Shown here: positions 1 through 30,672 of the stretch, in pieces | Numbering within the stretch: position 1 is the first letter of the stretch | How the letters are laid out: each line of letters opens with the position of its first letter | Assembly (NCBI GenBank): GCA_036516995.1 | Contig: DATDYW010000056.1 | Location: forward strand, 1 to 30,672 | Source of the DNA: Minisyncoccota bacterium | GTDB taxonomy: Bacteria > Patescibacteriota > Minisyncoccia > Phycocordibacterales > JAACPR01 | Reading direction: 5' to 3' | DNA: 30,672 nucleotides | Notes under the pieces: generated by a model | The model's database searches: none | Seen by the model: the letters and a program-made list of their open reading frames with translations, nothing else | What the model was told of the DNA's origin: nothing | Position numbers and translations under genes: made by a program

Positions 1-1
1 G

Positions 2-442
2 CCGGTCGAGACCCGAGACCTCTCCGTTGAGCGTCTCGGCGAGATTGCGCTCCGTTTCTTCCGGCTGCACCTCGAGGCCGCGGCTGGGCGCGGGTACGCC
101 GCGACGTTCACCGAGATCCGAGACCTGGTCGGCGCCGTGCCCGAGGAGGCGCTCCTCGGAGGGCCTCGGGTGGCGTTCCTGCGCGACCTCCGAGAGGGCG
201 GAAACCTCTCGCGGCCGCGGCACGGCCGGCAATCCGTCGGCTGGCTGGCGTTCGAGCGCAACCGCGCCGTCGCCCTAGCCGCCGCGATGGAGAGCGCGCG
301 CCGCGACGACCTCGGTTTCGAGGACGTCGTGCGCGAGCGGGTTGAGCGGTTCGCGAGCGTGGCTAAGGTTCCGCCGCCCGAAGCCGCGAGCCTCCTCCTC
401 TACCTGGCGCGGGAGAGGGCAGACCGCGGATGCGAGCCGTGA
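2..442 (+). CDS. Hypothetical protein, 5'-truncated at the window edge
   Basis: Frame is open from position 2 (PVETRDLSVERLGEIALRFFRLHL...) through the track ORF 137..442 to TGA; GC3-rich codons; no family recognised. Confidence 0.55.
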   Translation, partial: PVETRDLSVERLGEIALRFFRLHLEAAAGRGYAATFTEIRDLVGAVPEEALLGGPRVAFLRDLREGGNLSRPRHGRQSVGWLAFERNRAVALAAAMESARRDDLGFEDVVRERVERFASVAKVPPPEAASLLLYLARERADRGCEP

Positions 443-487
443 AGGCTCGCTTTTTCTTTTCTCCTTGGACGACGGGGCGCCCCGGGG

Positions 488-1573
488 CTAGCGGCCGCGG
501 AACCGATCGAGCCAGCCGAAAATTCCGTCGCTCTTTTTTTCGACGGGCGCGGCGACCGCTGCCGCCGCGGGGGTTGGCTGCTTTTCCGCTGCCGCGGCCG
601 ACGTCGGCGGAGCGGCCTCGTAGTGCGTCTCGACGCTCTGCTTCGCCGCGGCGACCCGCATCTCCCGCAGGAGCCGCCCCACGGTTACCTGCAGGTCGAA
701 CTCGCGGGGGATTTCCTCGATTGGTAGCACTCCGCGCTGCACGCCGGAGATAATTTCGATAACTAGGCTCGGCGGCTTGCCGCCGATGTCGGCAATCTTT
801 CCCTCGACGCGGCGGAGGGGGGCGTAGACGTCGGCCAGCCGCTTGGCGTTCTGGATTGCCGCCTCAAACTCGGCGGGGCCGAACGACTTTCGCTCTGCTC
901 TCGGCGCGGCCGGCGCGCCGACCACGGGCGACGGTGCCTCGGCGGAGGCTGCCGTTTTTCCTCCGACAAAAGGTGCTCCTGCTTCCGGCTGACGCGGCCC
1001 TTGCTCCGGTTTGGTAGGCCGAGGCGCCGCTTTCGCGGGCGCCGCTTTGGCGTCTGGGAGGTTGAGCCAGCGCTTCGGCTCGGCGGGGTCTTGCCCGGGC
1101 GGAACAACCTTTAATCCCTCCTCTTTTTCTCTCTCCCCGAGAGACTGCGGCCTTAGCGCCCGACGCTTGAGCGCGTTTTCTGTTTGTCGCGCGGCGCTCT
1201 TCACGAACGCACCCTTTCGCTCGGGTGTCATCTCGCGCAGCTCGCGCTTCTCGAGGTGCCCGTCGCCGCCGGCGTCGAAGGAGAGGCGTCGACGTCGCTT
1301 GATCTCGGGGTCTGTCTTGGGCAGAGCGGTCATAGCGCCCACGAGTCTCTCCGTGTTCAGGGTACTCAAATCGAGTGGCGCGTCGGCCGCAATTCTTTGG
1401 TCAGACGGCTCACCGGCCGCCCCTGTTTCTTCCGGTACTACCACCGCCGTCTGATTGGCCGACTTCGGGCGCTTCGCCCTAGGTGTCGGCTGGGAGAGCC
1501 GCGCCGAGGTCCGTGTCTCTGCTCCCGCGAGTGCCGCGCCCTTCGCCCCTGGCTCGTTTTCCTGATTTTGCAT
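488..1573 (-). CDS. Hypothetical protein (~361 aa), Pro/Ala-rich, with an amphipathic C-terminal tail
   Basis: Track ORF 488..1582. The ATG at 1582 overlaps a TAGAAT -10 box (1581-1586, minus strand), so the ATG at 1573 (7 nt after the box) is preferred. Ends ...SDGIFGWLDRFRGR. Confidence 0.7.
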   Translation of the reverse strand: MQNQENEPGAKGAALAGAETRTSARLSQPTPRAKRPKSANQTAVVVPEETGAAGEPSDQRIAADAPLDLSTLNTERLVGAMTALPKTDPEIKRRRRLSFDAGGDGHLEKRELREMTPERKGAFVKSAARQTENALKRRALRPQSLGEREKEEGLKVVPPGQDPAEPKRWLNLPDAKAAPAKAAPRPTKPEQGPRQPEAGAPFVGGKTAASAEAPSPVVGAPAAPRAERKSFGPAEFEAAIQNAKRLADVYAPLRRVEGKIADIGGKPPSLVIEIISGVQRGVLPIEEIPREFDLQVTVGRLLREMRVAAAKQSVETHYEAAPPTSAAAAEKQPTPAAAAVAAPVEKKSDGIFGWLDRFRGR

Positions 1574-1656
1574 AGTTGCCATTCTACGCGCATTTGGCAG
1601 GTTCGGCCAAAGATTGAAACTGGCCCAGGAAAATGCATAATGGCCCAGCCCTCAAT

Positions 1657-1739
1657 GCCCAGGTGGTGGAATTGGTATACACACACGCTTGAGGTGCGTG
1701 ACCGTTTACGGTATGCGGGTTCAAGTCCCGCCCTGGGCA
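1657..1739 (+). tRNA. tRNA-Leu (anticodon GAG)
   Basis: Acceptor GCCCAGG/CCTGGGC, D-loop GGAATTGGTA, anticodon stem CACGC/GCGTG with loop TTGAGGT, long variable arm, T-arm GCGGG-TTCAAGT-CCCGC, discriminator A; CCA not encoded. Confidence 0.96.
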
Positions 1740-1952
1740 CACAAGAAATCACCCCGCCGCCGAGGCGGGGTGATTCTTTTGATGTGTGTGCCCAGGGCGG
1801 GACTTGAAAGCCGGAGCGCACCGGAGCGAAGCGGAGGTCTTCGACGAGCTTCCCAGCGAGGAGAAGGCGCGAGCCGGGGTCGCGGGTACTTAGGTTTTTG
1901 GATTCGCAGAGCGAATTCAAAAAACTTAGTAACCCGTGACCAAGTCCCGCCC
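1720..1952 (+). repeat. tRNA-anchored structured element, copy 1 (arms match tRNA-Leu)
   Basis: Perfect 24-bp inverted repeat of the tRNA 3' end (1720-1743 / 1785-1808), then a 132-nt core (1809-1940) shared with the tRNA-His element, then a third T-arm copy CAAGTCCCGCCC (1941-1952). Confidence 0.9.
1747..1780 (+). terminator. Terminator-like hairpin after tRNA-Leu
   Basis: AATCACCCCGCC / GGCGGGGTGATT 12-bp stem followed by CTTTT. Confidence 0.65.
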
Positions 1953-2058
1953 CTCATAAAAATTTTATCGGTCCTTTACCCGCAAATTGTTTTGCTGGGG
2001 CGATGCTCGCGTCGAGAAAAACTCCGCCCCTTCTCGGTTCTGCTACACTCTCCACGCC

Positions 2059-3336
2059 ATGTGGGAACCCTTCGCCTTCGATCGGCGCGACGTCGCTGGC
2101 GTGCCCGTGTTCGTTCGCGCCGTGCCCTGGGTCACGGGCCACGCGGCAATTCGCGTTGCCTTCTCCGTCGGGGCGCGCTCCGACGTCGAGGGCCGCGAAG
2201 GGCTGGCGCACTTCTTCGAGCACCTGCCCTTCGACGGCTGCGAGGGGGCGCCGACCCACGACGACGTCGAGACCGTCCGCCACACGCTCTTCATGGACAC
2301 GCTCAACGCTTTCACCGGCATGGAGTACACCGTCTTCGTGGGCCGCTGCCGGACGGAGCGCATTCCCGAGGCGCTCGACTTCTTCCGCCGCCTCGTCTGG
2401 AAGCCAATCCTCGATCCCGCAGAGCTCGAGCGCGAGCGGCAGGTTATCGTCCGTGAAATTTGGCGCCTCTACGGCACGCCGAAGGACCTCGAGCTCGTTC
2501 GGCTGGAGTGGGCCGACCTGATGCCGCCGGGCCACCGCTTCGCCACACACTTTCGCCCGCTCGGGCGACCGGAGACCGTCGGCGCCGTGACCCGCGAGGA
2601 GCTCCTGGCTTTCCACCGCGAGCGTTACGTCCGCGAGAACCTCTCGATTTTCGTTGTCGGCGACGCGCCGGCCGAGGTGCTCGACCCGGCGATCGAGGCG
2701 CTCGTTGCCGCCGTGCCGAGCGGCGCCGCGTTCCCGGCGCCGACGCTCATTGTCGAGCCCCAGCACCCGCCCGTGCCGCTGCGCGACATTTCCTACAAAG
2801 AGTTCTTCGGCGTCTCGGAGGAGGCGCGCCCGAAGAACACCGAGGTCGAGTGGAGCCGCATCGTGCCGCGGCCGACGTCCGAGGGCCAGCTCCGGCTGGC
2901 GGGCCGCCTGCTCTCGCGCGTCCTCAAGGACGCGATTCGCGGGAAGTTCGGCGCCACCTACAGCGTCTCGACGTACGTAGACATCTTCCGCGACCTGGCG
3001 CTCGTCGGCGCCCACACCAAGGTTGAGCCTGCGCGGGCCGACGAGGTGCGCGCCCACGCCGAGGCGACGCTGGGAACGCTACTCGCCGCCGCGCCCGAGC
3101 ACGCGGCGAAGTTCGGCGAGGTGCGCCAGGCGATGCTCGACCGCGCCGAGGCCGAGGAGTTCCACACCGGCCGAATCGCCGACGACGCCGCGACCGACTG
3201 GGTGGTGGACGGCAAGATTGCGCTGAAGTCGGTGACGGTCGCCGACGTGCGTGCCGCTACCTACGCGGGAACCTGCCGGCTGCTCGCCGACAGCCTGCAG
3301 CCGGACAAGTGCCAGCGGCTGATCGTCCGACCGTAA
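2059..3336 (+). CDS. M16 family (insulinase/pitrilysin-like) zinc peptidase
   Basis: Inverted zinc motif HFFEH, LNAFTG..YT, ERERQVIVRE and IRGKFGATYSV (M16 C-domain). Start ATG 2059 lies 9 nt after TGCTACACT. Confidence 0.88.
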   Translation: MWEPFAFDRRDVAGVPVFVRAVPWVTGHAAIRVAFSVGARSDVEGREGLAHFFEHLPFDGCEGAPTHDDVETVRHTLFMDTLNAFTGMEYTVFVGRCRTERIPEALDFFRRLVWKPILDPAELERERQVIVREIWRLYGTPKDLELVRLEWADLMPPGHRFATHFRPLGRPETVGAVTREELLAFHRERYVRENLSIFVVGDAPAEVLDPAIEALVAAVPSGAAFPAPTLIVEPQHPPVPLRDISYKEFFGVSEEARPKNTEVEWSRIVPRPTSEGQLRLAGRLLSRVLKDAIRGKFGATYSVSTYVDIFRDLALVGAHTKVEPARADEVRAHAEATLGTLLAAAPEHAAKFGEVRQAMLDRAEAEEFHTGRIADDAATDWVVDGKIALKSVTVADVRAATYAGTCRLLADSLQPDKCQRLIVRP

Positions 3337-3343
3337 AAAGGAA

Positions 3344-3361
3344 AAGCCCCAATCGGGGCTT
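3344..3361. terminator. Short hairpin after the M16 gene
   Basis: AAGCCCC-AATC-GGGGCTT with an A-rich 5' flank. Confidence 0.5.
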
Positions 3362-3371
3362 CTAGGGTGCG

Positions 3372-3563
3372 CTACGCGGCGCACTCGGTTCGCCCGAGGC
3401 AGGGAACCGAGTGGTAGGCGTTGCAGCTGCGGCACCAGGCCTTCCGGTGGGGCACGCCCGTGTCGCGCGTCTTGTCGACGGCGGATTCGCGGGCGAGGCG
3501 AGGCTTGGCGAACGGCCGGAGAGATCCGGTGCTGGCGGTGTGGGAAGAGCAGTCGCAGACCAT
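3372..3563 (-). CDS. Possible small Cys/His-rich protein (63 aa)
   Basis: MVCDCSSH...WCRSCNAYHSVPC; a metal-binding-like spacing fills an otherwise empty gap, but competing overlapping ORFs exist. Confidence 0.35.
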   Translation of the reverse strand: MVCDCSSHTASTGSLRPFAKPRLARESAVDKTRDTGVPHRKAWCRSCNAYHSVPCLGRTECAA

Positions 3564-3673
3564 TCCCCGCCATTCTCGGTCTGGCTCTCTCGGGCGTCAA
3601 TCGCTAGCCGCACCGCGCCTCATACTGTAGATTGCGGCTCGAATGTTCTTGTCCCCGCCCGGTCCCAATTTAC

Positions 3674-3746
3674 GGTGCCTATGGTGTAACGGTTAACACT
3701 CGAGCTTGTGGAGCTCGCAATATGGGTTCGACTCCCATTAGGCACC
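3674..3746 (+). tRNA. tRNA-His (anticodon GTG) with encoded G-1
   Basis: G-1 at 3674 opposite C73; acceptor GTGCCTA/TAGGCAC; anticodon stem CGAGC/GCTCG with loop TTGTGGA; T-arm ATGGG-TTCGACT-CCCAT; CCA not encoded. Confidence 0.96.
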
Positions 3747-3966
3747 CTCGCTCCGATCCGAACCCGGCGCCGCGCCGGGTTTCGGCATTGGAGGAGCGAG
3801 GGTGCCTAATGGGAGTCGAAAGCCGCAGCGCACCGGAGCGAAGCGGAGGTCCGGCCCGAGCTTCCCAGCGAGGGCCGGGCGCGAGGCGGGGTCGCGAGCA
3901 CTTAGCCGAATGGGATTCGCAACGCGAATTCCACGAGGCTTAGTGACTCGTGACCGATTCCCATTA
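3727..3966 (+). repeat. tRNA-anchored structured element, copy 2 (arms match tRNA-His)
   Basis: Perfect 28-bp inverted repeat (3727-3754 / 3793-3820) around an inner hairpin, a 134-nt shared core (3821-3954) and a third T-arm copy CGATTCCCATTA (3955-3966; 11/12 match to the tRNA). Confidence 0.9.
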
Positions 3967-3987
3967 CGTACCTGCTATCCTCTCACC

Positions 3988-4527
3988 ATGTTTCTCGCAG
4001 AAATTCGTGGAACAAAAATCCACCTGAGGCCCTACCAGCCCTCCGACATTTCCGCTTGGCAGCGGTGGGACGTTGACCCAGAGGTGCAGAGGCATATGCC
4101 CGGCTCTCTCAACGCTCCCGTTTCGGATGAAAAGCAGCTCGAGTACCTAAAAGAGTGCGAGGGCGAGCGGGACGGGGTCTACTGGAGCGTAGCCAGCAAT
4201 GGCGGCGACGTCCTCATCGGCAGCGTTGCCATCACCGGCATCAGTGACGGAGCGGGAGAGCTCGGAGTCGTGATTGGAGAGAAAGATTACTGGGGGAAGG
4301 GAATCGCGCTGGAGGCTGTGACGTTGGCGTGCGGCGCGGCGCTCAGGGAACTTAACCTCAAGAGCGTCTTCGCCGAGTACGAGGAGGGAAACGTTGGTGC
4401 TCAGAAAGCGCTCGAGAAGGCTGGTTTTGTCAGAGAGGCTTTTCTGGAGGGCTCACGCGATAAAGACGGATTGAAGATAAACACTTTCAAATACGTCCTG
4501 ACTAACAAATTGCAAAACTCTGACTGA
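3988..4527 (+). CDS. GNAT family N-acetyltransferase (RimJ/RimL-like)
   Basis: IHLRPY..SD, ELGVVIGEKDYWGKGIA (acetyl-CoA motif A), N..AQKALEKAGFVREA. ATG 3988 is 6 nt after TGCTATCCT; the track's upstream extension runs through the tRNA element. Confidence 0.9.
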   Translation: MFLAEIRGTKIHLRPYQPSDISAWQRWDVDPEVQRHMPGSLNAPVSDEKQLEYLKECEGERDGVYWSVASNGGDVLIGSVAITGISDGAGELGVVIGEKDYWGKGIALEAVTLACGAALRELNLKSVFAEYEEGNVGAQKALEKAGFVREAFLEGSRDKDGLKINTFKYVLTNKLQNSD

Positions 4528-4530
4528 GGT

Positions 4531-4605
4531 TTGGAATGTAAATCGCCACGCCACTTCTCTCAAAAACAGTTCTGACTTCCTCCGCGACGGCACCCTAACG
4601 AGAAT
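4531..4605. repeat. Direct repeat R1 (family of three)
   Basis: TTGGAATGTA...CTCTCAAA..CAG..CTGACTTCCTCC.CGACGGCACCC.AACGAGAAT; homologous to 7081-7140 and 8149-8221. Confidence 0.88.
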
Positions 4606-4647
4606 AGAACTAGAAAACGCTTCTTGGGGAAGCGTTTTCTAGTTCTA
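4605..4647. terminator. 19-bp perfect hairpin between the convergent GNAT and TrmB-like genes
   Basis: TAGAACTAGAAAACGCTTC / GAAGCGTTTTCTAGTTCTA, 5-nt loop. Confidence 0.65.
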
Positions 4648-4676
4648 GCCGCTGAAACTTTTAGATGTCCTGTCGT

Positions 4677-5441
4677 TTAGGCCGTGAGCCACATTCTCTT
4701 AAAGACCTCGCGCATATTGGATGCGAGCATTCGGTCGTTGATTTCGACGAGGTAGTAAGGGTGCTGCTGCGTCACAATCATCACGATGCGGTCTCCGCCG
4801 ACCCACACCGAAGCGCTGAAGGACACGTCCTTAGAGAACTTGATGTCACGCACCGGGCGAGGCTGCTTCGACGCGAGAGCCCGTTCCGCTGGGGCATCGT
4901 TGCCCACGAGTCGCATCTTCGTCTTGCTGCTGAAGGGCTGCTTCCAGTACCAGCTGAGCCACTTCTGGTATGCCTCCAGGAAGGTGTAGTCCTGGATTCC
5001 CCACCACGTGCCGTCTAAGGCGAGCACGTCTGCCTGCCACTGCTCAATGTTTTCGTAGAGGAACTCCTCGAGCCTGTGCTCCTCGACAAAGCGAATCTTG
5101 GGCACGGGGTGGGTCTTGCCCGCAGAGATGTTCGCCGCCTCTGCCGCGACCTCTCGGAGCATCGCCGTCTTCTCGTCGAGTGCGCGTCGGTCACGCTCGG
5201 CCGCTTTCTCAAGGCTCGCGGGGGAGATGGGCGAAAAGCGGACGCTCTTGCCGCTAATATCAGCCTCTACGAAACCTTTGGACTGGAGGGACTGGGCCAC
5301 GCTGTAGACGGTGGCTCGATTTACCTTGGTGGTTTTGGACAGCTCCGCCGGAGTCGCCGGGCCGCTCCGCAGCAGGGCCAGGAAAATGGAAATCTCCTTG
5401 TCGTGCAGGCCGAGCCGACCGAGCGTTTCTTTTAGCGCCAC
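4677..5441 (-). CDS. TrmB-family winged-HTH transcriptional regulator
   Basis: LGLHDKEISIFLALLRSGPATPAELSKTTKVNRATVYSVAQSLQSKGFV is a TrmB-type N-terminal HTH, followed by a coiled segment and a C-terminal effector-type domain; GTG start. Confidence 0.85.
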   Translation of the reverse strand: MALKETLGRLGLHDKEISIFLALLRSGPATPAELSKTTKVNRATVYSVAQSLQSKGFVEADISGKSVRFSPISPASLEKAAERDRRALDEKTAMLREVAAEAANISAGKTHPVPKIRFVEEHRLEEFLYENIEQWQADVLALDGTWWGIQDYTFLEAYQKWLSWYWKQPFSSKTKMRLVGNDAPAERALASKQPRPVRDIKFSKDVSFSASVWVGGDRIVMIVTQQHPYYLVEINDRMLASNMREVFKRMWLTA

Positions 5442-5467
5442 GCCCGAAGGCTACTCCGTTGGTAGGT

Positions 5468-5710
5468 ATTCGTCAACAATTGTTGGACAGTCATCCACAC
5501 CTAGATGAAGGTGGCCTACTATATTTTCGGAGTAGGATACGGCTGACCAAACACCGCAATTACTCTTATGGAGGCTCCAGCTGAAGAAAACAAGGGCAGA
5601 GAGACTGAGTTCGCTCGTCTCTACGAAACACTCCTGCCAGAGGCTCAGGCAGCAGCCTCAACTGAGAAGGGGGTGCAGGATTCAGTTGTCGAAGATTCGT
5701 CAACAATTGT
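5468..5710. promoter_or_regulatory. Two identical 16-bp sites ATTCGTCAACAATTGT (5468-5483 and 5695-5710), candidate operators
   Basis: Exact direct repeat in the divergent intergenic region; the first copy extends into the palindrome CAACAATTGTTG, the second lies 10 nt upstream of the -35 box. Confidence 0.6.
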
Positions 5711-5720
5711 CCAACATATC

Positions 5721-5749
5721 TTGACAGATAGCAAAAAAGAGAATACAAT
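5721..5749 (+). promoter_or_regulatory. Sigma70-type promoter for the radical SAM gene
   Basis: TTGACA (5721-5726), 17-nt spacer, TACAAT (5744-5749). Confidence 0.8.
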
Positions 5750-5774
5750 TGAAGACAAATCAAGACCTATAAAA

Positions 5775-7007
5775 ATGAAAACTTATAACTATGAAGCTGA
5801 GGTCCTCAATCCTGAAGACCCTGCCCTGAATGCAGAGGCTGGAGCCGCTTTCAGTCGTTTTGTGGAAGCGTGGGCCGATAAAGTTGACCTGCGCGACCCC
5901 GCCTCGATTGAAGCTGCCCACGAAGCTGCCAGTGAAGCTGGCCTGTTCTCGCTTGCCGAGCGAGCCCGCGACTACTACTTCGGCAAGAACGTCCATACCT
6001 ACGGCGTGGTCTACCTCTCCGACCTCTGCGTCGAGGGGTGCGAGTTCTGCCCAGCCGGAATCCACAACCGCGAATACAAGTCGCGGACGCTCTCCACGAA
6101 AGAGCTCGTCGCAGACATCGCGGCGGTGCTCCTCCAGGGCCACGAGAAGGTCTGCTTCCTCCAGGCGAACTGGAAAGAGGCGGCGTTCCTTGCCAAGGTG
6201 GGCCACTGGCTGCCGGAGGTCATCAAGACGTGCGGACCGCTCGGCCTCAAGGAGCTCATCCTGAACGTGCAGACGCTCTCGGAGGCGGGCTACCGCAAGG
6301 TGTTCGCTATTCGGGATGCGGTTGACCCCGCCTTCACCATTCAGGTGCGGACGTTCCAGGAAACCTACGACCGCGAGGCCTACGCTGCGCTCATCCCAGA
6401 GGCCAAAGGTGGGGTTAAGCACGACTTCACCCAGCGCCGTGACACCCAGAAGGTGGCGTGGAAAGCGGGGGCTGACTCGGTTGGCCTCGGCGTCCTGTTC
6501 GGCCTCTCGCCGAAGCCGCTCGAAGAGCTCCAAAAGCTCATTGAGCACGCGAAGGAGCTCCAGTCGGAGGGGGCTAAGGTAGTGCGAATCTGCCTACCGA
6601 CCGCTCACTCGGTTGATGGCCTGAAAACCAGCATTCCCTTCGACCTCCCAACGTCCGACAAGGACTACCCGCACTTCGCGGAGTTGGTCTACAGCCTGGC
6701 CCGTCTCGCCTTGCCCGAAATGAATTGGGTTATGAGCGAACGGGACCCGGCCGAAGTTCGGGACCAGCTCGTGAAGTATGCGTCGGAGACGACGGTCGGA
6801 GTTCACCCCGGTGTTGGCGACAACCTGGACCTCTTCCTTGCGAAAGAGCGGGGTCTGCACTTCGAGCAGGCGACGGTCTACTCGGAAGAGCCGGACCAGT
6901 ACGTCGAGCGGATGGCCAAGAGTGGTTACACCGTGAAAATGGACGCGTCGACAGAGCGTCGGGAGAAAATCCGGAACACCATCCACAGTCTCGTTCTCGT
7001 TGGCTAA
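5775..7007 (+). CDS. Radical SAM enzyme, ThiH/HydG/NosL-like (aromatic amino-acid lyase type)
   Basis: YFGKNVHTYGVVYLSDLCVEGCEFC (CxxxCxxC), QETYDREAY, KHDFTQR, GADSVGLGVLFGL match ThiH/HydG-family blocks. No C-terminal Cys motif. Start moved to ATG 5775, downstream of the promoter. Confidence 0.82.
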   Translation: MKTYNYEAEVLNPEDPALNAEAGAAFSRFVEAWADKVDLRDPASIEAAHEAASEAGLFSLAERARDYYFGKNVHTYGVVYLSDLCVEGCEFCPAGIHNREYKSRTLSTKELVADIAAVLLQGHEKVCFLQANWKEAAFLAKVGHWLPEVIKTCGPLGLKELILNVQTLSEAGYRKVFAIRDAVDPAFTIQVRTFQETYDREAYAALIPEAKGGVKHDFTQRRDTQKVAWKAGADSVGLGVLFGLSPKPLEELQKLIEHAKELQSEGAKVVRICLPTAHSVDGLKTSIPFDLPTSDKDYPHFAELVYSLARLALPEMNWVMSERDPAEVRDQLVKYASETTVGVHPGVGDNLDLFLAKERGLHFEQATVYSEEPDQYVERMAKSGYTVKMDASTERREKIRNTIHSLVLVG

Positions 7008-7012
7008 ACAGA

Positions 7013-7039
7013 GCCGCCCATCTTCGGATGGGCGGTTTT
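7013..7039 (+). terminator. Intrinsic terminator after the radical SAM gene
   Basis: GCCGCCCATC-TTCG-GATGGGCGGT followed by a T run. Confidence 0.75.
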
Positions 7040-7080
7040 CCTTCCCTAGAGAATAGTGGCGAGCGGGGTGGGGCAGAGCA

Positions 7081-7140
7081 TTGGAATGTAGAAAGTTGAT
7101 TCGTTTCTCCTCTCAAACCCAGCCCTGACTTCCTCCACGA
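7081..7140. repeat. Direct repeat R2
   Basis: 31 nt (7110-7140, CTCTCAAACCCAGCCCTGACTTCCTCCACGA) identical to 8173-8203; TTGGAATGTA start shared with R1. Confidence 0.88.
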
Positions 7141-7158
7141 TGTCCACATATTTTAAAT

Positions 7159-7218
7159 CGTGAAAATACACAGTTTTGCGCATATTTTCACGGTTATATT
7201 GATAAAACAGTGAAAATA
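7159..7218. promoter_or_regulatory. Inverted repeat upstream of the Fic gene, candidate operator
   Basis: CGTGAAAATA (7159-7168) / TATTTTCACG (7183-7192), plus a third half-site GTGAAAATA (7210-7218). Confidence 0.45.
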
Positions 7219-7234
7219 GCTATACTTGAGAGGC

Positions 7235-8131
7235 GTGGCAAAAACATCTGCGGTCTTCGGCAAGATCAGCGCCCTTCGGGAGAGGTACTACAAGGCATTG
7301 CCGGGGAAAGAGGCGCTCGTCGCGCTCCTTGGCGAAGCGGAGGTCGCGGAGCAGGTGTACAACTCGAACGCCATCGAGAACAGCACGCTGAGCCTCGAGG
7401 AAACCGAAAAGATACTCCTCCAGATTGATCTCGATCGGTATATTTCCGAGAGAGAGATATTCGAGGCAAAAAACCTCGCCCGGGTCGTGTCCTACATCGA
7501 CAAGCGGGCCAAAGAGCACGAGCTCCTCCCCGACGTCATTCTGTCGCTCCACAAGATGCTGATGTCGAACATTCGCGACGAGATTGCCGGGAGATTCCGC
7601 GAGGACGGCGAGTACGTCCGCGTCGGGAGCCACGTAGCTCCGGCCCCAAAAGAGATTAGCGGGGGTCTCGAGAAAATGTTTTCGGAGTACAACGCCGCGA
7701 GCCACGAAAACATCATCAAGCGTATCGCGCGGCTGCACCTCGCCTTCGAGCGCCTCCACCCGTTCAACGACGGGAACGGGCGCATAGGGCGCGTCATCAA
7801 TAACTACCTGCTGATCCGGGAAGGTTTTGTTCCCATAAACATTAAGTTCATCGACCGGAAGAGGTACTACGAGGCCCTCAAGGAGTTCGACGAAAGAGGC
7901 GCGACCGCCACCATGGAAGAAATAGTCGGCAGGGCGCTCACCAACAGCTACCACAAGCGCCTCGCCTACCTAGAGGGCAAGAAAATTGTCACGCTCTCCG
8001 ACTACGCGAAGGGCAATAAAATCTCTCACTCCAATCTTATTAACAAAGCCGGTCGGCAAACCATCGAAGCTTTTCTGGAGAAGGGGGTTTGGAAGATCGC
8101 CGAAGACTTTAAGAATGGGCCGGGGCGGTAG
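7235..8131 (+). CDS. Fic family protein (class II-like), with a C-terminal HTH-like extension
   Basis: Canonical HPFNDGNGRIGR motif; N-terminal SNAIEN fits the (S/T)xxxE(G/N) inhibitory helix; GTG start at 7235 after GAGAGG. Confidence 0.92.
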   Translation: MAKTSAVFGKISALRERYYKALPGKEALVALLGEAEVAEQVYNSNAIENSTLSLEETEKILLQIDLDRYISEREIFEAKNLARVVSYIDKRAKEHELLPDVILSLHKMLMSNIRDEIAGRFREDGEYVRVGSHVAPAPKEISGGLEKMFSEYNAASHENIIKRIARLHLAFERLHPFNDGNGRIGRVINNYLLIREGFVPINIKFIDRKRYYEALKEFDERGATATMEEIVGRALTNSYHKRLAYLEGKKIVTLSDYAKGNKISHSNLINKAGRQTIEAFLEKGVWKIAEDFKNGPGR

Positions 8132-8148
8132 CGGCGGGGGAGAGCGCG

Positions 8149-8221
8149 GGAATGTAAACAGCCACCCCACCTCTCTCAAACCCAGCCCTGACTTCCTCCA
8201 CGACGGCACCCAAACGAGAAT
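8149..8221. repeat. Direct repeat R3
   Basis: GGAATGTA...CTCTCAAACCCAGCCCTGACTTCCTCCACGACGGCACCCAAACGAGAAT; matches R1 over its full length and R2 over 31 identical nt. Confidence 0.88.
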
Positions 8222-8256
8222 CGCCTTTTTAATTCTCAATTTGCTACTATCCTCCC

Positions 8257-8736
8257 GTGCCGCGCCTCTCCCTCCTCCTCGCGCTCGTCGCCGCGCTCCT
8301 GGTGCTCCTCGGCTTTTCCCTTGCCTGGCGTCCTGCGTCGGCACCCGCCGTACCGCTCGCGGCGGCTACGAGCACGTCCCCGACCGCGACCACCACGCCG
8401 ATCCCGTCGCCGGTCGTTCCTCCGCCAGCCACCACCACGCCGCCGAAGCCGTTCACCCAGATAGTCGGCGGGCCAATCGTCGCGCTCGGTCCCTCCGGCC
8501 TCTCGCTCACCGCCAGGCGCGAGGCGCCGTGGGTCGCGACCTTCGCCAGCACCACCAAGTTTCAGAAGTACACCGAGGACGGCGCGGCGCTCGTGCCGAT
8601 GAAGCGGTCCGAGCTCTACATCGGGATGCATATTCGGGTAATAGGCACGCTGCTGGCCGACGGCACGATTGCCGCGCGCACGGTCACGTTCGGCAACCCA
8701 GCTCCGCAGCCGGGAAGCCAGACCCTCAAGCTCTAG
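8257..8736 (+). CDS. Secreted or membrane-anchored protein with a Pro/Thr linker and a DUF5666-like beta domain
   Basis: N-terminal hydrophobic helix, PT-rich linker, GPIVAL...TTKFQK...IGMHIRVIG...GTIAARTV pattern; GTG 6 nt after TGCTACTAT. Confidence 0.7.
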   Translation: MPRLSLLLALVAALLVLLGFSLAWRPASAPAVPLAAATSTSPTATTTPIPSPVVPPPATTTPPKPFTQIVGGPIVALGPSGLSLTARREAPWVATFASTTKFQKYTEDGAALVPMKRSELYIGMHIRVIGTLLADGTIAARTVTFGNPAPQPGSQTLKL

Positions 8737-8818
8737 CTCGGGGCAGTTGCGTTCCTGGTGCCACTGCCACTACGATGTAGGCGTTCCCGTTCACGCTTAC
8801 CCCGCTACCACCCTTTCA

Positions 8819-9508
8819 ATGCAAGCCTCTCATTCCCGCGTCGCCCCCGGCTTCGGTCTCATCGTCGCGCTCGTCGTCATTGCCGTCGTCCTCCTCGGCG
8901 GCGGCTACTACTACTCGGCCAACCGCGCCCCGGCTCCCGCGGACGCGGGCGACACCGCGGCATCGCCGCGGAGCCTGCGCGCTCTCGTCGGCCTCGGCCA
9001 GAGCCTGACCTGCTCGTTCTCCAAGACCGACGCGGAGGCCACCAACGCCGGCACCATCTTCGTCGCCGGCGACAAGATGCGCGGCGATTTCACAATGACG
9101 GCCAGCAGCAGCGGCACCGTCGCCTCGCACATGATCAAGATGGGTGACGACATCTACGTCTGGTCCGATGCCCTGGCTGGCCAGGGATTGAAGATGCGCG
9201 CCACCGCCGGTGCGGAAGGTAGCTCGGCGCAGGCCGACCAGTCTGTCGACTGGGACCAGGAAATGGATTACGACTGCGGTAGCTGGCGAGCCGACGACTC
9301 CAAGTTCGCGCTGCCCGCGGGCGTGAAGTTCATGGATTTCACCGGCGGCGCTAGCGCCTCGGCGGGCGCAGCCGGTGCCGCCGGCATCGGCGGTTCAGTT
9401 GGCGCCAGCGCCTCGGCCGGTGTCGGCGCGGGTGCCAGCCAGTGCGCCGCCTGCGACAGCGTGCCGGAGGCCTCGCGCGCGCAGTGCAGGGCGGCGCTCG
9501 GCTGCTAG
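8819..9508 (+). CDS. Exported hypothetical protein with a pilin-like N-terminus and a Cys-rich C-terminus
   Basis: MQASHSRVAPG|FGLIVALVVIAVVLLGGGYYY, a beta-rich core, a Gly/Ala linker, then CAAC...C...C at the C-terminus. Confidence 0.75.
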   Translation: MQASHSRVAPGFGLIVALVVIAVVLLGGGYYYSANRAPAPADAGDTAASPRSLRALVGLGQSLTCSFSKTDAEATNAGTIFVAGDKMRGDFTMTASSSGTVASHMIKMGDDIYVWSDALAGQGLKMRATAGAEGSSAQADQSVDWDQEMDYDCGSWRADDSKFALPAGVKFMDFTGGASASAGAAGAAGIGGSVGASASAGVGAGASQCAACDSVPEASRAQCRAALGC

Positions 9509-9534
9509 CTGGTTCGGAAAAATAAAAGAAAAGA

Positions 9535-9567
9535 AAAAGGCCGCTCGCGTTTCGCGAGCGGCCTTTT
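9535..9567. terminator. Bidirectional-type intrinsic terminator
   Basis: AAAAGGCCGCTCGCG-TTT-CGCGAGCGGCCTTTT. Confidence 0.75.
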
Positions 9568-9642
9568 CGATAGCACTACCTGTCAAATCCGCGAGACCCA
9601 GACGCACAGCCCGGACTCGCGAGCTCTGCTACAATTTCTCCC

Positions 9643-10083
9643 GTGACGCTCCGCGATTTCGATATCCGTCTGATTCACGCCTTCCGCTCGCTCTTCGAGC
9701 CGCTGGCCCGCTTCGGTCTCTTCCTCGTCTTCTTCTGGTTCGGAGCACTGAAGGTCGTCGGTCTCTCGCCGGCGAGCCCCTTGGTGCAGCAGCTCTTCGA
9801 GCGAACGATTCCGGTGATGGAGTTCGGCACCTTCATCGTGCTCTTCGGCGCGCTCGAGTGCCTGATCGGTCTCCTCTTCCTCTGGCGCGGCGCCGAGCGG
9901 GTGGCAATCCCGCTCCTCTTTGTACATATGGCGACGACGCTGGGGCCGCTCCTGCTCCTGCCCGAGGTCACCTGGACTGGGTTTATGGTGCCGACGCTCG
10001 AAGGGCAGTACATCATCAAGAACGTGCTGCTCGTTGCCGCGGCTGTGGGTATCGCCTCGCACCTCCACCCCATAAGAAAGTAG
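9643..10083 (+). CDS. DoxX/DUF417 (RclC/YkgB-like) membrane protein
   Basis: RFGLFLVFFWFGALKV, GALECLIGLLFL, GQYIIKNVLL; four hydrophobic segments; GTG 7 nt after TGCTACAAT. Confidence 0.82.
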   Translation: MTLRDFDIRLIHAFRSLFEPLARFGLFLVFFWFGALKVVGLSPASPLVQQLFERTIPVMEFGTFIVLFGALECLIGLLFLWRGAERVAIPLLFVHMATTLGPLLLLPEVTWTGFMVPTLEGQYIIKNVLLVAAAVGIASHLHPIRK

Positions 10084-10110
10084 TTGTAGGGAGAGTCTGT
10101 GCTTCTGCAA

Positions 10111-10224
10111 CGGGAGGCTCCATTCGGCGCGCAAAACGGTCTCGTACGCCTCGCTCTACATTCGTAGCGCGTCGGCTAGCGAGAACCGTTTTTCGCATCC
10201 AAATGTTGCCTCTGTGGTGATTCG
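10111..10224 (+). repeat. Structured palindromic repeat SR-A (~115 nt family)
   Basis: Starts CGGGAGGCTCCATTCG and ends GTGGTGATTCG; nested stems; homologous to 22394-22507 and 24998-25111. Confidence 0.88.
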
Positions 10225-10310
10225 ATTAGGACGAGTAATTTCAGAGGTGACAGTTGGAGCCGAAAACCGTTTCCGTGGTGACTCGTTTAAGGAAAGAAAA
10301 AAGAAACATG

Positions 10311-10343
10311 CAAGGGCCGCGCCGCTTTGCGGCGCGGCCCTTG
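10311..10343. terminator. 15-bp GC-rich hairpin
   Basis: CAAGGGCCGCGCCGC-TTT-GCGGCGCGGCCCTTG. Confidence 0.55.
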
Positions 10344-10377
10344 CGTCTCTGCTGACCGGTGTTAGGGTCTCATTGAA

Positions 10378-11340
10378 ATGCACTCAAAAAATAAGAAATA
10401 CACAGTCAAATCCTCTCGGGGTTTCCCCGCACACTGGTCGGTCGGCGCCATCATTGAGCGGGCCGGCAAGTACCTGATGATTGACCGCGCGTTCGAGCCC
10501 CTCGGCCTCGCCGGTGTTGCCGGTCACGTCGACGAGGAGGCTGACGGAAGCCACGAACCCCTCGACGTCGCCATCGCCAGGGAAATCAAGGAGGAGACCG
10601 GCCTCTCGGTCTCTGCCATCCACGCCATCCCGTCGATCTACGGCGTCGAGGTTCTCTGGAACCACTGCCGCAGCGCCGGTAGCCACACCTGGTGGCTGTT
10701 CCGCGCGTGGGTGACGGATGTCTCCGGCGGAGCAGGCACCGGCGAGCCGAAGTTCGACGCGATCGAAACGAAAGGCGGCGGCTGGCACACGCCAGACGAG
10801 CTCGCCGCCGCCAACCTCGAGCCCGTCTGGCGCGAGTGGTACGAGCGGCTGGGAATTATTCCCCGGAAGCCGCGCGTCACCATTTGTGGTTCGATGGCGT
10901 TCGCCGCAGAAATGGCGGAGGCGGCAACGCTGCTCCGCGGGCGGGGCTGGGAAGCTACCGCGCCCGCGCTCAAGGCTCTCGGCGCCGACGGCACCGTCAC
11001 CTCCTTCACCGAGGTACTGCGCAGCCGCGGCTTCGACGCCGTTCCGGACGACGACCCGTTCTGGGCCGCGAAGCGGGACGCCATCCTCGAGCACTTCCGC
11101 TGGATCGACTGGTGCGAGGTCGCGCTCGTTTGGAACCAGGAGAAGCGCGGCGTGCCCGGCTACATTGGCAGCAACACGATGATGGAGATCGGCTGGGCCA
11201 CCGGCGTCGGCAAGAAGGTGGTGGCGCTCAACCCCCTCAACCACGTCGTCGCCGGCTTCGAGGAGGCGAAAGCCTGCCTCTCGGGCTGCCTCGACGGCGA
11301 CCTGAACGGTCTCGAGGACGCGCTCGAGAAAGTCGGCTGA
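10378..11340 (+). CDS. Fusion of a NUDIX hydrolase and a nucleoside 2-deoxyribosyltransferase-like domain
   Basis: N-half: AGHVDE...AIAREIKEETGL (Nudix box with a short insertion). C-half: VTICGSM...HFRWIDWCEVALVWN...YIGSNTMMEIGWA...KKVV (NDT-like fold with the conserved Glu). Confidence 0.78.
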   Translation: MHSKNKKYTVKSSRGFPAHWSVGAIIERAGKYLMIDRAFEPLGLAGVAGHVDEEADGSHEPLDVAIAREIKEETGLSVSAIHAIPSIYGVEVLWNHCRSAGSHTWWLFRAWVTDVSGGAGTGEPKFDAIETKGGGWHTPDELAAANLEPVWREWYERLGIIPRKPRVTICGSMAFAAEMAEAATLLRGRGWEATAPALKALGADGTVTSFTEVLRSRGFDAVPDDDPFWAAKRDAILEHFRWIDWCEVALVWNQEKRGVPGYIGSNTMMEIGWATGVGKKVVALNPLNHVVAGFEEAKACLSGCLDGDLNGLEDALEKVG

Positions 11341-11427
11341 ACTCGTCGGCGGCTCCACCCGGGGCCGCTTTTCCTTTTCGCGGCGCCTGCTTGTAATTTT
11401 TAATTTTCGTCGTGCTACCATTTTCGC

Positions 11428-12174
11428 GTGCTCGTTTTCCTCGCAATCGCCACGCTCGTCGCCACGCTCGTCGGCGGCCTGTTCGCTCTGCGCTTCCGCG
11501 ACAAGCTCCACCTGGTGCTCGGCTTCTCGGCCGGCGCGGTCATCGGCGTCGCCTTCTTCGACCTCCTGCCCGAGTCGCTCGAGTTAGGGGAGGGATTTTT
11601 TGATGCCTCGGTAATCTCGGCGTTTGTTGCGCTCGGCTTCCTCTGCTACCTCATCCTCGACCGACTGACCGGCATCCACGCCGATGTGGACGACGGCCAC
11701 GGTTCGGGCGACCCTCACCGCCACGGCGATCACGCTGCGCGCGGCAAACTAGGCGCGGCGAGCCTGGTCCTCCACAGCTTCCTCGACGGCGCGGCAATCG
11801 GCCTCGCGTTCCAGGTTTCCAGTGCGGTCGGCATCGTCGTGGCAATCGCAGTTCTCGTGCACGACTTCTCCGACGGCATCAACACCGTCGGCTTCGTTCT
11901 TAGGGGAGACCCAAACAGCAACCGCTCCGCGTTCCGCTGGCTCGTGGCGGATGCCGTTGCGCCCGTGCTCGGCGTTACCTCGACGCTCTTTTTCACGCTG
12001 CCGGAGAAGGGGCTGGCGGTGGTCCTCTCGCTATTCACCGGCTTCTTCCTCTACATCGGTGCCTCCGACCTCATTCCGGAGAGCCACCACGCCCACCCGA
12101 AGTTCCTCACCACCGCGATGACGGTGCTCGGCGTCGTCGTGATGTTCGTCGCCATTCGGCTGGCGGGGGTTTAG
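11428..12174 (+). CDS. ZIP (ZupT-like) divalent metal transporter
   Basis: GFSAGAVIGVAFFDLLPES, His-rich loop, LHSFLDGAAIG, HDFSDG, LYIGASDLIPE. Confidence 0.92.
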   Translation: MLVFLAIATLVATLVGGLFALRFRDKLHLVLGFSAGAVIGVAFFDLLPESLELGEGFFDASVISAFVALGFLCYLILDRLTGIHADVDDGHGSGDPHRHGDHAARGKLGAASLVLHSFLDGAAIGLAFQVSSAVGIVVAIAVLVHDFSDGINTVGFVLRGDPNSNRSAFRWLVADAVAPVLGVTSTLFFTLPEKGLAVVLSLFTGFFLYIGASDLIPESHHAHPKFLTTAMTVLGVVVMFVAIRLAGV

Positions 12175-12217
12175 CTCGGAGCTTCAATCTGCGGGGCGGG
12201 GTAGAATGCTGCTTCCG

Positions 12218-12616
12218 ATGCCCAGCTCTATCTCGCTGCCGCTCGCCGCCGTCGCCACCGCCACCGGTGGGCAAATTATTTTCTTCTTCGTCGTGCTGTT
12301 TTTGCTCCAGGCGACGGTGAAGGCCTTCGTCGGCCTCGGCTACGCGCACATTACCAAGCGGCCGCTCAAGATTCTTCTCTACCAGCTCGCGGCTGGGGCA
12401 ACTATCTTCGTGCCGCTCGCGCTGCTCCTCGCCACGTCCTCGTACCTAATGGGCCCCCTGACGCGGGCGCTCGCCGAGGTGGCGGTGATTGGCGCCGAGG
12501 CGCTCCTGATGCGCTGGTTCTCCCGCGGCGCGCTGCCGATCCGCTCGGCGCTCGCGCTTTCCGTTCTCGCGACGGCCGGCAGCGCGCTGGTGGGGCTCCT
12601 GGCCTCGGCGCTGTAG
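12218..12616 (+). CDS. Hypothetical integral membrane protein
   Basis: About four hydrophobic helices. The track ATG 12206 overlaps TAGAAT, so ATG 12218 is preferred. Confidence 0.7.
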   Translation: MPSSISLPLAAVATATGGQIIFFFVVLFLLQATVKAFVGLGYAHITKRPLKILLYQLAAGATIFVPLALLLATSSYLMGPLTRALAEVAVIGAEALLMRWFSRGALPIRSALALSVLATAGSALVGLLASAL

Positions 12617-12624
12617 GCGAAAGA

Positions 12625-12659
12625 GGAAGGCAGAAGTTAGAGGGCAGAAGGCAGAGGTT
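12625..12659. repeat. Degenerate 7-nt tandem repeat
   Basis: GGAAGGC AGAAGTT AGAGGGC AGAAGGC AGAGGTT. Confidence 0.6.
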
Positions 12660-12738
12660 GGGCCGCCGCGCAAAGCGCGGCGGCCTGCAAACATCTTCGG
12701 TTTGACACCGCGCAACGGTAGGCGCTAAATGGCCGCAA

Positions 12739-13128
12739 ATGGATACCTCCAAATTCAAAGTACCGTTCGGTCTCGACGGCTGGCACCAGGCTGTCGAGAT
12801 TGAGGTCGACCACAGATCGGGCTACGTGTTGGTCAAAGGCTCCCCCCGCATCTGCATGGATACTGCAATTCGGCACGGCGGCGGCCCCGACGCGCCGTTC
12901 ACCGAGTGCACCGTCTTCGCGCGGCTCGAGCATCGCGGTGGCCCGCTCAAGGTGAGCGTCATTCCGAAGCCGGAGCACCTGCGCGCCCTGCAGCCCACGC
13001 TCACGCTGCGGCGCGACTTCCACGGCAAGGGGATTCTTGCGACGGTCGGCAAATCGGCCATCGACGAGCGGGCGGACAACCAGCTGCTCCTCTGGCCTGA
13101 TGCGGCTCCCGCCGAGAAGGCTGCCTAG
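12739..13128 (+). CDS. Hypothetical protein (129 aa)
   Basis: ATG-started ORF with genome-typical codon use, followed by a GCCCGGCGCA/TGCGCCGGGC-TTTT terminator; no family recognised. Confidence 0.65.
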   Translation: MDTSKFKVPFGLDGWHQAVEIEVDHRSGYVLVKGSPRICMDTAIRHGGGPDAPFTECTVFARLEHRGGPLKVSVIPKPEHLRALQPTLTLRRDFHGKGILATVGKSAIDERADNQLLLWPDAAPAEKAA

Positions 13129-13219
13129 CCTCCGAGAAACAGTTTGCCCGGCGCACCTTGTGCGCCGGGCTTTTCTTTTTCCCCCTGAAATTTTTAATTA
13201 TTAATTTTGAATTGACCCC

Positions 13220-13507
13220 CTACGCCGCCCGCTTTCGCTCGCCCTCTCCCGGCGCGCCGCGCTCCAAATCTTCGAGCGTCGGCCACGGGGCGCCGCTCTG
13301 CTCGCGGCGAACAACTTCGTCGTGGAAGCGCTTCGAGTAGTCACGGTCCACCCAGTTGTGCATCGCGGCCTCCTCGATGTTCTGCCCAGGTACCGCCGAG
13401 GGACTGTCGCGATTGAACAGCTGCACGGCGAGGTCAACCTGGCGCGCCAAGTACTCCCGCAGGTCGCGGGTGCTTGCGAGTGGCGCTGGAGGTTCTTCCC
13501 TAAACAT
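13220..13507 (-). CDS. Hypothetical protein (95 aa)
   Basis: ATG start 10 nt downstream of the stop of the 13518 gene, so probably co-transcribed; no family recognised. Confidence 0.55.
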   Translation of the reverse strand: MFREEPPAPLASTRDLREYLARQVDLAVQLFNRDSPSAVPGQNIEEAAMHNWVDRDYSKRFHDEVVRREQSGAPWPTLEDLERGAPGEGERKRAA

Positions 13508-13517
13508 AAATACAGAG

Positions 13518-14120
13518 TTACCTGATACCTGTGTCGCAGGAAACGTCGACAGCCGTCTCGGTGCCTACTGCAACAGAAAACTCACCGCTGCAGCTCGGCA
13601 TGCTCGTTTCAGTCGAGACGGTGTAGTGACCGGCTGGAAGCGATACGAACCACTCGCCCCGCACGTTTGGTGTCACGACAACCTCTCGGCTGGAGGAGGT
13701 GAGCACGAGCGCTCCAACGAATGGTCTATCGCCGCAGCTCGCATCGCCCTCGCGCACCACCGGGCAGGTCGGCCCGGCGTGCGCCGTGCCGCGCGCGCGG
13801 CCCTCGCCCGGGCACGGCGAGAACGCGCAGTTGCGGCTGCCGTCGCGTCCGACGCCGCTGCCGTCGGGGCAGATTCGAGCGTCCATTGTGCACGCCGCAG
13901 GCCCGGGTGGTGTGGAGGTTGCCGCAGGTGTTGGGCAGGGGGTGAACTCGCAGTTTGGACCCGTTCGGCCCACCGCCGAGCCGTCGGGGCAAACCATAGC
14001 CTCCGCGGTGCAGGCGGCTGCACTGCCGGGGTCTCGGTTCAACGCGACGACGTAGCCGATTGCCCAGCCTAGAACTGCTGCTGCAGCCACAGCGGTCAGA
14101 AAGGTAGGGAGCACCCTCAT
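13518..14120 (-). CDS. Membrane-anchored surface protein with two Cys-rich CPDGS repeats and a C-terminal beta-sandwich
   Basis: N-terminal hydrophobic helix; CTAEAMVCPDGSAVGRTGPNCEFTPCP and CTMDARICPDGSGVGRDGSRNCAFSPCP; C-terminal G.W...LPAGHYTV. Start ATG at 14120 or 14132. Confidence 0.78.
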   Translation of the reverse strand: MRVLPTFLTAVAAAAVLGWAIGYVVALNRDPGSAAACTAEAMVCPDGSAVGRTGPNCEFTPCPTPAATSTPPGPAACTMDARICPDGSGVGRDGSRNCAFSPCPGEGRARGTAHAGPTCPVVREGDASCGDRPFVGALVLTSSSREVVVTPNVRGEWFVSLPAGHYTVSTETSMPSCSGEFSVAVGTETAVDVSCDTGIR

Positions 14121-14307
14121 CGCGTCCACCATTCTGCCCGTCGGAAGCTGCCGCCGCCAGTCTTGCCGGTTGGGTTGACTTTTCAGTCGAAAGGCGCTAG
14201 GATATCCACCGTCAAGAGTTGTCTCCCGGAACCGGCCGCGACTAGTCCCGCGAACGTCCTGGTAACTGTTGATCGGGCCCAAACCCGTTAGCTCGTAAGT
14301 TCGATAG

Positions 14308-14568
14308 ATGGCAACCAAGCTCTTCGTTGGGAACCTCCCGTTCTCCGCGACCGATGATTCTATTCGCGAGGCTTTCGCCCCGTACGGCACCGTAACTTCG
14401 GCCTCCGTCGTTATGGACCGCGAGACCGGCCGCTCCCGTGGCTTCGGTTTCGTTGAGTACGAGGGTGACGGCCAGGCCGCGATTGACGCCTGGAACGGCA
14501 AGGCCATGGATGGCCGCCCCCTGACCGTCAACGTCGCCCGCCCTCGCGAGGATCGCCCGCGCTTCTAA
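14308..14568 (+). CDS. RRM (RNP-1) RNA-binding protein
   Basis: RNP2 KLFVGNLPF, RNP1 RGFGFVEY, MDGRPLTVNVAR. Confidence 0.95.
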   Translation: MATKLFVGNLPFSATDDSIREAFAPYGTVTSASVVMDRETGRSRGFGFVEYEGDGQAAIDAWNGKAMDGRPLTVNVARPREDRPRF

Positions 14569-14584
14569 AGCACGGCAACTCAAG

Positions 14585-14614
14585 AAAAGGCCGCCCCATA
14601 CGGGGCGGCCTTTT
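14585..14614 (+). terminator. Intrinsic terminator after the RRM gene
   Basis: AAAAGGCCGCCCC-ATAC-GGGGCGGCCTTTT. Confidence 0.8.
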
Positions 14615-14643
14615 CTTTTTTCCAGTGCTACAATCGACTCACT

Positions 14644-14892
14644 ATGAGGATGGGGAATACTGGTGGTGCTCCTGCGCCGGAGGAGGGGAAGCCCGGCGAC
14701 CGGAAAAACAAAAACGAGGGCGCGCCGCGCGCCTCCGAGCCGAGGCTCGAGGACGCGTTCGCGCGGCTCCAGGCGATGGCGGCGGCGCGCGATACGTTGA
14801 GCGATCCGAGGGTGCAGGAGGAGGAGGCTCTGAAGGCGGCCGAGGAGGCCAAGAAGCTTCGCGCCCTCGGCATTTTTGATGAGGGGCACTAG
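14644..14892 (+). CDS. Small hypothetical protein (82 aa)
   Basis: ATG 9 nt after TGCTACAAT; charged helical sequence; overlaps the next gene by 14 nt. Confidence 0.55.
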   Translation: MRMGNTGGAPAPEEGKPGDRKNKNEGAPRASEPRLEDAFARLQAMAAARDTLSDPRVQEEEALKAAEEAKKLRALGIFDEGH

Positions 14893-15181
14893 CTTCGCCG
14901 AGAAAGTTTGCAGCGTTGTTCGCGGAATTCCCGCGGGCTCGACGCTCACCTACGGCGAAGTCGCCTGCCGTGCCGGGAACTCTCGCGCTGCCAGAGCCGT
15001 CGGCGCGACGATGCGTGCGAACTTCGACCCCGGGGTTCCCTGTCACCGCGTAATTCGCGCCGACGGCTCGCCTGGCGGCTACAACCGGGGCGGCCCCCGC
15101 GCCAAATCCCGCCTCCTCGCCAGCGAAAGCGGAAAGGTCAACTTGCGGCGCAATCGTCGGCGTGCTTCGATGGCCGGGTGA
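14879..15181 (+). CDS. Single-domain O6-methylguanine-DNA methyltransferase (Ogt C-domain / MGMT family)
   Basis: IPAGSTLTYGEVA...AARAVG...VPCHRVI; the active-site Cys is retained, the N-terminal domain is absent. Confidence 0.9.
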   Translation: MRGTSFAEKVCSVVRGIPAGSTLTYGEVACRAGNSRAARAVGATMRANFDPGVPCHRVIRADGSPGGYNRGGPRAKSRLLASESGKVNLRRNRRRASMAG

Positions 15182-15258
15182 TACGGGGGAGCCTCTCGCT
15201 AGCGTAGCCTTGGCTGCCCCGCGAAGTTTCCGCCTCCAGGCTCCTATAGAATAGAGGG

Positions 15259-16440
15259 ATGACCGTCTCCAGGGATCCGGCGAAGATAGAGGAGCTGCTC
15301 TCCCGCGGGGTAGCGGAGATTGTTGACCGCACCTCGCTCGGGAGCAGGCTCCGGGCGGGCAAGCCCCTGCGGATCAAACTCGGCATCGACCCCACCAGCC
15401 CGCACCTGCACCTCGGCCGGTCCATTGCCCTCTGGAAGCTCCGCGACTTCCAGGAGCTCGGCCACCAGGTCGTCCTCATCCTCGGCGACTTCACCGGAAC
15501 AATCGGCGACGCCTCCGACAAGGACGCCGAGCGCCCGGTGCTCGACCAGGCAACCGTCGACGCGAACCTCGAAACTTACGCCGCCCAGGCGGGAAAAATT
15601 CTCGATATGTCTAGGGTCGAGGTGCGCCGCAACTCCGAGTGGCTGGACAAAGTTTCCTACCGCGAGCTCTGCCGCCAGGCGGACGTTTTCTCGGTGAACG
15701 ACTTCGTGTCGCGCGAAATGGTCGCCAAGCGCCTGAAGGAGGGCAAGCGGGTGTCGCTGCGCGAGGTGCTCTACCCGCTGATGCAGGGCTACGACTCGGT
15801 GGCGGTGCGAGCCGACGTCGAGCTGGGTGGCACAGACCAGCGATTCAACATGCTCGCCGGCCGCGACCTCCAGCGGCTCTACGGGCAGGCGCCGCAGGAC
15901 ATCGTCATAAACGCGCTCGTGCCGGGAACCGACGGCCGGAAGATGAGCTCGTCGTGGGGCAACACCGTCAACCTCGACGAGAAGCCGCGCGAAATGTTCC
16001 AGAAGGTGATGCGGCTCGCCGACGGGCTCGTTTCGACGTACTTTTCCGTGGCCACGCGGGTCCCGCTCGCCGAGGTAGCTGCCGTCTTGGCGCGGCTCGA
16101 GGCCGGCGAGAACCCGCGCGACGTGAAAATGGATTTGGCCGCAGAGATTGTGCGCGTCTGCCACGGCGCGGAGGCCGCCTCGGAGGCCCGCCGCTACTTC
16201 GTGGAACTTTTTTCGGAGGGCGTGGTGCCGGAGGGTGCGCCGGAGGCGAAAGTTGCCGGCCTCTCGCTCGTCGAGGCGCTCGTCGCCGCAGGAATCGCCG
16301 ACTCGAAGTCCGATGCGCGCCGCGTCATCGAGCAGAAGGGTGTGAAAGTGGGCGGCGAGGTCTGCGAGGACCCGGCTCGGGTTCTCCGAGCGGGAGAAAC
16401 GGTCGAGCGCGGCCGCGGCCGGGCGGTTCGGGCCATCTAG
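15259..16440 (+). CDS. tyrS: Tyrosine--tRNA ligase
   Basis: KLGIDPTSPHLHLGR (HIGH-like), LYPLMQGYD, GGTDQRFN, KMSSS, C-terminal S4-like domain. Confidence 0.96.
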   Translation: MTVSRDPAKIEELLSRGVAEIVDRTSLGSRLRAGKPLRIKLGIDPTSPHLHLGRSIALWKLRDFQELGHQVVLILGDFTGTIGDASDKDAERPVLDQATVDANLETYAAQAGKILDMSRVEVRRNSEWLDKVSYRELCRQADVFSVNDFVSREMVAKRLKEGKRVSLREVLYPLMQGYDSVAVRADVELGGTDQRFNMLAGRDLQRLYGQAPQDIVINALVPGTDGRKMSSSWGNTVNLDEKPREMFQKVMRLADGLVSTYFSVATRVPLAEVAAVLARLEAGENPRDVKMDLAAEIVRVCHGAEAASEARRYFVELFSEGVVPEGAPEAKVAGLSLVEALVAAGIADSKSDARRVIEQKGVKVGGEVCEDPARVLRAGETVERGRGRAVRAI

Positions 16441-16645
16441 GGGTGAAGATTTTTTCGGGTGCCGCGCGGGCAGCGCCCGCGCGGCGCTTCCGCTGCGGCT
16501 CCGTTGGCGACCCCGCCTTGCCGTCCGCGCCTCGGCCGTGTCGCAGCGGTGGCGGCGGGCAGTTTTCCCCTGCGCGCAGGTTCGCGGCGAGGTAAAATTT
16601 CCTCTACGCCCGCCCCGCGAGCCTAACCAGAGGAGCTACAGAGAG

Positions 16646-19234
16646 ATGCCCATCACCATCACCAAGCGGGACGGCACGCGGGTGCCGTTCGATGCCGACA
16701 AAATAAATCGTTCGATTGAACGCGCCTGCGAAGGACTTCCAAATCAGATCTCGATGGTCACTCAAGTTGCAACCGAAACAGAACTTTCTCTCTACGATGG
16801 CGTGACGACGAAAGAAATTGACCTCGCGACGGTCAACGCCGCGCTCCAGAACGTCCAGCAGGACCCGGACTACGACATCGTCGGCAAGCGCCTGCTCCTG
16901 AAGGTCACCTACGCGCAGGTGCTTGGCAACTACGACGACGGCGACCGTGATGCCGTGGCAAATTTGCACAAGGTTCGCTTCGCGCCGCACGTGGAGAGGC
17001 TCGTCTCCGAGGGGAGGCTCGATCGTCGGATGGCCGAGAAGTTCGACCTCGGTGTTTTAGCTGGCGCACTCGACCACTCGCGCGACGAAAAATTAAATTA
17101 CGCGGGACTTTCAGGACTTCTGAATCGCTACGCGATGAAGGACCAGCGGCAGGAGGGAATCGAGACGCCGCAGTTCTTCTTCATGCGCGTCGCGATGGGT
17201 CTCTCGTACAACGAGGCCGACCCGACCGCGCAGGCAATCAAGTTCTACGACCTGATGTCCTCCCTCCGCTACGTCGCCGGCGGCTCGACGAACGTCGGCG
17301 CCGGCACCAACCGGCCGTCGCTCTCGAACTGCTTCCTGCTCCAGATCGAGGACGACATGGGCCACATCGCGAAGTCGGTCGCCGACGTGCTGCTGATTTC
17401 GAAGGCGACCGGCGGCATCGGCGCCTCCATCACCAAGCTCCGCGCCTCCGGCTCGCCGCTCAAGTCCACCTCCGGCGTCTCCTCCGGCCCCGCGCCGTTC
17501 GCCAAAATCCTCGACACCTCGGTGCGCGCCGTGCAGCGGGCCGGCAAGAAGGTCGGCGCCCTGTGCCTCTACATGGAGAACTGGCACCTCGACTTCCCGG
17601 ACTTCATCGACTGGCGCCACAACGCCGGCGACGACTACCAGCGGATGCGCACGGCCAACACCGCCGCCTACATTTCCGACGAATTCATCAAGCGGGTAAA
17701 GGCTGGAATCGAGTGGTACCTCTTCGACCCGGCGGAGACCCCCGATTTGGTTGAGCTCTACGGGGAAGCCTTCTCTCGCCGCTACCAGGAGTACTGCGCG
17801 AAGGCCGACCGCGGCGGGCTGCGAGCCTACAAGAAGGTGCCCGCCCGGGAGCTCTGGCGGCAGATGCTGGTCTCATTGATGGGCACCGGCCACCCGTGGG
17901 TGACGTTCAAAGATCCAATGAACCTCCGCGCGCTCAACGACAACACCGGCACGATTCATATGTCGAACCTGTGCACGGAGATTGCCCTGCCGCAGGACCG
18001 CGACTCGATCGCGGTGTGCAACCTCGCCTCGCTGAACCTCGCCGCGCACCTCGATGTTGAGAAGCGGGAGGTGCAGTGGCAGAAGCTGGAGGAGACGGTG
18101 CGCGCCGCGGTTCGCCACCTCGACAACCTCGTGGACATCAACGAGCTGCCGATCAAGGAGGCGCAGAAGTCAGACCGCGAGAACCGCGCGGTCGGCCTCG
18201 GGGTGATGGGCTTCTCCGATTCAATCGAGAAGATGGGCTGGGCGTACGACGACGCGCGCAGCTACGACTTCGCCGACCAGGTTTTCGAGTTCGTTTCCTA
18301 CGTGGCAATCGACGAGAGCGCGAACCTCGCCGCCGAGCGCGGCAGCTACCCGAACTACCCAGGCTCTGGCTGGTCGCGCGGCCTGGTGCCGATCGACACG
18401 CTCGAGCGGCTCGAGCGCGAGCGCGGCGTGCCGCTCACGGTCGACAAAACTTCGAAGCACAAAGGTCTCGACTGGGACGCGCTGCGGGCGAAGGTGAAGA
18501 GCGGAATGCGGAACGCCACGCTCCTCGCCGTGGCGCCGAACGCCAACATCGGGCTGGTAGCCGCCACGACGCTCGGCATCGACCCGCGCTTCGCGCAGGT
18601 GTTCTCGCGCAACAAAATTTCCGGCAAGTACCTCGACATCAACGCGAACCTCGTGAACGATCTGAAGAGGGCGGGCATCTGGGAGAAGGTGCGCGAGCAG
18701 ATTATCGAATCGCAGGGCGACATTAGCGGCATCGAGGCAATCCCGGCCGAGATTCGCGCCGTCTACAAGACCTCGTTCACCACCTCGCCGTACGCCTTCA
18801 TCGAGGTCGCGGCCCGCGCCCAGAAGTGGATTGACCAGGCGCTCTCGCGGAACATGTACCTCGAGAGCCGCGACATCGACGAGACCATGGCCGTCTACGA
18901 GGCGGCCTGGGAGAAGGGCGTGAAGACCACCTACTACCTGCACATGAAGCCGCGCCACACCGCCGAGCAGAGCACGGTGAAGGTCAACAAGGCGGCGGCG
19001 CTCGGCAAGGTCGGCTTCGGGGCGCTCAAGGCGCGGCTGGCGGAGGCAGCCAGAGCGGAAGAGCCCGCGCCGCAGCCTGTCGAGAGTCCAATTTCGCCCG
19101 ACTCCATCGTCCGCGCGTCGGGGCAGCGGGAGCCCGTGCCGGTGATGGCGGCTAAACCCGCCGCGCCGAGCTCGAAGCCGAAGGTCTGCCCCTCCGACCC
19201 GATGGAGAAGCTGGTGTGCGACAGCTGCCAGTAG
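16646..19234 (+). CDS. nrdA: Class I ribonucleotide reductase alpha subunit with an N-terminal ATP cone
   Basis: ITKRDG..VPFD..KI ATP cone; SNCF; SNLCTEI catalytic motif; TTYYLH tyrosine pair; C-terminal CDSCQ redox pair. ATG 16646 is preferred over the track start. Confidence 0.96.
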   Translation: MPITITKRDGTRVPFDADKINRSIERACEGLPNQISMVTQVATETELSLYDGVTTKEIDLATVNAALQNVQQDPDYDIVGKRLLLKVTYAQVLGNYDDGDRDAVANLHKVRFAPHVERLVSEGRLDRRMAEKFDLGVLAGALDHSRDEKLNYAGLSGLLNRYAMKDQRQEGIETPQFFFMRVAMGLSYNEADPTAQAIKFYDLMSSLRYVAGGSTNVGAGTNRPSLSNCFLLQIEDDMGHIAKSVADVLLISKATGGIGASITKLRASGSPLKSTSGVSSGPAPFAKILDTSVRAVQRAGKKVGALCLYMENWHLDFPDFIDWRHNAGDDYQRMRTANTAAYISDEFIKRVKAGIEWYLFDPAETPDLVELYGEAFSRRYQEYCAKADRGGLRAYKKVPARELWRQMLVSLMGTGHPWVTFKDPMNLRALNDNTGTIHMSNLCTEIALPQDRDSIAVCNLASLNLAAHLDVEKREVQWQKLEETVRAAVRHLDNLVDINELPIKEAQKSDRENRAVGLGVMGFSDSIEKMGWAYDDARSYDFADQVFEFVSYVAIDESANLAAERGSYPNYPGSGWSRGLVPIDTLERLERERGVPLTVDKTSKHKGLDWDALRAKVKSGMRNATLLAVAPNANIGLVAATTLGIDPRFAQVFSRNKISGKYLDINANLVNDLKRAGIWEKVREQIIESQGDISGIEAIPAEIRAVYKTSFTTSPYAFIEVAARAQKWIDQALSRNMYLESRDIDETMAVYEAAWEKGVKTTYYLHMKPRHTAEQSTVKVNKAAALGKVGFGALKARLAEAARAEEPAPQPVESPISPDSIVRASGQREPVPVMAAKPAAPSSKPKVCPSDPMEKLVCDSCQ

Positions 19235-19235
19235 C

Positions 19236-19388
19236 ATGGCGAAGCTTTTCCGATCCGATTTCGCTACCCCCGCCGCGATTATTGTCGCGAGCCTGCTCGT
19301 TGCTGGCGCCATGGTTTCCACGTCGCGCACCGTCACCGCCGCGCCGGCCGCGCTGCAGCCAGCGCGCGCCGCCGGCTGCGGCGCCTAG
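19236..19388 (+). CDS. Small membrane protein (50 aa) resembling the DsbA N-terminal anchor
   Basis: MAKLFRSDFATPAAIIVASLLVAGAMVSTSRTVTAAPAALQPARAAGCGA*; starts 1 nt after the nrdA stop; below the ORF-track cutoff. Confidence 0.55.
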   Translation: MAKLFRSDFATPAAIIVASLLVAGAMVSTSRTVTAAPAALQPARAAGCGA

Positions 19389-19474
19389 ATAAACAGGCTG
19401 CGGACTTTCAGGCCGAACGCCCGGCGTTCGGCTTCCTTTTGACACAGGTACCAGAAAGTAGGATAAAGAGACAA

Positions 19475-19885
19475 ATGAGTCATTTGAAGAAACTTCGCGC
19501 CACGACGCTCGCCGAGCGGCAGCTCAGGCTCGATGCCGTTGCCGTCAGGGTAGGGAAGCTGAAGGGGTCGGCGTCGCTCGACCAGTACCCGCTGCTCGAC
19601 CTCGCGCTCCAGGTAGCCGCCGTGGCGATTGCCGTGGCGGGCACGCCGGGGCTCCACCGCCGAAAAATTTACGGCGGCGACGCGATCAGGCGCGCGTTCG
19701 CGGCGTCTCACCGCGCGCCGCTCTCGCTCCTGGCGCACGCGTACCTAGCGGCTGTCGATTTCAGCCTCTTCCCGCTGGAGAACGCCATGGAGCGCGTGGT
19801 CGTCTCCGCGTTCCTCGACGAGATGGACGTTCGGGCGTTCGGCCTCTCCCTGGCAGGCCAGCCAACGTTCGCCGTCGTCGTCTGA
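19475..19885 (+). CDS. Hypothetical helical protein (136 aa)
   Basis: ATG 19475 within track ORF 19439..19885 (the TTG start coincides with a TTGACA box); genome-typical codon use. Confidence 0.6.
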   Translation: MSHLKKLRATTLAERQLRLDAVAVRVGKLKGSASLDQYPLLDLALQVAAVAIAVAGTPGLHRRKIYGGDAIRRAFAASHRAPLSLLAHAYLAAVDFSLFPLENAMERVVVSAFLDEMDVRAFGLSLAGQPTFAVVV

Positions 19886-19952
19886 ACCCGCCGCCCGGCG
19901 GGTTTTCCGTTCCAGAAAGGAAAAGGCGCCGCGGAGCGGCGCCGGAAGCGGC

Positions 19953-20336
19953 TCACTTCCTCTGGGGCGTGTTGAAGCAGAGATTGCCGTGCTCGCCGAG
20001 CAGCCGGAGCTCGGCGCCGCTGCGGAAGATCTCTGCCTCCCGATCCTCCGGCTTCTCGCCGTTCTTCCCGTGGAGCGACCACGCCTGGCCGACGCTCGCC
20101 TCGACCAGGAAGAGGGCGCTGCCGACGCGCGCGCCAACAATCTCGGCGGGCAGGGCTTCCACGAGCTCGCGCAGGAGGGCCTCGTCGTCGGTCACGACCG
20201 GGCCGAGGTGGAGGCTCGGCCGCCCGGTCACCGGCATAACCAGGCAGAGAGCCTCGCCGTTGCCGCCGTCGAGGAAGTAGCCTCGGCGGAGCTCGACGCG
20301 CTCCAGCGACTTGCCCATCTTGTCCTTAAGTTTCAT
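19953..20336 (-). CDS. Hypothetical protein (127 aa)
   Basis: ATG-started ORF, convergent with the 19475 gene; plausible globular composition; no family recognised. Confidence 0.55.
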   Translation of the reverse strand: MKLKDKMGKSLERVELRRGYFLDGGNGEALCLVMPVTGRPSLHLGPVVTDDEALLRELVEALPAEIVGARVGSALFLVEASVGQAWSLHGKNGEKPEDREAEIFRSGAELRLLGEHGNLCFNTPQRK

Positions 20337-20536
20337 TCGACGAGAAGCCTGCCGCCGCCGCGGCCAGCTGTCAAACGCCCCGCCGCCGGCCGCGCGAGGT
20401 TCGGCCTCGTGTTTACCGACGCTTTACCTCTGGTTCATCGAGTGGCGTCGTGCTGTGGATTGCGTCGACCGGGGACGGGGCGGGGGTACAATCGGCAGAC
20501 CCGGCCGATTCATTTACCAGCCAACACCCAGCCTCG

Positions 20537-21544
20537 ATGCTCGTCGGCAAGCCATCCGCGCACGACTTCAACCTCTACCCCTCGCAGTACCCGTGGGCGC
20601 GCGACCTCTACAACCAGGCGGTGCGCAACACCTGGTTCCCGCACGAGATTGCGCTGAAGGAGGACCTGATGGACTTCGAGGCGATGACGGACGACGAGAA
20701 GCACGCCGTGAAGTTCATTATGGCGTTCTTCAACCCGGCCGAGCTCATCGTGAACCGCTCGATCGCGCTCGGCGTCTACCCGTACCTCAAGAGCGCCGAG
20801 TGCCACCTCTTCCTGGCGCGCTGGATGTTCGAGGAGGCGAACCACTGCGTCTCGTTCGAGTACGTCCTCGAGACGTTCCCGTTCGACCGCGACGACGTCT
20901 ACGGCGTGCACCTCGCGACGCCCACGATGCAGGCGAAGGAGAACTTCGTGAAGCGGTACATGATGCGGATGACCGAGGAGCACCTCGACGTCACGACGCC
21001 GGAGGGCAAGCAGGACTTCGTTCGCAACCTCGTGGCGACGAACATCGTGATGGAGGGTGTCTGGTTCTACTCGGGCTTCATGGTCATCCTCTCGTTCCGC
21101 CAGCGCAACAAGCTGCGCAACTTCGGCTCGATGGTGAGCTGGGTTCTGCGCGACGAGTCGCTGCACCTGAAGTTCGGCATCAACCTCATCATGGGCATCC
21201 TCGAGGAGAACCCGGAGCTCCTCACCGAGGAGTTCGCCAAGGAAATCCGCGACCTCGTGGTGGAGGGCGTGGAGATCGAGAAGGCCTACAACCGCGACCT
21301 CTTCCCGAACGGCATCCTCGGGCTGAACGCCGACTACGTGAACCAGTACGTGGAGTACGTCGCCGACCGTCGGCTGGAGGAGCTGGGCTTCGACCCGTAC
21401 TTCAAGGTCCAGAACCCCGCCAAGTGGATGGCGACCGGCACGGACGTTCTCGAGCTGGTGAACTTCTTCGAGAGCCAGAACACGGCGTACGAGGTCAACG
21501 CCAACGCCTCGGGCAAGACGGAAAAGAAAGCGAATTTAGAATGA
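20537..21544 (+). CDS. nrdB: Class I ribonucleotide reductase beta subunit, R2c (class Ic)-like
   Basis: TWFPHEI, FFNPAELIV, EEANHCVSF, MEGVWFYSGF, RDESLH, C-terminal QNTAY. Confidence 0.93.
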   Translation: MLVGKPSAHDFNLYPSQYPWARDLYNQAVRNTWFPHEIALKEDLMDFEAMTDDEKHAVKFIMAFFNPAELIVNRSIALGVYPYLKSAECHLFLARWMFEEANHCVSFEYVLETFPFDRDDVYGVHLATPTMQAKENFVKRYMMRMTEEHLDVTTPEGKQDFVRNLVATNIVMEGVWFYSGFMVILSFRQRNKLRNFGSMVSWVLRDESLHLKFGINLIMGILEENPELLTEEFAKEIRDLVVEGVEIEKAYNRDLFPNGILGLNADYVNQYVEYVADRRLEELGFDPYFKVQNPAKWMATGTDVLELVNFFESQNTAYEVNANASGKTEKKANLE

Positions 21545-21613
21545 AGAATGCAGAATTTAGAGGGCAGCGAACCTGTTCGTAATTCTTAATTCTACATTCT
21601 GCATTCTGCATTC
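21531..21613. repeat. Two inverted arrays of degenerate 7-nt repeats overlapping the nrdB stop
   Basis: AGAATGA AGAATGC AGAATTT AGAGGGC ... TTCTTAA TTCTACA TTCTGCA TTCTGCA TTC. Confidence 0.7.
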
Positions 21614-21694
21614 GCCCCCTCCGTTCTCGTTTGCTACAATGCCCGAGCTTCTTCGGGAGCCGCCAGAATTCATTCGCTAACCACCCCCGCCAAA

Positions 21695-22393
21695 ATGTCC
21701 ACCGAGACCAAGAGCTCCGTCGCGATTCCGGCCGCCATCGTCGTCGCCGGCCTCATCATTGCCGCCGCCGTTTTCTTCACCCGCGGCGCGGCGCCCGCTG
21801 GCACCACCGCCGCCAAGCCCGCGGCCGCGGGCGACCCCAAGGCGGTCGCCGCCGTCACCGCCGCCGACCACATCCGCGGCAGCCTCGATGCGCCGGTGAA
21901 GGTTGTCGAGTACTCCGACATCGACTGCCCGTTCTGCCAGCGCGTCCACCCGACGCTCAAGCAGCTTCAGGCGGAGTACGGCGACAAGGTCGCCTGGGTG
22001 TACCGCCACAATCCAATCACCGGTCTTCACCCAAACGCCGAGACAAAAGCTATTGCAACGGAGTGCGTTGCTAAACTTGCGGGCAATGATGCCTTCTGGA
22101 AATTTCTAGATGCAGTTACCGAAGATACAGCTCCAGGTCGCAACGACCTCACCCGTCTCCCGGCCTTGGCTGCAGAGGCAGGCGTGACCGACGCCGCGGC
22201 GTTCAAGGAGTGCCTGGATAGCAAAGAGGGACTTTCAAAGATTAAGGCCGACATGGCGAACGCAGCCGCGACCGGCGGCCGCGGCACGCCGTGGACCATC
22301 GTGGTTAGCAAGGACGGGAAGGAGGCGGTGGCGGTATCCGGAGCGCAGCCCATCGATGCCTTCAAGGCGGCGGTAGATTCGATTCTCAAATAA
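21695..22393 (+). CDS. DsbA-family thioredoxin-fold protein (membrane anchored)
   Basis: N-terminal TM helix, GSLDAPVKVVEYSDIDCPFC, GTPW cis-Pro loop, GAQP. Confidence 0.92.
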   Translation: MSTETKSSVAIPAAIVVAGLIIAAAVFFTRGAAPAGTTAAKPAAAGDPKAVAAVTAADHIRGSLDAPVKVVEYSDIDCPFCQRVHPTLKQLQAEYGDKVAWVYRHNPITGLHPNAETKAIATECVAKLAGNDAFWKFLDAVTEDTAPGRNDLTRLPALAAEAGVTDAAAFKECLDSKEGLSKIKADMANAAATGGRGTPWTIVVSKDGKEAVAVSGAQPIDAFKAAVDSILK

Positions 22394-22507
22394 CGGGAGG
22401 CTCCATTCGCCGCGCAAACCGCTCCTCCGCCCCTCGCCGTACAGGAGTACGTCGTCGGGGACGGTCGGGGCGGTTTTCGCTGGCGACTGTCGCCTCCGTG
22501 GTGACTC
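22394..22507 (+). repeat. Structured palindromic repeat SR-B
   Basis: Begins immediately after the DsbA stop with CGGGAGGCTCCATTCG and ends GTGGTGACTC. Confidence 0.88.
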
Positions 22508-22617
22508 TCGGCCAAAAGATCGAATCTTTAAGATCCGATCTTTTGTGTGGCACCTTTTTACTTCTTCCTTCGTCTGGTGCTACGATACCCGAGCCAAATT
22601 AACCCTTACGTCGCAGT

Positions 22618-23445
22618 ATGCTTTCCTACCAATCCTTCAGCCAGGACTACCCGCGCCGCGCCGCCTACTGCGTCACGCTCTCCGTGGCCGCTGTGGCGAC
22701 CGTTCTCGTCGCGTTCCTTGCGGTCAAGACCGTCGGCGCCTGGATTGAGGCCGCCAACCTCGACAGCCAGACCTTCGGCCCTTCGGTTAGCGTCCGCGGC
22801 ACCGGCAAGGCCGTCGCCATTCCAGACGTGGCCACCTTCTCCTTCGGCGTCCAGACGACCGCGGAGTCGGTCGAGGCTGCGCAGGCGGACGCCGCCGCGC
22901 GCCTCAACGCCGCCACCGACTACCTGAAATCGGAGGGCGTGAACGAGGACGACATCCAGACCCTGGGCTACGACGTCTACCCGCACTACGAGTGGATTGA
23001 GGAGCCGTGCCGCTACGGCGCCTCCTGCCCGGGCGGCCGCTCGCTGCCGGTCGGCTTCGACGTCAACCAGACGGTGGCGGTGAAGGTTCGCGACATCAAG
23101 AGGGCGGGCGAGCTGCTCTCCGGCATCGGCAAAAAGGAGGTCACGAACATCAGCGGCCTCTCGTTCACCGTCGACGATCTCGAGAAGGTCAAGGACGAGG
23201 CGCGCCGGCTCGCCATCGGGGACGCCAAGGCGCGCGCCGGGGTGATGAGCAGGGCGCTCGGCGTGGAGCTCGACCGGATTCAGGGCCTCTACGACGTAGA
23301 TACGGGCGGCGGTCCGTACCCAATGTACAAGGACGGCTACGGCGGGATGGAGCTGCAGGCGCTCTCGGTGCCGACGCCACAAATCACGCCCGGCCAGCAG
23401 GAGGTGACCGTTACCGTCGAAATCCAGTACGCGATAGACAACTAG
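22618..23445 (+). CDS. SIMPL domain (DUF541) protein
   Basis: SVSVRGTGKAVAIPDVATFSFGV, IQTLGYDVYP, ISGLSFTVDD, ARRLAIGDAKARA, PGQQEVTVTV. Confidence 0.93.
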   Translation: MLSYQSFSQDYPRRAAYCVTLSVAAVATVLVAFLAVKTVGAWIEAANLDSQTFGPSVSVRGTGKAVAIPDVATFSFGVQTTAESVEAAQADAAARLNAATDYLKSEGVNEDDIQTLGYDVYPHYEWIEEPCRYGASCPGGRSLPVGFDVNQTVAVKVRDIKRAGELLSGIGKKEVTNISGLSFTVDDLEKVKDEARRLAIGDAKARAGVMSRALGVELDRIQGLYDVDTGGGPYPMYKDGYGGMELQALSVPTPQITPGQQEVTVTVEIQYAIDN

Positions 23446-23641
23446 CTGGGAATTGCGACGGGGGAATGGAGATGTGCGAAGTCCGGGCATAGGTCCGGAC
23501 TTTTGCGTCTTTCCTCTGTCTTACTCGCCCTTCTCCATTCGCCCTTTCCCCTTCGTTTGACGCGACGCTTTGGTCGCGCTACACTGTTCCCGTCGGCCCG
23601 CGAGGGCTTTTTTTACTGGGCAGTCGCTAAGCACGAAGGCT

Positions 23642-23833
23642 ATGGGAATCGTCAGCTTCGTCCGAGAGTCAGCCGCCGAGATGCGGCACGTCAGCTGGCC
23701 AACGCGCCGGCAGGTGGTCGCCTACACCGTGCTCGTCATCGTCGTCTCCGCCCTAATTGCGAGCTACCTCGGCGCACTCGACGCAGCCTTCACCTGGGCT
23801 TTGGAGAAGGCGCTCTTCGGCGGCTCCGCCTAG
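23642..23833 (+). CDS. secE: Preprotein translocase subunit SecE
   Basis: FVRESAAEMRHVSWPTRRQV followed by one TM helix ending LGALD; directly upstream of nusG. Confidence 0.93.
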   Translation: MGIVSFVRESAAEMRHVSWPTRRQVVAYTVLVIVVSALIASYLGALDAAFTWALEKALFGGSA

Positions 23834-23836
23834 TTT

Positions 23837-23878
23837 CAACACCTATTACCTCTGCCTTCTTACCTATAACCTCCTCCA
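23837..23878. repeat. Degenerate 7-nt tandem repeat between secE and nusG
   Basis: CAACACC TATTACC TCTGCCT TCTTACC TATAACC TCCTCCA. Confidence 0.55.
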
Positions 23879-23880
23879 AA

Positions 23881-24429
23881 ATGGCCAAGCAGCAGGCGAG
23901 CACCGAGCGGAACTGGTACGCGATTCACACCTACTCGGGCTACGAGAGCGCCGTCGCCAAGAACCTGATGCAGCGCATCGAGTCGCTGGGTATGGAGGAC
24001 AAAATTTTCCACGTCATCGTGCCCGTCGAGAAGAAAATCAAGGTCAAGGGCAGCCGCCGCGTCGAGACGGAGGAGAAAATTTACCCGGGCTACGTGCTCG
24101 TGGACATGGTCGTCACCGACGACTCCTGGTTCGTCGTTCGCAACACCCCGCGCGTCACCGGCTTCGTCGGCTCCGGCACCGTGCCCGTGCCGCTCTCGAA
24201 GTCCGAGGTCGACCACATCTTCTCGCGAATGAAGACCGAGACCGGCGCCAAGCACACCATCGACGTTGATGAGGGCGATGCCGTTACCGTTATCGATGGA
24301 CCGTTCAAGGAGCTGGAAGGCAAAGTCGAAAAAGTTGATACCGAGCGCGGCAAGCTGCGCGTGCTGGTTTCGATGTTCGGCCGCGAGACTCCCATTGAAC
24401 TCGATTACCTTCAGGTAAAGAAGATTTAG
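23881..24429 (+). CDS. nusG: Transcription termination/antitermination factor NusG
   Basis: WYAIHTYSGYE, IYPGYVLVDM, VRNTPRVTGFVG, KOW motif VIDGPF, VSMFGRETP. Confidence 0.98.
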   Translation: MAKQQASTERNWYAIHTYSGYESAVAKNLMQRIESLGMEDKIFHVIVPVEKKIKVKGSRRVETEEKIYPGYVLVDMVVTDDSWFVVRNTPRVTGFVGSGTVPVPLSKSEVDHIFSRMKTETGAKHTIDVDEGDAVTVIDGPFKELEGKVEKVDTERGKLRVLVSMFGRETPIELDYLQVKKI

Positions 24430-24432
24430 GTT

Positions 24433-24506
24433 CTAGCCCGCAAACCAACACCGAGTGTTAAAGGCCCTAAACACTCGGTGTTGGTTTGCGGGCTAGTGGT
24501 GACTCG
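24433..24506. repeat. 27-bp perfect hairpin followed by TGGTGACTCG
   Basis: CTAGCCCGCAAACCAACACCGAGTGTT (24433-24459) / AACACTCGGTGTTGGTTTGCGGGCTAG (24470-24496). Confidence 0.85.
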
Positions 24507-24555
24507 GGTTGCGCAAACAGACGCATTTAGGTAAGGTGCGCGGGCTAAAACAACT

Positions 24556-24978
24556 ATGGCCAAGAAAATCACCAAGGTAGTGAAGCTCCAGATTCCGGGC
24601 GGCAAGGCCACCCCGGCCCCGCCGCTCGGCCCTGCGCTGGGTCAGGCCGGCATCAACATCGGCGAGTTCACCAAGAAGTTCAACGACGAGACGAAGGACC
24701 GCGTGGGCGAAATCGTACCGGTGGTTATCTCTGTTTTTGAAGACCGCAGCTACGCCGTGAAGTACAAGACCTCGCCCGCCTCGGCGCTCGTCATCAAGGC
24801 CATCGGCATCGAGAAGGGGAGCGGCAAGAACCGCACCGAGAAGGTCGGCAAAATTTCCAAGGCGCAGATCAAGGAAATCGCGGAGAAGAAGATGGCGGAT
24901 CTCAACGCTGCCTCTATCGAAGCTGCTATGCGCATCATCGAAGGAACCTGCCGCTCGATGGGCGTGGAGGTTAAGTAG
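24556..24978 (+). CDS. rplK: 50S ribosomal protein L11
   Basis: [30 protein letters not shown]...GTCRSMG. Confidence 0.98.
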
Positions 24979-24997
24979 ATTTAAAGTAGGAGATACA

Positions 24998-25111
24998 CGG
25001 GAGGCTCCATTCGGGCCGCAAACCGTGCCGCTACGCCTCGGAGTACATTCGTACACCGTCGGCTAGGCGTCAGCGGTTTTCGGCGCCGACTGTCGCCTCC
25101 GAGGTGATTCG
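24998..25111 (+). repeat. Structured palindromic repeat SR-C
   Basis: CGGGAGGCTCCATTCG...GAGGTGATTCG, 19 nt after the rplK stop. Confidence 0.88.
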
Positions 25112-25124
25112 AGAATTTGTGTCA

Positions 25125-25156
25125 GGCGCGGCCCGGCTCTGCCGGGCCGCGCCTTT
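25125..25156 (+). terminator. Intrinsic terminator closing the secE-nusG-rplK unit
   Basis: GGCGCGGCCCGGC-TCT-GCCGGGCCGCGCC-TTT. Confidence 0.75.
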
Positions 25157-25194
25157 GACTTTTACGCTACAGGTTGTATAATGCCATTCAAACT

Positions 25195-25662
25195 GTGAAC
25201 ACCGTCAAACCATTTTCAATTCACACCACGTTCCGCGCCAACGGGGAGACCTGGGTGGCCAGGACGTTCGCCGAGGTCCGGGTAATCTTTCCGGTCGGCG
25301 GCCGGGTTCGCCGGGCTCGCGACATTGAGCGCGGCATCCGCCGCGCGATTGCGACGCTCCGCCTGACGGTCGGGGTCCCCGACCGGGTGACCTCGACCTG
25401 CCTCATTGTCCTGGCGCCGAACCAGCTCGGCCACCTCAACTTCGAGAGAGCCGAGGAGATGGCCGTTTCCGCCGTGAGGCACGGCTGCGACGTCCGCGTC
25501 GTGGTCGGCAGCCGCGGCCTCGGCGCGACGGAGCTCAAGAGGCTGGCCAGCCGGCTCCGCGTCGGCGAGAGCCGGATTCTGGCCCTGTCCGAGGAAACTC
25601 CCGGCATTCCCGAAGCTGCGGCCGAGCTCGTGGCCAGGCACTGGCGCGCGGCTGCCGCCTGA
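25195..25662 (+). CDS. Hypothetical alpha/beta protein (possibly vWA-like, partial)
   Basis: The track TTG start overlaps a TTGACT-16-TATAAT promoter, so GTG 25195 is preferred; CLIVLAP and CDVRVVVG strands alternate with helices. Confidence 0.6.
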   Translation: MNTVKPFSIHTTFRANGETWVARTFAEVRVIFPVGGRVRRARDIERGIRRAIATLRLTVGVPDRVTSTCLIVLAPNQLGHLNFERAEEMAVSAVRHGCDVRVVVGSRGLGATELKRLASRLRVGESRILALSEETPGIPEAAAELVARHWRAAAA

Positions 25663-25722
25663 TGCACCGAGAACAGCTCAAGGCTCGCTCCACCCGGGGC
25701 GAGCCTTTTCCTTTGCCCGCTG

Positions 25723-26430
25723 CTACCGGCGAGGTTTTCTTTTTCTGACGGCCTTTTTTGCCCGCGCGTCACGGTCCGTATCGAGCCGCGGCAGCATCGC
25801 GGAGGGTTTCCAAGTTTTCTGTAGCACCGCGAGGTTCGACGACGGGTTGTACTTGCCCGTCTTGGAGTAGTCGGCGCCGGCGATCGGCCCGGTCTCGAAG
25901 AACACCATCTGGGCGATGCGGCGACCAACCACAAGGGGGATTGAGTAGTGAGAGGAATTGTTTGTGACCTCCATCGTCCAGCGGTTGATGTAGCCGACGT
26001 CGCCCCAGCCGGCGCATTTACAGACTTCAATGAACGAACGGCCGAGCGATGAGCGCGCCTTCATCATTGTGGTGATGTGCTTTCGTCCGCCAATGAATTC
26101 GTTTGTGTGAGCGAGCACCGTCTCGCCTGGCGCGAGCAAAATTACGAGGTCGTCCGGCGAAATTCCTTTCCACTCGAAATTTACTTTTTTAAAAACTTCA
26201 CGCGCCGGAATAGCCCGCTCCGGTTTTGTGCCCCAAACATGATCGATGTGGTCCTTGTTCCAAATGTTGTAGATCTTGTGGTGGTAGAGAGAAGGCACTT
26301 GCTCGCGGAAGTACCACTCGCCGAGCGTCAGGTCGTAGCTCGAGGTGGCGAGGTTGCGGCGATCGAACGGCGAAATGACGATGTCGCCCTTTCTCATTTC
26401 CTCGAGAATTTTGCGGTCGGATAAGGCCAT
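25723..26430 (-). CDS. dcd: dCTP deaminase
   Basis: MALSDRKI, SSYDLTLG, ETVLAHTNE, ARSSLGR, GYINRWTMEVTN, IAQMVF. Confidence 0.92.
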   Translation of the reverse strand: MALSDRKILEEMRKGDIVISPFDRRNLATSSYDLTLGEWYFREQVPSLYHHKIYNIWNKDHIDHVWGTKPERAIPAREVFKKVNFEWKGISPDDLVILLAPGETVLAHTNEFIGGRKHITTMMKARSSLGRSFIEVCKCAGWGDVGYINRWTMEVTNNSSHYSIPLVVGRRIAQMVFFETGPIAGADYSKTGKYNPSSNLAVLQKTWKPSAMLPRLDTDRDARAKKAVRKRKPRR

Positions 26431-26475
26431 AGCGGGCGGATTCTAGCACTAACGGAAAAGCCGCCGGGTAGGCGG

Positions 26476-27006
26476 CTAGGAACCCCTGCGCCAGGTCTGG
26501 GTGATGAACTGGCAGCGGAGGCCGGTGGCTGGGTCGAGGTGGTCGTCGAGGCGCACCTGCTCCCAGGTGCTCTCGTCGTAGGCCGGGAAGAACGTGTCGC
26601 AGGGGACGCGGGCGTGCACCAGGGTCAGGTACATCGTGTCGACGACGCGCAGCGCAATCTTGTAGACCTCCGCCCCGCCGATCACGAAGGCGCGACCGGC
26701 GTCGGCTGCGGCGATCTCGGCGAGGCTCTGCGCGAGCGAGCTGCGGAACCAGAGGTTCGGCCGGTTGGGGCCGGGCGGCTGCTGGCGCGAGAGCACAACG
26801 TTGAGCCGGTTGGGGAGGGGCTTGCCGCCGAGCGACTCGAACGTCTTCCTCCCCATCACCACCGCGTTTCCCGTCGTGAGCAGGCGGAACCGCCGCATGT
26901 CCTCCGGGATGCGCCAGGGGAGCTTGCCGGCAACGCCAATGCCGAGGTCGAGCTGGTAGGCGACGACGATAGCTGGGCCTGGGGGTTTTTCAGTTTGCGA
27001 GTTCAT
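26476..27006 (-). CDS. folA: Dihydrofolate reductase
   Basis: IGVAGKLPW, EDMRRFRLLTTG, VMGRKTFES, PLPNRLNVVLS, FVIGGAEVY, CDTFFP; ATG 27006 within track ORF 26476..27834. Confidence 0.95.
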   Translation of the reverse strand: MNSQTEKPPGPAIVVAYQLDLGIGVAGKLPWRIPEDMRRFRLLTTGNAVVMGRKTFESLGGKPLPNRLNVVLSRQQPPGPNRPNLWFRSSLAQSLAEIAAADAGRAFVIGGAEVYKIALRVVDTMYLTLVHARVPCDTFFPAYDESTWEQVRLDDHLDPATGLRCQFITQTWRRGS

Positions 27007-27062
27007 TTGGCCCGAATCTACACGTCGCAAAGGAAAACGCCACTCCTCGGAGTGGCGGGCGG

Positions 27063-28004
27063 CTAAACCGCGACGTGGGCCTTGAGGGCCGGGTGCGGGT
27101 CGTAGCCGACGAGCTCGATGCCGTGCTCGTCGAAGGCGAAGATGTCCTGCACGTTCGGGTTGAGCCTGACGGCGGGAAGCTGCCTGGGCACCCGCGTCAG
27201 CTGCTCTTCCGCCTGCGCCACGCAGTTCTCGTAGACGTGCGTGTCGCCACCCGTCCAGACGAACTCGCCGGCCGTGTTGCCCGTCACCTGCGCGACCATC
27301 AGCGTCAGCAGCGCGTAGGACGCGACGTTGAACGGCACGCCGAGGAAGAAGTCGCAGCTGCGCTGGTAGAGCTGGCACGAGAGCACGCCGTCCGCGACGA
27401 AGAACTGGAACAGGCAGTGGCAGGGCGGGAGCCCGGAGACGTCCATCTCCTCGATGTCGGCGACGTTCCAGGCGGAGACAACGTGCCGACGGCCGTTCGG
27501 GTTCTTCCGGATGCCGTCGACGAGGCGGGAAATCTGATCGATTTCGCCGCCTTTGCCGTCGGGCCAGTGTCGCCACTGGTGGCCGTAGACCGGCCCGCAG
27601 CCGCCCCACGTCGTGGCGAAGTTGCGGTCGCCGAGCACGAGCGCGGCGAAGCGTTTCGTCTCGGCTTTCCATAGCTCGGGCGCGGCCTTCTGGTCCGGGA
27701 TTGGCTGACCCGTTTCCTGCAGCCAGTGGCGGCAGGGCCAGTCGGTCCAGATGGGGTTTCCCCGCTCCAGGAGGTAGCGGATGTTGGTGTCGCCGCGGAG
27801 AATCCAGAGGAGCTCCGTGACGATGCTGCGCCACGGCACTTTCTTGGTGGTGACGAGCGGGAAGCCTCGGCGGAGGTCGAACCGCATCTGCGGCCCGAAA
27901 ATTTTGCGGGCGGAGAACGCCGTGCGGTTGCCCGTCACGGTGCCCGTCTCGAGAATTTGCCGGAGCACCCGTAGGTACTCGTTTTCATTTTCAGATGTTT
28001 GCAT
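27063..28004 (-). CDS. thyA: Thymidylate synthase (ThyA)
   Basis: [32 protein letters not shown] catalytic Cys, [14 protein letters not shown]. Confidence 0.97.
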
Positions 28005-28086
28005 TTGGCGGCATTCTGCAGCTTTGGGCGGGCGGCGCAAGTGCCCCGCTTTTCCTTTTCAGCCGCGGTGCTACCCTTGCCGCCAA

Positions 28087-28746
28087 ATGAGCACCGTTCA
28101 CCAGCAATCACCGCAGAAGGGCCTCTACGTCGCCATCGAGGGCATCGACGGCTGCGGCAAGAGCACCGTCGCTCCCGTAGCAGCCGAGGAGCTCAAGGCG
28201 TACCTCACGCGCGAGCCCGGCGACTCGCCGCTCGCTGCCGCCGTGCGCGAGGTCCTGCTCAGAGACGAGGGCGTCACTGATCCGATGGCAGAGTTCTCGC
28301 TCTTCTGGGGAGCGCGCTTCGCGCTCGTCTCGAGCAGGATTGTGCCGCAGCTCGACGCCGGTCGTCACGTCGTTTCAGATCGTGCCGACGCTTCCACCTA
28401 CGCCTACCAGCTCTGCGGCCGTCAGCTCGGGGAAATGGTTCCGAGCGCGTACGAGGCCTTCTGGGCGATGCGCCGCTGCCTGCCGAAGCGCCCCGACCTC
28501 TACGTCTACCTCGACCTGCCGCCCGAGCTCGCCGCCGAGCGGCGCGCCAAGGCCAACCGCCAGCACGAGACGAACCACTTCGACCGCGAGTCGCAAGCCT
28601 TCTTCCAGTGTTTGCGCGCCGGCTACGAGAAGTTCTTCGCGAACGTGCCGGAGAAGCTCGTTCGAATTGACGCGACGGCGCCTATCCCCGAGGTTGCCGC
28701 CGCCATCGTCGCGGCCGTCCGCGAGCACCAGCCCGCCCTGATCTAG
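28087..28746 (+). CDS. tmk: Thymidylate kinase
   Basis: YVAIEGIDGCGKST P-loop, TREPG, VVSDRADASTYAYQ, PDLYVYLDLPP, YEK. Confidence 0.93.
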   Translation: MSTVHQQSPQKGLYVAIEGIDGCGKSTVAPVAAEELKAYLTREPGDSPLAAAVREVLLRDEGVTDPMAEFSLFWGARFALVSSRIVPQLDAGRHVVSDRADASTYAYQLCGRQLGEMVPSAYEAFWAMRRCLPKRPDLYVYLDLPPELAAERRAKANRQHETNHFDRESQAFFQCLRAGYEKFFANVPEKLVRIDATAPIPEVAAAIVAAVREHQPALI

Positions 28747-28768
28747 GGCGGGTTTTCCGCTTCAGAGC

Positions 28769-28796
28769 TTGACAAATATTGATTTTTTGATAAAAT
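28769..28796 (+). promoter_or_regulatory. Sigma70-type promoter
   Basis: TTGACA, 16 nt ending in TGA, then TAAAAT, 9 nt before ATG 28806. Confidence 0.65.
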
Positions 28797-28805
28797 GCCG
28801 GGCAA

Positions 28806-29621
28806 ATGAAAATTTATACCCTCAATCCAGGCCCGCTCACCCGGGCATTCCTGCAGGTCTTCGGTCTCTCGTCCGACCAGCGCGAGGTGGCCACTCCCGA
28901 GGAGGCCGACATCGTGCTCGTCACGGGCACGCAGGTGCTCCGCGACGCGTTCCAGCGTCACGGCGGCAAGTTCTTCGCCGTGCTGAGCGCGGCGAAGACG
29001 GATCTGCAGCCGGCGCAGCCCGAGAACGTTTTCGTGATGGACAGTCTCAACCTCTTCAAGGAAGAGCGGGGCGTCAGCGCCATGCTGGCTTGCCACAAAG
29101 CTTGGTCGGCCAAGCGCGCGACGGTCGCCGCGGAAACCACGCTCCCGGTTCCCTCGGACCTCGCGAAGCTCTCGCGTAGCTACATGGTTCTGGTTGTGGA
29201 CGACAGCGTCCAAAACCTTAGCCTCGCGGCCATGGTCCTGCCGGGGCAGAAGATTGCAGTCGCGCAGAACCTGGCGGACGCACTTCGGTTGCTCTCCCTC
29301 GGTGGCGACAAGTTCGATGCGGTTCTCACCGATCTGAACATGCCGCCCGACAAGGCATACCCCGCACTCAATCTCGAACGCTACGGCGTGACAGATACCG
29401 TGCCGGCGGGCATCGCCCTGATGCTCGAGGCCACCGCCCGCGGCATCCCAGTCGCGATCGTGACCGACGCGAACCACCACCAGGACTTCTTCTCGGCGAT
29501 GTTCGATTGCGTGAAGGGGGCAGAGGTGAACGGCCAGAAGGTGCTGTTCCGTGGGGATTCCGGCAAACGCTGGGATCGGGCGCTCCAGGCGCTGCTCGAG
29601 CCGGACGCGCCGGGCGAGTAA
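28806..29621 (+). CDS. Receiver (response-regulator-like) domain protein without an output domain
   Basis: VLVVDD acidic pocket, FDAVLTDLNMP (phospho-acceptor Asp position), IPVAIVT; an N-terminal ~120-aa alpha/beta domain. Confidence 0.78.
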   Translation: MKIYTLNPGPLTRAFLQVFGLSSDQREVATPEEADIVLVTGTQVLRDAFQRHGGKFFAVLSAAKTDLQPAQPENVFVMDSLNLFKEERGVSAMLACHKAWSAKRATVAAETTLPVPSDLAKLSRSYMVLVVDDSVQNLSLAAMVLPGQKIAVAQNLADALRLLSLGGDKFDAVLTDLNMPPDKAYPALNLERYGVTDTVPAGIALMLEATARGIPVAIVTDANHHQDFFSAMFDCVKGAEVNGQKVLFRGDSGKRWDRALQALLEPDAPGE

Positions 29622-29734
29622 AGGGAGACAGGTTATGTAAGGCCCGCGGCGCTTCGCCGCGGGCCTTTTTCTTTATCAGCCCTATACCCCCTGTTTACAA
29701 CCATTTTATCAGCTGGGCGTAGAATGTCCCCGCC

Positions 29735-30169
29735 ATGCTCACGAAGTCCGATCTCAAAGCCGTCGGTGCGCTCTTTGATGAGCGTGTTGGAAAGGCTATC
29801 GATAAGCGCGTACCGCCCATCGTCGAACGCACTATAAATAAACTAGTTCCTCCTATTGTTGAGCGAATATCAACACGTGTAGTCGAAGAGAGAGTAGACG
29901 TACTCCTAGAGGCAATTGCTGGAGGATTTGCTGATGTTGGTCGACGCTTCAATTTAGTTGACGCCCGCTTCGATCGTCTTGAGGAGCAAGTTGATCGTAT
30001 TGAGGCTGATTTAGAGGAAGTAAAAACTCGTGTCGCGCGTATTGAGGTAACGTTGGAAAAACACGACGGCCGCCTCTCGGCCCTTGAGAGTCTCTGGCGA
30101 AGCCACGACGGCCGCCTAGCGTCGCTCGAAGGTCTCTGGCGTGACCACTTTCCTGTTGCAGCAGCCTAG
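29735..30169 (+). CDS. Coiled-coil repeat protein (144 aa)
   Basis: VPPIVER x2, heptad region FDRLEEQVDRIEADLEEVK, HDGRL..LE.LWR x2. Confidence 0.75.
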   Translation: MLTKSDLKAVGALFDERVGKAIDKRVPPIVERTINKLVPPIVERISTRVVEERVDVLLEAIAGGFADVGRRFNLVDARFDRLEEQVDRIEADLEEVKTRVARIEVTLEKHDGRLSALESLWRSHDGRLASLEGLWRDHFPVAAA

Positions 30170-30271
30170 CGTTGCACGATAAGCCTACCCCTGCTAGATT
30201 GCTCCCGCCCAGCGCGGGCGTTTTGTTTAGCCCCGGCCACCCGCTCGCGCGGCTCACGCACCGATTCACGA

Positions 30272-30672
30272 ATGAACCGCGACTACCCGCTCGAGCGCGT
30301 CCGCAACTTCGGCATCATCGCGCACATCGACGCCGGCAAGACCACCGTCTCCGAGCGCATCCTCTACTACACCGGAGAGAGCCACAAAATCGGCGAGGTG
30401 CACGAGGGCGAGGCCACGACCGACTGGATGGAGCAGGAGAAGGAGCGCGGCATCACCATCACCGCCGCCGCCATCACCTGCTTCTGGAACCCGACCTACA
30501 TGGGGGCGGACCAGTCGCTGAAGCAGCGCTTCAACATCATCGACACCCCGGGGCACATCGACTTCACCATCGAGGTGCAGCGCTCGCTGCGCGTTCTCGA
30601 CGGCGGCATCGTCGTCTTTGACGGCGTGGCCGGCGTGGAGCCGCAGTCAGAGACGGTGTGGCGCCAGGCCGA
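30272..30672 (+). CDS. fusA: Elongation factor G, 3'-truncated at the window edge
   Basis: [35 protein letters not shown]...[13 protein letters not shown]...[23 protein letters not shown]; not in the ORF track because no stop codon is reached. Confidence 0.97.

Follow-up and report, generated by a model that had tools for sequence, protein, structure and literature searches.

A small folded element that follows tRNA and tmRNA genes in Patescibacteria and carries copies of their 3′ ends

The same arrangement behind tRNA-Leu(GAG) and tRNA-His(GTG)

The window analyzed here is a 30,672-nt stretch of DNA on contig C56 of a Patescibacteria genome (705 kb, 63% G+C, 47 tRNA genes). ARAGORN and Rfam called two tRNA genes in it, tRNA-Leu(GAG) (1657..1740) and tRNA-His(GTG) (3675..3747), both of which are intact and lie on the (+) strand, as do all of the features described below. 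The tRNA-Leu gene is preceded by a sigma-70-like promoter (1614..1641: TTGAAA, a 16-nt spacer, and CATAAT), which is the sole promoter-like site on the (+) strand able to feed, via read-through, the element that follows this gene. The segment of the gene that recurs downstream, designated P, extends from T54 in the T-loop to the discriminator and takes in 3 nt of the trailer (1720..1743). Behind it lies a hairpin module, H (1744..1784), made up of an A-rich trailer, a 12-bp GC-rich stem-loop (1747-1775), and a T tract, and scoring as an intrinsic terminator on both strands. This module is followed by an inverted arm, X′ (1785..1808), whose 24 nt are 100% complementary to P (1720-1743) and which ends at the complement of T54 (...ACTTGAA). 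The 5′ domain of the core (1809..1877) then consists of an AAAG junction, a helix P2 (CCGG/CCGG) around variable, covarying hairpins, and the conserved sequence CGAGSCGGGG, and the 3′ domain (1878..1940) is a long hairpin, P3 (GGTCGCG.. ACTTAG .. CTTAGT.. CGTGAC), with a conserved G-U pair and, in the ACTTAG/CTTAGT segment of the consensus fold, one unpaired position. A direct copy, x (1941..1952), reproduces C56-C67 of tRNA-Leu at 12/12 positions (1722-1733 = 1941-1952) and pairs with 1795-1805 of X′ to form helix P1, which closes the core. The pyrimidine-rich tail after x (1953..2010), ending in ..TTTTGCTGGGGCGATGC, contains the motif CTRGGGCGAT; this motif has 16 matches genome-wide (one within repetitive coding-like sequence), and 11/16 lie no more than about 110 nt 3′ of an element. 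The tail with its motif may or may not form part of the element.

Behind tRNA-His, the parts succeed one another in the same order. Its segment P (3727..3754) starts at T54, passes the 3′ end, and takes in 7 nt of trailer, and is followed by a hairpin module with a GC-rich stem-loop (3755..3792) unrelated in sequence to the hairpin behind tRNA-Leu, an inverted arm of 28 nt (3793..3820) that is 100% complementary to 3727-3754, a core (3821..3954) that scores 173.7 bits with the covariance model R1 described below, and a direct copy (3955..3972) of tRNA-His C56-C73 that matches at 15/18 positions (3729-3746 ~ 3955-3972). The end of the tRNA-side arm is separated from the inverted copy by 41 nt at tRNA-Leu and 38 nt at tRNA-His, and both inverted arms reach beyond the end of the tRNA into the trailer. 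The two cores, of 132 nt (1809-1940) and 134 nt (3821-3954), align over their full length and share 84% identity across the first 95 nt. All of these positions, perfect arms, and direct copies are exactly as the initial annotation had reported them from the letters of the window. A GNAT gene begins 16 nt past the tRNA-His copy.

No ORF was found within the unit, and the core can be ruled out as coding sequence, since its copies differ by indels of 1-4 nt and by compensatory changes in the stems. An assembly artifact, a concern raised in the initial annotation, is ruled out by independent contigs from three public runs, which cross the 3′ part of the tRNA, the hairpin, X′, the core, and x with 0 differences (spanning 1665-1979 in two runs and 1665-1955 in the third). 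The other short repeats of the window (10100-10290, 22390-22510, and 24990-25110) were considered as possible kin of the element and set aside, only a GTGAYTC-like end being similar.

An element family tied to tRNA and tmRNA genes

We checked each tRNA gene of the genome for inverted repetition of its 3′ end. Exact inverted matches of 12-36 nt, ending at the complement of T54, were present for about 28 tRNAs, which far exceeds chance: the longest inverted match was only 5-9 nt for tRNAs that have no core behind them. The tRNAs with an inverted match typically also had a direct copy, starting at C56, 165-225 nt downstream. A search with R1, the covariance model built from six copies (alignment A1), identified 42 copies in the 705-kb genome after opposite-strand shadows had been removed from the count. 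The majority of these (27/42, against 0.56 expected by chance) are located within 400 nt 3′ of a co-oriented tRNA gene, and together they cover 24 of the 47 tRNA genes. A further four copies adjoin contig ends; next to three of these lies the 3′ end of a tRNA or tRNA-like fragment that the break has cut. The assembly has evidently been fragmented by the repeats of the element. The question posed at the outset, i.e., whether all copies follow a tRNA, has a divided answer: 27 do so directly, but some lie away from any tRNA and have arms that are not tRNA-like.

The arms vary with each tRNA, and the part common to all of them amounts to only 7-9 nt from the T-loop (…ATTCGAA / CGAATCC…); one core family serves more than 20 tRNA specificities in a single genome. 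The idea of a constant core whose arms track the adjacent tRNA therefore extends from the two loci of the window to about 24-28 tRNA species, and to tRNA and tmRNA genes class-wide (see below); the claim that the element has no fixed terminal repeats stands as well. In short, a small, gene-less, tightly folded element has colonized about half of the tRNA genes of this genome.

Matches to R1 were present in 29 of 41 related genomes and in 19 of their 28 genera. The two congeners carry 18 copies (G001) and 41 copies (G002) and the remaining positive genomes 1-10, so copy number among the 41 relatives spans 0 to ≥41. A search with an exact 18-mer of the core gave 83 further DNA stretches, nearly all of them from Patescibacteria assemblies, with the labels Paceibacteria/Parcubacteria and Campbell-, Kaiser-, Yonath-, Taylor-, Nomura-, Wolfe-, and Lloydbacteria. 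In the loci obtained with this 18-mer, 103 of 122 profile matches have a co-oriented tRNA or tmRNA gene at most 600 nt upstream. It is a tmRNA gene that lies upstream in four loci, and the order of terminator hairpin, inverted arm, core, and direct copy is kept there. When Rfam was searched at gathering and at permissive thresholds, only the tRNA passed, and the core returned nothing at E-values up to 10 save chance-level hairpins, in line with the initial annotation, which had named no family. No phage or plasmid record matched the core, and the sole match in a viral contig proved to be a chance similarity inside a coding region. Full-text searches of the literature retrieved no description of the family, which matches no described mobile element or RNA family.

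The initial annotation had proposed looking for a reverse transcriptase, HUH, or tyrosine-recombinase gene that co-occurs with the element, and none of the three tracks it. Reverse transcriptase is encoded in 17/41 relatives, uncorrelated with the element, and is absent from the copy-rich G001 (18 copies) and G002 (41 copies); the Y1 (HUH) transposase occurs in 15/41, likewise uncorrelated (11/29 genomes with the element and 4/12 without). A tyrosine recombinase is encoded in 40/41 relatives, usually as one Xer-type gene per genome and also in element-free genomes, and its co-occurrence is uninformative because it is near-universal. In the genome of the window, the Xer-type gene, which encodes 429 aa, is located on contig C21, away from the element, and we found no second tyrosine recombinase and no integrase adjoining an element. 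Large serine recombinases (23/41) are also uncorrelated with the element, TnpB (1/41) does not co-occur with it, and the DEDD transposase of IS110 was detected in 0/41 genomes by a search whose control was positive in 6/14 model genomes. No dedicated recombinase, then, co-occurs with the element.

These results bear on the idea that the element guides itself, i.e., that arms complementary to each strand of the tRNA gene would program a recombinase or a catalytic step and be rewritten by target-primed or template-switching synthesis. Antisense and sense copies of one target do flank a conserved scaffold, this scaffold stays constant while the arms differ at at least 24 targets, no dedicated protein accompanies it, and CCA follows x in some loci. 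We nevertheless regard self-guidance as improbable: the arms pair with each other and would compete with target binding, they are far longer than known guide segments, the IS110-type enzyme is missing from all 41 genomes, reverse transcriptase is absent from two of the three copy-rich genomes, and the hairpin module travels along although a guide would not need one. The earlier suggestion that the element copies its target on insertion is one possibility among others, and gene conversion within the palindrome at a later time than insertion would explain the perfect arms equally well.

The fold, its strand, and the pairing of the arms

RNAalifold folded the six copies into a three-way junction, in which the inverted arm pairs with the direct copy as P1, the 5′ domain is closed by a 4-bp helix, and the long 3′ hairpin is stacked on P1. 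The core length varies from ~85 to ~135 nt across units. In a class-wide alignment of 90 copies (A2), which was fitted to the model and is hence biased towards the structure, 91.8% of cells were paired, compared with 68% in shuffled alignments and 34-41% with slid partners; 50 of 54 pairs change on both sides, and the covariation score was 0.41, as opposed to 0.06-0.07 in the slid controls. Because of the effect size and the slid controls, the fold is convincing despite the model-fitted alignment, and there is little doubt that it is real.

The structure is selected on the tRNA-sense strand, as the excess of G-U pairs and the stronger (+)-strand fold indicate. Specifically, G-U outnumbers A-C by 270:43, and by 134:43 after the two conserved G-U pairs (columns 179/279 and 183/277) are dropped, and the predicted folding energy is −90.2 kcal/mol (z −7.1) on the (+) strand and −77 kcal/mol (z −4.5) on the (−) strand. 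RNA and single-stranded DNA are both conceivable forms of the selected strand, between which the data do not discriminate; the G-U bias suits RNA at least as well as single-stranded DNA. An RNA made from the minus strand, with its tRNA-like 3′ end read towards the shared terminator, was considered and dropped, given the weaker fold of that strand and the A-C combinations that replace its G-U pairs.

Two pairings compete for X′, and the conserved one is that of X′ with x; the pairing of X′ with the tRNA is conserved only inside this genus. Here, P is matched by X′ in a perfect palindrome whose arms reach up to 36-40 nt. Outside the genus, X′ matches mainly the T-loop/T-stem part of the tRNA; placed without gaps where it fits the acceptor part best, it agrees at an average of 5.7 of 8 nt (perfect in 6/63 loci). 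Since X′ beyond the genus matches only the T-loop/T-stem, pairing between the tRNA and X′ is not a conserved feature of the element. In comparison, x matches the tRNA at 18/18 positions, C56 through the discriminator, in 16/63 loci, and the direct repeat runs at least 8 nt into the trailer in 9/33. CCA follows x but not the gene in seven loci, and the reverse holds in one; this excess, suggestive but not significant, hints at a step through mature tRNA. A chimeric x, composed of a donor T-loop and a target acceptor, was found at tRNA-His only and is not general.

Two subfamilies can be distinguished by core length, a long one of about 130 nt, which includes both copies of the window, and a short one of about 85 nt. 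In the short cores, a conserved, covarying 25-nt hairpin splits X′ where the acceptor complement meets that of the T-stem, to within 0-1 nt.

A selected fold on the sense strand raises the question of a structured RNA used by the host and made by read-through from the tRNA promoter, whether as a processing or quality-control device, as a bistable switch, or as a tRNA-like small RNA. In the last case, the X′/x helix would mimic the acceptor/T-arm minihelix and be released and finished by RNase P, RNase Z, and the CCA-adding enzyme. The G-U pairs fit such a role, as does the fact that the element, as we count it, is always co-oriented with and 3′ of the tRNA; the 25-nt hairpin that splits X′ in one subfamily would give a one-armed-tRNA topology, X′ has two exclusive pairings, and CCA is commoner after x than after the gene. 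Expression argues the other way. A strong terminator separates the tRNA from the element, no promoter-like site was found for the element itself, and the element sequence appeared in no RNA run. In a read-through RNA, moreover, the P/X′ hairpin is predicted to be favored by 18 kcal/mol (tRNA-Leu) and 25 kcal/mol (tRNA-His), and a tRNA misfolded to this extent is a cost with no obvious benefit. The tRNA/X′ pairing is unconserved beyond the genus, and in the tRNA-Ala copy the perfectly complementary arm abolishes G3-U70. The occurrence of the element is also patchy (from 0 to at least 41 copies in close relatives, with tRNA-His empty in the congeners), and there are orphan copies and decaying tandem arrays (see below). 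Taken together, a host-used RNA strikes us as unlikely. For the bistable switch on tRNA maturation put forward in the initial annotation, this means that both pairings exist, with P/X′ strongly favored, so that a switch is feasible in energetic terms, but that, given the intervening terminator, the lack of a promoter-like site, and the unconserved pairing, the regulatory role is not supported.

Spread between tRNA genes, separable modules, and a possible mechanism

Cores at different tRNA loci can be highly similar: identity is 92.5% between tRNA-His and tRNA-Glu(CTC), the latter on another contig, 90% between tRNA-Glu(TTC) and tRNA-Leu(CAG), and 88% between tRNA-Ser(CGA) and tRNA-Val(GAC). 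By comparison, the orthologous tRNA-Leu element of this genome (G000) and congener G001 is 77% identical, and the neighboring peptidase gene 73%. The comparison of filled and empty orthologous loci suggested in the initial annotation was informative at tRNA-His, which in both congeners is followed by a plain terminator with no element. Given that cores are more alike than orthologous DNA and that the His sites of the congeners are empty, the simplest account of these sequences is a recent spread between tRNA loci within the lineage, and each copy has the arms of its own tRNA. Gene conversion among existing copies could raise core identity but cannot explain the empty His sites. At the strain level, metagenome contigs with the tRNA-His 3′ 23-mer came from unrelated organisms only, contigs aligned to the window showed joints between different copies only, with no element skipped, and neither an excised circle nor an empty/filled polymorphism within a population nor a strain-level insertion was seen in the contigs examined; the case for mobility therefore rests on the comparison between species.

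Arrays of at least two units were found behind tRNA-Glu(CTC), tRNA-Thr, tRNA-Ala(CGC), and tRNA-Ile. Their distal units are truncated or decayed, and fresh units thus seem to be inserted directly behind the tRNA. Besides the core, the element carries the hairpin as a second mobile module. Three hairpin families are each shared by different tRNA loci, irrespective of core type, and are confined in this genome to loci with an element, so that the view of the hairpin as the native terminator of each tRNA must be rejected for several loci; the terminator of tRNA-His in the congeners is likewise unrelated to the hairpin of the His copy. Two loci with hairpins of one family carry the asymmetric loop in opposite orientations, which is what recombination between inverted sites would produce. 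One tRNA segment is thus present three times in alternating orientation (P, X′, and x) and bounds two separable modules. The core itself was never seen inverted, despite its position between inverted repeats.

Cargo is sometimes inserted between the tRNA and X′-core-x. At tRNA-Gln(CTG), it is a gene for a 158-aa membrane protein that lies between perfect direct repeats whose length, 8 nt of trailer included, is at least 25 nt, and the arms of the X′-core-x behind it match that tRNA. In other genomes, the cargo consists of a GNAT gene, a small ORF, or a TrpF-like gene. Cargo genes, the targeting of tmRNA, and a direct repeat of the tRNA 3′ end that begins in the T-loop are also what scars of ordinary integrase-borne islands or prophages would display, with the core as a leftover attP arm region. 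This explanation is highly improbable in view of about 45 near-complete copies of a ~130-nt fold in 705 kb with no integrase nearby, base pairs that covary across a bacterial class, the lack of a match in phage, plasmid, and viral-contig collections, and the same core at more than 20 tRNA specificities. The relation to integration is close all the same. Crossover in the T-loop is reportedly one of the "sublocation" classes of tRNA-gene integration distinguished by Williams in 2002. The initial annotation had set the layout apart from integrase attachment sites; the extra inverted copy does distinguish it from them, but the direct copy, which spans C56 to the discriminator, is what classically marks integration into a tRNA gene, and because of it the element stands nearer to integrative elements than was allowed there.

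Our preferred reading, to which we assign a probability of about one-half, is that the element is a non-autonomous, protein-less integrative mini-cassette that enters the 3′ parts of tRNA and tmRNA genes and carries a folded site mimicking its target. The unit comprises, in order, P, the terminator-hairpin module, X′, the three-way-junction core of ~85-135 nt, and x. The X′/x stem that closes the core reproduces, on the tRNA-sense strand, the duplex of the 3′ part of the tRNA gene, and we infer that X′-core-x is a folded attachment site, acting as DNA or RNA, that resembles the target. The direct repeat P...x would then represent the attL and attR of an insertion into the segment from the T-loop to the 3′ end, and the hairpin module would supply the rebuilt tRNA gene with a terminator. 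Strand exchange may be carried out by a host enzyme, for which a Xer-type tyrosine recombinase is the sole near-ubiquitous candidate; it is a candidate only, because it is always present. The match of the arms to the local tRNA could arise if they are made from the tRNA at insertion or through gene conversion within the palindromes. For the perfect P/X′ palindromes of this genus, frequent conversion between the inverted arms may be responsible, the sequence being kept fixed by selection on the tRNA.

Several observations are difficult for this integrative reading. If an element bearing the 3′ end of another tRNA crossed over in the T-loop, the target tRNA would be disrupted. The element has no enzyme linked to it, and Xer is also encoded by element-free relatives. 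The G-U bias and the CCA that follows x in seven loci count against the reading as well. The core is never inverted, even though inverted repeats flank it, and some copies are found away from tRNAs with non-tRNA arms. A bolder version, which we consider unlikely, is that the element forms a self-contained, re-writable attachment site, in which one conserved scaffold is closed by a stem copied from the target duplex, each arm corresponding to one strand of the 3′ part of the tRNA gene. With it, a housekeeping enzyme, or the nucleic acid on its own, would insert DNA behind any tRNA gene, and every new target would serve to rewrite the arms; this would amount to a protein-less, programmable system of site-specific insertion.

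Among known systems, the integrative elements that use tyrosine integrases at tRNA and tmRNA genes, for which tycheposon arrays offer a comparison (bioRxiv 10.1101/2020.12.28.424599), share the targeting of the 3′ part, the intact gene, the copy from C56 to the 3′ end at the far end, the trailer sometimes included in the repeat, occasional cargo, and arrays with decaying distal copies. Unlike them, the element is about 200 nt long, has no integrase, adds to the direct copy of the target an inverted one as well as a folded, conserved core, and occupies more than 20 tRNA species per genome with one core family. The attC sites of integrons and the folded attP of CTX phage resemble it in being an imperfect palindrome, active on one strand and ending the cassette, with conserved non-Watson-Crick positions; as in attC, structure is conserved more than stem sequence, and cassettes are stacked beside a fixed site. 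The element differs from attC in that IntI and the R″/R′ core sites (RYYYAAC / GTTRRRY) are missing and the arms are derived from the tRNA. In the element, conservation resides in the loop and the stem copies the target, which is the reverse of attC, and a single-stranded intermediate is only hypothetical.

The Xer-dependent dif modules of Acinetobacter plasmids and IMEX have no recombinase of their own (PMC13141974, PMC6449649), and dif modules consist of alternating sites between which the host Xer causes inversion and deletion (PMC13141974). The element likewise has no recombinase of its own, carries alternately oriented copies of a site and independently assorting modules, and occurs in hosts with Xer. 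Its repeated site, in contrast to dif modules, is a segment of the tRNA gene and not a dif-like 28-mer, and a role of Xer would be by analogy. With MITEs, REP/BIME sequences, and the palindromes derived from IS200/IS605, it has in common that it is short, protein-less, highly folded, and multi-copy; those elements have fixed termini or hairpins and an identifiable DDE, Y1/RAYT, or TnpB partner, while the termini of the element change with the target and, unlike those of a MITE, include no fixed terminal inverted repeats common to all copies. The bridge RNA of IS110/IS1111 is also a structured non-coding scaffold with matches to both target strands, but its DEDD transposase is absent from the 41 genomes, and the arms of the element are 12-36 nt long, pair with each other, and are integrated copies of the target. 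From retroelements (retron, group II intron, and DGR-like), the element differs in that reverse transcriptase does not co-occur with it. We conclude that the element is kin to tRNA-gene integrative elements and to folded att sites, and that there is a real chance that its mechanism is new.

Irrespective of mechanism, the element is a large and strongly covarying structure that is missing from Rfam, and it explains assembly breaks at tRNA genes in these organisms. It may also be costly to the host, since read-through beyond the terminator would trap the tRNA in a hairpin of 24-40 bp. If the integrative reading is correct, ultra-small Patescibacteria, which are almost without classical mobile-element machinery, would run a widespread tRNA/tmRNA cassette system built on a 130-nt fold and host enzymes. 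The element would then provide a handle on how accessory genes are gained and shuffled in these bacteria, with GNAT, TrpF-like, and membrane-protein genes already seen as cargo, and a new model of target recognition, in which an att site copies its own target. Should the re-writable attachment site prove true, it would form the basis of an integron-like cassette economy at the tRNA genes of Patescibacteria.

The pyrimidine-rich tail and the end of the direct copy

Immediately 3′ of the tRNA-Leu element lies a pyrimidine-rich tail (window 1953-2010), which ends TTTGCATTACTGGGGCGATCGC, then ..AAAGAAAA. Its motif, CTRGGGCGAT, has 16 matches in G000, the genome of the window, one of them within repetitive coding-like sequence. 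Of the 16 matches, 11 are located 3′ of an element at a distance of roughly 110 nt or less, in constant orientation, with sites besides window 1953-2010 on contigs C2, C3, C4, C15, C22, C26, C38 and C45. This tail could represent a third module, a promoter driving the gene downstream, or the actual right-hand terminus of the element. At seven loci (L035, L038, L085, L115, L132 and L110, as well as one on G000 contig C35), CCA comes after the direct copy (x) of the tRNA 3′ part, while the tRNA gene itself runs into a CA-rich trailer; the converse was found at one locus.

Shared hairpins, palindromes and a composite locus

We found that one terminator hairpin (stem AAAATCAAAAACCGC) is common to tRNA-Val(TAC), tRNA-Tyr and a tRNA-like fragment, being positioned 3′ of each (G000 C7:3879, C22:11339 and C1:253). 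Its 12-nt loop is inverted at the tRNA-Tyr locus, and this flipped loop corresponds to the flip-flop state expected from recombination between inverted arms. Both the G000 tRNA-Tyr locus and locus L032 of the congener G002 carry perfect palindromes whose arms span 36-40 nt, and one of these has a self-complementary AATT centre. The persistence of such long palindromes suggests that palindrome-cleaving activity is weak or absent in both genomes.

A composite arrangement occupies G000 C1:1-450, where a core with tRNA-Glu-type arms adjoins a different tRNA-like sequence, represented by its complete T-arm and acceptor 3′ strand (CCAGG TTCGACT CCTGG CGCGCGC A). No Glu-type direct copy follows this core, the tRNA-like fragment standing in its place, and no tRNA 5′ half is present at this locus. 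The fragment is followed by a second unit of its own. No tRNA-Asp was found in the G000 assembly.

Other repeats and Y1-like ORFs

A separate repeat family (ACGGGAGGCTCCATTCG ... GCCTCCGTGGTGAYTC) is situated after (+) strand genes in the window (10100-10290, 22390-22510 and 24990-25110) and resembles the element core only in its GTGAYTC-like end. In addition, four ORFs in G000 (C71:254-562, C17:5207-5431, C17:14312-14536 and C18:6865-7083), each about 225-260 aa long, weakly resemble Y1 (HUH) transposases, and the two on C17 form an inverted pair; these ORFs may be connected with one of the other repeat families.

Genes beside the elements

A GNAT acetyltransferase gene (window 3988-4527) starts 16 nt 3′ of the tRNA-His element, and in another genome (locus L087) a GNAT gene forms the cargo between tRNA-Asp and its element. 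The tRNA-Leu element and an M16 peptidase gene, adjacent in the window, are separated in the congener G001 (C37:270-1920, loci L051/L043) by a repeat-rich, secreted-type ORF of ~480 aa together with element remnants. The stretch 3′ of the tRNA-Leu element is a hotspot of gene gain.

Follow-up and report, generated by a model that had tools for sequence, protein, structure and literature searches.

The window, by which we mean the whole 30,672-nt stretch of DNA that was analyzed, is contig C56 of a 705-kb genome that is 93% complete and carries 47 tRNA genes. It contains two copies of a repeated element, the first downstream of tRNA-Leu(GAG) and the second downstream of tRNA-His(GTG), with genes for an M16 peptidase and a GNAT protein as neighbors (Table 1). 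The Leu arms and core together occupy 1789 to 1953, and the His copy, which has no gene of its own, spans 3800 to 3972. The last 21 nt of tRNA-His (3727 to 3747, from T-loop T54 to the discriminator base) are the source of the arm sequence, and this tail occurs exactly three times in the window, as the gene, as the antisense arm, and as the 3' arm, compared with a chance expectation of 0.11. At its 3' terminus the 5' arm reads GAGTCGAA, the antisense of the T loop. When 3675 to 3972 was folded, 3727 to 3820 formed a single hairpin of ~45 bp. The first-pass annotation had delimited the feature as 3727 to 3966. Its 3' limit required correction, the real end being at ~3972, and the segment from 3727 to 3820 was found to be the tRNA 3' end, a hairpin, and its antisense copy rather than part of a free-standing motif.

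Table 1. Coordinates of the tRNA-associated features in the window
Feature	Position	Strand	Description	Basis
tRNA-Leu(GAG), host of the first copy	1657..1740	+		ARAGORN; Rfam tRNA
Leu copy with hairpin	1741..1953	+	terminator-like hairpin 1747-1775	
Leu 5' arm; core; truncated 3' arm	1789-1808; 1809-1940; 1941-1953	+		
tRNA-His(GTG)	3675..3747	+	intact, without encoded CCA	ARAGORN; Rfam tRNA 62.6 bits
Trailer, GC-rich hairpin, and antisense trailer copy	3748..3799	+	hairpin apex near 3771-3773	sequence, fold
His 5' arm	3800..3820	+	exact reverse complement, 21/21, of tRNA-His 3' end	sequence search, arm comparison
P2 domain	3821..3889	+	strands 3821-3831 / 3879-3889	alignment, pair counts, MFE fold
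Hairpin Pa inside P2	3832-3850	+	GA-GC-GAA-GC-GA module	
Hairpin Pb inside P2	3851-3878	+	CCGGCCC/GGGCCGG	
P3 domain	3890..3954	+	conserved strands GGTCGCGAGCACTTAG (3890-3905) and CTTAGTGACTCGTGAC (3939-3954)	
Variable covarying hairpin enclosed by P3	3906-3938	+		
His 3' arm	3955..3972	+	direct tRNA-His 3'-end copy from T-loop C56, 3 mismatches	

The first-pass annotation had described two closely similar cores with differences confined to stems, and every identity and stem match that it listed was present. The cores are identical at 30 of their first 31 nt and share the block CGAGCTTCCCAGCGAGG, and the differences between the His and Leu copies are indeed located in stems. Helix Pb is CCGGCCC/GGGCCGG in the His copy and CTTC../..GAAG in the Leu copy, helix P3 is CGCGAG/CTCGTG and CGCGGG/CCCGTG, respectively, and the variable hairpin has changed in sequence with its pairing kept. 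The CGCG/CGTG wobble is the pair G3894·T3951, which was G·T in 20/20 copies in this genome and in 35/36 copies in other genomes. A recurrent motif, TTGC(A/T)TT(A/G)CTGGGGCGATCGC, which lies 50 to 70 nt past the 3' arm of several copies, was observed at 1984 to 2012 and also 3' of copies on contigs C2, C3, C15, C22, and C45. It contains the palindrome GCGATCGC, is often preceded by a pyrimidine-rich run, and could be the promoter of the next gene or another repeat.

The element folds as a three-way junction, in which P1 is formed by the two arms (3' arm paired with 5' arm in the His copy), P2 carries hairpins Pa and Pb, and P3 carries the variable hairpin. The irregularities of P3 are conserved and consist of the wobble G3894·T3951, a bulged A, and a T·T mismatch. 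Homologues were gathered, and a MAFFT-based alignment (A1) of 20 copies from this genome, with a structure of 52 pairs, was used to build the covariance model R1. In A1, 92.7% of the cells held standard pairs, compared with 33 to 41% when the partners were slid, and 29/52 pairs had changed on both sides, compared with 8 to 13 in the slid controls. A second set of 36 copies from 30 other genomes, unused in building the model, gave 94.6% paired cells (31 to 38% when slid) and compensatory changes in 47/52 pairs, values with some bias toward pairing because this alignment was fitted to R1, a bias of which A1 is free. The observed pairing values were reached by 0/500 shuffles. The covarying structure that had been proposed from the two window copies alone was therefore upheld, with covariation far above chance in both copy sets, and the element shows compensatory base-pair changes on one strand, the generic criterion for a structured ncRNA.

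The paired positions of 55 copies comprised 2200 Watson-Crick, 137 G·T, and 22 A·C cells. With the near-invariant G3894·T3951 left out, the ratio of G·T to A·C was 83:22, whereas strand-symmetric mutation predicts 1:1. Folding energy was lower on the + strand in 20/21 copies (mean, -96.8 kcal/mol on the + strand versus -87.5 kcal/mol on the - strand), and the His copy had z values of -8.8 (+) and -6.1 (-) when folded as RNA and of -5.6 (+) and -4.2 (-) when folded as DNA. The motif GCGNAGC, an extraordinarily stable DNA mini-hairpin (PMC13037366), had 47 occurrences on the + strand, and its complement had none. Given the 137:22 excess of G·T and the near-invariant wobble, the folded strand is the + strand, that is, the tRNA-sense strand. 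Selection on a single-stranded + strand fold, as opposed to coding or duplex sequence, had been suggested in the first-pass annotation and is supported by the covariation, the 137:22 ratio, the 20/21 copies, and the 47:0 count. Protein coding was ruled out, as the ORFs lie on both strands, there is no protein-level conservation, and the substitutions follow the pairing. The strand asymmetry is also explained by single-stranded DNA, and the G·T excess fits RNA equally well.

In this genome, R1 gave 56 matches, of which 45 remained without reverse-strand echoes, and 27 of these 45 lay within 450 nt downstream of a tRNA gene on the same strand. Occupied tRNA genes numbered 24/47, with the first copy 41 to 76 nt downstream, and several further copies were situated at contig ends. 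The element targets tRNA 3' ends in a layout that was always the same: the tRNA, a terminator hairpin, the tRNA tail copied in antisense, the core, and the tail once more as a direct copy starting from nucleotide C56 of the T loop. The unit measures ~300 nt, without an ORF of its own, and the core accounts for ~135 nt. As tRNA genes free of the element mostly lack the module of A-run, hairpin, and T-run too, the hairpin was taken as part of the element.

The arms are target derived. Cores at different tRNAs reached 89% identity, while the arms were unrelated to one another and matched their own tRNA at 21/21 positions; with cores so nearly alike and arms fitted to each tRNA, the arms must be renewed once a copy reaches a new tRNA. 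The antisense arm of some copies extends to tRNA positions 52 and 53, farther than P1 needs, so the tRNA itself is the template of the arm. On contig C25, the arms of one copy match the tRNA-Asn of another contig.

Turnover of the element between close relatives was evident. Behind tRNA-His, two congeneric genomes have a plain terminator in place of the element, and the genes after tRNA-His are unrelated among all three congeners compared. At the tRNA-Leu/M16-peptidase locus of genome G002, the copy belongs to another core subfamily and has the same truncated 3' arm. Tandem, nested, truncated, internally deleted, and chimeric copies occur. As a separate observation, the segment of the window from 3973 to 8221 (the GNAT gene and the array that follows) has no counterpart at the orthologous loci L081 and L082, which also differ from each other, and tRNA-His appears to be a hotspot at which gene content varies.

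Most copies carry no cargo. At tRNA-Gln(CTG), ~700 nt of cargo with an ORF lies between the tRNA and the element, flanked by a 27-nt direct repeat. This locus (contig C37, 11728 to 12657; L020) has a tRNA gene with encoded CCA and the trailer GCTTGAGC, and the 3' arm of its full element repeats 27 nt of the tRNA-Gln end plus trailer; a similar trailer was seen at tRNA-Asn on contig C51, where it runs into inserted genes. In a chimera on contig C1 (72 to 446), the first core is joined directly to another tRNA-like T loop and 3' end, a tail without a tRNA body, and a second element comes next.

Hairpin modules were present in both orientations. The terminator-like modules at tRNA-Tyr (C22, 11313 to 11360) and tRNA-Val(TAC) (C7, 3840 to 3894) are reverse complements of each other, a flip/flop that is the pattern expected from hairpin-primed copying or inverted-repeat inversion. 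No excised form, circle junction, or empty/filled allele pair with both flanks conserved was seen. In reads from four DNA runs, contigs broke at the repeat, and apparent joints were cross-matches to other copies. A search for an empty site with both flanks conserved found none at tRNA-His, where the downstream genes of the three congeners are unrelated, and none for the cassette at tRNA-Gln, of which there is no orthologue.

Within the order, R1 matches were obtained in 45/61 genomes, with none in the other 16/61. Genomes with the element measure roughly 0.5 to 1.1 Mb, and the number of matches ranged from 24 to 56 per genome in this genus and from 1 to 12 in other genera. AT-rich relatives show the same layout; there the direct repeat is often exact, reaches into the trailer, and once spans the whole terminator, and the antisense arm is more degenerate. 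The core sequence is strongly conserved throughout the order, for which a cellular function could also be the reason. The literature on tRNA-linked repeats in these bacteria, on miniature elements that target tRNAs, and on integration through folded single strands yielded no published description of the element family. Another family of palindromic repeats, ~115 nt long, was observed at gene 3' ends in the window (10105 to 10225, 22390 to 22510, and 24992 to 25112). These repeats start with ACGGGAGGCTCCATTCG, contain a central GTAC-loop-GTAC hairpin, and end with GGTGAYTC, which resembles GTGACTCG of the P3 strand of the tRNA element.

The first-pass annotation had proposed a candidate new ncRNA motif and a comparison with Rfam. 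At the gathering score, only the two tRNAs matched Rfam, and at E values up to 10 nothing relevant was found over the core in the region 1600 to 4050, so that no Rfam family covers the core. Rfam matches to MIR820 were discarded, as they merely reflect the long hairpin. The promoter scan predicted a promoter for tRNA-Leu and none for the element itself, and the hairpin at 1747 to 1775 was terminator-like in both directions. In a modelled read-through RNA, the minimum-energy fold placed the 3' half of the tRNA in the 45-bp hairpin and broke the cloverleaf. The folds of 55 copies contained 126 hairpin loops, of which 56 were triloops, 30 of them GNA; the 32 tetraloops included 1 GNRA and 0 UNCG. 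The loop types, the lack of a predicted promoter, and the read-through misfold together lean, on circumstantial grounds, toward a fold of single-stranded DNA. As it was put forward, the ncRNA proposal was not supported, given the missing Rfam match and predicted promoter, the GNA triloops, and the behavior of the element as a mobile one.

A functional structured RNA of the + strand, produced by read-through of the tRNA gene and with arms mimicking the acceptor/T-stem minihelix, is nevertheless the alternative that survives best, and we consider it unlikely. In cis, such an RNA could affect the 3' processing of the tRNA; in trans, it could be a decoy or regulator with specificity for a tRNA. 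Either role would be compatible with mobility. It would account for a + strand-specific fold with covariation and G·U pairs, for the position of the element on the same strand as, and immediately 3' of, a highly transcribed gene, and for single-stranded junction sequences that have been kept across an order; the His hairpin, moreover, has no clear U tract. It is less easily reconciled with the lack of a predicted promoter for the element, with the position of the Leu copy behind a terminator-like hairpin, with a read-through fold that locks the tRNA 3' half, with a loop repertoire that is not RNA-like, or with the lack of an Rfam match. A general role in tRNA maturation is also unlikely, since the element gave no model match in 16/61 genomes, is limited to 1 to 12 matches in other genera, and is missing at tRNA-His in two congeners.

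The reading that we favor, with moderate confidence, is that the element represents a non-autonomous, protein-less family of mobile DNA whose insertion site in this order of ultrasmall bacteria is the T loop and 3' end of a tRNA gene. In this reading, each unit supplies the tRNA with a hairpin terminator, followed by the antisense copy of the 3' end, the ~135-nt core, and the direct copy from C56. The + strand folds alone, with the arms forming a duplex replica of the T-stem/acceptor region next to the irregular P3 helix. By analogy with attC and the attP of CTX, this fold may form in single-stranded DNA and be the site that a trans-supplied enzyme recognizes and recombines, with the joint putatively at T55/C56. 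Each new target would serve as the template for the arms, one possible route being fold-back copying from the hairpin. The enzyme would be supplied by the host, a candidate being the single Xer-like tyrosine recombinase of nearly all these genomes. As a tentative suggestion, the family might be described as a tRNA-anchored, integron-like cassette system, a self-reprogramming integration module without protein that uses a host enzyme and has its arms retemplated at each insertion.

Two known systems with folded sites bear on the mobile-DNA reading. CTX-phage-type elements use the Xer recombinase of the host, and their attP is a folded single strand mimicking the target on the chromosome. The tRNA-linked element is similar in that its folded strand rebuilds a replica of the target duplex, that it encodes no recombinase, and that a host Xer-like enzyme is at hand; it differs in targeting a tRNA gene rather than dif, in its size of ~300 nt, and in its dozens of copies per genome. 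The attC sites of integrons are folded single-stranded recombination sites (PMC2727003). Like attC, the element is an imperfect palindrome with one active strand, conserved bulges and mismatches, and a structure that is kept more than its sequence, and both are found at the 3' end of a cassette with possible cargo. The strand-selective fold with conserved unpaired bases by which attC is recognized was found here as well, as a resemblance only. In contrast to attC, the element ends in ..GGAGTCGAA and GTGACCGATTCC.. without RYYYAAC ... GTTRRRY core sites, has no adjacent integron integrase or attI (the sole tyrosine recombinase gene is on contig C21), and targets the tRNA T loop with target-copied arms and a three-way-junction core of strong sequence conservation.

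Integrative elements of the T-loop class, which use tRNA genes, share the direct 3'-end repeat that begins within the T loop, an intact tRNA at one end, and the variable downstream genes, all of which were found here. Whereas that class encodes an integrase, the present unit, a miniature of ~300 nt, has no ORF and is set apart by its antisense arm and by a core that covaries and is strand specific. The copies could, in principle, be ordinary attL/attR scars left by integrase islands or prophages at tRNA genes, with the core as the attP region of arm-type binding sites. The direct repeat, the variable genes after tRNA-His in three congeners, and the cargo ORF at tRNA-Gln would be consistent with such scars, but we regard this explanation as improbable: there is about one tyrosine recombinase per genome, which is Xer-like and does not adjoin the copies, most copies are free of cargo, dozens of copies with near-identical cores lie at different tRNAs, and neither the antisense arm nor 47/52 covarying pairs nor strand-biased wobbles would be predicted.

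For non-autonomous mobile DNA of the kind favored here, the genomes were searched for candidate enzymes. About one tyrosine recombinase per genome was found in 59/61 genomes; the one in this genome matched XerD, XerC, and XerA models best, all below their cutoffs. As a Xer-like recombinase is near universal, its presence is uninformative. REP/BIME repeats, MITEs, and IS200/IS605 miniatures are also small, noncoding, and rich in hairpins, and Y1 transposases act on hairpins of single-stranded DNA. The element differs from them by its strict tRNA targeting, its target-derived arms, and its direct repeats of 12 to 60 nt, which are long in comparison with short target-site duplications. No cognate transposase (Y1 HUH, TnpB, or IS110) was found to co-occur with it. 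Y1/RAYT-like genes were present in 27/61 genomes, comprising 21/45 with the element and 6/16 without, and thus showed no association with it; nor did the element motif GTGAYTCGTGAC occur near them. In this genome, four ORFs of 224 to 258 amino acids on contigs C17, C18, and C71 gave weak matches to the IS200-like Y1 transposase domain, with the REP-associated tyrosine transposase as the best NCBIfam name, below its cutoff; on C17, two of these are inverted identical copies (5207 to 5431 and 14312 to 14536). The sole reverse-transcriptase match was a 243-amino-acid ORF on contig C53 (1733 to 2464) that corresponds to the first half of the group II intron type and is probably a truncated remnant. 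Across Xer-like, Y1/RAYT-like, IS110, TnpB, and reverse-transcriptase families, no enzyme linked to the element was found.

An RNA-guided mobile element modelled on the IS110 bridge RNA or the IscB/TnpB omega RNA, with the core as scaffold and the antisense arm guiding a recombinase or nuclease toward the tRNA gene, would fit the + strand fold and the ~20-nt target-complementary segment directly adjoining a conserved structured scaffold, but it is highly improbable, as the IS110 (DEDD) and TnpB zinc-ribbon families gave no match in this genome (93% complete), the element has no ORF and no recombinase or nuclease gene beside it (its neighbors being GNAT and M16), and each copy lies beside its own target rather than within a transposon end.

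In practical terms, the repeat breaks assemblies at tRNA loci, and ORFs opened across it by gene callers leave the region misannotated. Were the element to act as RNA, it would constitute a large, well-covarying, tRNA-tied RNA family in a major uncultured lineage. If the mobile-DNA reading is true, the element would be a compact, naturally occurring example of mobile DNA whose specificity is encoded by target-copied arms. This would bear on single-stranded DNA folds as recombination sites outside integrons and, possibly, on programmable insertion tools. In a genome of 0.7 Mb, half of all tRNA genes would then have been colonized and none broken, which would bear on gene gain and loss in ultrasmall bacteria.

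Follow-up and report, generated by a model that had tools for sequence, protein, structure and literature searches.

The 30,672-nt stretch of Minisyncoccota DNA analysed here (the window) probably carries, at the 3′ end of its histidine tRNA gene, a tandem array of three small cassettes, and the ~68-nt repeat that recurs in it, named E, would, as far as sequence can tell, be the junction formed by a large serine recombinase (LSR) specific for that tRNA. E would combine an element-side attachment-site arm of ~60 nt with a 7–8-bp core that exactly matches the terminal bases of tRNA-His. With every further integration at the tRNA, older cassettes would move outward and an E would be left behind, and mini-cassettes of one or two genes that have an E but no LSR may be captured or exchanged by an LSR in trans, comparable to SCC elements without ccr or to integron cassettes. 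Upon excision a longer isoform of the LSR would be restored; catalysis of attP × attB recombination by the LSR is a predicted activity. The literature searched yielded no description of a tRNA-His-anchored LSR cassette system. Little is understood of how Patescibacteria, with their tiny genomes and few recognized mobile elements, come by accessory genes; the E arrays point to a phylum-wide, site-specific route, in which cassettes stacked behind tRNA-His differ from strain to strain within one population.

The array behind tRNA-His

An earlier note on this DNA had read the segment as tRNA-His, a small element, a GNAT gene, a first repeat, a TrmB-like gene with a radical SAM gene, a second repeat, a Fic gene and a third repeat, and gene and repeat calls confirm this layout (Table 1). 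Its statement that the repeats all share one orientation, each just 3′ of a + strand gene, holds, the distance from gene stop to repeat start being 6–76 nt; the TrmB-like gene, however, is on the minus strand, and the directions of the cassette genes are mixed. Three features lie beyond what that note described: the anchor on the tRNA-His 3′ terminus, the apparent identity of the repeat with the C-terminal coding region of a recombinase, and its phylum-wide occurrence.

Table 1. Features of the array, in window coordinates; bit scores and E-values of the repeats come from a DNA profile built on copies in other genomes
Feature	Position	Strand	Basis or details
tRNA-His(GTG)	3675..3747	+	ARAGORN, Rfam
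Gene-less mini-element	3748..3966		inverted repeat I7, direct repeat D3
Cassette 1 cargo, GNAT acetyltransferase	3988..4527	+	Pfam Acetyltransf_3, 7.9e-26
E1 (R1)	4533-4605	+	52 bits, E-value 6e-15; conserved arm 4533-4588; core GGCACCC 4589-4595; tRNA-His-trailer-like TAACGAGAAT 4596-4605
Strong hairpin, bidirectional-terminator type	4606..4647		between convergent GNAT/E1 and TrmB-like gene
Cassette 2 cargo, TrmB/MarR-type HTH regulator	4677..5441	-	Pfam TrmB, 4.4e-15; divergent from radical SAM gene
Cassette 2 cargo, 479-aa protein	5568..7007	+	weak Pfam Radical_SAM match, 1.8e-4, under family cut-off
E2 (R2)	7083-7149	+	50 bits, E-value 3e-14
Fic cassette left end, AT-rich promoter/operator-like region	7150..7225	+	sequence
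Cassette 3 cargo, Fic (AMPylase-type) protein	7226..8131	+	Pfam Fic, 5.3e-23
E3 (R3)	8149-8221	+	38 bits, E-value 1e-10; arm 8149-8204; core GGCACCC 8205-8211; tRNA-His-trailer-like AAACGAGAAT 8212-8221

Compared with one another within the window, the three repeats are same-direction copies of one element. The similarities reported earlier were found again: E1 and E3 match over 73 nt, at 86% identity, and E2 and E3 share 31 identical nt (7110–7140 = 8173–8203). The core common to E1 and E3 equals the final 7 nt of tRNA-His (3741–3747), which is the anchor, or attL side, of the array, and E3 is its outermost junction, of attR type, adjoining the chromosomal flank. E2 has a 3-nt insertion in its arm and a degenerate right end, TGTCCACAT (7141–7149), without the tRNA-like GGCACCC block present in E1 and E3. 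The antisense frames read GAVAEEVRTVFERSGVAIYIP... in E1 (4594–4505), ..IVEEVRAGFERRNESTFYIP.. in E2 and LGAVVEEVRAGFERGGVAVYIP... in E3 (8213–8112). At 38–52 bits the window copies score below most others (55–71 bits), and the 705-kb genome to which they belong holds no further copy.

Between the tRNA and the first cassette, at 3748–3966, is a separate genome-wide repeat that combines a hairpin with an exact antisense copy of the tail of the tRNA (3793–3820) and a shared core; most of its ~30 matches in the genome are 56–107 nt downstream of tRNA genes. The GNAT gene, the region 5440–5980 and the Fic gene had looked less GC-rich than tyrS/nrdA, and the GC content of the array is 0.47–0.62 (0.55–0.60 for the GNAT gene) against 0.65–0.73 in the flanks. 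The hairpin at 4606–4647 folds at −40.8 kcal/mol (z = −2.9 on the + strand and −3.9 on the − strand), and a second, terminator-like one at ~7011–7041 is 3′ of the radical SAM gene. The left end of the Fic cassette includes a palindrome, CGTGAAAATA (7159–7168) / TATTTTCACG (7183–7192), and the Fic protein has an intact HPFNDGNGRIGR motif together with an N-terminal inhibitory-type motif, SNAIEN. Fic homologues with 48–74% identity sit within E arrays of other genomes, in which no counterparts of the GNAT, TrmB and radical SAM genes were found.

The repeat and the large serine recombinase

The 7–8 nt at the end of E duplicate the 3′ terminus of the tRNA-His at its locus, and across 35 loci they co-vary with the cognate tRNA (GTCGCCC, CGCCC, CCCCC and GGCACCC, for example), with the tRNA trailer reappearing downstream of E. 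Within a genome, attL and attR have CACCC(C)A alone in common, which is the tRNA-His end (G048, G064, G307, G219 and G137). The linked LSRs have Resolvase, Recombinase and Zn_ribbon domains (Pfam), and their genes adjoin tRNA-His or E in L078, L123, L232, L246 and L132–L146. In autonomous elements the LSR gene is convergent with tRNA-His and its stop codon is inside the antisense of that tRNA gene (attL), while E marks the opposite end of the island, 6–17 kb off (attR). Such overlap occurs in 12 of the 15 closest LSR loci, and in 8 of the 12 it is 11 nt long, with protein tails that end in ...WGG, ...WGA or ...WGD at the stop.

Where an LSR gene abuts E its frame runs on through E for ~30 additional codons, and three sequences (L232, L246 and P0157) have this long form, ...LILEWG-AVVEDVRTVFERRNDATIYIP... 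up to the stop codon. With the frame continuing in this way, attP would lie within the 3′-terminal part of the LSR gene, and E would be its attR/attP arm. Outside its tRNA-matching end E, read antisense (GAVVEDVRTVFERRNDATIYIP...), has codon-type conservation: entropies at the three codon positions are 0.60, 0.43 and 1.09, the third exceeding the other two (p = 1.3e-5), and Arg switches between AGA and CGA are seen. The conserved part of E thus appears to encode the C-terminal tail of the LSR, which would account for codon-like conservation in an element that has no start codon, and a search for a recombinase gene ending in or next to the repeat, proposed earlier, leads to an LSR that has the repeat as its final ~30 codons. 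In an AlphaFold2 model of the long form the tail is uninformative (pLDDT 27–41). E is enriched in genomes with a His-type LSR (8/12 versus 36/289, p = 4e-5), related genomes not being independent in this count. One protein, P0041, was considered as an LSR fragment and rejected as weakly supported (hhalign E = 4e-4, probability 34%; BLASTP not significant).

That the recombinase would act in trans, with none in the window, had been suggested from the letters. There is no LSR in the window, and no cognate His-type LSR was found in the assembly of this genome, which is 93% complete; the array is therefore an orphan, and any recombinase would act on it in trans. The one serine recombinase of the genome (C51) has 36% identity to the His-type over its N-terminal 329 residues and has neither a tRNA nor E at its 3′ end. 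A single tyrosine recombinase (Phage_integrase match) is on contig C21, away from the array.

Distribution in the phylum and variation in one population

E was matched in 44 of the 301 genomes of the order, in 182 stretches from one-genome-per-species contigs and in 223 metagenome stretches. The nhmmer model has 32 rows, one of which is locus L029 of genome G280; that genome is counted among the 44, and no claim depends on it. The total for Patescibacteria is 262 copies at 159 loci, co-oriented within each locus without exception and forming arrays of up to 10 copies with a median spacing of 1151 nt. The cassettes between them, of ~1.15 kb, hold unrelated accessory genes. The last E is followed by tRNA-His in 55 of the 159 loci, always in the relative orientation of the window and never otherwise placed. 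Nearly all genes beside E are unrelated among 29 loci, as is the tRNA-proximal cargo in 35 loci, and 99 cargo proteins belong to 73 Pfam families; Fic, toxin-antitoxin genes, methyltransferases, NUDIX, GNAT, reverse transcriptases and transporters are among the cargo types, with 79% of cargo ORFs sharing one direction. Looked for genome-wide, as had been advised, the repeat is confined to the array, and elsewhere it always separates variable, unrelated genes.

In G010, a relative from the same genus, a different gene comes after M16 and tRNA-His, the contig stopping after 0.85 kb, an arrangement suggestive of a variable site. A search at the DNA level for an empty site in relatives of G048 gave no match. 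The viral contigs searched contain no E and one distant LSR only, and so give no sign of a phage vehicle for E elements.

Within the population of this organism, the Fic cassette and the cassette of the TrmB and radical SAM genes are each present or absent as E-bounded units. Some of its contigs in public metagenomes are without exactly the former and others without exactly the latter, one repeat remaining, and these are the two kinds of variant that had been foreseen. In run X2 a 2341-nt contig (depth 25.5) connects 7109 with 8173 and another (depth 5.5) connects 4571 with 7125; two haplotypes are represented, GNAT-E-TrmB-radical SAM-E-flank (~25×) and GNAT-E-Fic (~5.5×), neither with all three cassettes. 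Fic has a depth of 6 versus 25 in X2 and of ~0 in X3–X5, where regions without contig cover are not counted as evidence by themselves, and X3 contigs match 7141–7227 and diverge beyond. The run data are contigs rather than reads, a form that cannot show circles or frequencies, or separate LSR action from homologous recombination. Another X2 contig, joining 3747 to 4557, was set aside, as it has 26 nt on its shorter side and is probably from another organism. These variants, along with the unrelated genes between E copies elsewhere, support the earlier idea of serially inserted cassettes; each cassette may regenerate its site through site-specific recombination, or homologous exchange between E copies may move the cassettes instead. 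The hybrid junction of E1 and E2 maps to a 12-nt tract, CTGACTTCCTCC, which is to the left of the 7-bp core, the expected place of LSR crossover, and may reflect homologous recombination or have been blurred by a strain SNP.

It is conceivable, if rather unlikely, that the E copies are scars of successive full-size LSR islands reduced by internal deletions, with the cassettes immobile and the variants due to RecA-type or slippage recombination between repeats. Both population junctions are in the longest tracts of inter-repeat identity (31 nt and 12 nt), the cognate LSR was not found in the genome, the core of E2 has decayed and the window copies score low. It also counts against LSR-mediated cassette movement that E2 is without a proper core and that E × E recombination is not a canonical LSR reaction (attP × attB or attL × attR). 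Yet no LSR remnants adjoin the E copies of arrays with as many as 10 ~1-kb cassettes, the cassettes next to the tRNA in almost all of 35 loci are LSR-free, unrelated singletons, and homologous Fic cassettes recur in different arrays and in both orientations. A tract of 12 nt is, moreover, short for RecA-dependent exchange.

Much less probable is an assembly artefact, in which different strain haplotypes, fused at the repeats, would have given a chimeric order of three cassettes. In favour of this, neither of the X2 haplotypes recovered has all three cassettes; against it, an X4 contig matching 6303–7228 with zero mismatches passes from the radical SAM gene through E2 into the left end of the Fic cassette, and run X1 contains 96% of the sampled words of 3600–8400. 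Even a chimeric order would leave the repeats and the polymorphic cassettes real.

Relation to known systems

Given its codon-type conservation and its position just 3′ of genes, E might be thought a functional unit itself, either the gene for a ~33-aa protein or an RNA or terminator element, and gene callers did predict 290 clusters of short proteins containing its motif. This is very improbable, as there is no conserved start codon, stops often directly precede the first conserved residue, the motif is always C-terminal, neither a consensus RNA structure nor an Rfam match was found, and the frame is fully accounted for as an LSR tail. A large conserved family ending in the motif was sought by HMM search of 1.84 billion representatives; the motif occurs at the C-terminus of short ORFs only (26–205 aa), which points to the tail of a gene rather than a gene. 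As a structured RNA E was also rejected: Rfam found two tRNAs only, single folds were not significant and RNAalifold gave no pairs.

The likeness to integron arrays, including CALINs, is one of layout and of probable role, and lies in co-oriented sites after cassettes of one or two promoter-poor genes, the orientation bias of the ORFs and the diversity of the cargo; CALINs are also orphan arrays without a nearby recombinase, and in both the newest cassette is presumably beside the anchor site. Integron attC sites consist of imperfect inverted repeats (R''/L''...L'/R'); they fold in single-stranded form and are conserved in structure rather than sequence. That E copies are such sites, recombined as folded strands by an IntI-type tyrosine recombinase, is already contradicted and can hardly be entertained, since RNAalifold gives 0 pairs on 21 copies, single-copy folds of E2 and E3 are no better than shuffles, E is conserved in sequence and codons rather than structure, its end is a tRNA-His core into which a serine recombinase gene runs, and no recurrent tyrosine recombinase is among the gene clusters near 79 arrays, the only one of this genome being on another contig. 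The absence of an attC-type fold agrees with the earlier judgement that this is a different cassette system, with a site conserved in sequence throughout the phylum and a serine recombinase in place of IntI.

The composite islands of SCC and SCCmec are alike in other respects. Their Ccr LSRs target rlmH, and their tandem units, bounded by short repeats, include pseudo-SCC elements thought to be moved in trans. Common to both are an LSR directed at the 3′ end of a single conserved gene, tandem accretion with co-oriented short repeats, accessory cargo, and recombinase-less units in the same array. Here, in contrast, the target is tRNA-His and the hosts are Patescibacteria, the cassettes are far smaller (median ~1.15 kb, one or two genes), arrays reach at least 10 units, and the repeat is as long as ~68 nt because it would be the C-terminal coding region of the recombinase itself.

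Tandem accretion at tRNA and tmRNA genes, with CIMEs, shares the anchor at a tRNA 3′ end, direct repeats with the last bases of the tRNA at the junctions, and, in CIMEs, non-autonomous units between att sites. The array of the window does begin at the 3′ end of tRNA-His, and its junctions repeat the terminal bases in direct orientation. Classically, however, such accretion involves tyrosine integrases, repeats that are tRNA fragments only and large islands, whereas the units here are mini-cassettes and the repeat is mostly putative recombinase coding sequence. An attachment site within the recombinase ORF is known from archaeal integrases of the SSV1 type (Fusellovirus), in which attP is inside the int gene; there too the target is a tRNA and integration splits the recombinase gene. 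SSV1 Int, though, is a tyrosine recombinase split near its N-terminus, while the serine recombinase here would lose only ~30 C-terminal codons and remain largely intact.

A more far-reaching reading of these sequences, offered tentatively and with considerable doubt, is that Patescibacteria have an integron-like capture platform based on an LSR in trans, by which mini-cassettes with nothing but the ~68-nt E would be taken up successively at tRNA-His. The last ~30 residues of the LSR would be lost upon integration and regained upon excision or where a further E adjoins the gene, and the two resulting isoforms could then set the direction of recombination without a separate directionality factor. 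If true, this would be a second solution to the integron problem, mechanistically independent of the first, and a state-dependent C-terminal tail is a testable idea for directionality control. These LSRs would recognize a short, known target, the tRNA-His end, with a compact attP readable from their own gene, and because of this attB/attP pairs should be predictable from sequence for many natural LSRs.

In G012 and G292 a reverse transcriptase gene abuts E, and E was considered as the template or variable repeat of a DGR; this was rejected, as the copies do not differ specifically at adenines and the reverse transcriptase is recurrent cargo.

A cassette array behind tRNA-His and its variation in one population

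The source genome (705 kb in 78 contigs, 93% complete and of Patescibacteria type) carries on the window contig, C56, three copies, R1 to R3, of a ~68-nt element, E (Table). The three-repeat layout behind tRNA-His, as first described from the sequence alone, stands, with R1 and R3 being 86% identical across 73 nt and R2 and R3 having 31 identical nt in common; the one correction is a minus-strand location for the TrmB-like gene. The array is indeed less GC-rich (0.47-0.62) than the sequence outside it (0.65-0.73), and a search of the whole genome gave no further copy of the repeat, so it is not scattered. At the ends of R1 and R3, GGCACCC precedes (T/A)AACGAGAAT, a sequence similar to tRNA-His trailers of relatives, and the right end of R2 is decayed. 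The arm of R3 ends in ...CTTCCTCCACGA and the Fic cassette starts with TGTCCACATATTTT.... An operator-like palindrome, CGTGAAAATA...TATTTTCACG, is present in the promoter region of that cassette (7159-7192).

Features of the window array and of related arrays
Feature	Position or locus	Remark
tRNA-His(GTG)	3675-3747	array start
Gene-less element, 220 nt	3748-3966	directly behind tRNA-His
GNAT gene	3988-4527	before R1
R1	4533-4605	after GNAT gene
Strong hairpin		between R1 and TrmB-type HTH gene
TrmB-type HTH gene	4677-5441	minus strand
479-aa protein, weak radical SAM match	5568-7007	before R2
R2	7083-7149	after the gene of the 479-aa protein
AT-rich promoter-like stretch		between R2 and Fic gene
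Fic gene	7226-8131	before R3
R3	8149-8221	array end
tRNA-matching E end	L095, L116	GTCGCCC
tRNA-matching E end	L083	CGCCC
tRNA-matching E end	L129	CCCCC
tRNA-matching E end	window	GGCACCC
LSR read-through	L232	...ATLILEWG-AVVEDVRTVFERRNDATIYIPAFYHTL (stop)
LSR read-through	L246	...NPELG-AVVEDVRTVFERRNDASIYIPAFYPTLDFTILQK (stop)
LSR read-through	P0157	...LILSWG-DVVEDVRTIFQLLNDTSIYIPAFA
Sister LSR subfamilies ending in other convergent tRNA genes	L145, L147, L148, L149, L155, L158, L159, L150	other genomes of the order
Reverse transcriptase genes, ~340 aa (RVT_1), adjoining E	L006 185-1168 (G012), L045 9753-10781, L064 12320-13330, six other loci	

Six public metagenome runs contain most of 3600-8400, and the contigs of four of them were aligned to 1500-10500. 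One contig of run X2 (2341 nt; depth 25.5, the main depth of the organism) joins 7109 to 8173 via the common 31 nt, so that exactly the Fic cassette is missing and one repeat is left; the depth of Fic is ~6 versus 25 in X2, and ~0 in X3-X5. Another contig of X2, with a depth of 5.5, joins 4571 to 7125 via 12 common nt, with the TrmB plus radical-SAM cassette missing and Fic present, and an X4 contig (6303-7228) carries the window's own junction of radical-SAM gene, R2 and Fic. At least three haplotypes therefore exist, differing by whole cassettes. Both variants that the earlier note had proposed to look for, one lacking R2-R3 and the other R1-R2 with a single repeat remaining, are thus represented in X2, which does not in itself prove the mechanism: as both junctions fall where the repeats share their longest identical tracts, one of them to the left of the 7-bp core, recombination of E copies by homology is a live alternative to site-specific exchange for these events. 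Contigs of X3 have 7141-7227 in common with the window and then differ, and so other cargo may share the left end of the Fic cassette.

Related arrays, their tRNA anchor and their cargo

A weak DNA match in the low-GC relative G012 differs from R1 only at antisense third codon positions, and the antisense reading of all copies is (L/W)GAVVE(D/E)VRT(V/I)FERRNDATIYIP.... In a search with a profile of this peptide, 44 of the 301 genomes sampled from the order gave a match (including one unpublished, G280), as did six of the 33 of the family, with no match in the two same-genus genomes. The profile also matches 223 metagenome stretches and, in a one-genome-per-species collection, 182 stretches labeled as Paceibacterota, Nomura-, Adler-, Kaiser-, Taylor-, Vogel-, Campbell- and Uhrbacteria and, by an automatic label, ‘Saccharibacteria’. 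With a DNA profile, 262 E copies were found in 159 loci, and within each locus all copies are co-oriented. The arrays have 2-10 copies with a median start-to-start spacing of 1151 nt (interquartile range 835-1756 nt), and most intervals between copies have one or two ORFs, 79% of which are in one direction.

tRNA-His follows the last E in 55 of the 159 loci, always on the same strand as in the window, and at none of the 159 is it placed otherwise relative to E. Between it and the first E there is usually one small locus-specific gene. The final 7-8 nt of E change from locus to locus together with the 3′ terminus of the local tRNA-His (Table), and at several loci the tRNA trailer sequence is found again after an E.

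Genes flanking E are unrelated from locus to locus, and the 99 cargo proteins have matches to 73 Pfam families. The most frequent family is Fic, followed by methyltransferases, GDSL lipases, NUDIX, APH, GNAT, ParE/YafQ-RelB and transporters; the Fic homologues of other arrays are 48-74% identical to that of the window and are in either orientation. RVT_1 reverse transcriptases are also recurrent cargo, and beside one of their genes there is, as judged by eye, a possible Avd-like small ORF. Their recurrence right beside E points to cassettes as carriers of diversity-generating-retroelement-like units. The reverse transcriptase match in the window's own genome is in two adjacent pieces (G000:C53:1802-2633), with neither tRNA nor E alongside in the stretches examined.

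A serine recombinase gene and the origin of E

One of the clusters of genes around the arrays is a large serine recombinase (LSR), whose domains are Resolvase, Recombinase and Zn_ribbon. At L078, in genome G048, the last residues of its ORF are ...LLLRWGG and the stop codon is within the antisense tRNA-His 3′ end. When the order was searched with this protein, the 15 closest homologues were at least 53% identical to it, and 12 of them overlapped a convergent tRNA-His, by 11 nt in eight cases. More distant subfamilies end within tRNA-Asp, -Asn, -Gln or -Tyr, the overlap with convergent tRNA-Asp being 9 or 39 nt, and so these CPR recombinases seem in general to carry attP within the 3′ end of their own gene.

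In G048, G064, G307, G219 and G137 an E and the LSR gene share a contig and are 8-17 kb apart, which gives the island the order tRNA-His, LSR gene on the minus strand, cargo and E; attL (tRNA side) and attR (E side) of one genome have only CACCC(C)A in common. The peptide frame of E is the LSR frame at the core (W-G), and where an LSR gene directly abuts E its ORF continues through it (Table), which gives a long form (...WG+AVVEDVRT...IYIP...) beside the short one (...WGG); in P0151, P0152 and P0154, which are integrated forms, the ORF ends after WG or enters antisense-tRNA codons (..ESNP..). From the common frame and the read-through, attP lies within the 3′-terminal part of the LSR gene, and E is this arm of the site together with the core. 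Such a coding origin explains why E conservation is 3-periodic (entropy 0.60, 0.43 and 1.09 at codon positions 1, 2 and 3; p = 1.3e-5), with AGA/CGA Arg switches among the copies. As the tail of a gene, E would be expected to have no start codon and a conserved stop, as it does, and the 290 predicted ‘proteins’ with the motif to be, as all are, short with the motif C-terminal. In an AlphaFold2 model of the long LSR form the tail has pLDDT 27-41, with nothing reliable on it.

E is present in 8 of 12 genomes with the LSR subfamily linked to tRNA-His versus 36 of 289 (p = 4e-5, with related genomes not being independent). Most E-bearing genomes, including the window's own 93%-complete assembly, lack this His-type LSR, and so their arrays are orphan. 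The only serine recombinase of the window's genome (G000:C51:3582-4556, a 469-aa frame) is 36% identical to the His-type, with no tRNA or E beside it in the stretches examined. The E of G307 (L021, G307:C1 at ~229.9 kb) is directly followed by the 3′-end remnant of a second LSR gene (reverse complement ...GCAACACTCATTCTCGAA); at this join, which is internal and attP-like, two stacked LSR elements meet.

Proposed mechanism, known systems and other repeats

Beyond the observed att anatomy, linkage to an LSR with an in-frame tail, co-oriented arrays, tRNA-His anchor and cassette polymorphism, integration would be by attP x attB crossover in the final bases of tRNA-His. The array would grow by further rounds of integration at the regenerated end of the tRNA, the newest cassette being beside the tRNA, and E-bearing cassettes without an LSR gene would be moved in trans. 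The longer LSR isoform may be restored by excision, or by abutting another E.

Among known systems the SCC composite island, which Ccr serine recombinases move, comes closest. Integron and CALIN arrays have a similar layout, but neither attC nor IntI membership was found for E arrays, in keeping with the earlier note's view that the repeats are not attC sites. SSV1-type archaeal tyrosine integrases likewise have the attachment site within the recombinase gene. No description of the E/LSR cassette system was found in the literature searched; added here are a tRNA-His family with a conserved 68-nt arm, the demonstration, from sequence comparison, that this arm is coding sequence for the C-terminus of the recombinase itself, and cassette-level polymorphism inside one population.

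A gene-less mini-element is present directly behind both tRNA-Leu (1741-1952) and tRNA-His in the window; in it a hairpin is combined with a perfect antisense copy of the last 24-28 nt of that tRNA and with a common ~140-nt core. It has ~30 matches in the 705-kb genome, no Rfam match and very high summed contig depth in metagenomes. Of its 12 best copies, 10 follow a tRNA gene (His, Glu, Ser, Val twice, Met, Ile, Trp, Gly and Leu) at a distance of 56-107 nt. Direct repeats of ~116 nt, with 75-78% identity and no meaningful Rfam match, occur in three copies (10109-10225, 22392-22507 and 24996-25112) with an inverted fragment at 10232-10269. A near-perfect 64-nt palindrome at 24433-24496 has 32-nt arms that are 94% complementary with no spacer.
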